Assembly (NCBI GenBank): GCA_043803105.1 | Contig: JAZDKJ010000006.1 | Coordinates: 1-64,000 of the forward strand | Length of the DNA: 64,000 nt | Origin: Candidatus Woesearchaeota archaeon | GTDB taxonomy: Archaea > Nanobdellota > Nanobdellia > Woesearchaeales > JAZDKJ01 | Direction: 5' to 3' | Shown here: positions 1-64,000 of the stretch, one piece after another | How the letters are laid out: every line of letters starts with the position of its first letter | How positions within the stretch are numbered: the stretch's first letter is position 1 | Made by a program: the position numbers and the translations under genes | The notes under the pieces: generated by a model | Databases searched by the model: none | Told to the model about the DNA's origin: nothing | Seen by the model: the letters and a program-made list of their open reading frames with translations, nothing else

Positions 1-180
1 ATTGCTGAGCGTAATTCAATGTGGGTTATGCTTGTAGTGCTTGCAATCGGTGTTGCCTACGAGTCAGCAAGAAGTGTAGTGCTTCAAAAGTTTACTGTTG
101 ACCCAGTTATAATCATTGCCTTGGTGATAGGTCTAGCTGTGAAGGCGATTTCAAACATATATCTTGACAGGAAGGATTGA
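1..180 (+). CDS. Partial (3' end) small membrane protein
   Basis: Frame 1 is open from base 1 to TGA at 178-180 and has two hydrophobic stretches; it directly precedes an HTH regulator. Confidence 0.65.
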
Positions 181-182
181 TT

Positions 183-380
183 ATGAGAACCAAGATAGCA
201 TTTTACAGGAACAAGCTCAACATAACACAAGAGCAGCTTGGCCAGGCTGTTGATGTGACCAGACAGACCATAATCTCGCTTGAGCAGGGCAAATACAATC
301 CTTCCTTGCAGCTGGCCTACAAGATAACGAAAGCATTGAAGATGAGGAGCATTGAGGATGTTTTCATCCTAAAGGATTGA
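183..380 (+). CDS. Cro/XRE-family helix-turn-helix transcriptional regulator
   Basis: [32 protein letters not shown] is a typical XRE HTH signature; ATG at 183. Confidence 0.9.
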
Positions 381-416
381 GTAAACTTAATAAGTAAATC
401 CTGCAAGCCTTACGTT

Positions 417-1139
417 ATGGTGAATAAGCTGTATTCAGGCCTTTCAAGAGTCTGTCACACCTTCTACAGGATGTATTTTCCGCATCAGAAGATTGCTGCA
501 ACGATTGACAATTATCTTAGGCAGTACAATTGCAACAATATTGTTTTCTTCGGAGGCTTGACCGATGTTGCCGTCCTCCTAAAGAAAAAAGGTTACAACT
601 TGACTTTTGTTGATTACACAAGCGAGATGGTGCATGAAGCCAAGAAAACCCTCAAGGGAGTCACTTTCAAAGTCTCTGACATGAGAAACCTCAATCTAAG
701 TCAAAAGCAGGATGCGATCATCCTAATGGGACGTATAATGACCTATATGTATACCGATAAAGACATGCTAAGAGCACTTGCTGCCTTCAAACGAAATCTA
801 AAGCCCGGTGGAATTCTATTGTTTGATAATTATGAGACCGGAAAAATCGACAAGGTCAATTATTTCCAAGGCACTATCAGATTATCTGACAAAACCCGTG
901 TGCTTCGTAGGGTCTCAACCATTCGGCAACTAAAGAAGCAACCTGCCTTGTACAATTGGGACTGTGTCTATGAAGAAAACATCAATGGCAAAAAAATATT
1001 GTACAAGGACCAAAATCATTTGCTCCGTGCTGTTACAAGAGAGGAAATAAAGTCCCTCGTAAACAAGTCTAGCCTCAAATTTATTAAGAACTCTCCAAAC
1101 TTTGAATCCCAGAGCTTCATCACTTTAGCCCAGAAATAA
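417..1139 (+). CDS. Class I SAM-dependent methyltransferase (degenerate motif I)
   Basis: VDYTSEMV, SDMRNL and LKPGGILLFD motifs. Confidence 0.75.
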   Translation: MVNKLYSGLSRVCHTFYRMYFPHQKIAATIDNYLRQYNCNNIVFFGGLTDVAVLLKKKGYNLTFVDYTSEMVHEAKKTLKGVTFKVSDMRNLNLSQKQDAIILMGRIMTYMYTDKDMLRALAAFKRNLKPGGILLFDNYETGKIDKVNYFQGTIRLSDKTRVLRRVSTIRQLKKQPALYNWDCVYEENINGKKILYKDQNHLLRAVTREEIKSLVNKSSLKFIKNSPNFESQSFITLAQK

Positions 1140-1191
1140 CCCAAAATTTATAAACAGATTCTCTGAAGTAATAAGAAAAAAGAGGTAGTGG

Positions 1192-2472
1192 ATGGATCCC
1201 TTAGCATTGAAGTTCATCACAGGTGCAGTTTTCATTCTTGTTTATGCGCTAATCATCAAGTGGTATGACCAGAAAGCCTGGATAATTGCTGGTGGTGTCG
1301 TCTTGCTTCTGTTTGCTGGCGCGGTAACAATAGGCTCAGCCTGGATAGCAATAAACTGGAATGTTATCGGCATTTATGTCGGAATGTTGTTCCTTTCCCA
1401 GGCGTTGATCGAGTCAAAGGTTGCTGATTACCTTGCTATTTGGGTTGTGAACAGGACAAAGCGTGTTAGCTTTGCCATGCTTGGTGTCTGCGCGATTGCA
1501 GGTATTCTCTCTGCTGTTCTCGAGAATGTTGCATGTGTTCTGATAGTGGCCCCGATTGCTTTTGTAATCGCAAAACGTCTAAAAATCAGCCCTGTATCAA
1601 TGATAATTGGTACTGCAGTCTGCTCTAATCTGCAGGGTGTTGCTACTCTTATAGGTGACCCTCCAAGCATGATCTTGGCTGTAGAAGCAAACATGAACTT
1701 TAATGACTTCTTTTTCTTCCAGGGTAAGCCAGGCCTTTTTTTCGCAGTTCAACTTGGCTTCATCGCAGGCCTTGCCTTCCTGTACTGGGTTTTTCGCAAG
1801 CATGACCATGCTGTTCAGCCTATCAAACAAATCCAGATTAAGAGCATGTTCCCTTTGACAATGCTCCTTGCCTTGGTGGTCTCGCTTGCTTTTGCCTCTT
1901 CGGCAAATAGGGGTATCAGCCTTGGTTTCATCTGCCTTTTCTTCGGCTTTGCTGCGCTTGTCTGGCTCCTGATGGAGCATAAGAAGAATGAGAAGATTGT
2001 CTGGCGTGAGGTCTTTGCCATGGACTGGGCCACTGCAGTATTTATTGTTTTTGTTTTTATCCTTGTTGATTCCCTCACAAGGACTGGCTTAATCTTTGAC
2101 CTTGCGAACTTGATTCTCGGCTTTACCGGCTCCAGCCTGCTTAGTGCCTTTATCCTGATAATCGTCTTTTCCCTCATCCTTTCAGCCTTCATTGACAATG
2201 TTCCTTATATCGTGGCTATGCTTGGTGTAACTCAGATTATTGCACAAAGGATTGATGCTTCCCCATACGTTTTGTACTTTGCTCTGCTCATCGCTACCTG
2301 CGTTGGAGGCAACATCACTCCTATTGGTGCCTCTGCAAACATTGTTGGGGTTGGCATGTTGAAGCATAGAGGCTTCAAGACCACTTTCTGGCAGTTTGTT
2401 GATATAGGTCTTCCTTTTACCATTATCTCTGTTGCTGTTTCTTGTGCTTTCATTTGGTTGATGTTTGGCTAA
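1192..2472 (+). CDS. ArsB/NhaD/CitMHS-family (IT superfamily) permease
   Basis: Many TM helices; ENVA/DNVP and GVATLIGDPP / GGNITPIGASAN repeats. Confidence 0.85.
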   Translation: MDPLALKFITGAVFILVYALIIKWYDQKAWIIAGGVVLLLFAGAVTIGSAWIAINWNVIGIYVGMLFLSQALIESKVADYLAIWVVNRTKRVSFAMLGVCAIAGILSAVLENVACVLIVAPIAFVIAKRLKISPVSMIIGTAVCSNLQGVATLIGDPPSMILAVEANMNFNDFFFFQGKPGLFFAVQLGFIAGLAFLYWVFRKHDHAVQPIKQIQIKSMFPLTMLLALVVSLAFASSANRGISLGFICLFFGFAALVWLLMEHKKNEKIVWREVFAMDWATAVFIVFVFILVDSLTRTGLIFDLANLILGFTGSSLLSAFILIIVFSLILSAFIDNVPYIVAMLGVTQIIAQRIDASPYVLYFALLIATCVGGNITPIGASANIVGVGMLKHRGFKTTFWQFVDIGLPFTIISVAVSCAFIWLMFG

Positions 2473-2504
2473 TATTTATATATCTTCAAAAGTTACCTTT
2501 CTAA

Positions 2505-5024
2505 ATGTTGCCAGATAAGCAAGTCAAGAAGGAATTCAAGGTTGAGGCTAGCAAGAATCCAGATAAGTATTATGCAACCTCTGTTTTGAAAGCTGAAGGC
2601 TTTATGCGTAAGCAATGCTCTTGCGGCACATTTTTCTGGACAGTCAATCCTGAGCAGAAGGTTTGCGGTGACCCTGCCTGCTCCGGTGGCTTTCGTTTTA
2701 TCGGCAATACTCCTGCCACAAAGAAGCTTGATTATGTTGGTGTCTGGAAAGAGTTCGCAAGGTTATTCTCAAAGTGGGGCTACACACCTATTAATCGTTA
2801 TCCTGTTGTTGCCAGGTGGCGTGATGACACTGATTTTGTTCAGGCATCGATTTACGACTTCCAGCCCTATGTTGTCTCAGGCGAGGTTGAGCCTCCTGCA
2901 AATCCCTTGGTTGTCCCGCAGATGTGCCTCAGGTTCAACGACATTGACAATATCGGCATCACAGGTGCTCATTACTGTGCTTTTGTAATGATAGGCCAGC
3001 ATGCTTTCATGCCTGAGGAGAAATGGTCTCAGCCAAGGTTCTTCACAGACATCCACAACTGGCTAAAGCAAGGTCTTGGCTTAAAGAATGAGGAGATAAC
3101 CTTTCACGAGGATGCCTGGGCTGGCGGCGGCAACTTTGGTCCTTGTATGGAATACTTTAGCCGCGGTCTTGAGCTTGGCAACCAGGTTTATATGATGTTT
3201 GAGCAGACTCCTTCAGGCAACAAGCCTCTAAAGCTTAAGGTTCTTGATATGGGCATGGGTCATGAGAGAAACGCATGGTTCACTCAGGGTCATTCCACCT
3301 CTTACGAGACAACCTTTCCAACAGTTGTAAAAAAGCTTTATCAAATCACTGGTTTAAGGCCAGACCCTAAGCTTGTAGCAAAATTTCTGCCCTATTCAAG
3401 TTATTTGAATGTTGATGAAGTTGACAATATTGACACAGCCTGGCAGAACGTGGCAAAGGGTGTTGGAGTTGATGTGCTGACTTTGAAAAAGACTATCATC
3501 CCGCTGGCAGCAATGTATTCTGTTGCCGAGCATGCAAGAGCTCTATTGGTTGCAATCTCTGACGGTGCATTGCCTAGCAATGTTGGTGGTGGCTATAATT
3601 TGAGGATTATCCTGAGGCGCGCCCTGGGATTTATTGACTCCTACGGCTGGAACATCGACCTGCCCGCAATTGCAAGGCTTCATGCTGATTATCTTAAGCC
3701 CTTGTTCCCTGAGCTTAGCGAAAACCTGAATGAGGTCTCAGAAATTTTGGACTTTGAAAAGAAAAAGTACATTGAAACCAGGGAGAAATCAAAAGTCCTG
3801 ATTTCACAGTCTGCGCAGTCTGATCTTGATGAGAAACAACTGCTTCAGCTTTATGATAGTCATGGCATTGCACCAGAAATGATTCGGGAAGAGGCTGAGC
3901 GCTTGGGCAAGAAGGTCGTAATTCCTGATAATTTCTACACAAAGGTTGCTCAGTTGCATGAAAAAGTTGAGCAGGAACATGCTACTGAGCGAAAAGAAAA
4001 GCTTGATCTCTCAGGCGTTCCCGATACTATCTTGCTGTACTTTGATGATTTTGAGAAGATTGGCTTCACTGCCAAAGTCTTGAAAGTCATTGGCAACAAT
4101 GTTTTACTTGACAAGACTGCTTTTTATCCCACCTCTGGCGGCCAGTTGCATGACCTGGGAAAATTGAACAATGTTCCTGTGCTTGACGTATTTAAGCAAG
4201 GTGCTGTTGTTGTTCATCTTGTTGCTGATCATGCAAAGTTCCATCTGGGTGAAAATGCTGAGGGCCAGATTGATTTTGAGAGGAGAAAGCAGCTTGCCCA
4301 GCACCATACTGCTACTCATATTGTGAATGCCGCAGCAAGAAAAGTCCTTGGCAAGCACATCAACCAGGCTGGTGCAAAGAAGACTGAGGAAAAGGCACAC
4401 CTTGACATAACTCATTACCAGCTCTTGACTGATGAAGAGGTGAAAAAGATAGAGTTTGAGGCAAATGAAATCATCAGTAAGCATTTTCCTGTCAGGTCAT
4501 TTTTCCTTTCGAGAAGCGATGCAGAGAAAAAGTATGGGATGGCAATCTATCAAGGCGGCGCAGTGCCAGGAAAGAGCATCCGAATTATTGAGATTCCGGG
4601 AATTGATGTTGAGGCTTGCGCCGGAACTCATCTTCATAACACCTCTGAGGCAGGGCAGATCAAGATACTCAAGACTTCCAAGGTCCAGGATGGCATAATC
4701 CGAATCACATTTGCTGCAGGCTCTGCAGTCAATCGTACAGCTGTTGAAGCCACTGATGTTCTGTCAGAGGCTGCTTCCATTCTCGGCTGCCCGCCTGATG
4801 TGGTTCCAACGAGAGCACAGGAATTGTTTGACAAATGGAAAGCAGCAAAAAAGAAAGTAAAAAAGGGAGAAAAGCTCTCACCAAATGATATCCAGCTTGT
4901 CTCAAACGAAAAGTATTCAGGTGACTCCTTGAAGCGCACTGCCGATATATTAAGGACTCAGCCGCAGTTCATTGTGAACACCATCAAGAAGTTCAAGAAT
5001 GAGCTTGATGCTCTTCAGAGTTAG
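2505..5024 (+). CDS. alaS: Alanine--tRNA ligase, archaeal type
   Basis: RYPVVARWRDD, ASIYDFQP, WAGGGNFGP, and editing-domain HHTATH and EACAGTH. Confidence 0.97.
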   Translation: MLPDKQVKKEFKVEASKNPDKYYATSVLKAEGFMRKQCSCGTFFWTVNPEQKVCGDPACSGGFRFIGNTPATKKLDYVGVWKEFARLFSKWGYTPINRYPVVARWRDDTDFVQASIYDFQPYVVSGEVEPPANPLVVPQMCLRFNDIDNIGITGAHYCAFVMIGQHAFMPEEKWSQPRFFTDIHNWLKQGLGLKNEEITFHEDAWAGGGNFGPCMEYFSRGLELGNQVYMMFEQTPSGNKPLKLKVLDMGMGHERNAWFTQGHSTSYETTFPTVVKKLYQITGLRPDPKLVAKFLPYSSYLNVDEVDNIDTAWQNVAKGVGVDVLTLKKTIIPLAAMYSVAEHARALLVAISDGALPSNVGGGYNLRIILRRALGFIDSYGWNIDLPAIARLHADYLKPLFPELSENLNEVSEILDFEKKKYIETREKSKVLISQSAQSDLDEKQLLQLYDSHGIAPEMIREEAERLGKKVVIPDNFYTKVAQLHEKVEQEHATERKEKLDLSGVPDTILLYFDDFEKIGFTAKVLKVIGNNVLLDKTAFYPTSGGQLHDLGKLNNVPVLDVFKQGAVVVHLVADHAKFHLGENAEGQIDFERRKQLAQHHTATHIVNAAARKVLGKHINQAGAKKTEEKAHLDITHYQLLTDEEVKKIEFEANEIISKHFPVRSFFLSRSDAEKKYGMAIYQGGAVPGKSIRIIEIPGIDVEACAGTHLHNTSEAGQIKILKTSKVQDGIIRITFAAGSAVNRTAVEATDVLSEAASILGCPPDVVPTRAQELFDKWKAAKKKVKKGEKLSPNDIQLVSNEKYSGDSLKRTADILRTQPQFIVNTIKKFKNELDALQS

Positions 5025-5117
5025 GCTAAGGGCATTGTTCATGAAGTTTCTTTCTAAAGATTGCATTGTATCCCCTGTTGAATAAAAATTGTAAAGCCCA
5101 TCAAACAAAAAAAGTGA

Positions 5118-5858
5118 TCAAACTCTGTGTTTACGAACCCTCGCGACCACAATCAAATGCGAGCACCAAGAAGGCACTACATTGCCCAAGGCCGAAGCAG
5201 CACGTTTTAAAAATCTCGGCACAAAGCGCGAAGTCATTGGAAAAGGAAAATTTGGCGCGACTAATTCCAAAACTTCAAAACCCTGTTCATCAAGCTGGTG
5301 GCAAAGCGTATCTGCAGTATAAGCAGAAACATGGCCTGTGGCGGGTCTGAACTCCGGCACGAGCTCAGGATACTTGCCTAGAAGCAAGCGAAGCCGGTTC
5401 TTTAGCGAAGCCAAGTTCGGTGTGGACAAAACCAAAAAACCGCCAGGCCGCAGCACGCGGCGCACCTCAGACAAAAAAAAGTCAGTATCAAACAAATGCT
5501 CCACGACCTCGCAAGCTACAACCAAATCAAACGAGTGTTTTGCCATAGGAAAACTTTTTTCTAGATCATGCTGAAAAGCAACAATGCCTTTCTTGCGGGC
5601 AGACCTCACCGCATCGCGCGAAATATCTAAACCATACATTTGCAGGCCGAAAGCATCCTCAAGCGATACAGAGAAAGAACCATCTGCACAGCCAAGCTCA
5701 AGACTGTCTTTAATTGATTTGCGCGGCAAAGCTGCAATAAGATCAAAAACCTTGTGAAGATAAAACTTGCTGGGGGAAACTGCAACATAGCGAGCATATT
5801 TTTGCCTTTGAAAATCAGCAAGGTTCAAGTTTCCAACTCTTCGGAATGCTTTTGCCAT
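5118..5858 (-). CDS. Class I SAM-dependent methyltransferase (type 11-like)
   Basis: LELGCADG motif I, FDLVVACEVVEH, VLRPGG. Confidence 0.88.
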   Translation of the reverse strand: MAKAFRRVGNLNLADFQRQKYARYVAVSPSKFYLHKVFDLIAALPRKSIKDSLELGCADGSFSVSLEDAFGLQMYGLDISRDAVRSARKKGIVAFQHDLEKSFPMAKHSFDLVVACEVVEHLFDTDFFLSEVRRVLRPGGFLVLSTPNLASLKNRLRLLLGKYPELVPEFRPATGHVSAYTADTLCHQLDEQGFEVLELVAPNFPFPMTSRFVPRFLKRAASALGNVVPSWCSHLIVVARVRKHRV

Positions 5859-6123
5859 TTACCATCCTTGCTAACTCGAGTTATCACTTTCTTTAAAAAA
5901 TCAGCGCGATCCATCCAGCCTGCGAGATGCGGCAGAGCCAAGGCAATGTTGAGGTTATGAAAGCGAAAAAAAGTTTGCAAGTGGGATAACAGCTTAAGGT
6001 CAGCTATGCATACATTGTGTGGTTGTTTGGGCATTGACACAACCGAGCGGCAACCAGTATTTATAATTCTTTCCTCCTTTAACATCGCAACCTTTTTATA
6101 ACCATTCTTTTAAGGCTTCCTAT

Positions 6124-6522
6124 ATGCAGGTTTTTGCCGAACAGGTTATTAGGTTGTTGCTTGCAGCAGCACTAAGCAGTTTGATTGGCCTTGAGCGTGA
6201 GAAAAGCCACAAGCCTGCTGGTTTGCGCACTCACGTTCTTGTCTGCCTTGGTGCTACCTTGGCAACCCTTGTAGGAGTATACTATTTTACTGCTGACGGA
6301 GGCAAGATTGTCCAGGGCATAATAACAGGCATTGGCTTTTTGGGTGCAGGCGCAATTATATGGTCCAAGAACAGTGTTCATGGCCTGACCACAGCAGCCA
6401 GTATATGGCTTGTCGCTGTGTTGGGTGTTGCAGTTGGCGTTGGCTTCTATTGGCTCTCAGTCTTCTTTGTGCTTCTTGTCCTTCTGCTTCTAAGAGTAAA
6501 GCGCATTGAAAGGAAACTCTAG
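6124..6522 (+). CDS. MgtC/SapB family membrane protein
   Basis: IGLERE, AGLRTH, GIGFLGAG, GLTTAASIW. Confidence 0.93.
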   Translation: MQVFAEQVIRLLLAAALSSLIGLEREKSHKPAGLRTHVLVCLGATLATLVGVYYFTADGGKIVQGIITGIGFLGAGAIIWSKNSVHGLTTAASIWLVAVLGVAVGVGFYWLSVFFVLLVLLLLRVKRIERKL

Positions 6523-6598
6523 CACTTTCACTGGACATTTGGCAGCAGCCTATTTAAGCATCTTCTGCCAAGTATTCTGCATCAAAGAGGTGATGATT

Positions 6599-6676
6599 AT
6601 GGACCTTTCGAACGACACAATACAGGAGCTGTTTTTTGAGCAGATACGTGATTTAACCAGAAAAAGCCAGGGGTGA
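6599..6676 (+). CDS. Putative 25-aa micro-protein MDLSNDTIQELFFEQIRDLTRKSQG
   Basis: SD GAGGTGA at 6587-6593, TATA-like TATTTAAG at 6551; its stop lies within the next SD (GGGGTGA). Too short for the ORF track. Confidence 0.45.
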   Translation: MDLSNDTIQELFFEQIRDLTRKSQG

Positions 6677-6682
6677 ACCAAG

Positions 6683-6781
6683 ATGGACATGTATAATGAG
6701 GACTATGTCGAAGATTCGATGGACAGTGATATGATTTCCGATGCCGAAGAGGGTTTCATGCTTGGTTACCTTGCTGCGTAG
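6683..6781 (+). CDS. 32-aa acidic micro-protein MDMYNEDYVEDSMDSDMISDAEEGFMLGYLAA
   Basis: SD GGGGTGA ending at 6676; the C-terminal EGFMLGYLAA* is repeated downstream with synonymous-only changes, which supports coding. Confidence 0.65.
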   Translation: MDMYNEDYVEDSMDSDMISDAEEGFMLGYLAA

Positions 6782-6932
6782 TTGTTTCGCGCTAGCGAAA
6801 CGTGCCCTTTATGGGCACTTATGTGCTCACAAACTTAACAAGTTTGTGGCATGCCACAGAACTTTGTTCTGTGAGCATTCCCAGGGTACATTTACGCTGG
6901 AGGGCTTCATGCTCGGCTACTTGGCTGCATAA
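6749..6932 (+). repeat. Imperfect 33-nt direct repeat (6749-6781 / 6900-6932) flanking a 118-nt cluster of four hairpins
   Basis: GAGGGTTTCATGCTTGGTTACCTTGCTGCGTAG vs GAGGGCTTCATGCTCGGCTACTTGGCTGCATAA; hairpins GTTTCGC/GCGAAAC, GTGCCC/GGGCAC, CACAAACTT/AAGTTTGTG, CACAGAAC/GTTCTGTG. Confidence 0.85.
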
Positions 6933-6994
6933 TTTTTTTTCTTGTTACTATTCTTACACAAAGTATTTATAATATTAGGTCTTCCCTGTCTTTG

Positions 6995-7564
6995 ATGCAG
7001 GTCTTTACAAAAGAGGAGATTGAGCGCAGGAAAGAGTCCTTGTTCAAGAAAATTGCCCAAGGTGCGATCTTTATTTATCCTACAGATACTGTTTACGGTA
7101 TAGGTTGCAGTGCCTTGAACGACAGGGCTGTTTTGAAGGTGCGTAAAATAAAAAAGCGCGCTGACAAGCATTTCTCTGTCATTGTTCCGTCCAAGCAATG
7201 GATTAAAGACAACTGTGTAATAGACTCTAGGGTCACTGATTATTTGAAGAAACTTCCTGGTCCTTATACTCTTATTATGAATGAGAAGGCAAGGAAGGCT
7301 GTTGCAAAGTCAGTGAATTTTGGTAAGGCTACCTTAGGTATAAGAATTCCAAAGCACTGGATTTCAACTTTTGTTAGCGAACTTGGCATACCAATAATTA
7401 CACCTTCTGCCAACATTAGCGGCAAAGAGGTAATGACCTCGATTGATGACCTTGATTCTGAGATAAGGGCAAAGGTTGACTTTATGTTGGACGAAGGAGT
7501 TCTCAAGGGAAATCCATCCAACATTATTGACCTCACAGGCAAAAAGCCAGTCGTGCTGCGTTAA
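6995..7564 (+). CDS. Threonylcarbamoyl-AMP synthase (Sua5/YrdC/TsaC family)
   Basis: YPTDTVYGIGC, KKR, LPGPYT, SANISG. Confidence 0.93.
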   Translation: MQVFTKEEIERRKESLFKKIAQGAIFIYPTDTVYGIGCSALNDRAVLKVRKIKKRADKHFSVIVPSKQWIKDNCVIDSRVTDYLKKLPGPYTLIMNEKARKAVAKSVNFGKATLGIRIPKHWISTFVSELGIPIITPSANISGKEVMTSIDDLDSEIRAKVDFMLDEGVLKGNPSNIIDLTGKKPVVLR

Positions 7565-7604
7565 CCGACAGATTTTTCAGCTAGTTCATCTTATTGTGTT
7601 GATT

Positions 7605-8153
7605 ATGCGATTGGCATTTGTTTTTTTACTCTTGCTGCTTGCAGGATGCACGAATCCTGTAAAAAAGGATGCGGTGGCCAATCCGGTCAAAAAAGATGTA
7701 GGGGTGGTTGATATGGTTAAGTTCGAGTTAAAAAGTCCCGTTTTTGAAAATAATGGTTTGATTCCTTCGAAGTACACCTGTGACGGTGCAGACATTAATC
7801 CTCCTCTTGAGTTTTCAGGCCTTCCTGATAAGGCAAAAAGCCTAGTCTTGATTGTGGATGACCCTGATGCTCCCTCTGCCACATGGGATCATTGGGTTGT
7901 CTTCGACATTCCTGTTAAGGCCGAGATTGAAGAAGACTCTGTTCCTGGAACAGAGGGGTTGAACAGTTTCAGGAAGCACTCTTGGGGCGGTCCTTGCCCG
8001 CCCTCAGGTACTCACAGGTATTTCTTCAAGGTGTATGCACTGGATATAGAATTGGCACTCTCAGGGAACTCCACTAAGGCTGCTGTTGAGCATGCAATGA
8101 AAGGTCATGTTCTTGCAAATGCGCAACTGATTGGTTTGTATAAGAGAAAATAG
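7605..8153 (+). CDS. YbhB/YbcL (PEBP/Raf kinase inhibitor-like) protein with lipobox-like N-terminus
   Basis: DDPDAP, WDHWV, GPCPPSGTHRYFF; LLAGC lipobox after ATG 7605. Confidence 0.9.
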   Translation: MRLAFVFLLLLLAGCTNPVKKDAVANPVKKDVGVVDMVKFELKSPVFENNGLIPSKYTCDGADINPPLEFSGLPDKAKSLVLIVDDPDAPSATWDHWVVFDIPVKAEIEEDSVPGTEGLNSFRKHSWGGPCPPSGTHRYFFKVYALDIELALSGNSTKAAVEHAMKGHVLANAQLIGLYKRK

Positions 8154-8190
8154 GCAAGTTTTTTATACACTCTTTGCTTTATTACTCTTT

Positions 8191-8793
8191 ATGAGAATCC
8201 TTGCTGCTGGTGATATTCACGGCGATACTGGCCTCGCTGAAAAGCTTGCCCAGAAAGCATTTAAGGAAAATGTCGACCTGGTCATCCTTTGCGGCGATAT
8301 AACCCGCTTTGACGAGAGCACCGCCAACCTCATTGGTCCGTTTGTAAAGAGAAAGAAAAAGGTTCTCTTCGTCCCAGGCAATCATGAGAGCTTTGCTACT
8401 GCAGATTTTCTCGCACAGGTTTACGGCGTCAAGAACATTCACGGCTATTCTGTCAAGTACGGTGACGTAGGCCTTTTTGGCTGTGGCGGGGCAAACATTG
8501 GAATCGAGCAGCTTGACGAGAAAGAAATTTATGGATTGCTCAAGCAAGGCTTTGATAAGATTAAGGACCTGAAGCGCAAGATCATGGTCACTCATGTGCA
8601 TCCCTCCCAGAGTAAGATGGAGCGCTTCACAGATTTTTTTCCAGGAAGCGAAGGAGTAAGAAAAGCTATTGATCGGTTCAAGCCTGACCTCTTGCTCTGC
8701 AGCCATGTTCACGAGGCAGAAGGCATTGAAGAGAAGGTTGGCAACACAACAGTGATTAATGTTGGTAAGTCTGGAAAAATCATTGATATCTGA
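8191..8793 (+). CDS. Calcineurin-like metallophosphoesterase
   Basis: GDIHG, CGD, PGNHE, SHVHE. Confidence 0.92.
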   Translation: MRILAAGDIHGDTGLAEKLAQKAFKENVDLVILCGDITRFDESTANLIGPFVKRKKKVLFVPGNHESFATADFLAQVYGVKNIHGYSVKYGDVGLFGCGGANIGIEQLDEKEIYGLLKQGFDKIKDLKRKIMVTHVHPSQSKMERFTDFFPGSEGVRKAIDRFKPDLLLCSHVHEAEGIEEKVGNTTVINVGKSGKIIDI

Positions 8794-9161
8794 TGCGCTT
8801 AGGACCTTGGCAGGAGATCGGAAACTTTTTTGTCGGCAAAGAAGAACATCAAGATGACCCTTTACCTTCATTGCCTGACATCTCCAAGCTTGTGGAAAAG
8901 GCATCCAATGCTATAGAGGACAGGGTATCAGGCTCACTTCAAACCATAATCCCAAAGCAGGTTCCGCATTGGCTAAAGTACGGATACTTTGTGGTCAAGC
9001 CAATTGTTGACGGCTTTGACTATATGGATAAGCTTGTTCTGGACAGCTATCCGAAGGTAAAGCCGCGTTTGAGAAAGTGGCAGAAAGAGGTAAATCCTGC
9101 TCTAAAACAAATTAAAGCTAAGATACGGGAGTGGTATATCCCTTTAAAATACATTCAGTAA
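8793..9161 (+). CDS. Hypothetical protein
   Basis: 122-aa ORF whose ATG overlaps the upstream stop. Confidence 0.55.
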   Translation: MRLGPWQEIGNFFVGKEEHQDDPLPSLPDISKLVEKASNAIEDRVSGSLQTIIPKQVPHWLKYGYFVVKPIVDGFDYMDKLVLDSYPKVKPRLRKWQKEVNPALKQIKAKIREWYIPLKYIQ

Positions 9162-9168
9162 AGATTTT

Positions 9169-9423
9169 CTAACCGTACTTGAGTTTTAAGCCGAGCAATA
9201 TCCCAGAAAGTATGAGTATGGCTGCGTTTGACAAGCTTATTGGAAGGCTGCTGATAAGCAGACCGTAGATTAACCAAAGGATTGCACCAATAAAAACTAT
9301 ACCGAGCAATCCAAACGACAAATCCTTTGTTGACCTTGTTCTAAATGCCCTGACCACTTGAGGAATCCATGCTGAGGTAGTGATGATTCCTGCACTCAAC
9401 CCTAATAATTCGACATAGTCCAT
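9169..9423 (-). CDS. SemiSWEET / PQ-loop transporter
   Basis: MDYVELLG..WIPQVVRAFRTRSTKDLS..WLIYG; likely start is ATG 9423. Confidence 0.88.
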   Translation of the reverse strand: MDYVELLGLSAGIITTSAWIPQVVRAFRTRSTKDLSFGLLGIVFIGAILWLIYGLLISSLPISLSNAAILILSGILLGLKLKYG

Positions 9424-9427
9424 TTTC

Positions 9428-9652
9428 TCAATCCATAAACTTAAATCCAGGTGCCTTCTTCCCGTTAAACTCCACTTTCTCCAGACACATTTTCTTTGGT
9501 CTGACCCAAAGCGCTTTATTGCCAAACTTAGGGTCATCATACTCTGCCTGGTAGACAACCATCTCTTCAAGAGTCTCGCTGTGCCGCCCTACCCCGATTA
9601 CCTTGTAGAATTTTCCTTTGAAGTGCTGATATCTTCCTGTCTTGAATTCCAT
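9428..9652 (-). CDS. DUF1653 family protein
   Basis: YQHFKGKFYKVI, HSETLEEMVVYQ, LWVRP. Confidence 0.88.
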   Translation of the reverse strand: MEFKTGRYQHFKGKFYKVIGVGRHSETLEEMVVYQAEYDDPKFGNKALWVRPKKMCLEKVEFNGKKAPGFKFMD

Positions 9653-9739
9653 TTTCTTCTTTAAAATGGTTTTTGCTTATATATTTTTAGCAAAACTTTA
9701 AAAGCAACGAAAGCATTTTCTCCAAACAAGTGAATCAAA

Positions 9740-10051
9740 ATGTCAAGAATACCATCTGAACAATATGACACTATTGAAAAGCAAATTCTTGCAGAAGTTG
9801 CTTCAGGTCGACTGGAAGATGCTGTGGCCGCTTCTCTCTGCTGGGGAGATTTAGCTCTATATGTTGAGTATGATGATGAGACTGCGAAGAAATTTTATGG
9901 TTTGGCAAAACAATTTTATCAGAAACAAGGTAAACCTGAAAAGGTTGCGGAAATCGAACTTGTTATCGGTGGCGCGACTGCTTGGGTGGCAAGAGAAAAA
10001 TCGAGGATTGGGAACGCTGATAAGCAACTCATGGAAAAACTTTTTTCTTGA
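9740..10051 (+). CDS. Hypothetical helical (TPR-like) protein
   Basis: 103-aa ORF with an upstream TATA-like box, convergent with rtcB. Confidence 0.55.
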   Translation: MSRIPSEQYDTIEKQILAEVASGRLEDAVAASLCWGDLALYVEYDDETAKKFYGLAKQFYQKQGKPEKVAEIELVIGGATAWVAREKSRIGNADKQLMEKLFS

Positions 10052-11503
10052 TCATCCCTTCATCACTGCTATCGGCACAACCCTTGCTACAAGGTTCCCG
10101 ATTCCAAGCTTGTGTGACACCCTTACAACCTCATCTACATCTTTATAAGCAGCAGAGGCCTCTTCAGCAAGCCCCTGCCATGAAGTTGCCTTTACCTCAA
10201 CTCCATGCTCTGCTAGGTCTTTTGATATCTGCTCTCCCCTGAACCTGCTTAGAGCCTCATGCCTTGACATTACCCTTCCTGCTCCATGTGCAGTGCTTCC
10301 AAAGCTCATCTCTTCTGCCACTTTTGTGCCAACCAAAATGTATGAAGCAGTTCCCATGCTCCCAGGTATAAGCACTGGCTGTCCTACATCGCGGTAGACC
10401 TCAGGTATCTCTTCCCTTCCTGGTCCAAATGACCTGGTTGCTCCCTTGCGGTGCACGCAGAGCTTTCTTTTTTCTCCGTCAACCATATGATCTTCAATCT
10501 TTGCTAGGTTGTGGCACACATCATATATTTGTTCCATCCCTTGCGAGCTGCCAAATACCTTTGCAAAAACATCCCTTACCCAGTGAGCTATCATCTGCCT
10601 GTTTGCAAAAGCGAAGTTTATTGCTCCAGCCATTGCCTGGAAATATTGTTGTCCTAACTCTGAGTTGACAGGAGCATTTACAAGTTCCCTGTCAGGAAGG
10701 TTAGCAAACCCGTATTTTTCTTCCATTTTCTTGATGTAATCTGATGCCACCTGATGCCCCAGGCCCCTAGAGCCGCAATGTATCATGACCAGCACTTGAT
10801 CCTTTTGGTTTATTCCAAATCTTTTGGCAATTCTTTCATCGTAAATTTCATCCACTTTCTGTATCTCAAGGAAGTGGTTTCCAGCCCCTAGTGTTCCTAG
10901 CTGTGGCTTTCCCCGATCAAACGCTTTTGGAGTGATTGCATTAGAGCTTGCTCCCTTCATTCTTCCGTACTCTTCTGTCCTTTCCAGGTCTTGTTTGGTT
11001 CCGTAGCCATTCTCTACTGCCCATGCTGCTCCCTTGCTCACAACTTCTGCGAGCAGTTCCTTGGACAATTTTGTTATTCCTCCCTTTCCTACTCCTGCAG
11101 GCACTTCTTTAAAGGTTTCATCTAAAAGTTCTTTTCTCTTTGGTTCTACCTCTTTGAAAGTCAAATCTGTTCTAAGAAGCCGTACGCCACAATTAATATC
11201 ATAACCCACGCCACCTGGTGAGACTATGCCATCATCCATATCAAATGCCGCCACTCCTCCTATTGGAAAACCGTCTAAGGCCTAATTAACAGCGCTAATT
11301 AGGAATCCTTCATGAGCATCAGGCATGGTATAACCTGCCTTGACAATGCCCTTCAAAGTGGCGACATTGAATGTTTGCTGCAATGTCCTGTCCTGCTTAA
11401 TCTTTTCCATGAGTTTGTCCGAGGCGTATACAAAGCTAGGCACATTCATAGCCCCATGCTTTGGTATCTCCCACACAAACTCGCTGATTTTTTTCAATTC
11501 CAT
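10052..11503 (-). CDS. rtcB: tRNA-splicing ligase RtcB, intron-split: join(11503..11305,11274..10052), 473 aa after splicing
   Basis: Exon 1 ends MPDAHEG and exon 2 gives YGFPIGGVAAFD; also GYDINCG, GTLGAGNHF, HCGSRG, HN, HRKGA, PGSMG, HGAGR. Removing 30 nt restores a continuous frame. Confidence 0.95.
11275..11304 (-). other. 30-nt bulge-helix-bulge intron in rtcB mRNA
   Basis: mRNA UG-AAGG-AU^U-CCUAAUUAGC-GCU-GUUAAUUAGG-CCUU-AG^A-CG: 4-bp helix AAGG/CCUU, two 3-nt bulges, 10-bp inner stem, in-frame UAG. Confidence 0.9.
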
Positions 11504-11525
11504 AATAGAAATCGAAAGAAGCTGT

Positions 11526-11534
11526 GTTTAAAAA
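11526..11534 (-). promoter_or_regulatory. TATA-like box of rtcB (probably near-leaderless transcript)
   Basis: Minus strand reads AAGCTTTTTAAAC ~25-30 nt upstream of ATG 11503. Confidence 0.5.
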
Positions 11535-11654
11535 GCTTACTGACAGAGTTTTGCAGTCCCAACAAAATCTTTCTCAACAGCCTGTTTAAGCTCGTAGAAC
11601 TCAGGTATTTGATGGCCTAAAATTCCAGCTCGTAAATTTTTAAGGGTTATATCA

Positions 11655-12065
11655 TCAAACATCAACCACTACTTGCACAAAGCAATGCCCCTTCTTTTCT
11701 TCGATTTCCATCTCGTTGTATGTAACTGCCTTTACATCCCCATGCGTTGAGTAGTCTTCTGTTGACGCGTCTCCGATTACTGTTGCAACTAAATCGTTGC
11801 CCTTAATCTTCAGGCTTTTTACACTGTGAAGGAAAAATCCCTCTGAATCAAGCAGGAACAAGAGTTCTTCCAGGAAGTTGTACAGCAATGCTTTGGTGTC
11901 AGAACCAGTTGCAGAAATCTCCCTCTCCTCTGTTTGCTTTACCTTTGTGCAGTCTACCATGACTGAGAACATTGCTTCAGCTGCGTTAGAGAACGCCTCT
12001 TCAAGGTTTTTTCCATAAGCCCTGAACTTGGCATCAGCAGTGTGCTCGAAAAACTCGTATCTCAT
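11655..12065 (-). CDS. Archease (RtcB activator)
   Basis: EHTADAK..G..LEEAF, DVKAVTY, C-terminal VVDV; adjacent to rtcB. Confidence 0.95.
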   Translation of the reverse strand: MRYEFFEHTADAKFRAYGKNLEEAFSNAAEAMFSVMVDCTKVKQTEEREISATGSDTKALLYNFLEELLFLLDSEGFFLHSVKSLKIKGNDLVATVIGDASTEDYSTHGDVKAVTYNEMEIEEKKGHCFVQVVVDV

Positions 12066-12139
12066 CCTGTTATGTAAACCTGTACAGTTTAAAAACGTGC
12101 CGATAGATTTATATATTTATCTTTGAGTATCTTTCCGCC

Positions 12140-12916
12140 ATGGAAATCCCAAGACCTCAGCATAATGAATTTGGCAAGCCAGAGACTCGAGTAAAGGCCA
12201 TCTGGAAGCTTAACCCAGAGCCAGCCAAGCCCGAGACTCAAGAGAAATATATCACTTTCAAGATTAAGCCTAGGAGTGTCGAGCGCTTCATTTTCGTTCT
12301 GATTATAATAGTCCTGGCAGCTGCCTTGATTATCACCAATATGGACAAAGGTCCCTCCGTAGCAAATCAGACACTTTCCACACCTGAGCAGCAGGAATTG
12401 CCAAAGGTGCAGCCTGTGGTTGTCAAGAATATCACTCCAACGCTGCCAGTTGTTGCGCCAGCGCCTGTAGTAAATCTTTCTAACAAGACAGTTGCTAAGC
12501 CGGTCATAAATCAGACCAAGAATTTAACTCCATCATCTGAAGGTCCAATTGATCCTAGCTTGGTGGACTTTATCATAAACAGGGTTGTTTATATCAAGAA
12601 GACAGACACCTGGGCCAAGGTCACGAGTATCGACGTGACTATTAAGAATAATGGCAACACCTTAAGGCCGCTGATCAAGATTTATGCGTTTGATGAATCC
12701 ACGCCAGAGGTTGCTGCGACTAGGGAAATTGGCTCTGATATTATTTTCCAGACAGGGATTCCAAAGGGTGAGGTTAGGAGTTTTACTCTTGATACATCTG
12801 ATAGGCCGATTTCATTCAGCGATTTTGATACCCAGAAGACTGTTAGGCTTCAGCTTTATGATTGGAAGTCAAACGACTCTGTAAAGCAGGCTGTAAAGAC
12901 CTTCACAATTAGTTAG
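12140..12916 (+). CDS. Membrane-anchored hypothetical protein (single TM, Pro/Val/Thr linker, Ig-like C-terminus)
   Basis: TM FIFVLIIIVLAAALII, N-x-T/S-rich linker. Confidence 0.7.
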   Translation: MEIPRPQHNEFGKPETRVKAIWKLNPEPAKPETQEKYITFKIKPRSVERFIFVLIIIVLAAALIITNMDKGPSVANQTLSTPEQQELPKVQPVVVKNITPTLPVVAPAPVVNLSNKTVAKPVINQTKNLTPSSEGPIDPSLVDFIINRVVYIKKTDTWAKVTSIDVTIKNNGNTLRPLIKIYAFDESTPEVAATREIGSDIIFQTGIPKGEVRSFTLDTSDRPISFSDFDTQKTVRLQLYDWKSNDSVKQAVKTFTIS

Positions 12917-13155
12917 TAAGGGATAATCTCAATTCTTTCCTTTTTCTCTGTCTTATTCTCCGGCTCAGCGAATATGTTTCCGAAAACGCTTGCCTGTGTA
13001 CCTTCTTCAAATATGTTCTTGTACTTTTCTGTTTGCCCTTCAGGTATTTTCTTATGCTTTTCTGTTTGCTCCTGCTTCGATACTGATGATAGAAGATGTA
13101 TTACCTTTTTTATGTCTTCAATGCTATCCTCTTTTGTGTCTATCGTGATTTTCAT
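12913..13155 (-). CDS. Small hypothetical protein
   Basis: MKITIDTKEDSIEDIKKVI...; ATG 13155 with upstream TATA-like box. Confidence 0.6.
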   Translation of the reverse strand: MKITIDTKEDSIEDIKKVIHLLSSVSKQEQTEKHKKIPEGQTEKYKNIFEEGTQASVFGNIFAEPENKTEKKERIEIIPY

Positions 13156-13243
13156 ATTCAATACCTTTTGGTTTAGAATATAAAAACATTTCGTAAGCAA
13201 TCTTTATATATGCAGTGTTTTACAGCAATCCTTGAGAGGTGGC

Positions 13244-13435
13244 ATGATGAAGTATGTTGTGAAAGTCGACAAGCAGAAATGCATTGGCTGCGGTGCGTGC
13301 ACAAACATCTGTGACAATTTCAAGATGGATGCAGACAAGGCAGTTCCAGTAAAGAAGGAGTTGACTGAGCCAGGTTGTAGTGCTGAGGCGCAAGACATTT
13401 GCCCTGTCCAAGCCATAACCGTCACCAAGGCGTAA
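13244..13435 (+). CDS. Single-cluster ferredoxin
   Basis: CIGCGAC...CPVQAI; SD GAGGTG upstream. Confidence 0.9.
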   Translation: MMKYVVKVDKQKCIGCGACTNICDNFKMDADKAVPVKKELTEPGCSAEAQDICPVQAITVTKA

Positions 13436-13450
13436 CCTTCTGTTTTTTTC

Positions 13451-14209
13451 TCAAAGGAATAGTCTTCCATAGTTGAGGTAGATGTTGTTTTCCACCTCGA
13501 TCTTGTCCATTCCCTTTATTTGGGCAATCTTTTTGATGCTCTCTTCTACAAATGCAGGTTCATTTCTTGTGTCTGCAAAAGGTGAAAGATATGGTGCGTC
13601 TGTTTCAGTAAACAGCCTGCTAAGGTCCACTTCCTTTACCAGCTTTTGGAAGTGCTCGCTTCTCACTATGCTTGTAGGCACAGAAAAATACCATAAATTA
13701 TCAGCTATCCTTTTGACCAGCCCGAAGTTTCCCATAAAGCAGTGCATCACCACTTTTTTTGCGCGTGAGCTCTCAAGCATCTCAACGCATTCAAGGTATG
13801 CCTTCCTCGAATGCACGATTATTGGTTTGTTGGTCTTCTCAGCTAGTGCAATCATTTTAAAGAACAGCTCTTTTTGTTCTTGTTTCTCTGTTCCTGTCTG
13901 AAAATCCATTCCCACCTCTCCTATCGCAATGATTTTCTCCTTGTTTTTCTCTATGAACTTGATTTCCTCATCAATACTAAAGCCCTCAAGTTCTTCTCCA
14001 ACCTCATTTCTTAGTGCATCTGGCGGGTATATTCCAAGGCTTGCCTTTACTATGTCAAACCTTGCGGCAAGCTTCAAGGCTATCCTGTTTGTTTTCGGGT
14101 CAATTCCGTTGGTGTTGATAATGCTCACCCCAGACTTTCTTGCCCGTTCGATGACTTCTTCTATGTCAGGAAACTTATGGTCAAGGTGGCAGTGTATGTC
14201 GATTAGCAT
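13451..14209 (-). CDS. tatD: TatD family deoxyribonuclease
   Basis: IDIHCHLD, IGEVGMD, HSR, HCF, ETDAPY; likely start is ATG 14209. Confidence 0.93.
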   Translation of the reverse strand: MLIDIHCHLDHKFPDIEEVIERARKSGVSIINTNGIDPKTNRIALKLAARFDIVKASLGIYPPDALRNEVGEELEGFSIDEEIKFIEKNKEKIIAIGEVGMDFQTGTEKQEQKELFFKMIALAEKTNKPIIVHSRKAYLECVEMLESSRAKKVVMHCFMGNFGLVKRIADNLWYFSVPTSIVRSEHFQKLVKEVDLSRLFTETDAPYLSPFADTRNEPAFVEESIKKIAQIKGMDKIEVENNIYLNYGRLFL

Positions 14210-14306
14210 TTGATTGAATGTTGTCATTGCATTTATATAGTTTTCCAGCGTCGGGCAAAAGAAAACATTTAAATAGCTTGCTTGGCTTCTTGGAACCGGT
14301 GGTATA

Positions 14307-14723
14307 ATGGCAGTTGTTAACTTCAATTTCACTAGGATTTTGGCAGAAAGGACATCCCAATTAGAGGGCAAAATCAACATCCGCAACAATGTTTCGATCA
14401 AGGATGTTACCAGGTCAGAGCTCGACTTTGGTTCAACCAAGCAGCCTGTCTTGAAATTCATCTTCGAGTTTACCTCTGATTATGATCCAAAGGTGGGCCA
14501 CATCACTCTAAACGGTGAGGTTGTCTACATGGAGAATGAAAAGAAGGTCCAGGACATCTTGAAGGAGTGGAAGAAAGATAAGCGCATTTCAAAGGACATT
14601 ATGGCTAACATCATCAACAATGTGCTTGCCAAATGCAATATCCAAGCCTTGATAATTAGCAAGGATGTCAATCTTCCCCCGCCAATACCGTTGCCCAAGC
14701 TGCAGCCTGACCAGAATATTTAG
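14307..14723 (+). CDS. Conserved archaeal hypothetical protein
   Basis: 138 aa ending in NLPPPIPLP; codon usage matches neighbours. Confidence 0.75.
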   Translation: MAVVNFNFTRILAERTSQLEGKINIRNNVSIKDVTRSELDFGSTKQPVLKFIFEFTSDYDPKVGHITLNGEVVYMENEKKVQDILKEWKKDKRISKDIMANIINNVLAKCNIQALIISKDVNLPPPIPLPKLQPDQNI

Positions 14724-14782
14724 CCATTTCTGGCAAAAGGTTTAATAATACCATTTTGATTCACTTGTAGAAGGCGAAGTGC

Positions 14783-17602
14783 ATGGATAAGGAAATTCAG
14801 TTGAAGGTTGCCGAGGCAATCCAGGATGATGTGAACAAGGGCATTGTTAGGGTGGACTCTAATTTCATGCGTGAGATTGGTGTTCGTCCTGGCGATATTG
14901 TTGAGATTGCTGGTGAACGCAAGACTGTCTGCATTGTTGACAGGGCCTACCCTGGTGACATTGGCCTGAACATTGTGCGCATTGATGGTATTACCAGGCG
15001 CAATGCAAAGACTGGCGTTGGCGAGATGGTCAAGGTCAAGAAGGCTGATATTAAGGAGGCCAAGCGTGTTACCATTGCTCCTGCCAAGAAAGGCATAGTT
15101 GTTCGTGCTTCTCCCATCATTTTCAGGCATGGCCTATTGGGCCGCGCTCTGATGAAAGGCGATATTGTTGCCCTCGGCGGTACCAACCGGAGAAAGACTG
15201 CCATGTCAAGCAACCCTTTCTTTGACGAGATTTTCGAGGTACTCGATGAGGAGCTTCAGGGAGGTTTCGGCTTTGGCGGTTTCAGTGACCTGAAGTTTAT
15301 TGTTGCTGACACAATGCCAAAGCAGGCAGTTTTTGTTACTGAGACAACTGAGGTTATCTTTAATCCCGAAGCCATTGAATTAGAGAAAGAGGAGCGGGTT
15401 CCTGAAGTCTCTTATGAGGATATTGGCGGGCTTGAAGAAGAGATCCGCAAGGTTCGCGAGATGATTGAGCTCCCGCTAAAACATCCAGAGCTTTTCGAGA
15501 AGCTTGGTATAGAGCCGCCTAAAGGTGTTCTTCTGCACGGCCCTCCCGGTACAGGAAAGACCTTGCTTGCAAAGGCAGTTGCTAACGAAACAAATTCCTA
15601 TTTTATACTTATTAACGGCCCTGAGATAATGTCCAAGTATTATGGCCAGAGTGAGGAAAACCTGAGGAAGAAGTTTGAGGAAGCTGAGAAGAATGCCCCA
15701 AGCATCATATTTATCGATGAGATTGATGCCATTGCTTCAAAGCGGGAGGAAACGCATGGTGAGGTTGAGAGAAGGGTTGTAGCACAGCTTCTTGCCCTTA
15801 TGGATGGCCTGCAGGCCCGCGGTAAAGTCGTTGTTGTTGCTGCAACAAACATCCCTAATGTTCTTGATCCTGCGTTACGAAGGCCTGGCCGTTTCGACCG
15901 GGAGATCGAGATAGGCGTGCCTAATAAGCTTGGCCGTCTGAACATTCTTAAGATTCATACCAGGAACATGCCCCTAGACCATTGGGATACTGGAGCGGTC
16001 GCAAAGCTCTTGAAAAAGAAGTATACTGCTTTTGATGAGGTGGCAAACAAGAGAATAGAAAATTTCAAAATAAAATTGGAAAACCTTGAGTCAGAACAGA
16101 AAGTCAAGCAGAAGGAGATTATTGTATTACAAAGGAATATACCTGAAACAGAAGCAAAGAAAAAGGAAAAACTCGAAGAAATTGCCAAGCTACGAGCCAG
16201 ACTTGCTGCGCTTGAAGCAGAGAAGTCTGACAAACAGAAGGGAATAGAAAAAATAGGGGAGCATGTTGCTATTGTGGGCAAGCTTAGAGATGAAGCTGCC
16301 AAGAATAAAAGGTCAATAGACATACTAGTCAAGGCAATTACCGAATTAAAGGAAGATTCCACTAGCTTAGATACAGATGATCCAAGAACTATTTTTGCTG
16401 AAGAAAAAATGGCTAACTTGGACGAAGAATTAAGAGTCAAGATAAACCAGCTCAGGGAAACTGGAATTTTGTCAAAGGAGTTCATTGATGAGGCAAAAAA
16501 AGAATCAATTCCAGCACTCTTAGACGACCTTGCTAGTATTACTCACGGTTTCGTCGGTGCTGATGTTGCAAGCCTTGCCAAAGAATCAGCAATGGTGGTC
16601 TTGCGGAAAGTGCTTCCGGACTTAAAATATGATGAGGATGAAAAGTTCCCAAGCCCACTGCTTGACAGGCTTGTTATCCGCGAACGGGATTTCAAAGAGG
16701 CTTTGAAAATGGTCAGGCCGTCAGCTCTTAGAGAAGTCCTGCTTGAAACGCCAAATATTAAATGGAACATGATTGGCGGCCTTGACAATGTCAAGCAAGA
16801 ACTTAAGGAAGCAGTTGAATGGCCACTAAAGTATCCTAACTCATTTAAGACCCTAGGTGTTCAACCACCAAGAGGCATCCTGGTATACGGTGCACCTGGT
16901 ACTGGCAAGACATTGCTTGCTAAAGCCGTTGCCACAGAATCCCAGGCAAATTTTATTGCTGTCAAAGGTCCGGAGATTATTTCTCAGTGGGTTGGCGAGA
17001 GCGAAAAAGCCGTAAGAAAGATTTTTGAGAAGGCTCGCCAGGCGGCTCCTTCCATCGTGTTTTTTGATGAGATTGATGCTATTGCAACTTCTAGGGGGGT
17101 CTCATCAAGTAATGGTCATGTAACCGAGCGCGTGGTAAATCAACTATTAACAGAAATTGACGGTTTGCAGGATTTAAGTGATGTTGTCGTAATCGCCGCA
17201 ACCAACAGGCCGGACATGCTTGACACTGCTTTGCTTAGACCAGGAAGATTTGACAGGATCATTCTGACTCCTGCACCAGATAATAACGCTCGCGAAGAAA
17301 TTTTTAAGATTCACTCAAAATTAATGCCTCTAAGGAATGTAAATTTGAAGGAACTGGCTGATAGAACTGAGGGTTTTACAGGAGCGGATATAAAATCTTT
17401 ATGCAGAGAAGCAGCCATGCTTGCTCTCAGAAAGGATATTAAAGCAAAGGTTGTAACAATGGACCACTTTGAAGATGCCCTGAAAAAAGTCTATCCTTCA
17501 GTTAGTCTAGATACAGAAAAGTCTTACGAGGAGATAGCCAGGCACTTCTCTTCTGCACGTGCAAAGCAGATGGAGCAGGAAAGGCCTGCCTACATGGGAT
17601 GA
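14783..17602 (+). CDS. cdc48: CDC48/VAT AAA+ ATPase with a large insertion in the D1 helical subdomain
   Basis: N-domain, two AAA modules ([13 protein letters not shown]; [13 protein letters not shown]), RPGRFD, C-terminal YMG (HbYX-like) tail. Confidence 0.95.
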
Positions 17603-18345
17603 AGCTTGCCCCTTTTGTCAGATTTCTTAATCAGCAGCTTAAGATCCATGCATTCAATGATGATTCCAGGAACGGCCTTCAGGTAAATTGTGGAAAGGAA
17701 ATAACAAAGATTGCTTTCGCAGTGGATGCTTGTCTTGAAAGTTTCAAGAAAGCTGCAAAATTGCATTGTGACCTCATTATTGTTCATCACGGTTTGCTCT
17801 GGAAGCATCAGAAATTTAAGGACCTTACTTTAAAGAGGATATCTTTCCTTAAGAAAAACAATCTTTCCCTTTATGGCGTGCACCTTCCTTTGGATGCCCA
17901 TCCATTGTACGGCAACAATGCAGAGCTCTGCCGCTTGTTGGATGTAAAGGCAAAAAAGCCTTTTGGAATTTATCACGGTAAGCCAGTTGGCTTTCGCGGG
18001 ACTGTAGGGAGACAGTCTCTTACAAAGTTTGTTTCTTTGGTTCATAACAAGCTCAATACAAAGCCCTTTATTCTCCCTTTCGGTTCAAGGCAAATCAGCA
18101 AGGTTGGGATTGTCTCAGGCGGTGGTCGTGCTGCCCTGGAAGAAGCCACTAAATTGAAGCTTGATTGCTTTCTTACTGGTGAGATAACCCATTCAGATTA
18201 CCATCGCGCCAAGGAATCCAGCGTCAATGTTGTTGTTGCAGGCCACTATAAGACAGAAACCTTGGGAGTAAAGGCACTTGCCAGACTTCTTCACCAAAAA
18301 TTTAATATACAGACCGTCTTTATCGACTCACCAACAGGGATGTGA
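17599..18345 (+). CDS. Nif3-like dinuclear metal centre protein
   Basis: NGLQV, HHG, HLPLDAH, SGGG, GHYKTE. Confidence 0.92.
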   Translation: MKLAPFVRFLNQQLKIHAFNDDSRNGLQVNCGKEITKIAFAVDACLESFKKAAKLHCDLIIVHHGLLWKHQKFKDLTLKRISFLKKNNLSLYGVHLPLDAHPLYGNNAELCRLLDVKAKKPFGIYHGKPVGFRGTVGRQSLTKFVSLVHNKLNTKPFILPFGSRQISKVGIVSGGGRAALEEATKLKLDCFLTGEITHSDYHRAKESSVNVVVAGHYKTETLGVKALARLLHQKFNIQTVFIDSPTGM

Positions 18346-18347
18346 CT

Positions 18348-19640
18348 ATGCAGCCAAAGCCAGGCGACAGTGTTCGAATTATTACAAAGGATTCTGCCTA
18401 TGAAGGCCTTCTTATGCCCAGGCCCAAAATTCTTGAGAAAGGTATTGCGGTAATCAAGCTTGATAACGGTTACAACATCGGTATTGAAGAAGGGAAAATA
18501 CAAAGGATTGAGCTTTTGGAGGAATACAAGCCAAAGAGACTTGTTCCAGAGAAAATAATTCCGGAGAAAGGTCTGCCCACTGTAGCTGTTCTGTCCTTTG
18601 GTGGCACAATTTCTGCTAAGGTTGATTATCGGACAGGCGGTACTTATGCTGATTATACTGCGCAAGACTTTGTGCAGATGATGCCTGAACTAAAGAAAGT
18701 GGCAAATATCAGAGCGGAGAAAGTTAAAGGAATGATGAGCGAGGACTTTACACCAAAAGATTGGAAAGACATGGCCAACTCCATCGCAAAAGAGCTTAAC
18801 ACAGACACCTCAGGCGTTGTTGTCTCGCAGGGCACAGACACTTTGCACTTTTCCACAGCTGCGATGAGCTTCATGCTTAGGAACTTGACAAAGCCTGTTA
18901 TTTTTACTGCAGCTCAAAGGTCTATTGACAGGGGCAGTTCAGATGCGTTCATGAATCTTTTTTGCGCAATAAATGCGGCAGCAAAATTTGACGGTGCTGT
19001 TGTTGCAACCTGTCTTCACAGTAGCATTGACGATAGTAATTGCATGCTTATCAGGGGTTCAAAAGTCAGGAAGATGCATACCTCCCGCCGAGATGCCTTT
19101 CGGCCAATGAACGAGTCGCCCTTGGCAAGCATTGATATCAAAGGTAACATTGATGTGCTGAATCCTGACTACCCTAAATTGCAACCTGGCAAGGTTGAAG
19201 TTGATGACAAGTTTGAGGAAAAGACTGCTCTTATCATGGTTTATCCTGGCATGGAACCAAAGGTTATTGATTTCTATGTAAAGGAAGGCTACAAGGGCAT
19301 TGTTTTGTCCGCTACTGCCCTTGGCCATGTTCCGACTGATACTAGCAAGAAAAATATATTGCCTAACATCAAGCACGCGCTTGATTCTGGATTGCCTGTT
19401 GTTGTCTCAAGTCAATCCCTGTATGGCAGGGTCCATCCTCATGTTTATACTAATTTGCGCAAGCTCTCAGTTGAGTTGAGCTGCATTTTTGTTGAGGATA
19501 TGCTTCCTGAAGTTGCTTATGTCAAGCTCGGATGGGTTTTGGGTCACACAAATGATCCCAAGAAGATAAAAGAGATGATGCTCAAGAATTATGCTGGTGA
19601 AATGACCCTAAGAAGTGACAAGAAAAGCTTCCTATATTAG
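18348..19640 (+). CDS. gatD: Glu-tRNA(Gln) amidotransferase subunit D
   Basis: KLDNGYNIG N-domain, GGTISAKVDY, GTDT, AQRSIDR, KMHTSRRDAF. Confidence 0.95.
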   Translation: MQPKPGDSVRIITKDSAYEGLLMPRPKILEKGIAVIKLDNGYNIGIEEGKIQRIELLEEYKPKRLVPEKIIPEKGLPTVAVLSFGGTISAKVDYRTGGTYADYTAQDFVQMMPELKKVANIRAEKVKGMMSEDFTPKDWKDMANSIAKELNTDTSGVVVSQGTDTLHFSTAAMSFMLRNLTKPVIFTAAQRSIDRGSSDAFMNLFCAINAAAKFDGAVVATCLHSSIDDSNCMLIRGSKVRKMHTSRRDAFRPMNESPLASIDIKGNIDVLNPDYPKLQPGKVEVDDKFEEKTALIMVYPGMEPKVIDFYVKEGYKGIVLSATALGHVPTDTSKKNILPNIKHALDSGLPVVVSSQSLYGRVHPHVYTNLRKLSVELSCIFVEDMLPEVAYVKLGWVLGHTNDPKKIKEMMLKNYAGEMTLRSDKKSFLY

Positions 19641-20168
19641 TCGCGTTATCACTTCTGCATTGCCTTTCGCATGCTCATTGTCTGATTGCTCAAAATGTGA
19701 CAGTGCTTCCTGCAATAATGATTTGTCCTCCTCTCCTGCCCTGTACACCTCAACCAATGCTATTGCAAGGTCAAAATGCCTGTTGCTCGACGGCTCTAGT
19801 TCCACAGCCCTTCGAAAGTGGGTTACCGCTTCTTTGTGCTGCTTTTCTTCAAAGAGCAATATTCCTAGGCTGTATTCTGCCTGCGCATAATCGCTGTTCT
19901 CTTCTATTGCTTTGAGGAACCATTCCCGGGCTTCTAAATTCTGGCTTTGGTCATAGCTTATCACGCCCATGTTGTAGTATGCAGGGCCAAATTCCGGGCT
20001 TATCTTTATTGCCCCTAGGTACAGCATTTCTGCCTTGTGAACATCATTATTATTATAGTAATGGTTGCCCAGCTTGAAAAGTGCAAACGATACTGCCCCT
20101 GATGGTATATCTGCAAGTACTGGTGCTGCAAGCAACAAGGCCATGAACATTATTATCAATTTCTTCAT
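19632..20168 (-). CDS. Secreted TPR-repeat protein
   Basis: Signal peptide followed by TPR consensus (AYYNMG, AEYSLG). Confidence 0.8.
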   Translation of the reverse strand: MKKLIIMFMALLLAAPVLADIPSGAVSFALFKLGNHYYNNNDVHKAEMLYLGAIKISPEFGPAYYNMGVISYDQSQNLEAREWFLKAIEENSDYAQAEYSLGILLFEEKQHKEAVTHFRRAVELEPSSNRHFDLAIALVEVYRAGEEDKSLLQEALSHFEQSDNEHAKGNAEVITRLI

Positions 20169-20222
20169 AACCCTTATTCTGAAACCAAAGCTTTATTAAA
20201 TTTTTCTTTTTTCAATATAGTC

Positions 20223-21158
20223 ATGCCTAAACTATTTGCTGCAGCGCAGAAGCTTCTCACGGTAAACCTGAATGTCAAGAAGGCTGAGAAAGTCGTTGTT
20301 GTTACTGATAGGCAAAAATGCAGGATTTTTTCCTCAGTCTGCAAAGCTGTTAATGACCTTGGCTGCACACTTGTAGAAGTACATATATCTCCTAATAGGC
20401 TTCATAGCGAGCCCTTGCCCAAGTTTAGTTCCACCTTTAACAGTGCTGACGTGATTATAGGCATTACTGACAAGAGCATCACGCATTGCCCTGAAACAAC
20501 CTTGGCAAGAAAACACCATGGCACAAGGGTAATCACGATGGTTCAGGTTAACGAAGAGCTCTTCCTCAAGGCTATGTCTGCTGACCGCAAAAAGATTTCC
20601 TCCTTAGCCAAAAAGCTTTCTCGCCGGCTTAAGTCCTCAAAGTTAGTCACCCTAACAACAAAGTCTGGTGCAAACTTCACTGTTAGGGTTGATCCTAAGG
20701 CAGTAAGCATCGACAACGGTGATTCAACCAAGAGGGGCTCTGTTAATAATGTTCCTTTTGGTGAGGTTGCCCTGCTTCCCATCAGCGCTGCTAGCGGTAC
20801 TGTCTCTATTGATTATGCAAGGAACCATATCATGCCTCGCGATAAGGCTAGGGTTGTGTTGAAGAGTGGCAAGATTGTTGATTGGACCGAAACCGCTAAG
20901 TCATTTGTTCATTACTTAAAGAAGGCTGACGGCTCAAAAGCCTTGCGGATCGTCGAATTGGGTTTCGGAGTAAATCCTGCTCACAAGAGCCTTCGCTTTA
21001 GCATTATTCATGATGAGAAGATTATTGGCTCAGTTCATGTTGCATTTGGAGGTTTTGGTGTCAAGCGAAAGTGCAAGATTCATGAAGATGTTATTATCCT
21101 AAAGCCTACTGTCTGGTTTGATTCCAGGATGGTCATAAAGAATGGCAAGATTCTTTAG
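20223..21158 (+). CDS. M29/aminopeptidase T-like protein
   Basis: NVPFGEV, ELGFGVNP, HDEKIIGSVHVAFG, HED. Confidence 0.82.
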   Translation: MPKLFAAAQKLLTVNLNVKKAEKVVVVTDRQKCRIFSSVCKAVNDLGCTLVEVHISPNRLHSEPLPKFSSTFNSADVIIGITDKSITHCPETTLARKHHGTRVITMVQVNEELFLKAMSADRKKISSLAKKLSRRLKSSKLVTLTTKSGANFTVRVDPKAVSIDNGDSTKRGSVNNVPFGEVALLPISAASGTVSIDYARNHIMPRDKARVVLKSGKIVDWTETAKSFVHYLKKADGSKALRIVELGFGVNPAHKSLRFSIIHDEKIIGSVHVAFGGFGVKRKCKIHEDVIILKPTVWFDSRMVIKNGKIL

Positions 21159-21228
21159 ATGCAGATGATATGACCAGTTTTTGCTCTTTTTGACAAAATA
21201 TAAATACCCCACTGCACATCCTTGCCTT

Positions 21229-22644
21229 ATGGATTACTCTGCCATTGGCTTCAAGTGTGGTATAGAGATTCATCAGCAGATTGAAGGAAAAAAGCTCTTT
21301 TGTAATTGCCCCACCTTGAATTCTGATTTAGAACCGGACATAAAGGTTGTGAGAAAGCTTCGTGCTGTTGCTGGAGAGACTGGCGAGATTGATATTGCTG
21401 CAAAGCATGAGATGCAAAAAGCTAAGACTATTCTATACTTGTCGAGTTCAGTTGATAGTTGCTTGGTTGAGCTTGATGAAGAGCCACCACATCCAATAAA
21501 CCAGGAGGCTTTGAGGACTGCGATAGAGGTTGCTCTCCTGCTTAATGCTCACATTGTGGATGAAATCCAGGTGATGAGAAAGACTGTTGTTGACGGGAGC
21601 AATACCAGTGGTTTTCAAAGGACTGCCTTGATAGCCCAGGATGGTTTCATTGACACTGCTCTTGGCAACGTCAATATTCCCACAATCTGTCTTGAGGAGG
21701 AAGCTGCCCAAAAGGTTTCTGAAGACCAAAAGACCGTTACATATAGGCTTGACAGACTCGGAATTCCCCTGATAGAAATAGCCACTTCAGCAGACATCAA
21801 GACCCCTGAGCACGCAAAAGAGGTTGCTGAAAAGCTTGGCATGGTTTTAAGGTCCACTGGCAAGGTCAAGCGCGGCATCGGAACAATCAGGCAGGACGTT
21901 AATATCTCTGTCAAGGGTGGTGCAAGGACAGAGATTAAGGGGTTTCAGGAATTAAAGAGTATTCCCAAAGTCATTGAGTTCGAAATAGACAGGCAATTGA
22001 AGCTCATAAAACAAGGTAAGAAAATCTCAAATGAGGTGCGCAAGGCAGAGCCCGACGGGACCACAATTTTTCTTAGGCCTATGCCTGGTGCAGCAAGGAT
22101 GTATCCTGAGACTGATATCATGCCAGTGCGGGCAACTACTGAGGGCATCGAGCTATCCGAGCTTATTGAAAGCAAATCCAAAAAGTTTGAGTCTCTTGGT
22201 TTAAGTAAGGACCTAGCCTCTTCTATCGCAAAATCCAACAAGGCTTCTTTGTTCGAGTCCTACATCAAGACCTTCAAAAACATAAAGCCTGCTTTCATAG
22301 CAGAAACCCTTGTTTCAGCTCCCAAAGAGTTAAGGAGACGCAACAATATTGATATCGAGCCATTTGCCAAAGATAAGCTTGATGAGCTCTTCCTGTTGAT
22401 TGACAACGGCACCCTGCCTAAGGAGAGTGTTCTTGACGCAATGCTCGCAATGGCAAAAGGCACCTTTCGCGTTTCTGATTACAAGACAGTCTCTTCGCAG
22501 GAGATTGAAGAATTTATCATTAATACTGTCAAGGAAAAGCCCGGACTTAATTTTGGCGCATTGATGGGCCTTGTTATGGCTCAATATCGCGGAAAGGCTG
22601 ATGGGAAACTGATTTCTGAACTTGTCAAGAAGCACGCTAAGTAA
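21229..22644 (+). CDS. gatE: Glu-tRNA(Gln) amidotransferase subunit E (short form lacking the GAD insertion)
   Basis: GIEIHQQ, KLFC, DEEPP, DGSNTSGFQRT, RGIGTIRQDVN, RPMPGAARMYPETD. Confidence 0.94.
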   Translation: MDYSAIGFKCGIEIHQQIEGKKLFCNCPTLNSDLEPDIKVVRKLRAVAGETGEIDIAAKHEMQKAKTILYLSSSVDSCLVELDEEPPHPINQEALRTAIEVALLLNAHIVDEIQVMRKTVVDGSNTSGFQRTALIAQDGFIDTALGNVNIPTICLEEEAAQKVSEDQKTVTYRLDRLGIPLIEIATSADIKTPEHAKEVAEKLGMVLRSTGKVKRGIGTIRQDVNISVKGGARTEIKGFQELKSIPKVIEFEIDRQLKLIKQGKKISNEVRKAEPDGTTIFLRPMPGAARMYPETDIMPVRATTEGIELSELIESKSKKFESLGLSKDLASSIAKSNKASLFESYIKTFKNIKPAFIAETLVSAPKELRRRNNIDIEPFAKDKLDELFLLIDNGTLPKESVLDAMLAMAKGTFRVSDYKTVSSQEIEEFIINTVKEKPGLNFGALMGLVMAQYRGKADGKLISELVKKHAK

Positions 22645-23386
22645 GATATTTGCCGATGACCTTTAGATACCCTGGATTCAGTCCCCCTAACCTGAAAATC
22701 CATACTTTTTCTATTCCCAGCGCCTTCATATCTCTGAGGTCCATGTCTAGCTGCCTTGTGCTCATCACAGCCTCATCTCCACGTATTCCAGGGGCTATTG
22801 TCCCAAGTCCTACAGTTAGTCTTTTCCCGAGCCTTTTTTTCTCTTTTTCAAGTCTGGCAAAGAATTCGTTTCTGAGGCTGCCAAGCATGCTGGTATAAAA
22901 CATCAAGGTTTTTTTTGTCTTGCATCCCTTGTCACATCTTCCAAGGATTATTCCCGCCCAGCTAGTCCCAAGTATGATGTTCTCTGTCACAAAAATCTCA
23001 TGTTTTGTTCTCTTGAGGAAGTTGTGTATTATTTTCTTGTTGTAAAGAAACATTGGCAGATTCTTGATTAGTAGCCATTTGTGATGCACTGGAAGCTCCA
23101 TGTCCCAGACAACTTTTATCCTTTGCTTCTCTCTTTCTAGTTCACTTATGATTCTTTTGATTGCCTTGCTGTCTGCAAACGGACTTATCCAATATCCCTC
23201 GCCTTTTTCAAGTATTGGCCAATATTCTGCCAACACTCTCTTGTTTTTTGCCTGAAGCTTTTTTCGCAGCTTCTTGAACTCCGAAATACTTCTCGCAGCG
23301 AGAAAGATTGTGGTGGGAAAACTTATCTTTCTTGCTTTCTCAAGGTTCTTGTCGCTTGGGAATTCCTCATAAAACCAGATTTTCAT
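22637..23386 (-). CDS. Hypothetical protein
   Basis: 249-aa ORF, start overlaps the stop of the upstream gene. Confidence 0.7.
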   Translation of the reverse strand: MKIWFYEEFPSDKNLEKARKISFPTTIFLAARSISEFKKLRKKLQAKNKRVLAEYWPILEKGEGYWISPFADSKAIKRIISELEREKQRIKVVWDMELPVHHKWLLIKNLPMFLYNKKIIHNFLKRTKHEIFVTENIILGTSWAGIILGRCDKGCKTKKTLMFYTSMLGSLRNEFFARLEKEKKRLGKRLTVGLGTIAPGIRGDEAVMSTRQLDMDLRDMKALGIEKVWIFRLGGLNPGYLKVIGKYLT

Positions 23387-24474
23387 TTCAGCCTCTGGAC
23401 TAGCTCAAGGTATATTGATGCCCAGAGCATTGAATCATCTGTAAGATAGAATGCGCTCGAGTATGGCCTTCCCTGAGGGTCCAATACCTCCAGCAGGTTG
23501 CCCTGCTCTTCTATTAGCCTTCCGTACTTTACAAGATAATAAAGTGCCATTCTGGGATCAACCTTGCTCACATTGTTGATGAACAGCAACCCAAGGTAGG
23601 TCCAGATAGTATCTCCCTGGAAGTTTGGCGTGAGGACGTCCATACTGATTGTGTTTTGCCTTGATGAGGTGTACTTTAGTGGCAATGGCTTGTCCAGGCC
23701 GATTGTTTTAAGGGTGTTTATTGATGATGTCAGTCTCTCCTTGTCATTTATTGTTCCGCACCAGAAAGGAAAAACGTTTGCATCTCCGCTGATTACAGCA
23801 TTCTTGGACATGTCATCCATAAATGCATGTCCGTTCCAGTAGTTTTTGATGATCAGTTTTTTGTAATCATACCTCTTTAGCGGATTGTTTAACCCAAGCT
23901 TATCAAGGTTTGACGAAAGCAATGCAACCATGGTTGTGTCATAGCAGCTTGATTGCCTTATCGAGTGATCTTTTGCCGAAGAGAAATGCCCTTGCTTCAC
24001 AAGCCCTGTCTTTTTGTCTACCACAAGGCTGACAAATCTTTCTAACTCCTTCTCTAAAAACGTTCTGTATTGCTCTGCAAGCTCTTCTTCATTTGACTCA
24101 ACTAGGCTGTAAATCAAATACGGCAGGCTGTCCACAGCATAGGTGGGGAAATCAAACGCGTTTCCGCCTGGGGAGATTGCCACTGTCACCTTTTTTTTCT
24201 TTGAGAATCTTGAGAGCGCATAACCTAGTGTCTTATGCACACTTTCTTTGTGCCCAAGCCTTATCAGGGGTCTTGTGCACCATGCAAAATCCCTTGTGTA
24301 GAATTGGCAGAAGTGGCCTGAACTTGTCATGAAGTAGCTTCCGGTCCAGCACCTTTTGATTATCTCCTGGCATATTTGTTCGCTGTTTCCCTTGTATGAC
24401 GGAATCCCCAACATTTTCTTACACATTGAGTAATGGAAGATTCGTAGTCCTTCAGAAATCATTGTGTGGTTCAT
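23383..24474 (-). CDS. Putative (alpha/alpha)6-barrel glycosidase-like protein
   Basis: FYTRDF, FQGDTIW, LLEVL motifs resemble six-hairpin glycosidases; ATGA overlap at 24471-24474. Confidence 0.6.
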   Translation of the reverse strand: MNHTMISEGLRIFHYSMCKKMLGIPSYKGNSEQICQEIIKRCWTGSYFMTSSGHFCQFYTRDFAWCTRPLIRLGHKESVHKTLGYALSRFSKKKKVTVAISPGGNAFDFPTYAVDSLPYLIYSLVESNEEELAEQYRTFLEKELERFVSLVVDKKTGLVKQGHFSSAKDHSIRQSSCYDTTMVALLSSNLDKLGLNNPLKRYDYKKLIIKNYWNGHAFMDDMSKNAVISGDANVFPFWCGTINDKERLTSSINTLKTIGLDKPLPLKYTSSRQNTISMDVLTPNFQGDTIWTYLGLLFINNVSKVDPRMALYYLVKYGRLIEEQGNLLEVLDPQGRPYSSAFYLTDDSMLWASIYLELVQRLK

Positions 24475-25607
24475 CTTACTAATCTTTTGTACAGCACAAG
24501 ACCCTTGTATTTGCACGTCCGAAAGAGCCTCTTAGTGGTGTTCCTTGTGTTTCCTGTTAGATTGTGGCAGAATAGCAGCATTTTTCTTTTTGCGTAATTT
24601 ATCCTGTAAATTACTATTTGGTCCATTGTTCTTTCCGAAAAATACCTGTAACCTGATAGGTAAACAAGTCCGGTTATTGCCCAGAGCACGTCCCTTAACC
24701 TGATCAAAAGCCCTAGCGCTATGCCTATCCCGACGTCAACGTTAAGGATTGTGAATAATGAAGCCTGGCTTAGTTCCAAGATTCCAAGAGCTGCAGGCAC
24801 AGGTATTATGTACGCGAATCCTACCACGCAGATTACGAGGAAGAGGGCCAATATTGATGGTGAATATCCGAAAGTTAGGAGTGCAGTCTCGTACTCCATG
24901 AACATAAAAACCCAGGAAAGCAGCGATAGCAAGAGCGCTATCTTGAGTGCTCTCCTGTTGAACTTAAAAAAGTTTGAGATATCCACTTCTATATCCCTAA
25001 GGTGTTGCTCATATTTCTTGAGCTTCACAATCCTGTCCAGCCTGAAAATGTAGTATGCGCTGCTGATGAAGCCCTTGTTGCGGGTTATTCTGTAGTAGAA
25101 TAGGCCTAAGAGTACCACTGCAGCCAAGAGTGCGCTCGTGAGTACAAGTAATGTGTTTTGTGTGAGCTGGTAGTTCAGTATTATAAAAATGAATCCTATG
25201 CACGCAAAACTAATATGCGTTGCGAGTTCAATGCCCTTATCTATCATTACTGAAGAGAATGCTGTTGAGTTTGCAACTTTTTCCCTGTTGAGGAGTACGC
25301 CCCTTATTGATTCCCCCCCAACCTGCCCTGTTGGAGTCAGGTAGCTGAAGGAAAAACCCACAAGCTTGAACAGCGAGACTTTCCAGAATGGCAATGTTAC
25401 GTGCTTTGATCTTAATATCACTTGCCATCTTGCTATTAGGGTGAAGGTTATGCCTATTGAGATTATAAGAAAGAGTGAGAGCCAAGTCTTGTTTGCGCTT
25501 GAAAATATGTTAACTATCTTTGCAAACCCCACTCGCCTTAATACCTCAAGAAAGACGATTACTCCGAGAATGAACGCTGTTACCACTATCAACTTTTTTT
25601 TGTCCAT
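24471..25607 (-). CDS. Lysylphosphatidylglycerol synthase TM / flippase-like (UPF0104) membrane protein
   Basis: RWQVIL, LTPTGQVGGE..R, PAALG..E; true start is MDKKKL (25607) because the longer ORF overlaps a tRNA. Confidence 0.85.
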   Translation of the reverse strand: MDKKKLIVVTAFILGVIVFLEVLRRVGFAKIVNIFSSANKTWLSLFLIISIGITFTLIARWQVILRSKHVTLPFWKVSLFKLVGFSFSYLTPTGQVGGESIRGVLLNREKVANSTAFSSVMIDKGIELATHISFACIGFIFIILNYQLTQNTLLVLTSALLAAVVLLGLFYYRITRNKGFISSAYYIFRLDRIVKLKKYEQHLRDIEVDISNFFKFNRRALKIALLLSLLSWVFMFMEYETALLTFGYSPSILALFLVICVVGFAYIIPVPAALGILELSQASLFTILNVDVGIGIALGLLIRLRDVLWAITGLVYLSGYRYFSERTMDQIVIYRINYAKRKMLLFCHNLTGNTRNTTKRLFRTCKYKGLVLYKRLVR

Positions 25608-25615
25608 GTTAAAAC

Positions 25616-25751
25616 CGCGCCTGGGGGGACTTTCGTGCATTTTGCAAAAGCAGGCAAAAAAAGCTGTTCGAACCCCCAACCTACAGCTTGCTTCCCTTGT
25701 TAGGAGGCTGTCGCCCTTTCTGTTGTCAAATCCAGGTTAGGCTACAGGCGC
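25616..25751 (-). tRNA. tRNA-Arg(CCU) with three introns (20/21: 25718-25729; 37/38: 25689-25700; 59/60: 25630-25666)
   Basis: Mature 75 nt GCGCCTG TA GCCT AACCTGGATA GGGC G ACAGC CTCCTAA GCTGT AGGTT GGGGG TTCGAAT CCCCC CAGGCGC G; each junction sits in BHB/BHL geometry; TATA-like box at 25776-25783. Confidence 0.92.
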
Positions 25752-25785
25752 GTGTCCTGTGATAAAAGCGGTTTCCTTAAAAACA

Positions 25786-26310
25786 TTACTGTTTACAGTA
25801 GCGTTTCTTTAGGTCAGAGAATGTTGATTTGCTGCAGTCCTTGGTTCCAAAACCCATCTTCTTTACTGTCTCAAGCAGTTTTGCTGTGCTGCGTGCCTCA
25901 ATCTCTACATACTCAGGTATGCAATCATATTTGCCAAGGTAATTGTCAAAGTCTAGGCGTGCTTCGTCTAGCATATAGCTCACTCTTTTCTTCTTTGCTT
26001 CCAATATTTGTCTTAGTCCTAAAGACCTGAAGATTGATTCCATCTTTAGGTAATCTGTTATCTCGATTTCGATCTCATCGGAATGTTTTGCAAATTTGTT
26101 CGGCACATAACCCTTGAAGGTGACTACTGTTTTTCCGCCAATCTTGCGTATCCTGATTGTTGCCTTTGCTTTCGTTAGCGACCTGTCCCTAAAGTCGAAC
26201 AATTTCGTATGGACAGAGCCTTCGAAGATTTTCTTTGCCCCTAACACAATTAGTTTTTTTACAAGTTCATTTCTGTTCACATCAAGAATCTTCAGCTCTA
26301 CCTCGTCCAT
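25786..26310 (-). CDS. CYTH-domain protein (class IV adenylate cyclase-like)
   Basis: EVELK, IRIR, TFKG, EIE, YVEIE. Confidence 0.88.
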   Translation of the reverse strand: MDEVELKILDVNRNELVKKLIVLGAKKIFEGSVHTKLFDFRDRSLTKAKATIRIRKIGGKTVVTFKGYVPNKFAKHSDEIEIEITDYLKMESIFRSLGLRQILEAKKKRVSYMLDEARLDFDNYLGKYDCIPEYVEIEARSTAKLLETVKKMGFGTKDCSKSTFSDLKKRYCKQ

Positions 26311-26389
26311 AGAATTTCTGGTGAGTATACCTGCTTAAATACCTTGTTGTCTGCAAAGCATTAAATATTCTTGAGGTAAATAACTGTCT

Positions 26390-27346
26390 ATGTATATCCT
26401 AAAGCAGCTTCCCGAGGATTTTGTTGTTGAAGAGATTATGCCTTTGGGCAAGCCTACTGGTGGCGATTATGCTTATTGTTCGATGACAAAAAGGTGCCTC
26501 ACCACATTTCAGGCCGCTGTCTTTCTTGCCAGGGCATTGAAAATACCTCAGAAGTTTGTCAAATACTCCGGGAACAAGGACAAGGACGCGGTTACCACCC
26601 AGACCATCTCAATCTGCAAGACATCAGAGGAGAGGTTAGGCTCAGTTGCAGTGAAGAACCTAAAGCTTGACTTCCTTGGCTATTTCAAAGAGCCTGTTTT
26701 TATCGGTATGCACAAGGCAAACCGCTTCATAATCACAGCAAGAAATATTGAAAGTCCTCCGAAGCACCTCTCTCGTTTCATAAACTATTTTGGTAAGCAA
26801 AGGTTCAGTCATAACAATGTGGATGTTGGCAGGAGCATTGTTAAAAAAGATTTTGCCCTTGCTGCTTCACTTCTTTCAATTCAGGGCAACGAGAAGATTG
26901 CTTCTCACCTAAAAGCCCATCCGAACGATTTTGTTGGTGCAATCCGCATGGTTCCAAAGTCTCTTGTAAAATTGTGTGTCCATAGCTTTCAAAGCCATAT
27001 CTGGAACAAGGCTGCAGTAGAAATTTCCAAACAAACGCCGCAGACGAAACAGCTAAAGATTGTAGGGTTTGCTACAGATTTGGAAGACGATGATGCATCA
27101 AGAGTTATTAGATCAATTCTTAAGGTGGAAAATGTTTCCATAAATGATTTTGTAATCCGGCAGCTTCCAGAATTCAGCGTGGAAGGTCAGGAGCGCGATA
27201 TTTTCTCTGATGTTTCAGACCTGAAAGTCAAAGGTCTTGAAGACGACGACTTGAATCCTGGCAAAAAAAAGTGTGTTCTGACCTTTACCCTTCCTAAAGG
27301 TAGTTATGCGACTGTGCTAGTCGACCAAATGTTTGGAAAAACTTAA
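26390..27346 (+). CDS. truD: tRNA pseudouridine(13) synthase
   Basis: PEDFVVEE, GNKDKDAVTTQ, NYFGKQRF, FTLPKGSYAT. Confidence 0.93.
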   Translation: MYILKQLPEDFVVEEIMPLGKPTGGDYAYCSMTKRCLTTFQAAVFLARALKIPQKFVKYSGNKDKDAVTTQTISICKTSEERLGSVAVKNLKLDFLGYFKEPVFIGMHKANRFIITARNIESPPKHLSRFINYFGKQRFSHNNVDVGRSIVKKDFALAASLLSIQGNEKIASHLKAHPNDFVGAIRMVPKSLVKLCVHSFQSHIWNKAAVEISKQTPQTKQLKIVGFATDLEDDDASRVIRSILKVENVSINDFVIRQLPEFSVEGQERDIFSDVSDLKVKGLEDDDLNPGKKKCVLTFTLPKGSYATVLVDQMFGKT

Positions 27347-27374
27347 ATATTCTGCTCTCTGTTTTTTGTCTTGT

Positions 27375-28013
27375 CTAAGAAATATAGAGTGCTTCTAGGG
27401 CATTCTCAAATATTTTTTTTGGGTCTTTAGGGTCAGCGTCGACGTCCCTGATCAAGTGTTTGCTCTGGTAAAATCCAATGAGTGGTGCTGTCTGCTCGCC
27501 ATACACTCTGATTCTTTCCATGATTACCTCTGGTTTTTGGTCGTCCCTTTGGTATAACTCTCCACCGCATCTGTCGCATATCCCTGGCTGTTTTGGTGGC
27601 ACATTCTTTATGTTGAATATTGCCCCGCAATGCCTGCATGTTAGCCTTGTTGAGAGTCTGTCAATTATGATGTCTTTGCTTGCATGAAAATTCAGCACGG
27701 CATCGATCTTTATCTTGTTTCTTTCCAGGGCTTCTGCCTGAGGTATTGTCCTTGGTATGCCATCAAGTATAAACCCTTTCTTGCAGTCTTTTTGCTTAAG
27801 CCTTTCGCTGACCATTTGCATTACAATCTCATCAGGAACCAATAGCCCTTTGTCCATGAAGCCTTTGGCTTTTGCTCCAAGCTCTGTTTTTTTGTCTATT
27901 GCCTGCCTGAAAAGGTCACCCGTTGATATTATCGGTATTTTGTCCTTCTCTGATATCATCTGGCCCACAGTTCCTTTTCCGGCCCCTGGTGGCCCGAGTA
28001 TTATGATTTTCAT
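27375..28013 (-). CDS. adk: Adenylate kinase (long LID with CxxC/CxxC)
   Basis: GPPGAGKGT, STGDLFR, LDGIPRT, QRDD; start MKIIILG at 28013. Confidence 0.93.
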   Translation of the reverse strand: MKIIILGPPGAGKGTVGQMISEKDKIPIISTGDLFRQAIDKKTELGAKAKGFMDKGLLVPDEIVMQMVSERLKQKDCKKGFILDGIPRTIPQAEALERNKIKIDAVLNFHASKDIIIDRLSTRLTCRHCGAIFNIKNVPPKQPGICDRCGGELYQRDDQKPEVIMERIRVYGEQTAPLIGFYQSKHLIRDVDADPKDPKKIFENALEALYIS

Positions 28014-28474
28014 CCTAGATATCCTAAATCTTCTTTGTTGATGTATTCCTTGTCCCATGACTCTTTGAGTTTTTGCGCTAGTGTTAGGAGCGTTTTTTTG
28101 GTTTGCTGCCATTTGGCAAGCGTCTCTTTGATGAACCTAGCATCATCTGCTTCTGTGTTCTTTAACCCTGTTTCCAGCGAGTACCTTAGTGTTTTCATTA
28201 GTTCTTTGTAGATTATGAACAATGTCTCTTTCTCCTTGTCGCTTAGGTTCTTGAGTTCATATAGGCTGCTTATGCTTGGTTCTGGATGAAGTACGTCCTC
28301 GATCGTTTTTGCATAGAATTCAAGGTATTCTGAAATATGGATTCTTATCTGTCGCAATGGGAATGCACATTCTTCAATATGGTCTATGTCAAATTCCCGG
28401 TTTAGTTCTTCGAATTGTGGCAGCCCAAATTTCTTTCCTACTGTAAGAAATTGCTCTCTAAATTTCTCTGTCAT
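28010..28474 (-). CDS. Hypothetical protein
   Basis: 154-aa helical ORF whose 3' end overlaps the adk start. Confidence 0.75.
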   Translation of the reverse strand: MTEKFREQFLTVGKKFGLPQFEELNREFDIDHIEECAFPLRQIRIHISEYLEFYAKTIEDVLHPEPSISSLYELKNLSDKEKETLFIIYKELMKTLRYSLETGLKNTEADDARFIKETLAKWQQTKKTLLTLAQKLKESWDKEYINKEDLGYLG

Positions 28475-28500
28475 GACCTCAGAAATTGGTGGACCTTATA

Positions 28501-28812
28501 TTAAGCTTTCGTTGATTCTAGTTCTTTTATCCTTTTTCTGATTGTTTCCGCGTATTTCTTGCGGTTCTTGATTCCCTTGAGCTTTTTTGCAAGCTGTCCA
28601 TCTCCCAGAATGTCGTTTACCCAGTTTGCAAAGTCATTTTTTTCCTGGTTCACATGATAGCTAAACGCATCATCCTGTAGGCTTTCTATTGTGCTTGCCA
28701 GCTCGTAGATGTTGCGAATAACAGCCCCATTGCATGCGTAGAAAACTACATCAGGATTGCAGTCGGCAAGGATTCTTTCATTTATTGCCTTAAAGTTCTC
28801 TTTTTTTGCCAT
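28501..28812 (-). CDS. DUF5752-like small protein
   Basis: F.YHV..EKNDFANWV.DILGD..LA motif. Confidence 0.75.
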   Translation of the reverse strand: MAKKENFKAINERILADCNPDVVFYACNGAVIRNIYELASTIESLQDDAFSYHVNQEKNDFANWVNDILGDGQLAKKLKGIKNRKKYAETIRKRIKELESTKA

Positions 28813-28966
28813 TTATTCACCCCTTTATAAGGGTTGTTTTGATAGACTATTTATTTTTTCTTCTTAATGCGAGAGTGGTGATTTCACGCGTCTTCAAAAA
28901 CCAGCCAATAAGAAAGTTTAAAAATCCCTTCGAAAATCAACAACCATCTTAGGAGGGACGACAGTG

Positions 28967-31573
28967 ATGGCAAAGTATGTTTATGATCTTTCTGAGGGAA
29001 ACGCTTCCATGAAGCAACTTCTTGGCGGCAAAGGCGCCAATCTGGCAGAGATGACTTCTTTAGGGATACCTGTGCCTTTCGGTTTTACCCTCACCACAGA
29101 GGTCTGCGACCTTTTCTATAAGAACAACAAAAACTTGCCAAGAGGTCTTGAAGGACAGGTTAATGATAAGCTTAAGCTTTTGGAATCCAAGATGGGTATG
29201 GTTTTTGGTGATGCGCACAATCCTTTGCTGCTTTCTGTGCGCTCAGGTGCTGCTTCCTCAATGCCTGGAATGATGGACACAATACTGAACCTTGGCTTGA
29301 ACGACAAGGTTGTGCAGGGCTTGATCTCCAAGACCGGAAACGAGCGATTTGTTTTGGACTCTTACAGGCGCTTTATTCAAATGTTTGGCAATGTTGTCAT
29401 GGAAATCCCTCATAAGGAATTTGAAAAACTTCTTGATTCTGTAAAACATGAAAGGCATGCCCAGTTTGACACTGAACTTACTGCTCCAGATCTTCGCAAC
29501 CTGGTTGCTCAATATAAAGAGATGGTAAAGGCACGTACAGGAAAGACCTTTCCAGATGATCCTTTGACTCAGTTAAGGATGTCAATCAACGCTGTTTTTC
29601 TTTCCTGGAACAATGACCGGGCAATCCTTTACAGGAAGCTTAATGACATAAAAGGCCTTCTGGGTACTGCTGTCAACGTCCAAGCCATGGTTTTCGGCAA
29701 CATGGGTGACTCTTCTGGTACTGGAGTCTGTTTCACCCGCAATCCTTCGACTGGAGAAAACAGGTTTTATGGTGAATATCTTATGAACGCTCAAGGCGAG
29801 GATGTTGTTGCAGGCATCAGGACTCCTCTTCACTTGGATACTTTGGAGAAGCAAAATCCGGAGATTTACAAGGAGCTTTGTGCCATTCGTCTTAAGCTTG
29901 AGTCCCATTATAAGGACATGCAGGATATTGAGTTTACAATCCAGGAGGGTAAGCTCTACATATTGCAGACCAGGAATGGCAAAAGGACTGCTGCTGCAGC
30001 TGTACGCATAGCTGTTGATATGGTTAAAGAGAAGCTTATTGACAAAAAAACTGCAATCCTGAGGATTGATCCTGCTTCGCTTGAACAATTGCTCCACAAA
30101 CAGATTGACCCAAAACAAAAGCCGGATGTGCCTCTGGCTAAAGGTCTTCCGGCCTCTCCAGGAGCTGCTGTAGGCGCTGTAGTGTTTGAAGCAGCTAAGG
30201 CTCACGAGCTTGCTTCTTCAGGAAAGAAAGTAATCTTGGTCCGCAAGGACACCAGCCCAGAAGACTTGATAGGTATGGACGCTTCTCAGGGTATCTTAAC
30301 AGCTCGCGGAGGAATGACATCTCATGCTGCTGTTGTCGCACGAGGCATGGGCAAGTGCTGTATTACTGGTTGCTCAGAAATCTCTGTCCATAATGACTAT
30401 TTTGAGGCTAACGGTCAAAGAATTAATGAGGGTGACTGCATTACTCTTGATGGAACAACTGGTTGTGTTTACAAGGGCGAGTTAAAGACTATTGACCCTG
30501 AAATCTCTGGCAATCTTGGCACCTTGATGCAGTGGGCTGATGAATTCCGCAGGTTGAAGATTCGGGCGAATGCGGACATTCCCCGCGATGCACAGGTTGC
30601 CATTAAGTTTGGCGCAGAGGGTATTGGCCTTTGCAGGACCGAGCACATGTTCTTTGAGGGCAAAAGGATTCAGGCAATGCGCGAGATGATTCTCGCTGAA
30701 GACACGGCTGGCAGGCAAAAGGCGTTAGCAAAGCTTCTGCCATTCCAAAGGTCTGATTTCAAGGGTTTGTTTGAAGCTATGAAAGGCAAGCCCGTTACCA
30801 TTCGCTTGCTTGACCCTCCCTTACACGAATTCCTTCCAAAGGATGATTCTGAGATTGTTGACATTGCCCGCGAGACTGGAGTCTCAGTGCCAAAATTGCT
30901 GGAAAAGATTGAAAGCCTTCATGAGCAAAATCCGATGCTTGGTCACAGAGGTTGTAGGCTTGGCATTGTCTATCCGGAAATCACCGAAATGCAGACACGC
31001 GCCATAATTGAAGCAGCCTTGGAGATGAATGATCCTGATCTTGTCCCTGAGATCATGATCCCTCTGGTAGGTGACCTTAATGAGCTGAAGAACCAGAAGT
31101 CTATTATTGTTCATACTGCTGATTCACTGATTTCTGCTTCCAAGTCCAAGCTCAAGTATAGTGTTGGGACTATGATCGAGGTTCCAAGGGGTGCGCTTAT
31201 TGCTGACGAGATTGCCACCGAAGCCGAATTCTTCAGCTTTGGCACTAATGACCTGACGCAGATGACTTTCGGTTATTCCCGGGATGACGTCAGGAGCTTC
31301 CTTCCAAAATACCTGGAGATGGGCATTGTCGAAAAGGATCCATTCCAGGTTCTTGACCAAAAAGGTGTTGGCCAGCTTATCCAGATGGCCTCTGCCAAAG
31401 GTCGCTCCACAAGAAAAAACTTAAAGCTAGGCATCTGCGGTGAGCATGGGGGCGAGCCATCCAGTGTTGAGTTCTGCCACAGGGTGGGGCTTGATTACGT
31501 GAGTTGTTCCCCATTTAGGGTTCCTATCGCAAGGCTTGCTGCTGCTCATGCTGCAATAAAGGAGCAGAAATAA
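28967..31573 (+). CDS. ppdK: Pyruvate, phosphate dikinase
   Basis: [24 protein letters not shown] (phospho-His), [16 protein letters not shown]. Confidence 0.97.
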
Positions 31574-32647
31574 TTATTTTTTCAACTTTAGCAATACTAT
31601 TTCATTGCTTGACCCAAGCCTCATTGGTGGTCCCCATGTTCCTGTTCCGTAAGTTGTGTAAAGGTATGTTCCCTTGTATTCATACAATCCCTGCACTCTT
31701 GGAAACGCTAGTCTTGACAGCAAGTTGAACGGTATTATCTGTCCGTTGTGCGTGTGCCCTGATAACTGAAGGCTGATTCCTGCCGCCTGCGCATCCTCCA
31801 ATCCTGATGGTGGGTGGAACATTAGTATTGCTGCTTTGCTCTTGTTGATTTTTATCTGTGAAATTTCAGAGTTGTTGCGCCGAAATCCTTCTCCTGGATT
31901 GTCTATCCCCACTATTTGTATTCCCTTGTAGTTTGCTAGTTCGTTTCTTAGTATTTGCACTCCAGTTCGTTGCACGAGTGGCAATACCTTGTCAAGCCCT
32001 TCATACTCTTCATGGTTGCCTGTTGTGAAGAATGTCTTTGCCTTTAGCCCTTCAAGCGGTTGCAGCATTTCATAGCTTAGTGGCCCGCTCCCGTCCACAA
32101 GGTCGCCTGTGATGAGCACCATGTCAGGATTAAGAGCATTGGTCTTGTCCACTATTTCTTTCAAGTATTCTGAGTTGTGGATTGTTCCTACGTGTATATC
32201 AGAAAGCTGAACTATTGTTGTTGCTTTCTCCAGTTTGGGTATTTGCAGTTCAATGGTATGCACTCTGATGAATAGAGCATTAATCAACGCAACTGATGTA
32301 AACACAATTCCTAAGATTAGGATGGCAATTCCTGCGGTCTTTGCATCTATCTTCACAAAAAGCCTAACCACTTCATGGATTGCAAGAAGGCATAAGAGAA
32401 AAAAAACAGCTCCAAGCCAGCTTGCTGCCCCTGCATAAAATATCCGTGAAAAAATGCCTGTTGAGTTTCTGACGACAAAGCTCGCTATTGGAAACCATAA
32501 GGCCACTGCAATTGCGATTACATAGAATATTATTCCCCGCCTAATCTGCAGTAATCCGGAAAGCCTTTGGAATACGTAGAATTGTGCTCCTAAGTAAACA
32601 AGAAGGAACATTCCTAAAAACGCAATTATGCTCAACAATCTGCTCAT
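31574..32647 (-). CDS. Membrane-anchored metallophosphoesterase (YkuE/YaeI-like)
   Basis: N-terminal TMs; SDIH, TGDLVD, GNHE, SGHTHNGQ. Confidence 0.9.
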   Translation of the reverse strand: MSRLLSIIAFLGMFLLVYLGAQFYVFQRLSGLLQIRRGIIFYVIAIAVALWFPIASFVVRNSTGIFSRIFYAGAASWLGAVFFLLCLLAIHEVVRLFVKIDAKTAGIAILILGIVFTSVALINALFIRVHTIELQIPKLEKATTIVQLSDIHVGTIHNSEYLKEIVDKTNALNPDMVLITGDLVDGSGPLSYEMLQPLEGLKAKTFFTTGNHEEYEGLDKVLPLVQRTGVQILRNELANYKGIQIVGIDNPGEGFRRNNSEISQIKINKSKAAILMFHPPSGLEDAQAAGISLQLSGHTHNGQIIPFNLLSRLAFPRVQGLYEYKGTYLYTTYGTGTWGPPMRLGSSNEIVLLKLKK

Positions 32648-32707
32648 TTTTGAATAACAAAAGGATGCCCTTTAAGAAGTTTTTGAAACATCACTAGACA
32701 TTCTTGC

Positions 32708-33535
32708 ATGAGACTTAAAAGAAAATGCATCCTCATTATGGCAAAAGACCACACCATTCACGGGGTTTTCATGTCGTTTGACTTGTCTGCAATTGAGTTC
32801 AGTAAAAAAGATATGACTAGACATGTCAACCTGCCAAGGAAGATGACAGCAGACCTTGCGGAATTCATAGGGATTATGATTGGAGATGGTCACCTGGGTC
32901 TTTACATTGGCAAGCAGCGAAGTGGTACTGCGCTGAAGCGGTCATCTGTAATCATTTCGTGTAACTCAGAAGAACGAGGGTATTGTTGCCACATAGCCAA
33001 ACTATTTTACACTCTTTTCAATTTGAAACTATCATTTGAGCCTGATCCAAGGTCCAAAGCTGTTTACCTCAAAGCTCACTCAAAGGCTGTGGTGCAGTTT
33101 CTTAACCTTGTCCTGGGTATCCCTATAAACAGGAAAACCGACACAGCAAACATTCCTCAGATAATAAAAAATGGTCAAGATGAATTCAAATACGCCTTCC
33201 TGAAAGGCCTTGCTGACACTGATTTTTCGGTAACATTTAGAAAAAGGCCGGGCAAAGGACATGTTTACCCACGCATAAAGGCTGCGTTTAAGAGCAGGAG
33301 TTTAATTGATGATCTCGGAGAAATCTTGAAGGGGGTAGGTTTCACTTATTGTAAAGTTTATAACGAAAAAGTATACCGAAAAGGCTCAGAGATTCCAGAC
33401 TTGAGACATGGTTTGTATTTGAATGGTGTCTCCAATTTTAGGGCTTGGTGTGATACAATTGGCTTCTCGAATCCAAAATTCATCAAGAAAGTGGCGAAAT
33501 GGAACAAGGAGGGTGTTTGCCCTCCAGGTTGCTAA
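32708..33535 (+). CDS. Free-standing double-motif LAGLIDADG homing endonuclease-like protein
   Basis: LAEFIGIMIGDG and FLKGLADTDFSV motifs, IGFSNP near the C-terminus; start may be 32738 or 32771. Confidence 0.85.
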   Translation: MRLKRKCILIMAKDHTIHGVFMSFDLSAIEFSKKDMTRHVNLPRKMTADLAEFIGIMIGDGHLGLYIGKQRSGTALKRSSVIISCNSEERGYCCHIAKLFYTLFNLKLSFEPDPRSKAVYLKAHSKAVVQFLNLVLGIPINRKTDTANIPQIIKNGQDEFKYAFLKGLADTDFSVTFRKRPGKGHVYPRIKAAFKSRSLIDDLGEILKGVGFTYCKVYNEKVYRKGSEIPDLRHGLYLNGVSNFRAWCDTIGFSNPKFIKKVAKWNKEGVCPPGC

Positions 33536-33644
33536 GCCTCCGACGAGAATCGCACTCGTGACCTGCTGATAGCTTGCATGTGCTACAAGTTTCGGCCTCA
33601 TTCAAAGAATGAATCAGCCGCAATAGCTACTATGCTACGGAGGC
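33535..33644 (-). tRNA. tRNA-Thr(UGU) with two introns (30/31: 33591-33614; 37/38: 33571-33583)
   Basis: Mature 73 nt GCCTCCG TA GCA TAGTAGCTAT TGC G GCTGA CTTGTAA TCAGC AGGTC ACGAG TGCGATT CTCGT CGGAGGC T; central helices CGGC/GCCG and CTTG/CAAG; TTTATAAA at 33673-33680. Confidence 0.9.
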
Positions 33645-33752
33645 GCTAAACAAGGAAAATTACAAGCCTATTTATAAAATTATGCTCTGTCTAAGAAGTT
33701 TCACCTTCATCAGTATATTAAGAAATATGCCGGTCGATTTCTTGGATGCTGA

Positions 33753-34250
33753 CTAGAATCTGTAAAGGTTGAGGAAAGACTTTATCTGGTCTCGTAATGC
33801 ATATACATCCTTTCGTACCCCTGCCTGAAACCCGCTCTGGAACGGCTCGTACAAGTATTTGTCAAATATTGTCCTGAGGAAGAAAAACATTGGTTTTTGC
33901 TCCCACCTGTTTTCATAGTCTGTGCTTAGGTAGCCGTCGAAGACTATGTGCAGTTTTCCCTGGTTAAGTTTTACCTTCACTCCTTCTTTCTCCACTTCCA
34001 TGTCCTTTATCTCGCTCATGAACATTCTCAGGCGTATCTCGTTCTTTGCGTAGTCAGAGACTTTTTTCCATGGCAGGATCTCGATTTCTATGAATTTTCC
34101 ATCCTGGGAGACCCTCTCTATGTTTCGTATCTCGCGCTTGTCGTAGTTCTTGTCCTCAAACCATTCATCTATGAGTTTGTAAAGCTCTGGTATGCTGAAC
34201 AGCCCTTCGTAGTCGAAGCGCATCTTGTCAACGATTACTTCGCGTTCCAT
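33753..34250 (-). CDS. Hypothetical protein, paralogue 3 of tandem trio
   Basis: YEGLF..ELYKLIDEWF...DYENRW. Confidence 0.8.
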   Translation of the reverse strand: MEREVIVDKMRFDYEGLFSIPELYKLIDEWFEDKNYDKREIRNIERVSQDGKFIEIEILPWKKVSDYAKNEIRLRMFMSEIKDMEVEKEGVKVKLNQGKLHIVFDGYLSTDYENRWEQKPMFFFLRTIFDKYLYEPFQSGFQAGVRKDVYALRDQIKSFLNLYRF

Positions 34251-34777
34251 TACCACCGGCCCTCTGATGCGTTTGTCTTTGTTTCCATGTCCAGGAATTC
34301 CTTTATTATCCTGTGTAGCTTCAATGTTCTATAGTACAATTCGTCTTCCCAGATGTTCTGTATGTTGGCCCTTATTATATATTTATTGTAAAAATCTTGT
34401 AGTGATTGCAGGAATCTGCTTCCTCCAAACCTGCCGCTGTAGTCAAGTTCTACTGTGGAGGTGAAGGTTATCTTCATCCTGAGGGTCACGAGTTTCTTCT
34501 TAATCCCGTTCCTTACTACATCAACTGTCCTCATGTCCCAGATGTGAAAATCAACTTCAAGCCAGTATTTGACGTAGGCGTTTACCCTGCGCCAGCCTTT
34601 TAGTGTTATCTCGTCTTCTGCTCCCCTTGGGTCAGGCACCTTGTGCTTGTATTTTGTTTCGTGGACCTCATAGTCCTGGTGTATCATCCAGTCGTATATT
34701 GTCTTGAACAATCCTTCTATGTCACAAATTCCTTTGAATTTGAGAATCTCTAGCCCTGCGCCTCTTTTGATTGACAT
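34250..34777 (-). CDS. Hypothetical protein, paralogue 2 of tandem trio
   Basis: FKGIC..GLFKTIYDWM...DYSGRF. Confidence 0.8.
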   Translation of the reverse strand: MSIKRGAGLEILKFKGICDIEGLFKTIYDWMIHQDYEVHETKYKHKVPDPRGAEDEITLKGWRRVNAYVKYWLEVDFHIWDMRTVDVVRNGIKKKLVTLRMKITFTSTVELDYSGRFGGSRFLQSLQDFYNKYIIRANIQNIWEDELYYRTLKLHRIIKEFLDMETKTNASEGRW

Positions 34778-34780
34778 GTT

Positions 34781-35389
34781 TTACTCAAAATCCTTGTTTG
34801 TGAAGAACTGTTCCCCTTCTGGTTCTGGCCTGTACCTGATGAGCTTGAAGTGTGTTTTCATAAATTCTGTGAACCTATACACTTCCCTGTAAAGTTCAAT
34901 CCTGTGCATCTCCATGTTCTTATAGAATATTCGCTTGAAGAACAATGTTCTTACGTGTTTGAGGAACCAGTGATTCTTCCACTTGTGTTCATAATCAGCG
35001 ATCATGCGGGCGAATATCTTTATTTCTGGTTCGCCCGTGAATGCCTTGAATTTTTTGCCGTCGATTACTACTTCTGTTCGCTTCAGGTTTACTGTCAGCA
35101 CATTAATGTCCAGTTCCCACTTGTAGAATTTGTTCTGTGTCGGGATTTTTTCCATTCTCCACCAGAATCTTACCTCTTCTCCCCCTGTCTGTGTCCATCT
35201 GTGGTGGTAGAATATCTCTTTGAAATCAGAATCCTTACTTGAAGTCCACTCCTGTTCGACAAGCCAGTCGTGCATGTCAGCGTACATCTGCTTCATGTCA
35301 AATACGTCTTTGTACTTGACCCTTGTGTCGTCAGTTACAGTGATGACCAGGTCATAATCAGCGAACCTGTTCTTTACTTTCATCATCAT
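34781..35389 (-). CDS. Hypothetical protein, paralogue 1 of tandem trio
   Basis: YKDVF..QMYADMHDWL...DYEHKW. Confidence 0.8.
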   Translation of the reverse strand: MMMKVKNRFADYDLVITVTDDTRVKYKDVFDMKQMYADMHDWLVEQEWTSSKDSDFKEIFYHHRWTQTGGEEVRFWWRMEKIPTQNKFYKWELDINVLTVNLKRTEVVIDGKKFKAFTGEPEIKIFARMIADYEHKWKNHWFLKHVRTLFFKRIFYKNMEMHRIELYREVYRFTEFMKTHFKLIRYRPEPEGEQFFTNKDFE

Positions 35390-35512
35390 TTCTTTCCCTG
35401 GAAATTCAGTTTATAAAACTTTCTCTTGCGCACCGTGCGTTTCAGGGTTTTGTGCTCTGAGTAAAACTTTTTCCTAGAAAACTTTTTATAAGGTCCTGCG
35501 CTTCTCTTTGCT

Positions 35513-36709
35513 ATGCTGATCGGTGTGGTTGGAAAGGCAAATGTTGGCAAGTCCACTTTTTTCAAGGCAGCCACCTTGGCGGAGGTGGAGATCGCCAATT
35601 ACCCATTTGCCACTATCAAGCCCAATCATGGTACAGGTTATGTTTTGGTTGAGTGTGCTGACAGTTTCTTTAATGTGCAGTGTAATCCTCGCTTTGGTTA
35701 CTGCATCAACCACCACCGTTTTGTTCCCGTCAACATGCTTGATGTTGCAGGTCTTGTTCCTGGAGCTCACGAGGGAAAGGGAATGGGAAACCAGTTTCTT
35801 GATGACCTGCGCCAGGCAGATGTCTTGATTCATGTTGTTGACATTGCCGGAACCACTAATGAAAAAGGTGAGCCGATTGAGCCCGGGTCTTATGACCCTG
35901 CCAATGACATTAAATTCTTGGAAGAGGAGCTTGACTTCTGGTATCTAGGTATTTTGAAGAAGGGCTGGGACCGCTTTGCACGGGAAGTGCAACAGACGCA
36001 CGCTCAGCTGAATAGGGCTCTCGCAAAGCAGCTTTCTGCGCTTGGAGTTACCGAAAAGCTGGTTGAAGACCAGATAATATTGCTTAACCTTGATCCAGAG
36101 AAGCCTACTGGCTGGTCTGAAGATGACATGCTCAAGCTTGCGAGTAGCTTTCGTAAGGCAACAAAACCAATGATTGTTGCCTGCAACAAGATTGATGTCC
36201 CTGGCGCAATTGAGAACTTTAATCGCATTTCCTCCCAAACCGACCGCATGCTTGTTCCATGCTCTGCAGAGTCTGAGCTTGCCTTGCGCGAGGCAGCAAA
36301 GGCTGGCTTGATTGATTATGTTCCTGGTTCAAAACACTTTAATATTCTTCATCCTGAAAAGCTCACCGATCGCCAGAAAAATGCGCTTCAGTTCATCAAA
36401 GTAAATATGCTCGACAAATTTGGTTCAACTGGTGTGCAGCAAATTCTTGATGATTCAGTTTTCAAGGTCTTGAAGTATATTGCAATTTTCCCAGGCGGTG
36501 TCAATAAGCTAACAGACTCTGAAGGAAGGGTTTTGCCTGACTGTTTTCTGATGCCCCCGAAAACCACAGCCCTTGATTTTGCCTTCAAGCTTCACACTGA
36601 CTTCGGCAACAAATTCATCCGGGCAATTGACGTCCGAAAGAAGTTGCCTGTAGGAAAAGACCACCCTCTTGCCCATGGTGATGTTGTGGAGATTGTCTCC
36701 GGAAGATGA
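35513..36709 (+). CDS. ychF: YchF/Obg-family translation-associated ATPase (archaeal type)
   Basis: GKANVGKST, NYPFATI, DVAGLVPGA, NKID, C-terminal TGS domain. Confidence 0.93.
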   Translation: MLIGVVGKANVGKSTFFKAATLAEVEIANYPFATIKPNHGTGYVLVECADSFFNVQCNPRFGYCINHHRFVPVNMLDVAGLVPGAHEGKGMGNQFLDDLRQADVLIHVVDIAGTTNEKGEPIEPGSYDPANDIKFLEEELDFWYLGILKKGWDRFAREVQQTHAQLNRALAKQLSALGVTEKLVEDQIILLNLDPEKPTGWSEDDMLKLASSFRKATKPMIVACNKIDVPGAIENFNRISSQTDRMLVPCSAESELALREAAKAGLIDYVPGSKHFNILHPEKLTDRQKNALQFIKVNMLDKFGSTGVQQILDDSVFKVLKYIAIFPGGVNKLTDSEGRVLPDCFLMPPKTTALDFAFKLHTDFGNKFIRAIDVRKKLPVGKDHPLAHGDVVEIVSGR

Positions 36710-36755
36710 GATTGGTTACGTTTTGCCAGGTTCATCTGAGCGTAAGCGAGCGGTG

Positions 36756-36798
36756 CGCCAGAAAACCGTAGGTTTTCTGAGCGTTTTCCTATGGAAAA
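36756..36798. repeat. REP-like palindromes
   Basis: CGC-CAGAAAACC-GTA-GGTTTTCTG-A-GCG followed by TTTTCC-TAT-GGAAAA. Confidence 0.65.
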
Positions 36799-36886
36799 AA
36801 GCTGATAGTTTCTGGTCGTTAGTGTTTTCGGAAATACATTTTTCAGGATATAAAACTTTTTATTGGCAAGATTGTTCCATTGTTGT

Positions 36887-37468
36887 ATGGTAGATCCTTT
36901 AAAAAAGATTGAACACACTATAGCAAATAATGTTGACAGTGTCTGTTGGTTGGGTTATTGTATCCCAAATAAAAAGGAAATCAGGCAGAGGCTTTCTGAT
37001 CCCTGCACTAACCATTTGACTTTATTCACTTACGCAGTCATGGCAGCAAAAAATCCTGTATATTCTGTGTCGCGGCTAAACCTCCTGTTGGATGCTGCAT
37101 CTATTGGTTTGACGCCGAGCAAGGTAAATTATGCGCAACATGATTTTGGTAATTCCAAACAATTCCTTTCATTGCCCACTCTTGTTTTTTACAATACAAT
37201 TGATGATACCGAAACACTTGTTTCACGCATGAACCAAGACCCCTTTGGCAAGACTCTAAGCTTTGACTGTATATCGCCCACCGATGCTGGCAGGCTTAAG
37301 GAGTTTATTGACAGGGACATTATTCATATCATTCTCTATCCTAATTATCCCACTGCTTATGCTGCACTTGCACACACTGCATCCTATCCTGAGAACAGGT
37401 TTAAGTTTTTGAGTCTTGAAGACCTTAAGCACACTCAGCCTGGTTTTATGGACATTCCCAAGATTTAG
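36887..37468 (+). CDS. Hypothetical protein
   Basis: ORF from ATG 36887 with an upstream TATA-like box; no recognisable motif. Confidence 0.55.
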   Translation: MVDPLKKIEHTIANNVDSVCWLGYCIPNKKEIRQRLSDPCTNHLTLFTYAVMAAKNPVYSVSRLNLLLDAASIGLTPSKVNYAQHDFGNSKQFLSLPTLVFYNTIDDTETLVSRMNQDPFGKTLSFDCISPTDAGRLKEFIDRDIIHIILYPNYPTAYAALAHTASYPENRFKFLSLEDLKHTQPGFMDIPKI

Positions 37469-37470
37469 AA

Positions 37471-37857
37471 TTATCTCTTCTTCCTGTGCTTTTTGAAGCT
37501 TGCTGCAACGTCGATGAGGTATTTTCCGTCTTCAAGCTTGAAGATTATAGGCTCTCCCTTGAACAGGTGTACCAGGTCTAATTCGTATTTGCCTGGCTTC
37601 ATTACCCTTATTGCTTCCAGGTCCAGGACGACAGGCTGGTCATCCTCGGGCTTTGCTCCCACAAGGTCAAATACATCATGCTCTATCTGTTCCTTTTCCT
37701 TTGGAGATAGGTTTACCTCCTCAGTCATTTTTTGCGCAGCTGCAAGCTTATCTTTCTTGATGTAAAAGAACAGTCTTCCGCCGCAGGGGCATCCCTTCAG
37801 GAGTTCGGTTGCTCCGTCGTCATAGAATATGCTGCATCTAACGCACTGGTGTGGCAT
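37471..37857 (-). CDS. oapC: OapC-like Zn-ribbon protein (DUF2072)
   Basis: MPHQCVRC...LLKGCPCGGRLFFY, GKYELD. Confidence 0.85.
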   Translation of the reverse strand: MPHQCVRCSIFYDDGATELLKGCPCGGRLFFYIKKDKLAAAQKMTEEVNLSPKEKEQIEHDVFDLVGAKPEDDQPVVLDLEAIRVMKPGKYELDLVHLFKGEPIIFKLEDGKYLIDVAASFKKHRKKR

Positions 37858-38250
37858 CTATTTTTTACCCTTCTTTTTTGGCTTCAAGTCTTTGGTTAGG
37901 AGCTCTATCTTTGTCGGGTCTTTCTTTATTTCTTTCACTATACTTGCAGGGCCAATTATGGTCAACCCCGTTCTTTCTCCTAGAATTATGTCTATTACGC
38001 CTTTTTTCAATTTTGACAGTCCGCCCTCAGGCTTGGATTTGGGTTCAATCACAGCTAGCTCAATTCCCCTGAATTCCTCGTTGATTTCTTCCATTGTCAC
38101 CTTGATGAGCTCTTTTTCTTCTTCCTTCTTTAGCCTTCCCTCAAGCAGCACTATCTTGTTTTCTTTTGCTATATTCAATAGCTTCCTGATTCTTCCTAAT
38201 GAACTCAAGTGCTCGATTTCTGAGTATGGCACAAATTGAAGTGTTATCAT
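37858..38250 (-). CDS. oapB: OapB-like protein (DUF2073)
   Basis: IVLLEGRL..EE..LI..TM, F.GIE, GLTIIGPA. Confidence 0.85.
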   Translation of the reverse strand: MITLQFVPYSEIEHLSSLGRIRKLLNIAKENKIVLLEGRLKKEEEKELIKVTMEEINEEFRGIELAVIEPKSKPEGGLSKLKKGVIDIILGERTGLTIIGPASIVKEIKKDPTKIELLTKDLKPKKKGKK

Positions 38251-38894
38251 CCTGCCACCGCGAATAGTGCCTCATAAAATTCTTCTATGTGGTTGCCGTA
38301 TCTTGCAGATATTCCCACAACATCGTACTGCGGAAATGCTGCCTGAAGCTTTCTTATGCTTGCTTTCTTTAAATCCATCTTATTTGCCACTATTAGCACT
38401 GGTATCTTGCGTGCCTCTAAGTTGCCTATGATTGTGATGTTGACCTGTGAGTATGGATCGAGTGTTGCGTCAAGCACCACTATCACTACATCCATCTCAT
38501 CCAGCCACTTGATTGCATCTATGACTCCTCTTGTTGCCTCTTTTGCTCTTTTCTTTGCAGCTGTCTCTTTCATTCCTGCCTTGACAAAGTCCTCGTAGTC
38601 TATCCGAGTGGCAATTCCTGGCGTGTCTACAAGGTTGAAGCTCAGTTCCTTTCCGTTTGACTTGATGTTTATCTGTTCCTTTATTTGTATTTCACGTGTC
38701 TCATGCGGTATGTGAGAAACCTTGCCCATCTCCTCGCCCAGCCAGTCCTGGCATATCCTGTTTGCAAGAGTGGTTTTTCCTCCGTTTGGAGGTCCGTAGA
38801 GTCCTAGCTTGATGTGTTTCTTTTTCTTGAATAGGTCCCGGAATACCTTGTTGACAAATCTCTTTAAAATTGTGAACATCGCTGTATTGCTCAT
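38247..38894 (-). CDS. oapA: OapA-like Era-related GTP-binding protein
   Basis: GLYGPPNGGKTTLANRI, PHETR, DTPG, NKMD, ISA; operon with DUF2073 and DUF2072. Confidence 0.87.
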   Translation of the reverse strand: MSNTAMFTILKRFVNKVFRDLFKKKKHIKLGLYGPPNGGKTTLANRICQDWLGEEMGKVSHIPHETREIQIKEQINIKSNGKELSFNLVDTPGIATRIDYEDFVKAGMKETAAKKRAKEATRGVIDAIKWLDEMDVVIVVLDATLDPYSQVNITIIGNLEARKIPVLIVANKMDLKKASIRKLQAAFPQYDVVGISARYGNHIEEFYEALFAVAG

Positions 38895-38930
38895 AAAGTG
38901 CCGTCTTTATATAGTTTTCGATTGACAAAC

Positions 38931-40145
38931 TCACATTGTTTGTTTGCTCTCCTGCGAGAAATATAGGCTCGACTGAACAAGCTCTTTCACGATTTCCAGG
39001 TCTGCTGCTTCAACCTTGTTCTTCAGTTGGCTTGCAGCCTTTGCCTTGGCCAGCCTTACGATTCCAACTACCAACCTGGGATTTACCTCAACTAGGAATT
39101 TCTTTTCATCTTTCTTAAGCTGCTTTGCAAACTCAACTACCTGAGCCTCAAATTCCTTTGGCAGTTCAACGTCTATTTGCCTTGCTTTCTGAATGTATTC
39201 TTTCATTAGTTTTTTGTCATGTTCATTTATGCTGATTTGCTGCTTCAGTATCCCTTTGGCTATCTCAACAAACTTGTTGATGTCAGGCTTCCTTATGAAA
39301 AATACCAGGTGAAACCTCGTCAATAGTGCAGCATCAAACGGTATCTCTTTCCTCAACTGTTCTGCGCTCTTCCCCAAAAAGTTTGAGTACCGAGGGTTTG
39401 CAGTTGCCAGAACGCTTACCCTTGCGTCAAATCTGTAGTGTTTTCCTGCCTTGTCATAAGTGACAAACCCCTTTTCCATTGCGTTGTAAAGTCCGCCTAC
39501 ATCAACCTTTTTCATGAGGTTAAGTTCATCAATCAATGCCATGCCCTTGTCAGCCAGCGGTAATATTCCCTTTTGCACTGCCTTTCCCTGCACTGTTACT
39601 GTCAAACCCACTCCGCTCATTCCAGAGCCAAGCCCAAACTCTGCTATGGGCGCTATCTCTTGACAGCTTCTCAAGATCTCTGTTTTTCCTGTTCCTGGGT
39701 CTCCTATCATCAATATGTTGATCTGCTCTTTAGAGCATAGCTGCAGAAACGCAGCGTCCTTTGCTGCCTCCAGCCCTACAATACCGCTTGCAATGAACTT
39801 TCTCGAATTTATGGTGATGTTCTTGGTGATCTCCTTGAAAACCCCTTCCTTTGCGTGTCTTTCGCTCTTGCCGTTGATTGTCTCTGCCGCCTCCATCGTT
39901 TCTTTGTCGTGGGCAGATATATCCACAGTTGGGAAGCTTCTATCGCCTATAAAATTCAAGCCTAGTTTTGCAGAGCTTATCCTGAGTTTTCCGTCCTTGA
40001 GACTGGCCTTTAGCGTTTTTAGCTCTGCTAGATTTAACAATTCCTTGAATTGGCCGAGAGCCAGGTTGTTCTCCTGTGACAAAGGGAACATTCTTTTGAT
40101 GTAATCGACTATTCTTGTCATGATGCTGCCAAAGCGCTTCTTCAT
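38931..40145 (-). CDS. MCM-family AAA+ ATPase lacking the canonical N-terminal domain
   Basis: GDPGTGKT, SGVGLT, LADKG..IDE, AMEKG, ATANP, LLTRF, NPRL. Confidence 0.85.
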   Translation of the reverse strand: MKKRFGSIMTRIVDYIKRMFPLSQENNLALGQFKELLNLAELKTLKASLKDGKLRISSAKLGLNFIGDRSFPTVDISAHDKETMEAAETINGKSERHAKEGVFKEITKNITINSRKFIASGIVGLEAAKDAAFLQLCSKEQINILMIGDPGTGKTEILRSCQEIAPIAEFGLGSGMSGVGLTVTVQGKAVQKGILPLADKGMALIDELNLMKKVDVGGLYNAMEKGFVTYDKAGKHYRFDARVSVLATANPRYSNFLGKSAEQLRKEIPFDAALLTRFHLVFFIRKPDINKFVEIAKGILKQQISINEHDKKLMKEYIQKARQIDVELPKEFEAQVVEFAKQLKKDEKKFLVEVNPRLVVGIVRLAKAKAASQLKNKVEAADLEIVKELVQSSLYFSQESKQTM

Positions 40146-40208
40146 ATAAATTTTTGGTTTATTATGCCAAGGGAAAGATTTATATAAGCATCATCCTCGT
40201 GAAAACAC

Positions 40209-40754
40209 ATGATTATTCAGGTAAAAACTGATATTCTTGCTGTGCTGAATCAGGCTGCGGAGGACATTTCAAAACGAGACCTCGCAGCCCTTTCTAGCCT
40301 GAGTAACCACACAATTCATAATGCCTCCATTTTTCAGGATGAGGACTCAGTTACCGTCGCTGTAGTGGTTTATGCCCTTTCCAAGGTCCTGGCACGGGAA
40401 CACATGTCTATAGATGAAGATATCATCAGCAAACTGGAAAAGGCGTCAGATTTCCTTTCCGAGGACAACCTCAGAAAATACAAAGACTGCATGCACGACA
40501 TTACGAAGCTTATTTCCGGTGTAGACGACAAGCTCAAGCTGTACATAGAGGAGGTCATAAGGCAGGCACAGATAAGGAAAGGCTCCAAGATATACGAGCA
40601 TGGAATTTCCCTTGCACGTGCTTCAGAGATGCTTGGCATTTCGCAGTGGGAGCTGATGGGTTATGTTGGTAACACCCAGTTTGTTGATAGGACTGAAAAA
40701 CTTAGAAGAGAGCGTGCCCGCCTGGCCTTCGCACGGAGGTTGTTTAGGATATGA
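40209..40754 (+). CDS. Hypothetical protein with C-terminal HTH (UPF0175-like)
   Basis: GISLARASEMLGISQWEL. Confidence 0.7.
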   Translation: MIIQVKTDILAVLNQAAEDISKRDLAALSSLSNHTIHNASIFQDEDSVTVAVVVYALSKVLAREHMSIDEDIISKLEKASDFLSEDNLRKYKDCMHDITKLISGVDDKLKLYIEEVIRQAQIRKGSKIYEHGISLARASEMLGISQWELMGYVGNTQFVDRTEKLRRERARLAFARRLFRI

Positions 40755-41440
40755 GGAGCATTGTTTTTGACGCTAGCCCGGTAATAAGCCTCGCCATGAA
40801 TAACCTTCTCTGGGTTCTGCAGCCGCTCAAGGACTATTTTGGCGGTGATTTTAAGATAACGCCAGTTGTTGTGGACGAGCTTTTTGAGAAGCCGCTTCGC
40901 ACCAAGAAATTTAAGTTCGAGGCTTTGCAGATAAACCGTTTGATAAAGGCAAACACTCTCGCAATCGAAAATCAGGAAAAAATTGTCTCCCTGTCCAAGC
41001 AGCTTCTTCTTATAGCGAACAGCATTTACTCAGCCAAAGGTCATTCTATTCAGATAGTTCATCCCGGAGAGATGGAGTCTCTTGCTGCATGCATTGTCTT
41101 GGGTTCCGAGGCCTTGGTTGTGGATGAGCGCACTACAAGGAAATTGATTGAAGAGCCTTTGGCCTTAAAAAAAATCTTGGAAAAAAAGCTGCATACCTCG
41201 ATAGATATCGACGAACAGAATCTTAACAAGTGGAAATCCGTCGTTTCAGTGAAAGTCTTGCGTTCCTTCGAGCTTCTGGTCATTGCCTATGAGCTTGGTT
41301 TTTTGAACGAGTACAAGCCATCTTCTCCAAATGCTGATCAAGTGCTGCTCGAAGCTGTCCTCTGGGGATTGAAGCTCGAGGGCTGTGCAGTTTCAGAAGA
41401 AGAGATTGACTCTACAATTGTCTCAGAATCTCGTCGCTAA
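40751..41440 (+). CDS. PIN-domain-like protein
   Basis: IVFDASPVI, V.DE, GEME.LA, VDE; ATGA overlap with the HTH gene. Confidence 0.7.
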   Translation: MRSIVFDASPVISLAMNNLLWVLQPLKDYFGGDFKITPVVVDELFEKPLRTKKFKFEALQINRLIKANTLAIENQEKIVSLSKQLLLIANSIYSAKGHSIQIVHPGEMESLAACIVLGSEALVVDERTTRKLIEEPLALKKILEKKLHTSIDIDEQNLNKWKSVVSVKVLRSFELLVIAYELGFLNEYKPSSPNADQVLLEAVLWGLKLEGCAVSEEEIDSTIVSESRR

Positions 41441-41567
41441 AGCAAGCTCCCAGCTACCAATCTTGACGAGAATATCTCATCTTTCAGACGAAAAGTTTAT
41501 AAACAAGTGCAATCATAGTCAAGATTCGGGGGAAATAATCCCAAAAAAAATGAGGAGGTAGACGATA

Positions 41568-41801
41568 ATGGCAAAAAAAGTTGCTAAAGTCGGAGTAAAG
41601 AAACAAAAAGGTTGGCTTTACTTTGTTGACAAAGGAGGAAATATTTCTCGTGCCCTGATGGCAAGAGGCGGCAAGAAGAAGGGCATGGTAAAGAAGAAGG
41701 AACTAGTCGCCAAAGTTGGCGTCAAGAAAGAAAACGGCTATCTATACTTTGTAGATAAACAAGGCGACATCTCCATGGCCAAGATGGCACGCGGAAGATA
41801 A
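41568..41801 (+). CDS. Small basic two-repeat protein, putative nucleic-acid binding
   Basis: VAKVGVKK..G[WY]LYFVDK.G.IS.A.MARG occurs twice; SD GAGGAGGT; poly-T after the stop. Confidence 0.85.
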   Translation: MAKKVAKVGVKKQKGWLYFVDKGGNISRALMARGGKKKGMVKKKELVAKVGVKKENGYLYFVDKQGDISMAKMARGR

Positions 41802-41804
41802 GCC

Positions 41805-41821
41805 TTTTTTTCTTTTTTTTT
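41805..41821 (+). terminator. Archaeal oligo-T terminator
   Basis: Run of T residues interrupted by one C, immediately after the stop. Confidence 0.55.
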
Positions 41822-41860
41822 CCCATAAACTTAATAAAAGTCTAGGTTTAGTTGTTCTCC

Positions 41861-42322
41861 ATGCAATTGCTTCTGGTCGCATTCAAGTACAAAAAGAAAC
41901 AGAATATTTCTAAGGCAGTGGCAGAAGCGCTGAATTTCCCAAGAGATATACTTTATGACCACCACGATATCGGACCGTTGATAGCCATAATCAAAAGAAC
42001 CAATCCGGAGTTTGTTCTCGGTATGGGACAGTCAAAGAGAGGTAAGTTGATTCGCATCGAAAGAAAAGCAAAGGATATCCTTGTCTCAAAAGGCAAGGTG
42101 ATATCAAAAGGTAAGCAAAAGCTAAGTTCCACCTGGAAGCTGCCAATGGTTAAAGGCACCAGGATTTGTTATCATGGAGGAAGTCACCTCTGTAACTACA
42201 CATTTTTTAGGCTTCTGCAGGAATTCGAGAAAAGACCGAGGATTGCGTTTTTGCACATCCCGAAAACTTTGTCAAAAGAAAAAGCAACAGCAATCGTTAT
42301 GAGGATTCTTGCTGAGGCTTGA
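41861..42322 (+). CDS. Pyroglutamyl-peptidase I-like protein
   Basis: VLGMG, IRIER.A, G.HLCN, FLHIP (E/C/H triad). Confidence 0.75.
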   Translation: MQLLLVAFKYKKKQNISKAVAEALNFPRDILYDHHDIGPLIAIIKRTNPEFVLGMGQSKRGKLIRIERKAKDILVSKGKVISKGKQKLSSTWKLPMVKGTRICYHGGSHLCNYTFFRLLQEFEKRPRIAFLHIPKTLSKEKATAIVMRILAEA

Positions 42323-42836
42323 TAAGTGCTTTCCAATTCCTTTTGTAGTTAGCAAGTTTTTTCTCAAAAACACTTCTTGGCGTCTCACTTAACCCAAGCT
42401 CGCCCAGCCCTTCTCTTAGCTGTTTCAATACCATATCCTTATCTTTATGGCTGCAAAGCCTCTCCAGTTCGATTATGTGTCCGTATCCCTGTGTGTGGTC
42501 AAGGCTTACGTCTATTTTTTTCCATTTGTAGTGAAGTCTTTTCCTTAGCCATTTCACTTCTGTTTTAAATCCTAGTTTGTTTAGGATTTGATTCATTTTG
42601 TTAAAGTCCTGTCTTGAGAATCTCACTTCAAGCTCTTCCCTTTGGTTGTCATGGATATTTCCGCTTTTTAGCCATATCTTGCCATAATACCTGTTCCTTT
42701 GTGTGCGCAAATCCTTTCCCTTGAAATAGTATGTCTCTTGGAAATCATCGCTTTTAAGGAATCTGTAGAGCTGTTTCTTTAGCTCTTGGTATTTCCTTTT
42801 GGTTAGCAGGCTTCTGATTTCTACTTCTATAGCCAT
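42297..42836 (-). CDS. CYTH-domain protein
   Basis: IEVEIR, Q.TYY, REELEV, IIELE. Confidence 0.82.
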   Translation of the reverse strand: MAIEVEIRSLLTKRKYQELKKQLYRFLKSDDFQETYYFKGKDLRTQRNRYYGKIWLKSGNIHDNQREELEVRFSRQDFNKMNQILNKLGFKTEVKWLRKRLHYKWKKIDVSLDHTQGYGHIIELERLCSHKDKDMVLKQLREGLGELGLSETPRSVFEKKLANYKRNWKALIKPQQESS

Positions 42837-42911
42837 AAAGTTCGCAAAGGCCGCTTTGTCTAATAAATCTTTGCAACAAAATTTATATAAGCACTGTGCT
42901 TCTCTGCAGAC

Positions 42912-44447
42912 ATGGTTAAGGGCCTTGTGGTCAGTGGTGAGTTTGGCAAGATTTTGGTTCGTGAGAAGTCAGGTGCTGCCTTTGAGTTGGGCGAGCTCCT
43001 AATTGCCGATACCCCTGATTCTAAGTTCTTGCTGCAGGTCTATGACCTTGCTTACGGGTCCCAAGTCTCTCAATCTAACAGGGAGTTGGTTGCAGGAATG
43101 CACCTTGAAGAGAATTCTTCTTTTGAATTTCTTGATCCAGCCTTAAGAAATTACAATATGGCTTTGTTGAAGAACCTGCTCACCATCGGAAAAAATCATG
43201 TCAGCATCTCAAAGACACTGCCGATTTTTTTCTCTGAGGTGCGCGAGCTCGCTGCACAAGACATAAATTTCCTCACCAAGCCTAAGAATCCTCTTGTTAT
43301 CGGCAAGTTGCGCTCAGGTTCAAAAGTGCTCGATGTAGATGTTTGTCTTCCTGCTGATAAGGTTTTCGCGCACCATGTGCTCATAGCAGGAACTACTGGA
43401 AGAGGCAAAAGTGTTCTTATTAAGAATATTCTGTGGAGTGCGCTGCTCGACACATACTGTGGTATCCTTGTTCTTGATCCTCATGATGAGTATTATGGCA
43501 GGAACTCCATTGGCTTAAAGGATCATCCCAATTCCTCAAGGTTGATTTATTACACTCCAAAAAATGCCCCTGCAGGCGCAAGGACTATGCGTATCAACCT
43601 TGCTCTGTTAAAACCTCACCACTTTGCTGGTGTTGTTTATTGGTCTGATCCCCAGGAGCAGATGCTGACAAGTTTTTATCGGCATTACAGGGATAATTGG
43701 ATTGAGTCCCTGTTGCTCGACAACAAGCTACCTAGCGTGGAATTTGCTGAGGGCACGATAAATGTTGTCAAGCGCCGTTTGATGAACCTTCTTGGCTTGA
43801 GAGTTGTAGATGGGGCCCTCATTTGTGAAGGCATCTTTGACAAGACCTCTGGTTTAACCACCGTTGATGATATCTGCAAGGACCTTGAGGAGAGCAAGGT
43901 TGTAGTCCTTGATTCATCATCCCTTGCTGGTGATGTTGAGGTTTTGGTCGGTAGCCTTGTTGCCTCAGAGGTTTTTCACAGGTATAAGGAATACCGCACC
44001 AAGGGACAGAAGGATAAGCCAGTGATTTCCATAGTTTTGGAAGAAGCTCCTCGGGTCTTGGGTAAAGAGGTTTTGGAAAAAGGCCCTAACATTTTTTCTT
44101 CTATTGCTAGGGAAGGCAGAAAGTTTGGCGTGGGCATAACAGCCGTTACTCAGCTTCCCTCACTCATTCCGAGGGAGATTCTGGCAAATATCAACACAAA
44201 GATTATCCTTGGTATTGAGATGAAGCTTGAGCGGCAGGCAATCATTGAGTCTGCTTCCCAGGATTTGTCAGACGATGACCGAACTATCGCGTCTCTTGAC
44301 ACAGGCGAAGCCTTGGTAAGCAGCAACTTTGTTAAGTTTGCCACCCCCATAAAGATTCCGTTTTTTGAGGATCTGGTAAAGGAAAATCTGTCGTCAGGCC
44401 ATGCCGCAAAGAAAAGCTTTGCTGGCCTGAAAATGAGCTTTCAATAA
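42912..44447 (+). CDS. herA: HerA helicase/translocase
   Basis: HAS-like N-terminus, [32 protein letters not shown]. Confidence 0.9.
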
Positions 44448-44480
44448 GTTTTATATAACAGCTTTCTTTCTTGTGAAATA

Positions 44481-45677
44481 ATGAAATTTGCCCATCTTGC
44501 TGATTGTCACCTGGGTGCCTGGAGAGAACCCAAGTTAAGGGACCTTAATTTAAAGGCTTTTTCGAAGGCAATTGACCTTTGCATCAATGAGAAGGTTGAT
44601 TTTGTTGTCATTGCAGGCGACCTTTTCAACAATTCTTATCCAAGTCATGATAGTCTTATGTCGGCAGTAATCAAGCTTCGCGAGCTACGGGAAAAATCCA
44701 TTCCAGTCTATGTCATTGCTGGCAGCCATGATTTTTCTGCCACCGGGAAGACAATGATTGACGTCCTGGAAGAAGCAGGTTTGCTAGTGAATGTTGCTGC
44801 AGTCTCTATGAATGAAGGCAATCCAGTATTCAAGCTGACCTTGGATACTAAAACGGGCGTATTCCTTTGTGGCATTCCCGGACTAAAGGGGATGCTCGAC
44901 AAGAAGTATTACGAGTCCATTAAGCAATACGAGAACAAGCCTGGTTATAAGATTTTCCTGTTTCACACTACGCTTACCGAGCTGAAACCATCTGAACTAA
45001 AGGAAGCTGAGTCTTTGCCGCTATCTCTTCTGCCAAAGGGTTTTAGCTATTATGCAGGTGGTCATGTGCATTACGTCTTTGAAAAGACTGAACCAGGTTA
45101 TGGCACTATTGCCTTTCCAGGTCCAACATTTCCGAACAATATGAAAGAGGTTGAAGACCTTGGTCGAGGCGGTCTCTTTATAGTTGATAATGGAATTGCA
45201 AAATGGCACCCTATCCAGGTGCTCAACACTTTTGTCATCGACGTCGATTGTGATCATAAAAGCCCGCAGCAGGTGGAGTCAGCTATTGTTGAATTGTCTA
45301 AGAACAAAGAATTTAACGAGACCCTTGTTGCCTTGCGGCTTCACGGCACACTTGGTTCAGGTTCGCCGGCAGATATTGACTTTAAAAAGGTTTATGGTTT
45401 TCTATACGATAAATCCGCTTACTTTGTTATGAAGAACACAGCAAAACTGGCCTCCAAGGAATTTGTCCAGATAAACGTGGAGCACAAGTCTGTTGAGGAA
45501 ATGGAAGCTAAGCTTATTCGAGAGCATCTTGATCAAGTCAAGGGCCCTTCCAATGAACTGGAAGCCACAAAAGACCTTATGCATGCCTTGGGAAGGGAAA
45601 AGCCTGAAGGCGAGAAAGTCTCTGATTTTGAGTCAAGGATAGTCAAGGAATCCATGCATGCCTTGGACTTAGGTTAA
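44481..45677 (+). CDS. mre11: Mre11/SbcD nuclease
   Basis: ADCHLG, AGDLF, GSHD, GGHVH. Confidence 0.9.
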   Translation: MKFAHLADCHLGAWREPKLRDLNLKAFSKAIDLCINEKVDFVVIAGDLFNNSYPSHDSLMSAVIKLRELREKSIPVYVIAGSHDFSATGKTMIDVLEEAGLLVNVAAVSMNEGNPVFKLTLDTKTGVFLCGIPGLKGMLDKKYYESIKQYENKPGYKIFLFHTTLTELKPSELKEAESLPLSLLPKGFSYYAGGHVHYVFEKTEPGYGTIAFPGPTFPNNMKEVEDLGRGGLFIVDNGIAKWHPIQVLNTFVIDVDCDHKSPQQVESAIVELSKNKEFNETLVALRLHGTLGSGSPADIDFKKVYGFLYDKSAYFVMKNTAKLASKEFVQINVEHKSVEEMEAKLIREHLDQVKGPSNELEATKDLMHALGREKPEGEKVSDFESRIVKESMHALDLG

Positions 45678-45680
45678 AAA

Positions 45681-46619
45681 ATGAAGAGGTTACTGAAGCC
45701 TTTCAAGAGGCTTGGCAATAAGGAGAACTTTGTTCCAGTAAACGAGCTTGTCAAAGAGTTAAAGTCGAGGAGCATCGAGACTTGGTTCGACAGGTTGACA
45801 TTTTCGAGGATATTTCTTGCCTGGGCTTCAATTGTTGTCCTCTTTGGTTTGGTTTACTACTTTTTTGGCGGAAGCCATTCATTCCTTTATTACACGCAAA
45901 AGGCATCGCCTTCAAATTCTGTTCTGGACTACATATACTTCAGCTTCATTACCGCTACAACAACTGGCTTTGGTGACATAATCCCCTTTGGCTATTTCAA
46001 ACTGGTTGCCATCTTTGAAGTGATTTTTGGGCTCTTGCTCTTGGCTGTTGTCACCTCAAAGCTTGTTTCGATCAAGCAGGACATAATCCTAAATGAGATT
46101 TATGAAATATCTTTCAACGAGAGGATTAACCGCCTTCGCTCTTCTCTTTTGGTCTTCAGGCAGAACATCGGCAGGGTCTCCGAGAAAATCGAGGATAAGT
46201 CGATTCACAAGCGTGAAATCAATGATCTCTACGTTTACCTTTCCTCTCTTGAGGACACGCTAAACGACATGCTTGCCTTGCTTGGCGGTCCCGGCAAGAG
46301 CCGTTTCAAGAAGAGCCTCGACCCTTTGAATTCTGAGGTGCTCTTCAACAGCGTGCTGCAGTCTTTTGAGAAGATTATTGAGTTGATCAATAATGCTAAC
46401 CAGAACAAGCTTGAATGGCGTCGTGAGATAAATGTTGAGATGTTGAATAAGTGCATGTTGGTGAACGAATCGCTCTTTGCGAGGCTGAAGTCTTCACACA
46501 ATGTTGCAGACAAGATTGTTAACGACTTTGTTAACAAGAAGAACAGCCTTACAGAACAGTTAAAGAAGGAGCTGCCTGGCGAGCCACAATCTGAGCAGTC
46601 AAAGGATATCAAGAAATAG
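45681..46619 (+). CDS. Two-TM potassium channel family protein with helical C-terminal domain
   Basis: YFSFITATTTGFGDIIP pore/filter motif. Confidence 0.85.
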   Translation: MKRLLKPFKRLGNKENFVPVNELVKELKSRSIETWFDRLTFSRIFLAWASIVVLFGLVYYFFGGSHSFLYYTQKASPSNSVLDYIYFSFITATTTGFGDIIPFGYFKLVAIFEVIFGLLLLAVVTSKLVSIKQDIILNEIYEISFNERINRLRSSLLVFRQNIGRVSEKIEDKSIHKREINDLYVYLSSLEDTLNDMLALLGGPGKSRFKKSLDPLNSEVLFNSVLQSFEKIIELINNANQNKLEWRREINVEMLNKCMLVNESLFARLKSSHNVADKIVNDFVNKKNSLTEQLKKELPGEPQSEQSKDIKK

Positions 46620-46818
46620 AGTATTTGTTCAGGCACTTGCCGCAGATTCTGTACACCCGAACCTTGGTATTGTTGTTCACAACCACCCTGATGTATGGTG
46701 CCCTGGCCTTGCAAATATGGCATTTGCTGCTCTTGTTCAATGCGTTGTACAGCTTGTTTATCATGAGAGGTATTTCTTCTGTGTGAAAATCGATTACCTC
46801 CTTTCTTATTTTTACCAT
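46609..46818 (-). CDS. Small CxxC/CxxC zinc-binding protein
   Basis: CHIC...CGKC; begins right after the upstream stop. Confidence 0.55.
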   Translation of the reverse strand: MVKIRKEVIDFHTEEIPLMINKLYNALNKSSKCHICKARAPYIRVVVNNNTKVRVYRICGKCLNKYSIS

Positions 46819-46819
46819 C

Positions 46820-47482
46820 TTAAAGCCTCTTTGGCGGAATGAACCTGTTGTTTGGGTTCCTCGGGAGTATTGGTTGTTGGTTCAAGTGCCGTTGCGGCAT
46901 TTCCCCAGGGAATATTGCTGGTTGGTTCACAGGCCTTTGTGGCATTTCGTCTTCATCATATGTTTTTGGATTAGGCAATTTTCTGTCGATTAATTCCACA
47001 AAGTAATAGAAGAGAGGAAAGAATACAATTACTGCAATTATTGCGTTCCAATCTAGTAAGGTGGCCCCATAGTAGATTGGTGTCAGCATCAGCGCAAAGT
47101 ATGTTACCACCCTTATCCTGCCGATGTAATGGGTCACCTTCTTCACCCTTATTCCAAGTATGACTATTGAAAGCCCGTAGGCTATCATCAAGCCGGAGAA
47201 TCCCATCTTGGTCCAGAAAAGCGAATTGAGCGAAATGGTCTTGCTTTGCAGCATTGTGTATGTGGTTTTGCTCCAGTCTATCCCGACCCATAATGGCACA
47301 AAGCCGTTTGATATTGCATTGCCTAGTGATGTTCCCTTTTTTTCTTGATAGAATTCTGTGAATATCCAGTTGAGGTATATTGGGATTATCAGCCACAATA
47401 GCTCAAAGTTTCTTGCTGGTGCGGTGAACAGCCCAATCCATTTTTCAAATAGGAGCCACAAGTAATCGAGCGCTGCTATCAT
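46820..47482 (-). CDS. Membrane hypothetical protein
   Basis: Several TMs and a Pro/Gln-rich tail. Confidence 0.75.
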   Translation of the reverse strand: MIAALDYLWLLFEKWIGLFTAPARNFELLWLIIPIYLNWIFTEFYQEKKGTSLGNAISNGFVPLWVGIDWSKTTYTMLQSKTISLNSLFWTKMGFSGLMIAYGLSIVILGIRVKKVTHYIGRIRVVTYFALMLTPIYYGATLLDWNAIIAVIVFFPLFYYFVELIDRKLPNPKTYDEDEMPQRPVNQPAIFPGEMPQRHLNQQPILPRNPNNRFIPPKRL

Positions 47483-47520
47483 GCCTTAGTCTCCTGCCTT
47501 GCCTGTTATTAAAGTTTTGC

Positions 47521-48006
47521 CTAACAGCTATTGAATATTATCTGTGAGGATGCCATTTTCTTGTAGAACTTGTATTCAGGCATCCTTCGCGGTGCATCAG
47601 AAAATATCTTGTCTAATCCTGTCCACGTTGTGAACCAGCCTCCGGGCTCGAAAACCACAAGGAGGAATTTGTTTATGAGCCCTTCGAAGTTGGATATTAG
47701 TGCTGCCACGAATATCATGCATATTCCTATTATTGCCCAGGCCCATCCCTGTCTCTTGATGGCTTTTTGTTCTATCTCCTTTTGGATGAAGTGCTTCTGG
47801 AAATGCTCCATCAGCCTGTGCCGTATGTGTTCTTCATCCGTTGCTCGTCTCTTTCTTCCAGGCACCAGGAATCTAAGTTCAAGGTCATACCCCTTGTCTA
47901 TTGATGCTTTCCTGCACTCGTTAAGGAAGTCGTCAGATAGCGCTCGCTCCGAGTACGGCCTTGGGTCAAAGTCAGAGAATATGTCATCGTAGGATTCAAG
48001 GATCAT
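47521..48006 (-). CDS. Membrane hypothetical protein
   Basis: YDDIFSDFDPRP..R.LS.DF motif and two TMs; start may lie slightly upstream. Confidence 0.75.
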   Translation of the reverse strand: MILESYDDIFSDFDPRPYSERALSDDFLNECRKASIDKGYDLELRFLVPGRKRRATDEEHIRHRLMEHFQKHFIQKEIEQKAIKRQGWAWAIIGICMIFVAALISNFEGLINKFLLVVFEPGGWFTTWTGLDKIFSDAPRRMPEYKFYKKMASSQIIFNSC

Positions 48007-48066
48007 GCTAATGTTTCCTTGCCTTAGCCTGTTTATCTCGTACTTAGCCTCTTTTTTCAGTTTGCT

Positions 48067-49476
48067 TCACCTCTTTAGTAGTCGCTTCATAGTCTCGTTG
48101 ACCTCTTTTGGCGCTGCCTGGCCCTTTGTTTTTTGCATGACCTTCCCGATAAGGAAATTGAATGACTTGTCGTTGCCTGCCAGATACTCCTGCACCGCTG
48201 TCTGGTTCTCTGCTAGTATCTCTTTGCAGATTCTGTCTATGAAATTTGTGTCGAAGACAGCTTCAAGCCCCTGGCTTTTCACAAACTCCTTTACATCAAA
48301 GGGCTTTTCCATCAGTTTTTCCATTATGCCCTGCGCAGTTGTTTCAGTGATTTTCTTTTGCTCAAGGAGTAAAAGAAGCTCGATTAGGTGTTTCTCATCG
48401 ATTTCCAGTCCCTCCCAGCTTTTCTTGGAATAGTTCATCACCCTTGTGAGTTCTCTTCGTAGCCATTTTGCCGCAAGAATTGGGTCCACTTTTTCCGCCA
48501 CTTTCTCGAACAGCTCTGCCATCTGCTTTTCTGCTGCGATTATTTCTGCATCCTCTTTCTTCAGCTTGTGCTCTTTGACATATCTTTTTACCTTTTCTGC
48601 TGCAAGCTCAGGCATCTTGATTTTTCCTATCCAATCTTCTGTGATTTGTATTATTGTAAGGTCTGGTTCGATTATGTAGCCGTAATCCTCTTCTGTTTCC
48701 TTGCTCCGAAGTGAGAAACTCACGCCTTGTTCTGAGTCCCATGCCCTGGTTTCCTGCCTGATATTCTTCCCTTCAGACACCTCTTGTTTTTGCCTTTCCA
48801 CCTCATACTTTAGCGCCCGCTCAATCTCCTTGAATCCGCTGATGTTCTTTAATTCAGTCCTTACGTAGCCAGTTTCCTTTATTGATACGTTGGCATCTGC
48901 CTTGATTATGCACGTGTTGACATTGAAGATTTCAAGGTAGTTTAGGATTTCAATCAGCACTTTCATGAATTCCCTTGCCTCCTCAGCGCTGTTAAGCTCA
49001 GGTTCGGTCACTACCTCAACCAATGGATCTCCGCTCCTGTTGTAGTCCACCAGCACATAGCTTGATTTTTGCATTCCTGAGGGATGCACGAGTGCTGCTG
49101 GGTCTTCTTCCATGTGTATCCTTGTTATTCCTATCTCCTTTCCTGTCTTAAGGCTTATTGCTCCTTTTGTGGCAAGTGGTATCTCGTATTGTGATATTTG
49201 GTAGTTCTTGCTCATGTCAGGGTAAAAGTATGATTTTCTCGAGAATATGAGTTCCTTGTTGATCTTGCATCCTAACGCCTTTGCAAGCTTTATTGCATGG
49301 TTTATTGCCTCCTTGTTTATCGCAGGTTTTGAACCTGGGTGGCCGAGGCACACCTGGCATGTCCGTGTGTTTGGCTCTTCACTTCCAGTCCTGGGGCATC
49401 CGCAGAACAGCTTTGTTTTTGTTTGTAGCTCAACGTGGCATTCCATCCCGATTACAACATCCTGCGTGAATTTCAT
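48067..49476 (-). CDS. gatB: Asp/Glu-tRNA amidotransferase subunit B
   Basis: IGMECHVEL, RKSYFYPD, HMEED, DYNRSG, Yqey-like tail. Confidence 0.95.
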   Translation of the reverse strand: MKFTQDVVIGMECHVELQTKTKLFCGCPRTGSEEPNTRTCQVCLGHPGSKPAINKEAINHAIKLAKALGCKINKELIFSRKSYFYPDMSKNYQISQYEIPLATKGAISLKTGKEIGITRIHMEEDPAALVHPSGMQKSSYVLVDYNRSGDPLVEVVTEPELNSAEEAREFMKVLIEILNYLEIFNVNTCIIKADANVSIKETGYVRTELKNISGFKEIERALKYEVERQKQEVSEGKNIRQETRAWDSEQGVSFSLRSKETEEDYGYIIEPDLTIIQITEDWIGKIKMPELAAEKVKRYVKEHKLKKEDAEIIAAEKQMAELFEKVAEKVDPILAAKWLRRELTRVMNYSKKSWEGLEIDEKHLIELLLLLEQKKITETTAQGIMEKLMEKPFDVKEFVKSQGLEAVFDTNFIDRICKEILAENQTAVQEYLAGNDKSFNFLIGKVMQKTKGQAAPKEVNETMKRLLKR

Positions 49477-49637
49477 GTTACCAGTCCGTATAGTGTTTGC
49501 TCGCTTCGGTGGAATATAAGCCCCATTATATACATGGCAGGCAGTATGAATATTGCAGCCTGGAAGAATAGAACTGCTGTACGGTTTATTCTCCTTAGCT
49601 TTGAAAATGCCACTGTTGCGATTCTATTTATTTGCAT
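49473..49637 (-). CDS. Putative 54-aa single-TM micro-protein between gatA and gatB
   Basis: MQINRIATVAFSKLRRINRTAVLFFQAAIFILPAMYIMGLIFHRSEQTLYGLVT; overlaps the gatA end and shares ATGA with gatB. Confidence 0.45.
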   Translation of the reverse strand: MQINRIATVAFSKLRRINRTAVLFFQAAIFILPAMYIMGLIFHRSEQTLYGLVT

Positions 49638-51031
49638 GTTGCAATCCTCAGTATTGTGGCTTCTTCCAAGTGGTCTCCTGTCAGGAGTGCTCCTATTGGG
49701 AGCCCTTTTTCAGTTCCTACAGGCACGTTAAGGTGAGGCATTCCTGCAAGATTTGGTCCCACTGTCAGGATGTCCATCATATAATTCTGTAATGGTGTGA
49801 GTTCACTAATCTCGCTGAATCTTGGAGGCAGTACAGGCATTGTTGGTGTAATTATTGCTTCCACTTTCTTGAATACCTTTTTGTATTCTTCAATCAGCAT
49901 TGTTCTGACTTTTGTAGCCTTGATATAGTACGCATCCCTAAAGCCAGCCATTCGTGCATAGGTTCCTATGATTATTCTTCTTTTTGCCTCTTTCCCGAAA
50001 TTCTCTGCCCTGACCTTGGAAAAATATTCGTTAAAGCTTCCTGCTATTGTGTCGTGCGCTCCATATCTCATTCCGCATAGTTTTGCAAGGTTTGTTGATG
50101 CCTCAGATGTTGCTAGTATATAGTAAGTCTGTATTCCGTATTTTGCATTAAGGGGCAAGCTTACCTCTTCGTATTTTATTCCTTCTTGCTCAAGCTTTTT
50201 CACATAATCCCATACCTTTTTTTCTACTGCTTTGTCTATTCCCTCTCCCAAAGCTTCCTTGACTATCCCAATCCGCATTCCCTTGCAGCCTTGCGCCAAT
50301 TCCTTTTCATAATTGGGTACTTTGTCAGTCAGTGTGGTTGATTCTTTGGCATCATAGCCAGATATTACCTGTTGCACCATGGCAACATCCTCAACATGTT
50401 TTCCCATCGGCCCGATCTTGTCAAGGCTGTTTGCATAGTCAATCAAACCATATCTTGATACCCTTCCATATGTTGGGCATAGTCCAAAAACCCCGCAGAA
50501 TGAAGCTGGGTCAACTATTGAGCCTCCTGTGCTCTCAGCGATGCTTACGTGTGCAAATCCTGCTTTTTGTGTTATCCCACCCGAGCCGCCTGACGAGCCT
50601 CCGCATGCTCTTTCCTTGTCAAAGGGATTTAACGGTATCTTGAATCCTATCCCAACATTGACAGAGAAGCTCCCAAATCCAAATTCGTCCTGTGCTGTTT
50701 TTCCTATTATTATTGCGCCCTCTTGCTTCAGTCTTTCGACCACTGTTGCATCAAACACAGGCTTGTAACCGCTTAATATTTTTGATCCTGCCCTGGACTC
50801 TATTCCCTTTACGCAGATGCAGTCTTTTATTGAAACCGGCAGCCCGCAAAGTTTTCCCTTAGGATTTTTCTTGATTGCCTTTGCTTGCTCTATCGCCAGC
50901 TCTTCAGTAAGGGTATTGAAATAGAAGTATTCCTTGTTTATTTTCTTGCATTCATCCAGAACTTTGTGGATGTTTTCGATCGGGTCAATCTCGCCCTTTT
51001 TCACTTTTTCCACAAACTCTGTTGCTTTCAT
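49628..51031 (-). CDS. gatA: Asp/Glu-tRNA amidotransferase subunit A
   Basis: KD, GKT..DEF, GGSSGGS, STGGSI amidase signature. Confidence 0.95.
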   Translation of the reverse strand: MKATEFVEKVKKGEIDPIENIHKVLDECKKINKEYFYFNTLTEELAIEQAKAIKKNPKGKLCGLPVSIKDCICVKGIESRAGSKILSGYKPVFDATVVERLKQEGAIIIGKTAQDEFGFGSFSVNVGIGFKIPLNPFDKERACGGSSGGSGGITQKAGFAHVSIAESTGGSIVDPASFCGVFGLCPTYGRVSRYGLIDYANSLDKIGPMGKHVEDVAMVQQVISGYDAKESTTLTDKVPNYEKELAQGCKGMRIGIVKEALGEGIDKAVEKKVWDYVKKLEQEGIKYEEVSLPLNAKYGIQTYYILATSEASTNLAKLCGMRYGAHDTIAGSFNEYFSKVRAENFGKEAKRRIIIGTYARMAGFRDAYYIKATKVRTMLIEEYKKVFKKVEAIITPTMPVLPPRFSEISELTPLQNYMMDILTVGPNLAGMPHLNVPVGTEKGLPIGALLTGDHLEEATILRIATCK

Positions 51032-51050
51032 CTGCCTTTCCCGATTTCCC

Positions 51051-51227
51051 TCATTTGTGTAGCTTCTTCCTAAACTCCTTCACTTTCTCAATCTCTACTT
51101 CAGGAAAATTCCCTATGTTGCCGCAGTCATGGCATTGGTCTTCTGCAGTCATTATCCCTCTCCCGCCCTTTGGTATCCTGATGTCTATACCGCCGCACTG
51201 TGGGCAGATTTTAACAAATTTGTTCAT
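51051..51227 (-). CDS. Small zinc-ribbon protein
   Basis: CPQCG...CHDCG; ATGA overlap with the gatC stop. Confidence 0.7.
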   Translation of the reverse strand: MNKFVKICPQCGGIDIRIPKGGRGIMTAEDQCHDCGNIGNFPEVEIEKVKEFRKKLHK

Positions 51228-51508
51228 ACAGCCCTCGGCCCTTTGAAGTATCCTTCTTTGGTGTTTGGCGAGTTTGACAATGCCTCTTTCTGGCTTAAGC
51301 ATTTTCCCTCTTTGTCCTCTCTCATAGCATCTTTGAGTTCGATTGGCTGGAAGCTCGATCTTACTCCTTCAACCTTGACTTCATCAAGCTTTGAGAATGC
51401 ATCAAGCAGTTCCTTGAGCTGTGGTACGAACTCTTCTATCTCCTTCTCGCTCAACTTTAGTCTTGCCACTTCTGCAACATGCCTTACTGTTTCCTTGTCT
51501 AGTTTCAT
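51224..51508 (-). CDS. gatC: Asp/Glu-tRNA amidotransferase subunit C
   Basis: VRHVAEVARL, MRED, GYFKGPR. Confidence 0.93.
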   Translation of the reverse strand: MKLDKETVRHVAEVARLKLSEKEIEEFVPQLKELLDAFSKLDEVKVEGVRSSFQPIELKDAMREDKEGKCLSQKEALSNSPNTKEGYFKGPRAV

Positions 51509-52167
51509 CTTTTCAATAAGGTTGGAGACCTCTTATAAAAGTTTTGCCTCAATACTAAAGTCAAGTCCTTGCCTTCGATGCTGATGTCACAGATTTTTTT
51601 CAGAACCTTGGATTCAGAATTAAAGGCAATTGACAAACCAACCTTTTTGCATACACCTACATCATTATCGTTGTCTCCCACAAACGCAACTTCCTGTAGA
51701 GATATTCCGAGCTTTTGGCTCAGACTCTTCACTATTCGTATTTTCTCTTTGGTACCGTGTCCTATTGGCCAATTGAACTTTCCAGTTATCTTATTGTCCC
51801 TGATGACAAGCCCATTATAGAAGACAAAGTCAATTCCAAGTTCTTTTTTTGCCCTGACAGCCAAGTCCTTTGGTCCAGAACTTATTATCGCGGTCTTAAT
51901 ACCCATTTTCTTTAATTCTTTTACTGTCGCTTTCGCACCCTTGGTGTATCTTGTTTTTCGCACCAGTTCAAAATACTTGTCTGCTTTTTTTCCTTTCCAA
52001 AGCTTGGCAACTACCTCTTCAACAAGCCTTGCGTAGTCTTTCTTCAGGTGTTTCTCGGTCAGTTCTTTGCCTTTCTCATAAGTCCCCAGCGCTTTGTGCA
52101 ATTCCATCCAGAAATTCTTTTTCTCGAATATGACCCCATCCATGTCAAAGCAAACAAGCCTTATCAT
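51505..52167 (-). CDS. HAD-superfamily hydrolase (SerB-like)
   Basis: FDMDG, ISSG, GDNDND. Confidence 0.88.
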   Translation of the reverse strand: MIRLVCFDMDGVIFEKKNFWMELHKALGTYEKGKELTEKHLKKDYARLVEEVVAKLWKGKKADKYFELVRKTRYTKGAKATVKELKKMGIKTAIISSGPKDLAVRAKKELGIDFVFYNGLVIRDNKITGKFNWPIGHGTKEKIRIVKSLSQKLGISLQEVAFVGDNDNDVGVCKKVGLSIAFNSESKVLKKICDISIEGKDLTLVLRQNFYKRSPTLLKR

Positions 52168-52170
52168 CCT

Positions 52171-52854
52171 TCACCTTATCAATGGATATTTTCCATTGTT
52201 TTGACCCCTTCTGTGTTGCAGGAATACTCTGACCCAGAAAAGCATTACGTTGAAATATCCTAGTCTTTCAAACCTTCTGATAGAAGTCGCAGCGTTTGAG
52301 CTTCTGATGAAAGAGTATTTGCCGTACAGCAGTGCTTTGTGCGTGAAGTCCCCGTCTTCATACCTGTATAATGAGGTGTCAAATCCTCCTACTTTATTGA
52401 ACAGGCTTTTCCTGCAGAAGATTAGCCCATTTGAACCAGGATACAAATGCAGTGTGAAAGCGAGATTTTTCAATGCCATTAGCATGCTTGCGATTGCTTT
52501 CTTTGGATAAGGCTTAACCTTGAGTGTTCCAAACTCATTTTCTCTGGTAAGTTCCCGCATGATGTCCCTTACCCCATTCTTGGAAATTGTTGTGTCTGCG
52601 TCAAGGAATATGTAATGTTCAGATGCTGCGTTGCTTGCACCTACATTTTTTGCTACCCCAGGTTTTCTGGCTTGCACATAATATATTTTTGCTTTGTATT
52701 TTGATGCTACTCTTTTTGTGTCATCTGTGCAGCTGTCACAGACTACGATTGTCTCAATCCTTGGGTAGCTTTGCTCTTTAACAGATTCCAGCGTGCGTGC
52801 AATGTATTTTTCTTCATTGCATGCTGGGATTATTATGCTTACCTTCTCCTGCAT
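52171..52854 (-). CDS. Glycosyltransferase family 2
   Basis: SIIIPACNEE, FLDAD, GGFD, ED. Confidence 0.92.
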   Translation of the reverse strand: MQEKVSIIIPACNEEKYIARTLESVKEQSYPRIETIVVCDSCTDDTKRVASKYKAKIYYVQARKPGVAKNVGASNAASEHYIFLDADTTISKNGVRDIMRELTRENEFGTLKVKPYPKKAIASMLMALKNLAFTLHLYPGSNGLIFCRKSLFNKVGGFDTSLYRYEDGDFTHKALLYGKYSFIRSSNAATSIRRFERLGYFNVMLFWVRVFLQHRRGQNNGKYPLIR

Positions 52855-52970
52855 TATCGAAAAGCTTTTTCTCTGCTTTATATGTCTTTCCAGAACAAAT
52901 TACTGCGGTTGAGTGATAAACAAGATTTATAAGCACACCGAATCCTCAAATCAAAAAAGAGGTAATACAA

Positions 52971-53138
52971 ATGGGAGTTCAATGTAACATCTGTAATGGT
53001 GTGTTCAACAACAGTCCTGATTCGCTAGTCTTGTGCGATTTCAAGGATGGCATTGTGCATCTTGGCTGCTGTGTGGATAATTGCAGCATAGATAAGAAAC
53101 CGTGCAAGCACGCTGTTTCAGTTTACGACAAGCTTTAG
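52971..53138 (+). CDS. 55-aa Cys/His-rich zinc-finger-like micro-protein
   Basis: MGVQCNICNGVFNNSPDSLVLCDFKDGIVHLGCCVDNCSIDKKPCKHAVSVYDKL; TATA at 52926, SD GAGGT at 52959. Confidence 0.7.
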   Translation: MGVQCNICNGVFNNSPDSLVLCDFKDGIVHLGCCVDNCSIDKKPCKHAVSVYDKL

Positions 53139-54889
53139 GTTTTTTTCTTTACAATATCTATTTTTAGGTGTAGGTCTTTTAATGTCTCCGGGGGCACATC
53201 TGATGGGCATCCGTCCATAGGGCATTCTGCATTCTTGTTCTTTGGGAATGCGATTACTTCTCTTATGTCACTAAATCCAAGAAGCAGCGCCGATATTCTG
53301 TCCACCCCTAAACCCATTCCACCGTGTGGTGGAGCACCGTACTTGAACGCTTCAAGCAGGAATCCGAATTTCTTCATCGCTTCTTCATGGCTCAAACCGA
53401 TGACCTTCATCACTTTCTCCTGCATTTCAGGCTGGTTAATCCTGATTGACCCGGAGCCGAGCTCTAACCCGTTCAACACAAGGTCATGCAAGAGGCCGAT
53501 TACCTTTGATAGGTCAGATTCAAGGTATTGAATTGTCCCATCTGATGGTCTTGAGAAAATATGATGCATCGAGTCCCACTTTTGCTCTTCCTCATTCCAT
53601 TCAAATAATGGCCAGTCTATTACCCAGCAGAACTTCAATTCTCCAGGTTTTATTATTTCCATTCTCCTTGCAAGTTCATTCCTGAGCTGTCCTAGCACAA
53701 TGTGCACTGTCTTGAAATTCCCTGCCATAAAGAATAGTGTGCTCCCTTTTTTTGCCTTTGTTGCTTCCAGGAGTTCCTTTTGCACCTCTGGTTTAAGGTA
53801 CTTTGTGATCGAACTCTCAAGTCCTTTATCAGTCACTTTGATCCATGCCAAGCCCTTTGCACCGTATGATGCTACGAATTGTGTTAGCTCATCAATTTCC
53901 TTTCTCGAGAAATCCCTTTCTGGGTTTAGGCATTTGACATGTTCAGCTTTCTTGAAAATCTCAAAGTCAGATTTCTTTGCAACATGAGCTACATCAATTA
54001 GTTCCATTCCAAACCTCAGGTCAGGCTTGTCCACTCCAAACCTGTTCATTGCCTCTTGCCAGCTGAATCTTGGAAACTTTTCTTTAATCTCTACTCCAAG
54101 TGTTTTCTTGACTATGTGTTTGTACAAGCCCTCGACAAGCTGCAGTATGTCTTCCTGATGCACAAAACTCATTTCGAGGTCTATTTGTGTGTGTTCTGGT
54201 TGTCTGTCTGCCCTAAGGTCCTCATCTCTAAGGCATCTTGCTATTTGATAATACCTGTCGCATCCTGATACCATCAGTATTTGCTTGTAAAGCTGAGGGC
54301 TTTGCGGTAGGGCATAGAACTTGCCTGGATTAACTCTTGACGGCACCACATAGTCTCTTGCCCCTTCTGGTGTCGCCCTCACAAGTAAAGGTGTTTCAAT
54401 CTCAAGAAAATCATGATTGTTCATGTATTCTCTTACTGCTGTAACCACATTGTGCCTGAATGCCAGTCTTTGCTGCATTATTGGTCTTCTCAGGTCAATA
54501 TACCTGTACTTGAGCCTTATTTCTTCATTTCCTTCTATCCTGTCATCAACCTCTAAGGGAGGTGTTTCTGCTCGGTTGAGAATCTCGATTTTTGAGCATA
54601 TTACTTCTATTTCTCCTGTGGCAAGCTTTGGATTCTGCATTCCTGGCTTTCTCTCCCTGACCTTGCCAACTATGCCTATTACATCTTCGCGCCTAAGTTT
54701 TTCTGCCTCAGAATGTGTTTCCTTGTTGAGCGCAGGGTCAAACACTACCTGTGTCAACCCATATCTGTCTCTTAGGTCGATAAAGATGAGCCCTCCATGG
54801 TCTCTTCTTGACTGGACCCATCCTGCAAGCTTGGCTTCTTTTCCCAGGTCGCCTTTCCTAAGCTCTCCGCACGTATGGTCTCTGTACAT
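53135..54889 (-). CDS. aspS: Aspartate--tRNA ligase, bacterial type (GAD domain), likely non-discriminating
   Basis: RRDHGGLIFIDLRD, TPEGARDY, LPQSPQLYKQ, RDEDLRADRQPE, GAPPHGG, IAFPK. Confidence 0.95.
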   Translation of the reverse strand: MYRDHTCGELRKGDLGKEAKLAGWVQSRRDHGGLIFIDLRDRYGLTQVVFDPALNKETHSEAEKLRREDVIGIVGKVRERKPGMQNPKLATGEIEVICSKIEILNRAETPPLEVDDRIEGNEEIRLKYRYIDLRRPIMQQRLAFRHNVVTAVREYMNNHDFLEIETPLLVRATPEGARDYVVPSRVNPGKFYALPQSPQLYKQILMVSGCDRYYQIARCLRDEDLRADRQPEHTQIDLEMSFVHQEDILQLVEGLYKHIVKKTLGVEIKEKFPRFSWQEAMNRFGVDKPDLRFGMELIDVAHVAKKSDFEIFKKAEHVKCLNPERDFSRKEIDELTQFVASYGAKGLAWIKVTDKGLESSITKYLKPEVQKELLEATKAKKGSTLFFMAGNFKTVHIVLGQLRNELARRMEIIKPGELKFCWVIDWPLFEWNEEEQKWDSMHHIFSRPSDGTIQYLESDLSKVIGLLHDLVLNGLELGSGSIRINQPEMQEKVMKVIGLSHEEAMKKFGFLLEAFKYGAPPHGGMGLGVDRISALLLGFSDIREVIAFPKNKNAECPMDGCPSDVPPETLKDLHLKIDIVKKKT

Positions 54890-54967
54890 CAAACCATGGA
54901 ATGCCGACGCAATTTATAAACGTTTTGGCAAAAAGCTTTTTATATGCAGTGCGCACTTTGTTTGTTC

Positions 54968-55210
54968 ATGAGCACTTATACTCCACGGGATTTGTTGAAT
55001 TTTGTGAGAGCCAGCTACCAAGAATTAGCTGTTGGTCATTCTAATCAGATAGTAGCTGTAGTTGATTCTGCAGAAATGCACATCCTGTACGGAAAAAATT
55101 ATGACGAAGTGATGACGAAGCTCCTGCAAACGCCCACTTCCGATCGTCAGGCGAATGTTGTGATTACAAAGCTCCCAGCTTCTATCGACCAGAAGGTTTT
55201 GGAAGAATAA
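54968..55210 (+). CDS. Small hypothetical protein
   Basis: ATG 54968 about 25 nt after TTTATAT. Confidence 0.5.
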   Translation: MSTYTPRDLLNFVRASYQELAVGHSNQIVAVVDSAEMHILYGKNYDEVMTKLLQTPTSDRQANVVITKLPASIDQKVLEE

Positions 55211-55242
55211 AACTTATAAGGGGTTGGCTTTCTCTGTTTCTT

Positions 55243-56334
55243 ATGTTTAGGATTGTAAAATCAGACTCTTCCGCTAGGTTGGCAAGGCTTTCCACTCTTC
55301 ATGGCGTCTTGGAGACTCCGGTCTTTCTCCCTGTGGCAACAAAAGCTACTGCAAAGCATCTTAGTCCGCACGAATTATCCGCTCTTGGTTCCAAAGCCAT
55401 TATCTGTAACTCTTTCCTGCTGTCCCTCAGGCCTGGCGTCAAGCTTGTGAAAAAGTTTGGTGGTCTGCACAAATTCATGGACTGGCATAACGTGATTTTT
55501 ACCGACAGCGGTGGTTTCCAAATTTTAAGTGAGCCTTTCTTCAAGAAGACCACCCCTGCGGGCGGCTATTTCAAGTCTCCCTTTGATGGCCAAACCTCTT
55601 TTCTTTCTCCAGAGAAAGCGATTGGCATTCAGGAATCGCTTGGTTCCGACGTGATGATGTGCCTGGATGAAATGCCCTTGTTCTCACAGACTAAGAACCA
55701 GGTTGCAGCATCCACACGAATGACTCACAGCTGGGCTCGAAAATGCTTAGCTGCCAGAAAAAATAGAAAGCACCTATTGTTTGGCATCTGTCAGGGAGGG
55801 ATCTATCCTGATTTGAGAAAGGAAAGTGCAAAGTTAATCTCTTCCCTGGATTTTGATGGCATCTCGATTGGCGGTCTTGCCGTGGGTGAGCCCCAAAAGA
55901 AGATGCTAGACATGCTAAAAGTTGTAGAGCATATACTTCCTGAAGACAAGCCTCATTATTTGATGGGTGTTGGTTCTCCTGATGACATGATAAAGGCCAT
56001 TTCCCTTGGAGTTGACATTTTTGATAGTGCTTTTCCTACCCAGAGTGCAAGGCACGGCACCTTGTTCACTTTTGGCGGCAAGCTTAAGATAACAAATGTC
56101 AAATACAGGGAAGACAGGAAGTCGGTGGAAAAAGATTGTGATTGTTATTTGTGCAGGAGCTTTTCCCGTGCTTATCTTCACCACCTTTTCCGTATTAACG
56201 AGCCATTTGGTTTGAGGCTTGCCTCAATGCATAACATCCGTTTCATTAACCGCTTTATTGGTCAAGTAAAGCTCGCAATAAAAGACAACAATCTGGAGAA
56301 ATATAAGGCAAGGTTTCTGCGTTCCTTTTGTTGA
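55243..56334 (+). CDS. tgt: Bacterial-type tRNA-guanine(34) transglycosylase
   Basis: TDSGGFQ, QGG, GGLAVGE, MGVG, CDCYLC...HN; 363 aa with no PUA domain. Confidence 0.92.
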   Translation: MFRIVKSDSSARLARLSTLHGVLETPVFLPVATKATAKHLSPHELSALGSKAIICNSFLLSLRPGVKLVKKFGGLHKFMDWHNVIFTDSGGFQILSEPFFKKTTPAGGYFKSPFDGQTSFLSPEKAIGIQESLGSDVMMCLDEMPLFSQTKNQVAASTRMTHSWARKCLAARKNRKHLLFGICQGGIYPDLRKESAKLISSLDFDGISIGGLAVGEPQKKMLDMLKVVEHILPEDKPHYLMGVGSPDDMIKAISLGVDIFDSAFPTQSARHGTLFTFGGKLKITNVKYREDRKSVEKDCDCYLCRSFSRAYLHHLFRINEPFGLRLASMHNIRFINRFIGQVKLAIKDNNLEKYKARFLRSFC

Positions 56335-56388
56335 TAATCCGCAATTTCTACCACAAACTATTTTAAACCAGCTCAAAACCTTCAATCT

Positions 56389-58251
56389 ATGCAGAGCGTC
56401 ATGGACTTCTTCCCTTTTGAATCTGTACGACCTGTGCAGAAGGACTGCATGGACCTTGTGGATAATGCGATTTCCTCAAAATCTCATCTGATAATGCACG
56501 CTCCCACAGGCTTGGGCAAGACTGCCGCAACACTAGTTCCTGCAATAAAATATGCTTTGGATAACGACAAGACTGTTTTTTTCCTGACCTCAAGAAATAC
56601 TCAGCATCATCTCGCGATAGAAACCATATCAGCAATCAAGCAAAAGAGCCAAAGTGATTTTTTGGCAACTGATATTATCGGCAAGCAATCACTATGTTCA
56701 GTTCCTTTTGTCGAGAAGCTTTACGCTGGCGAGTTTTCAGAGTTCTGCAATAAGATGAAGGAGGATCGAAAATGCATTTTCTTCGAGAAGACAAAAAAGC
56801 AGAGCGGTGCCATGACGCCTGAAGCCAAGCTTCTGCTTGACCAGCTCAAGGTGAAAAACCCTGTGCATTCTGAGGAATTTCTCGACCTCTGCAAGTCTGC
56901 AGAGCTCTGCCCTTACGAGATGGCAACTACCCTGGCCTCGCAGTCAAGAGTGATTGTGGCTGACCAGTATCATCTGTTTCATCCTAGCATCAGGCCTGCT
57001 TTCCTTGGCAAGATAAAAAAGAACCTAGCTGATTCCATCATCATAGTGGACGAAGCACACAACCTTCCTCAACGCTTGAGAGACACTCTCACAGCAAGGC
57101 TTACCACGAACTCGCTGAAACTCTCTGTCAAGGAAGCAAAAAAGTTTGGGTTTACAGCCGCTCTGGAGAAACTTGTTAATATCCAAGACGCACTTAATGC
57201 GCTTTCCAAAGGCATGAGGGTCTCAGAAGAAAAACTTCTCAAGATGCAAGACCTTGTCCTAAAAATAAGGTTTCCCTATGAAAAGCTTGTTGAGGAACTT
57301 GCTTCAATAGGTGAAAAGATAAGGGAGGAACAGCACTTGAGTCACCTGGCAAGGGTTGCCGAGTTCCTTAAAGCGTGGAAAAGTGATGCCTCTGGCTTCG
57401 CCAGAATAATTTCAATGCAGGAACTTCAAAAGCAACCCAATATTGTCTTGTCTTATCGCTGCCTTGACCCAAACATCTGCTCTGCCGAGGTCGTTAAGGG
57501 GTCTCATTCAACCATACTGGTCTCAGGTACACTCAATCCCACCTACATGTACAAGGACCTGCTAGGCTTTCCTGATAATACCAAGGAAGCGAGCCTCTCA
57601 AGTCCTTTTCCAGCTGCAAACAAGCTTGCACTAATTGTTCCTGAAACGACGACAAAGTTTGCGAAGCGCAGTCCAGAACAGTTTGACAAAATTGCCAACA
57701 TTTGTTCTAGTATAGCCATGTCTGTCCCAGGAAACATTGCTGTTTTTTTTCCGAGCTATTCCTTGTTGGAGGCTATCAAGCTTCGCCTTAATCTTTTTTC
57801 AAAACCAGTTTTTGTTGAGGACCCTCATTATTCAAGGCAGGAAAGAAAGGAGCTTTTGGACACTTTCAAGAAACAAAAGAAAGCAGGTGCAGTGCTCCTG
57901 GCAGTCTCTTCAGGCTCTTTTGGTGAGGGAATTGACCTTCCAGGGGACCTTCTTAGGGCAGTGATTGTTGTGGGAATGCCTTTCAAGACCCCAAACCTTG
58001 AGACCAAAGAACTCATTAATTATTACGATAAGAAATTTGGTAAGGGTTGGGAATATGGTTATGTCCTGCCAACCATGACTCGGATTCTGCAGAATGCTGG
58101 CAGATGCATCCGTAGCGAGACAGACCGCGGTGTTATCGTCTTTTTGGACGAGCGCTATTCATTCTATAGAAGGTGTTTTCCTTCAGAATGGGACACTGAG
58201 ATTTCCAGGGATTGCATTAGCCGCATCCGGGATTTCTTCTCTGTCAAATAG
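56389..58251 (+). CDS. XPD/Rad3 (DinG-family) Fe-S helicase
   Basis: APTGLGKT, Fe-S cysteines incl. CPY, DEAH, SGT, QNAGRCIR. Confidence 0.92.
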   Translation: MQSVMDFFPFESVRPVQKDCMDLVDNAISSKSHLIMHAPTGLGKTAATLVPAIKYALDNDKTVFFLTSRNTQHHLAIETISAIKQKSQSDFLATDIIGKQSLCSVPFVEKLYAGEFSEFCNKMKEDRKCIFFEKTKKQSGAMTPEAKLLLDQLKVKNPVHSEEFLDLCKSAELCPYEMATTLASQSRVIVADQYHLFHPSIRPAFLGKIKKNLADSIIIVDEAHNLPQRLRDTLTARLTTNSLKLSVKEAKKFGFTAALEKLVNIQDALNALSKGMRVSEEKLLKMQDLVLKIRFPYEKLVEELASIGEKIREEQHLSHLARVAEFLKAWKSDASGFARIISMQELQKQPNIVLSYRCLDPNICSAEVVKGSHSTILVSGTLNPTYMYKDLLGFPDNTKEASLSSPFPAANKLALIVPETTTKFAKRSPEQFDKIANICSSIAMSVPGNIAVFFPSYSLLEAIKLRLNLFSKPVFVEDPHYSRQERKELLDTFKKQKKAGAVLLAVSSGSFGEGIDLPGDLLRAVIVVGMPFKTPNLETKELINYYDKKFGKGWEYGYVLPTMTRILQNAGRCIRSETDRGVIVFLDERYSFYRRCFPSEWDTEISRDCISRIRDFFSVK

Positions 58252-58296
58252 GACAAAAGTATTTATATAGTAGTTATTAGTGTGTTTAGCCAGTAG

Positions 58297-61200
58297 ATGA
58301 GAGTAAAAAGAGGGCAGCTTGAATCCCATAGTTTGGGTTATTTTTTTCTAGTCGTTGTGGTGCTTGCAGTTTTGATTATAGGTTATAATGCTGTTTTGAG
58401 CCTTGCTACCAACAGCGATCGCCTGAAAGTCCAAAATTTTCAGACAAAGTTGTCTGCAGATACTGATGCTTTAGGTTCAAAGGTTCAGTCTGTCCGCCAA
58501 GTTCAATACTCTTTGCCACAGTATGCAACAAAAGCCTGTTTTTTAGATACAGAGGCGAGTACTCAGTCTATTGGTGCAGTTGAGATTCGTTCCTATCCTT
58601 CAATCTGGAATTCTTATGCTTCAGGTTCAGACAAAAATGTGTTTATTATTTCAGACACGCTCAAAGATTCTTTTCATGTGGATAATCTCGCCTTGCCTCC
58701 AGGTGTTCTTTTCACTTGTCTTCCTGTGCAGAGCGGTGTTGTTCATTTGTCCTTGGAAGCGACCTCAGATGGTCCTATACTCCTGCAGAACTTTCGGGTG
58801 ACAGAGACTTTTGATTCAACTACGACCTCTGTTGTAAGTAACGGCAAGGTTACTGTCACAGTTAGCCCAAATTCTGCTGTTCCAGTTGGTCCAATGCCTT
58901 CTGAGTTGTTTATCGAGACAATCCCTTCTAAAGATACTGAGGGCCATCTTACCGAAACCTACAAGTTTGGTCCGCCTGGCCTGCGATTTGAGCCTGCTGC
59001 AACCCTGACCTTGGCTTATTATCCTGAACTGATTGGCGAGGATTGTCCATCTGAGCTTTTCTTTTTCCATTATGATGATGACGGTAATTTCATCGAGAGG
59101 ATTGATGCAAACAGCATTGATTGTGCTGCAAACACTGCTGATTTCAGCCTTTCTTCCTTTAGCACCGGCTTTGGTGGCAATGCTCAAGCAACCTGTGATG
59201 TCTGTTCTTCCGGCCAGAAGAAGTGTGTTGCCGACGGTACAAAACCATATTATCAATGCAAAAAAGTCAGTGGCTGTTGGGATTGGTCCACAGACACAAC
59301 CGATTGTGGAGGAAACAAAGTCTGCGACGGCGGTGAAAACGGTGAGTGCTGCATCCCAAATGGTGTTTATTATGCTGGCAGCAAGAGCTATTGCTGTAGC
59401 GGTATTATTGATCCAGATTATCATTGCTCCGCTACCGCATGTCCTGAAGGGCACGCTTGTGATGACGGTAAATTCTGCACAGAAAATCCTGATCACTGTG
59501 CCAGCGGAGTCTGCACAGGTACTCCAATGGATTGTTCTGCTTACAGTTCTCAGTGCAACACTGGTTATTGTGATGAAACTTATGACCTCTGCAATTCAAG
59601 AGCAGACACAGGCACCTCTTGCCCTTCAGGCAAGTGCCTTGCAGGCAATTGTTGTGTTGGCTGTATAATCACATCATCCAATAGCTGTGTTGTTGGCACA
59701 AACAAGCGTAACTGCGGCAAGGGCGGCGCTTCTTGTGTTGATTGCGGCTCCTCAGGCACCTGCACCAATGGCGCCTGTGCAGGCTCGTGTACAGATCCCT
59801 GCAGCGACGATTCAGTTTATTGTACATACGACGATCATTGCGTCAGCGGCACCTGCGTTGGCACTCCAATAACCTGCCCAGGTGATGAATGCAACACCGG
59901 GATATGTATGGAATTAATAGGGGGTTGCACTAAAAAGCCCAAGACTGATGGCACAGCGTGCACAGGTGGCCAATGCGTTAAAGGTAATTGTGTTCCTTCA
60001 TCCTGCCAGTCCGTTACCAGTTGCACTTCAGGCGATGGTTGTTGCCCAACCTCTTGCACGAATCCTACTGACACTGACTGCCCCGCAACTTGCTTGGATG
60101 GATGTCATATTGGCAGTAACTGTTACCGAGGTGCTCAGGCCAATGATCCAAGCCATTGTGGCTTGCCGAACACCGTATGCATTGTTTGTGGAGGGAGTAC
60201 TCCTTTCTGCCAGAATGGAGCCTGCGTAGCTCAGTCTGCGTGCAAAACAATTAGTCAGCCTTGTTCTACTTCAAGCCCTTGCTGTGCAGGCCTCTCCTGT
60301 CAGGCTGGAGTTTGTGCCAATTCAGCTGTTTCTTGCAGTCCTTCCCCCTCCTATAGTATCTCACCATCTGGCGTTTATGAGCCCGAAGCCCAAATGACAA
60401 TGACATGGACTTTGCCTGCTTGCGCCTGCAATACCCAAAACTGCTGGGTTAAATGGTATGAAAGCAGTGATAGCTCTGCTTATGCACAAGTCTTCAAAGT
60501 GCAATGTGCTGATCCTGGTCTGGGTTGTCCAACCCCAACTTCTAACACAGGTCCTGTGCACGCTGCTGACCACTGTTATAGCAAAACTGGAGTGGTCTTA
60601 AATGCGCAAAAAATAGTGATAACTAGTTATGATGAACAGCAACAGCTTGCTGAATCCAATTATGTTGATTATAAATTGAATTGTGGTTGTAACGCAATAG
60701 GCTCGCCTTGCACTGCTGCAACTGCAAGAGCATGCTGCAGCACTTTCTGTAGTAATGCTGGTCAGTGTTCTTGCCTTGACCCATGTGAACTTACAGAAGA
60801 AGGTAATTACCAGTGTTCAGATACTGGAGTTGGTCCTGTCAAGAATTACGATTTAAAAGTCTGCTATAAAGGATGCTGGGTTCACCAGACAATCTGCCTA
60901 GAGTCTTGTAATGCTGCAACAGGCACATGCACTGATCCAGGTACATGTAAAGGAACTTGTTATTCTGGTTCCTGTTATTCGCTTGGTGCTACTTCTTGCA
61001 CTCAGGCTACTGGCACTTGCTCTGACACATCGAAGCCATATTGCTGCTCAGGCACGTGCTCGCAGCAGTGCAGTTCTGCCAATTGTCATGACAATATTGG
61101 TTGTGGCGGCCTTAACTGCTATTGCCTTGGCAGCAATTGTGTTTCATGTTCTGGCTGCGTGTTAAATGGCCAATGTTACACTTCAAGCACTGACTTGCAC

Positions 61201-63906
61201 TGTGGTACTAGTGGTAATTGTGTTAATTGTATCTTACAAGGCAAGGTCTGCCAGAATGGTATCTGCAAACTGCAGTGCGATAGCTCAAATTGTTACGGTA
61301 ACACCGGTTGTGGCACTGGCCAGACTGGATGCCATTGTGAGAGTGGAGTTTGTGTTCCAGGCTCTTCTTGCACCCAGCACACGATGGTCATTGATGGAAA
61401 CACAAATGATTGGGCAGGGATTGATCCTTTGGCAAGCTACACTTCCGGAAACTTTGCCAAGATCTATGTTGCAAATGACGCCCCAAAAATGTATTTTTGG
61501 GCTGTTTTTGCCGGGTTCAACGATGTTATTCGTTGGATAATGTTTGACCTTGACAATAATGCAGCGACAGGTTGCTGGGGCGGTGCAGATGCTTACCTAT
61601 ATATCAAGCCTTCCTCGCCTAGTCAGGTCATCTTCGCAAAGACAAATACAGATTGCACTGGCACTACTATTGAAGACGCTCCTTTTTCCTTGTCTGGAAA
61701 CAACATTGAAATTTCGCTGCCAATTTCCACGCTAAACTCTGTAATGGCTTTTTCTGACAGGTTCAAGGTTTTTGGTTATGAACAATCTGGTTACGTTTAT
61801 ACTGTTTGCTCTGTCTGTTCTGCTGAAAACTGTCATGACAATATTGGTTGTGGTGCTGGCCAGACTGGTTGTCATTGTAGCCCCACAGGCTCTTGCGTGC
61901 CTGGTGCCTCTTGCTCAGAGACTGACAGCGGCAACGATCCTTTTGTTTGGAGCATAACTCAGGCAGCCTCTCTTAAATCAAATGACACATGCGTAGGCAC
62001 TTCGGCAATTACCGAATGGTATTGTCAACCATTGGACAACATACATTATGACATGGGGGCAGGGCTTTTTTTGAATTATCCTATATCCATTTACGGGCAC
62101 AAGATCATGGCAACGCAGTCAACCGTAAGCTCTGTGACCTTCCAGTTGGACAGCCAATCAACTCAGGCTTACAACCAAGGGCAAGTTGCAGAATTCGGTT
62201 CGACTGGGATAATGATTCATCTCCAAAGTTGGGGCGGCAGCCCTGTCATAGTCAATTATGAAGCTGCTAACAGGTTCTTTAGAAACGACATTTTGTCTTG
62301 TGCTGATGGTTGTCTCAATGGTGCTTGTATATCCGGGACTTTGCCCGATTATTACGTTAATTCCGGTGCATTAGTAGACATTGGTGGTGTGCCCCAATTC
62401 AATGCTACTATATGCAATAATGGTCTTGTCGCTGTTGGTGCTTCAAATTCGATTAGCTACAGTTTTGGTGTTAACGGCCGTCAAGGAACAGGATCTATTG
62501 GCGGAGGCATTTCCACTCTGGTGAAAGGTTGTCAGCCCGTTCCATTGGCTTTGACTCAAGAGCAGACGGCAGGCCTTCAATGTTCGAACAACATTGAGTT
62601 TACGATTGACTCAACTCACCAGATTACAGAGAGCAACGAGAATAATAATGTTTACAGTGCAACGAATGTTGCTTACACTCCCAGGTGCGCTGTTCAGTGT
62701 TCCAGTTATGCAAGCGCTGCTACCTGTCCAGTCTCTAGCTGTGATTGGTGCCCCAAATGCAAGAGCGCTTTTTATACTGGAGGCAATGACCGTTGCGTCA
62801 ATAAGGACTCTTGCCCCGTAGGCTCCTGCACCATCAACCAATGCAGTGCAACCTGTGACTCAACTCATGGATTTGTTTTCCCTTCAACCTGCACTTTAAG
62901 CACTTGCTCTCCTTTGTGCGTTGATACAGATAGGGGCATGAATTACACTGTCAAGGGAAAGACTGCTAAAGGTCTTGAGTTAAGGATAGACAACTGCACT
63001 TCAGGCAAGCTTATGGAGCATGTCTGCATTGATAATCAAATTGTTGCCGAAGCATACACCTGTCCTTCGCCAACCACCTGCTATAACGGCACGTGTACAA
63101 TCGTTGGCACGTGTACAGACACTGATCCTGTTGGTGATTTATTCGTGAGAGGAACTGTCTCCGGCCAATTGAAGGACGGGACACCTTATACTTGGTATGA
63201 TACTTGTGTTGCCAGCATGGTAAACGAGCGCTTCTGTGTTTCACAAGGCATTCACAAAGTGCCTTCTTCCAAGACTTACGACTGTGATTTTGCCTGCGAG
63301 AATGGCAAGTGCATCAACTTCAGTTCCTGCTCCAACTGTACAAAGAACTGGTTCAGTTTATTCACCTGTCACAGGCAGGATTGCCAAAGGATTCCTGGCG
63401 GCTGCTATTTTATAAATAATCCACTTTTTGTCCAATGTCTGAGCTGTGCAAAGGCTGTCTGCTCTAACTTCACCCAGGACAAGACTACCTGCGAGGATGA
63501 TCCATGCAGGTTAGGTTGTGTCTGGGATTATAGTAAGCGGCTCTGCAAGACGCCGCAAGCCTGCGTAGCAGAGGTTTGTTCCAACGGCAAAGATGATGAT
63601 TGTGATGGCAAGGCTGATTCTCAGGACGAGGACTGCTGGCAGTGTGCAACAGGCGTCTGTTGCGATACCCTTGCCCATAACTACAGGCCCCAGAACTTTG
63701 CCTGCTCCACCGAACAGACATTACATTTTTGTAATGAGGGTGAAGGTTGCGGCAAGAATGTCTATCGTCAGGACAAGAGGCGTTATTGTTCCGGTACTTC
63801 CTCTGGCTGCACCGGAAGCATAACCTGGGATGTGCCGTACATTACTGACTACTGCACCTCCACTGAAAGATGTGTCTCTGGAAATTCTGCCTGCCAACCG
63901 TGCTGA
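58297..63906 (+). CDS. 1869-aa Cys-rich surface protein with class III (pilin-like) signal peptide
   Basis: KRG^QLE plus hydrophobic helix; FGPPG.RF..A.LTL.Y segment; many Cys modules; CARDB-like ID....I.ESNENNN; C.DTD.G repeats; EVC.NGKDDDCDG. Confidence 0.88.
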   Translation: MRVKRGQLESHSLGYFFLVVVVLAVLIIGYNAVLSLATNSDRLKVQNFQTKLSADTDALGSKVQSVRQVQYSLPQYATKACFLDTEASTQSIGAVEIRSYPSIWNSYASGSDKNVFIISDTLKDSFHVDNLALPPGVLFTCLPVQSGVVHLSLEATSDGPILLQNFRVTETFDSTTTSVVSNGKVTVTVSPNSAVPVGPMPSELFIETIPSKDTEGHLTETYKFGPPGLRFEPAATLTLAYYPELIGEDCPSELFFFHYDDDGNFIERIDANSIDCAANTADFSLSSFSTGFGGNAQATCDVCSSGQKKCVADGTKPYYQCKKVSGCWDWSTDTTDCGGNKVCDGGENGECCIPNGVYYAGSKSYCCSGIIDPDYHCSATACPEGHACDDGKFCTENPDHCASGVCTGTPMDCSAYSSQCNTGYCDETYDLCNSRADTGTSCPSGKCLAGNCCVGCIITSSNSCVVGTNKRNCGKGGASCVDCGSSGTCTNGACAGSCTDPCSDDSVYCTYDDHCVSGTCVGTPITCPGDECNTGICMELIGGCTKKPKTDGTACTGGQCVKGNCVPSSCQSVTSCTSGDGCCPTSCTNPTDTDCPATCLDGCHIGSNCYRGAQANDPSHCGLPNTVCIVCGGSTPFCQNGACVAQSACKTISQPCSTSSPCCAGLSCQAGVCANSAVSCSPSPSYSISPSGVYEPEAQMTMTWTLPACACNTQNCWVKWYESSDSSAYAQVFKVQCADPGLGCPTPTSNTGPVHAADHCYSKTGVVLNAQKIVITSYDEQQQLAESNYVDYKLNCGCNAIGSPCTAATARACCSTFCSNAGQCSCLDPCELTEEGNYQCSDTGVGPVKNYDLKVCYKGCWVHQTICLESCNAATGTCTDPGTCKGTCYSGSCYSLGATSCTQATGTCSDTSKPYCCSGTCSQQCSSANCHDNIGCGGLNCYCLGSNCVSCSGCVLNGQCYTSSTDLHCGTSGNCVNCILQGKVCQNGICKLQCDSSNCYGNTGCGTGQTGCHCESGVCVPGSSCTQHTMVIDGNTNDWAGIDPLASYTSGNFAKIYVANDAPKMYFWAVFAGFNDVIRWIMFDLDNNAATGCWGGADAYLYIKPSSPSQVIFAKTNTDCTGTTIEDAPFSLSGNNIEISLPISTLNSVMAFSDRFKVFGYEQSGYVYTVCSVCSAENCHDNIGCGAGQTGCHCSPTGSCVPGASCSETDSGNDPFVWSITQAASLKSNDTCVGTSAITEWYCQPLDNIHYDMGAGLFLNYPISIYGHKIMATQSTVSSVTFQLDSQSTQAYNQGQVAEFGSTGIMIHLQSWGGSPVIVNYEAANRFFRNDILSCADGCLNGACISGTLPDYYVNSGALVDIGGVPQFNATICNNGLVAVGASNSISYSFGVNGRQGTGSIGGGISTLVKGCQPVPLALTQEQTAGLQCSNNIEFTIDSTHQITESNENNNVYSATNVAYTPRCAVQCSSYASAATCPVSSCDWCPKCKSAFYTGGNDRCVNKDSCPVGSCTINQCSATCDSTHGFVFPSTCTLSTCSPLCVDTDRGMNYTVKGKTAKGLELRIDNCTSGKLMEHVCIDNQIVAEAYTCPSPTTCYNGTCTIVGTCTDTDPVGDLFVRGTVSGQLKDGTPYTWYDTCVASMVNERFCVSQGIHKVPSSKTYDCDFACENGKCINFSSCSNCTKNWFSLFTCHRQDCQRIPGGCYFINNPLFVQCLSCAKAVCSNFTQDKTTCEDDPCRLGCVWDYSKRLCKTPQACVAEVCSNGKDDDCDGKADSQDEDCWQCATGVCCDTLAHNYRPQNFACSTEQTLHFCNEGEGCGKNVYRQDKRRYCSGTSSGCTGSITWDVPYITDYCTSTERCVSGNSACQPC

Positions 63907-64000
63907 TGTATTGACTTCTCCCGAACAGCAATCTTTTAAAACCCTGTGCGCACTCTTTATTCTGCGTGGATAATATGCGATTGGAAGAAATAGCTAAACT

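What the first reader, a model, noticed from the sequence alone, without database searches (positions are those of the whole stretch)
11275..11304. BHB intron inside the mRNA of the tRNA-splicing ligase RtcB
Seen: rtcB appears as two ORFs (73 aa and 400 aa). On the mRNA strand the junction reads CAU G-AAGG-AU^U-CCUAAUUAGC-GCU-GUUAAUUAGG-CCUU-AG^A-CG GUUUU. This is a 4-bp central helix (AAGG/CCUU), two 3-nt bulges (AUU, AGA), a 10-bp inner stem and a 2-bp outer helix. Cutting after the second nt of each bulge removes exactly 30 nt, including an in-frame UAG, and creates GAA GGA UAC GGU UUU CCA, restoring the conserved MPDAHEGYGFPIGG motif and a 473-aa ORF. Known: the archaeal splicing endonuclease cuts BHBs at exactly these positions and RtcB (with archease) ligates the exons; the textbook BHB mRNA intron is in crenarchaeal cbf5. 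Inference: this is a real mRNA intron in the ligase gene itself. I do not recall one described in rtcB, but I cannot check the literature.
Basis: partly seen in the sequence, partly recalled or inferred. Interest (0 to 1): 0.95.

Follow-up and report, generated by a model that had tools for sequence, protein, structure and literature searches.

The report
tRNA-type intron inside ligase gene rtcB
The gene for the RNA-joining enzyme RtcB of this small archaeon is interrupted by a 30-base tRNA-style intron that has to be cut out of the message and the ends rejoined, most likely by RtcB itself, and the same kind of interruption recurs in many related genomes.

Summary
Window 11275-11304 (minus strand) is a 30-nt insert in the only rtcB of a 96%-complete genome. 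It folds as a 3-4-3 bulge-helix-bulge (BHB). Cutting by the BHB rule restores MPDAHEGYGFPIGG and a 473-aa ORF. The same-genus relative lacks exactly these 30 nt.

Comparative evidence:
- Among 401 genomes of the same order, 14 carry an intron at this same spot, after the first base of the Tyr codon. Lengths are 24-33 nt and 8 of 14 are not multiples of 3. All 14 have an in-frame stop inside the intron.
- The intron half of the 4-bp central helix follows the exon codons: AAGG/CCUU, AGGG/CCCU, GGGG/CCCU, UAGG/CCUG, UUGG/CCAG.
- A metagenome pattern search that was blind to the intron interior gave 24 more distinct cases. The helix was 4/4 paired in 22 and 3/4 in 2.
- 79 of the 80 closest RtcB loci, 73 of them bacterial by label, have no insert.

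Best reading (0.85): a real EndA-cut, RtcB-ligated mRNA intron, so new ligase needs existing ligase. No RNA data could be obtained.

Five literature searches found no paper describing this. This scan has already reported rtcB BHB introns on other DNA (at least 16 genomes), so it is not new to the scan.

The parts
11305..11503 (-). rtcB exon 1 (199 nt; Met1 to the first base of the Tyr codon)
   Evidence: ORF list and translation. 80% identical to the G001 N-terminus.
11275..11304 (-). 30-nt BHB intron (UCCUAAUUAGCGCUGUUAAUUAGGCCUUAG) with in-frame UAG at 11284-11282
   Evidence: Exact 30-nt gap against G001. BHB register equals the homology-defined cuts. 0 of 200,000 shuffles match. The sequence is unique in the genome.
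10052..11274 (-). rtcB exon 2 (1223 nt including the stop codon)
   Evidence: Pfam RtcB 1.9e-154. Residues 2-400 of the 400-aa ORF align to P. horikoshii RtcB 78-481, E 3.2e-149.
11307..11310 (-). 5' strand of the central 4-bp helix (AAGG, exon: last two bases of the Glu codon plus GG of the Gly codon)
   Evidence: Pairs with 11277-11280. This position covaries with the intron strand across genomes.
11277..11280 (-). 3' strand of the central helix (CCUU, inside the intron)
11304..11306 (-). bulge 1 (AU^U); 5' cut between 11305 and 11304
   Evidence: Sequence. The cut is placed by homology.
11274..11276 (-). bulge 2 (AG^A); 3' cut between 11275 and 11274
   Evidence: Sequence. The cut is placed by homology.
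11281..11303 (-). inner helix h' (10 bp) with GCU loop
   Evidence: RNAfold MFE and centroid.
11655..12065 (-). archease gene (RtcB cofactor), upstream on the same strand
   Evidence: Pfam Archease 9.9e-42.
11527..11534 (-). TTTTTAAA, a TATA-like box 24-31 nt upstream of the rtcB ATG (inferred own promoter, leaderless mRNA)
   Evidence: Read directly. Not tested.

Best explanation
Window 11275-11304 is a genuine archaeal bulge-helix-bulge (BHB) intron inside the coding sequence of the single rtcB gene.

Inferred steps:
1. rtcB is transcribed, probably from its own TATA-like box, downstream of archease.
2. In the pre-mRNA the exon bases AAGG pair with intron bases CCUU. A 10-bp intron hairpin and a short outer helix (G-C, U.G) flank two 3-nt bulges.
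3. The genome's single splicing endonuclease EndA (203 aa, on contig C4, outside the window) cuts after the second base of each bulge.
4. RtcB, helped by archease, joins the exons and probably circularises the 30-nt intron.
5. The mature mRNA encodes a 473-aa RtcB with the intact PDAHEGYGFPIGG motif. The intron splits the codon of the Tyr that aligns to residue 70 of P. horikoshii RtcB.
6. Unspliced mRNA ends at a UAG after 80 codons.

The consequence is that synthesis of new ligase depends on ligase already present.

Shown here: the anatomy, the exact restoration of the protein, single-copy status, recurrence at the same codon, and covariation. Inferred: cleavage, ligation, and the identity of the ligase.
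For: 1. Exact anatomy and restoration.
2. The same-genus G001 lacks exactly these 30 nt.
3. There is only one rtcB in a 96.47%-complete genome. The gene has no other lesion, and pN is 0.11-0.14 against pS 0.79-0.84 in comparison with G001.
4. EndA (PF01974, 9.6e-28) and archease are present. No Rnl3-type ligase (PF09414) was found.
5. In a sample of 401 genomes of the order (387 with rtcB), 14 genomes from 10 families have an intron at the same position.
   - The homology-defined cuts coincide with the BHB register, and no alternative register does so.
   - Central-helix cells are paired in 51 of 56, and the first five inner pairs in 69 of 70.
   - Sliding the 3' strand by 1-3 nt drops helix pairing to 0.13-0.70.
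   - H1+H2 are paired in 23 of 28 cells, against 0 of 10,000 partner shuffles.
   - Pair types are A-U, G-C, U-A, G.U and U.G, and they follow the codon before Gly.
6. 8 of 14 lengths are not multiples of 3, and 14 of 14 have an in-frame stop inside the intron. These genes cannot make RtcB without RNA-level removal.
7. A blind test: a metagenome pattern that fixed only the exons returned 29 contigs, 24 distinct.
   - The helix was 4/4 paired in 22 and 3/4 in 2.
   - Exon AAGG went with CCUU in 18 of 18.
   - Exon AGGG went with CCCU in 3 of 6.
8. Negative control: 79 of the 80 closest RtcB loci in reference genomes have no insert at this site, and 73 of the 80 are bacterial by record title. 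The one exception is the contig of G295.
9. Further canonical BHB introns sit at other codons of the same active-site region in relatives.
10. The genome relies heavily on this pathway. Only 9 tRNA genes are found by ARAGORN, 5 of them with introns, and only 6 by Rfam at threshold.
Against: - No RNA evidence of any kind.
- This exact intron sequence is seen in one assembly only (0 matches).
- Its closest relative lacks it, so it could be recent.
- The outer helix is only 2 bp (G-C, U.G), and the MFE prefers another outer pairing.
- Folding energy is not unusual (z -0.37).
- A loose BHB motif is frequent by chance.
- 3 of the 14 same-site introns have a weak central helix: G072 3/4, G394 and G295 2/4.
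- EndA looks like a plain alpha4-type enzyme. It lacks 6 residues that the N. equitans alpha subunit has in a loop, and I could not establish its substrate range or whether a second subunit exists.
- Related genomes are not independent, and two metagenome hits (L089, L090) are identical to the introns of G060 and G232.
Confidence: 0.85

Rival explanations
1. The 30 nt are a recent insertion of a small palindromic DNA element that killed rtcB. The gene is a fresh pseudogene, and the BHB-like fold is a side effect of the hairpin.
For: G001, the same-genus genome, lacks the insert. The exact sequence is found nowhere else. Hairpin-forming insertion elements are reported in this genome by earlier notes. 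pN/pS cannot date the insertion.
Against: - rtcB is single-copy in a genome with many intron-bearing tRNAs, and no alternative Rnl3-type ligase was found.
- The gene has no second lesion in 473 codons.
- The exon-intron helix and both 3-nt bulges are in the exact register that restores the protein (P about 1e-3 or less by shuffling).
- 13 other genomes and 24 metagenome sequences keep an intron at the same codon with compensatory changes.
- The hairpins near tRNA-Tyr do not resemble this one.
Confidence: 0.05
2. The insert is not removed from the RNA. The protein is made some other way: as two polypeptides (73 aa + 400 aa), by stop-codon read-through, or by ribosomal bypass of the hairpin (as recalled for phage T4 gene 60).
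For: Two ORFs exist, and the second has a GTG start. The hairpin with a nearby stop loosely recalls a bypass site.
Against: - Two pieces would lack YGFPIGG, which is contiguous in all 17 relatives that matched the motif search, out of 30 loci scanned, and in 79 of 80 closest loci.
- Read-through would put 10 foreign residues into that motif.
- Read-through is impossible for the 8 of 14 same-site introns whose length is not a multiple of 3. The stops used also include UAA, UAG and UGA.
- There is no matching take-off/landing codon pair (GGA ... GGU), and no bypass would regenerate the Tyr codon (read).
Confidence: 0.03
3. EndA cuts the BHB as proposed, but the exons are joined by a ligase other than RtcB, so there is no self-dependence.
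For: A cell that has lost RtcB could otherwise never recover. I searched only two ligase families (PF01139, PF09414).
Against: RtcB is the known ligase for the 2',3'-cyclic-phosphate and 5'-OH ends that EndA leaves (established knowledge; reference titles seen). No PF09414 ligase was found in a 96.47%-complete genome. Archease lies beside rtcB.
Confidence: 0.05
4. Assembly or sequencing artefact: the 30 nt are not present in the organism's DNA.
For: The genome is a metagenome-type assembly of 13 contigs. No reads could be inspected.
Against: The insert lies 11 kb inside a 542,637-bp contig. It has a precise functional architecture. Homologous inserts occur in many independent assemblies. A true artefact seen in passing, the G009 N-gap duplication, looks quite different.
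Confidence: 0.02

Closest known systems
BHB intron in the cbf5 (pseudouridine synthase) pre-mRNA of Crenarchaeota (Watanabe 2002, Yoshinari 2006, Yokobori 2009 PMC2738675; I saw the abstract start of the last, and the others only as references and in passages of PMC7714728)
   Same: A short BHB intron inside a protein-coding sequence of an RNA-processing enzyme. It is removed by the tRNA splicing machinery and is gained and lost among relatives.
   Different: - Different gene (the ligase of the pathway itself) and different lineage (a DPANN-type order; the closest archaeal record titles say Woesearchaeota).
- The endonuclease looks alpha4-like, whereas the cbf5 work links mRNA splicing to hetero-oligomeric EndA (title seen).
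- Several intron positions cluster in one active-site region.
- The product is needed for its own mRNA's maturation.
BHB intron in the 5' UTR of HVO_1309 mRNA, Haloferax volcanii (Schwarz 2020, PMC7714728; passages read)
   Same: An mRNA substrate of EndA outside tRNA and rRNA.
   Different: It lies in the untranslated leader, not in codons. Its removal is not needed to restore a reading frame.
Multi-intron and non-canonical-position tRNA introns of Thermoproteales and DPANN (Kaneta 2018, PMC5829648; passages read)
   Same: Same motif, same enzymes, same size range. This genome appears rich in them (earlier notes).
   Different: The host is an mRNA. The central helix must be built from codons, so the intron has to track the protein sequence.
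Unconventional XBP1/HAC1 mRNA splicing in eukaryotes (IRE1 cut, RtcB or Trl1 ligation; abstracts in the listing, reference title)
   Same: A short mRNA intron removed by an endonuclease and an RNA ligase without a spliceosome. In animals RtcB is the ligase.
   Different: IRE1 recognises paired stem-loops, not a BHB. The target there is a transcription factor, not the ligase, and the process is stress-regulated.
Inteins in rtcB (seen here in G001 and about 40 other genomes of the order as 800-1000-aa open frames)
   Same: Selfish-looking insertions into the most conserved N-terminal active-site region of the same gene. G001 has its intein right after DINC, 27 codons downstream of this intron's site.
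   Different: Inteins are removed from the protein, not the RNA. They are about 500 aa long and keep the reading frame.

Membership tests
Archaeal BHB (hBHBh') intron | Two 3-nt bulges on opposite strands separated by a 4-bp helix | tested here: met
   AAGG/CCUU with bulges AUU and AGA. Motif definition as in PMC5829648.
Archaeal BHB (hBHBh') intron | Flanking helices h' (intron side) and h (exon side) | tested here: met
   h' is 10 bp. h is only 2 bp (G-C, U.G). The MFE draws h differently.
Archaeal BHB (hBHBh') intron | Cuts after the second base of each bulge yield a functional product | tested here: met
   They restore HEGYGFPIGG and 473 aa. The cuts coincide with the gap against G001. The cut rule itself is recalled knowledge.
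Archaeal BHB (hBHBh') intron | Structure conserved by compensatory change among homologues | tested here: met
   14 genomes and 24 metagenome sequences.
Archaeal BHB (hBHBh') intron | Host encodes the splicing endonuclease EndA and the RtcB ligase | tested here: met
   EndA: PF01974 9.6e-28, 203 aa. RtcB is the interrupted gene itself. Archease is present.
Archaeal BHB (hBHBh') intron | Spliced RNA and excised (circular) intron observed | not testable with these tools
   No sequencing run was listed.
Translational bypass (T4 gene 60 type; features recalled) | Matching take-off and landing codons around a hairpin with a stop | tested here: not met
   GGA before the insert, and no GGA at its end. 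A bypass cannot recreate UAC.
Intein | In-frame insert without stops that encodes splicing domains | tested here: not met
   The insert is 30 nt with an in-frame UAG.
Group I / group II intron or any Rfam family | Match to a curated RNA model | tested here: not met
   0 matches at gathering score in the window, and 0 at E<=1 in 10900-11700.
Homing-endonuclease-associated intron (collaborative homing; concept recalled) | Endonuclease gene inside or beside the intron-bearing gene | tested here: not met
   No LAGLIDADG motif upstream of rtcB in any of the 14 genomes with this intron position, the window included. It is met for 7 of 8 genomes with the other position, H|W.

The most novel reading that the evidence does not exclude
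The rtcB mini-introns are a family of mobile BHB elements that repeatedly invade, and are lost from, 'AU|A'-type junctions in the codons of the ligase's active-site motifs.

Evidence that bears on mobility:
- At least five positions lie within about 35 codons.
- At least 9 state changes are needed for 12 carriers on the RtcB tree.
- Near-identical proteins occur with and without the intron (G286 and G388).
- One position is tied to a free-standing LAGLIDADG endonuclease gene placed directly upstream, which suggests DNA-level co-spread.

Because the host gene is the ligase that seals the cut, carriers live with an autocatalytic loop (no RtcB, no new RtcB). This makes ligase expression a heritable on-state and could couple ligase supply to the load of tRNA exons.
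Probability: 0.35. Interest if true: 0.9.

Novelty: new variant of a known kind. Interest (0 to 1): 0.8.

Why it matters
Protein-coding BHB introns were known from essentially one gene. Schwarz 2020 states that cbf5 was the only earlier mRNA example.

What is different here:
- The intron sits in the mRNA of the ligase that must repair the cut, so a core RNA-processing enzyme depends on itself for expression.
- The pattern recurs across many uncultivated small archaea. That gives a natural data set on three questions:
  - how BHB introns move;
  - how an intron half co-evolves with codons;
  - whether an alpha4-like EndA handles mRNA.
- It also matters for annotation. In these genomes rtcB is called as two ORFs or as a pseudogene.

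Tried and rejected
- **RNA evidence:** The look-up of sequencing runs on 10052-12065 listed no run. None was listed, and this is no evidence either way.
- **Same intron elsewhere:** the exact 23-nt hairpin was searched in metagenome contigs and genome contigs, with 0 matches. blastn-short in the own genome gave no second copy; the best other hit was 14 nt. A fuzzy-regex version of that search timed out.
- **Genome-wide search for other mRNA introns:**
  - Loose BHB motifs are as common as in shuffles.
  - An ORF-restoring filter left 967 candidates.
  - 49 of those had length up to 70 nt and at least 6 inner pairs.
  - By eye, only the rtcB one joins two protein-like frames.
  - This was not a rigorous test, and relaxed BHBs would be missed.
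- **Other apparent splits in relatives:**
  - The G009 split rtcB is an N-gap with a duplicated segment.
  - The longer matches in G288 and G049 are ordinary loop insertions.
  - G141 (N run and several stops), G138 (one TAA without extra length), G157 (split at profile 287/301) and G228 (contig end) were left unresolved.
- **Hairpin elements near tRNA-Tyr** (lead from earlier notes): no sequence likeness to this intron.
- **Rfam:** nothing.
- **Translational bypass, read-through, split protein, intein:** rejected as given under the rival explanations.
- **Literature:** five full-text searches and passages of four papers gave no description of a BHB intron in rtcB. Supplementary files were not seen and could hold lists of candidate mRNA BHB motifs.

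Full report
**What is there**

On the minus strand of the window, two ORFs lie in one frame: 11282..11503 (73 aa) and 10052..11254 (400 aa). They are separated by one TAG.
- The long ORF is RtcB (Pfam 1.9e-154, profile positions 34-426).
- Its residues 2-400 align to P. horikoshii RtcB 78-481 (E 3.2e-149).
- The short ORF carries the missing N-terminus up to MPDAHEG.
- Archease, the RtcB cofactor, is the next gene upstream (11655..12065, 9.9e-42).

The mRNA around the break reads CAUG AAGG AU^U CCUAAUUAGC GCU GUUAAUUAGG CCUU AG^A CG. RNAfold recovers the AAGG/CCUU helix, the AUU bulge and the 10-bp hairpin.

Removing 11275-11304 joins GGA U to AC GGU. This gives HEGYGFPIGG and a 473-aa product.

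**Is it more than chance?**

The motif alone is weak evidence.
- A loose BHB (4+4+2 pairs) occurs 40,853 times in the genome, against about 37,000 in shuffles.
- The local folding energy is ordinary (z -0.37).

What counts is the register.
- The DNA alignment with the same-genus genome G001 shows a clean 30-nt gap exactly where the BHB rule cuts.
- Only that register recreates the Tyr codon.
- With the exons fixed, 0 of 200,000 shuffles of the intron bases reproduce the structure. Only 179 of 200,000 give even a 4/4 central helix plus four inner pairs.

**The gene is not a spare or decaying copy**

- The genome (1,564,226 bp, 13 contigs, 96.47% complete, 1.51% contamination) has a single RtcB match.
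- There is no further lesion in the 473 codons.
- Against G001, pN is 0.11-0.14 while pS is saturated at 0.79-0.84.
- The genome encodes one EndA (203 aa, PF01974 9.6e-28).
- Its best solved relatives are the N. equitans alpha subunit (8.1e-40) and the M. jannaschii homotetramer (1.5e-35).
- No Rnl3-type ligase was found.
- Only 9 tRNA genes are found by ARAGORN, 5 of them with introns, and 6 by Rfam at threshold. This fits earlier notes that this genome's tRNAs are densely interrupted. I checked that claim only to this extent.

**Relatives**

I searched RtcB (PF01139) in 401 genomes sampled from the same order; 387 had a match. These tallies include 15 genomes flagged unpublished, and no claim below rests on them. 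Only 150 rows were listed, so I re-listed 195 further handles, leaving out the 12 unpublished handles whose rows had not been listed. I then fetched every gene with internal stops or a split near the N-terminus.

For each gene I defined the cuts purely by which deletion restores [ML][PS]D.H.GYG[FL]. I then asked whether a BHB sits on those cuts.

Fourteen genomes from ten families have an intron at the same place as the window, after the first base of the Tyr codon: G000, G060, G232, G256, G286, G272, G189, G336, G377, G347, G162, G072, G394 and G295.
- Lengths are 24-33 nt, and 8 of 14 are not multiples of 3.
- All 14 have an in-frame stop inside the intron.

The central helix tracks the codons:

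| Exon strand | Intron strand |
|---|---|
| AAGG | CCUU |
| AGGG | CCCU |
| GGGG | CCCU |
| UAGG | CCUG |
| UUGG | CCAG |

- 51 of 56 helix cells and 69 of 70 inner-stem cells are paired.
- Sliding the partner strand by 1-3 nt lowers helix pairing to 0.13-0.70.
- No partner shuffle out of 10,000 reaches the observed pairing of the two variable pairs.
- Exceptions: G072 has 3 of 4 helix pairs, and G394 and G295 have 2 of 4.

Relatedness inflates such shuffle statistics. However, the changes are tied to different amino acids before Gly (E, Q, W, I, F), which is hard to obtain without selection for pairing.

**A blind test**

A pattern that fixed only the flanking codons (MPD[AG]HEG, then T, then 26-33 free bases, then AYGGNTTYCCNATHGGNGG) returned 29 metagenome contigs, 24 of them distinct.
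- The free part forms the central helix in the predicted register, 4/4 in 22 and 3/4 in 2.
- Exon AAGG is matched by CCUU in 18 of 18.
- Exon AGGG is matched by CCCU in 3, CCUU (a G.U pair) in 1 and imperfectly in 2.
- Two hits (L089, L090) are identical to the introns of G060 and G232, so they are not independent.

**A negative control**

The 80 closest RtcB loci in reference genomes include 73 with bacterial record titles, mostly Aminicenantes. Seventy-nine have no insert at this site. The one with an insert is the G295 contig. Bacteria lack the splicing endonuclease (recalled; in the tool's control genomes the family was found only in the four archaea).

**Other positions in the same region**

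- Eight genomes carry a 31-33-nt intron between the His and Trp codons of PDGH|WGYGF: G111, G070, G171, G300, G379, G371, G250 and G197. It has a 3-bp helix plus a G.A and one compensatory C-G/U-A change.
- Canonical BHBs also interrupt:
  - GIG-Y-DVNC in G286 and G388 (UAGG/CCUA, 30 nt);
  - GFD|INC in G189 and G250 (UUCG/CGAA, 31 nt);
  - PGG-I-GFD in G111 (12 nt).
- In all, 23 of the 387 genomes have at least one verified intron. This is a lower bound.
- Many other genomes have an intein right after DINC, among them G001.

**Dynamics**

I built a quick tree of the C-terminal 381 columns of 53 RtcB sequences.
- Five were left out because a motif regex failed: G038, G018, G072, G256 and G157.
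- Rows were chosen partly by the trait, so the result is descriptive only.
- The window's intron position needs at least 9 state changes for 12 carriers.
- G286 (carrier) and G388 (non-carrier at this site) are nearly identical.
- G000's sister G001 lacks the intron.

Following a lead from earlier notes, I looked for an endonuclease gene upstream of rtcB.
- A LAGLIDADG endonuclease gene (PF14528, 1.4e-21) lies directly upstream of rtcB in 7 of the 8 H|W-site carriers.
- It is found in none of the 14 carriers of the window's site.
- G379 also has a duplicated rtcB 5' part 2.5 kb upstream.

The window's intron therefore belongs to the class without a neighbouring endonuclease.

**Mechanism and status**

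The best-supported reading is ordinary BHB splicing of an mRNA.
1. EndA cuts at 11305/11304 and at 11275/11274.
2. RtcB with archease joins the exons.
3. Unspliced message stops after 80 codons.

The motif here is canonical (3-4-3 with both flanking helices). That suits an alpha4-like EndA, which the literature describes as strict. Kaneta 2018 also reports alpha4 enzymes with an extra loop in DPANN (passages). I could not decide whether this EndA has that loop. Against N. equitans it lacks 6 loop residues.

Cleavage, ligation and self-dependence are inferred, not shown.

**Novelty**

- Schwarz 2020 states that cbf5 was the only BHB mRNA intron reported before their 5'-UTR case (passages).
- My five searches found nothing on rtcB. 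Supplements were not seen.
- Within this scan the phenomenon has already been reported for at least 16 other genomes.
- This report therefore adds one more carrier, an independent covariation and blind-pattern test, the bacterial negative control, and the split between endonuclease-linked and endonuclease-free positions.

Noticed in passing
L091-L161 and others: The closest RtcB relatives of this archaeal gene in reference genomes are bacterial by record title. They are mostly Candidatus Aminicenantes / Saccharicenans, at 65-76% identity over 400 aa. That is closer than the Woesearchaeota-labelled records (61-64%) and nearly as close as the same-genus G001 (78-80%). This looks like inter-domain transfer of this RtcB clade. 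None of the bacterial copies has the intron.
   Followed up: partly
L031 (G001:C198), minus strand: The same-genus rtcB has no intron at this site but carries an intein-sized insertion right after DINC (818-aa open frame). About 40 other genomes of the order show the same split (profile 1-50 and 49-426 in one 900-1000-aa frame).
   Followed up: partly
L034 1822..2730(-), L035 139..1137(+), L045 2017..2895(+): A roughly 300-aa LAGLIDADG endonuclease gene (PF14528, 1.4e-21 for L045) sits directly upstream of rtcB and overlaps its start. This holds in 7 of 8 genomes whose rtcB intron is at PDGH|WGYGF, and in 0 of 14 with the window's intron position.
   Followed up: partly
L045 121..354 (+): G379 has a second copy of the rtcB 5' part, ending at PDGHWG. 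It lies 2.5 kb upstream of the real gene, with three ORFs (one of them the LAGLIDADG gene) in between. This looks like a footprint of an insertion with target duplication.
   Followed up: no
L052 (G286), L044 (G388), L055 (G189), L056 (G250), L034 (G111): Further canonical BHB introns at other codons of the same region:
- GIG-Y-DVNC (30 nt)
- GFD|INC (31 nt)
- PGG-I-GFD (12 nt)

In four of the five rtcB intron positions seen here (not the 12-nt one) the 5' exon ends in AU, and in three of them the 3' exon starts with A.
   Followed up: partly
window 33535-33644 (-): ARAGORN with the intron option calls a tRNA-Ala(CGC) with a 37-nt intron here. It has a good acceptor stem and an odd T-loop. ARAGORN without that option and Rfam at gathering score find no tRNA in the window.
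   Followed up: no
whole genome G000: Only 9 tRNA genes are found by ARAGORN (5 with introns), 6 by Rfam at threshold, and 6 T-arm-like motifs, in a 96%-complete genome. Most tRNA genes must be too interrupted to detect.
   Followed up: partly
window 11537-11665 (-): A 42-aa ORF lies between archease and rtcB. It overlaps the archease stop and the TATA-like box and has no Pfam hit. It is probably not a gene.
   Followed up: partly
L038 (G138): The rtcB of G138 has one in-frame TAA (LKQVL*TGAKW) without any extra length. This could be a nonsense mutation, a sequencing error or a recoded codon; it is not an intron.
   Followed up: no
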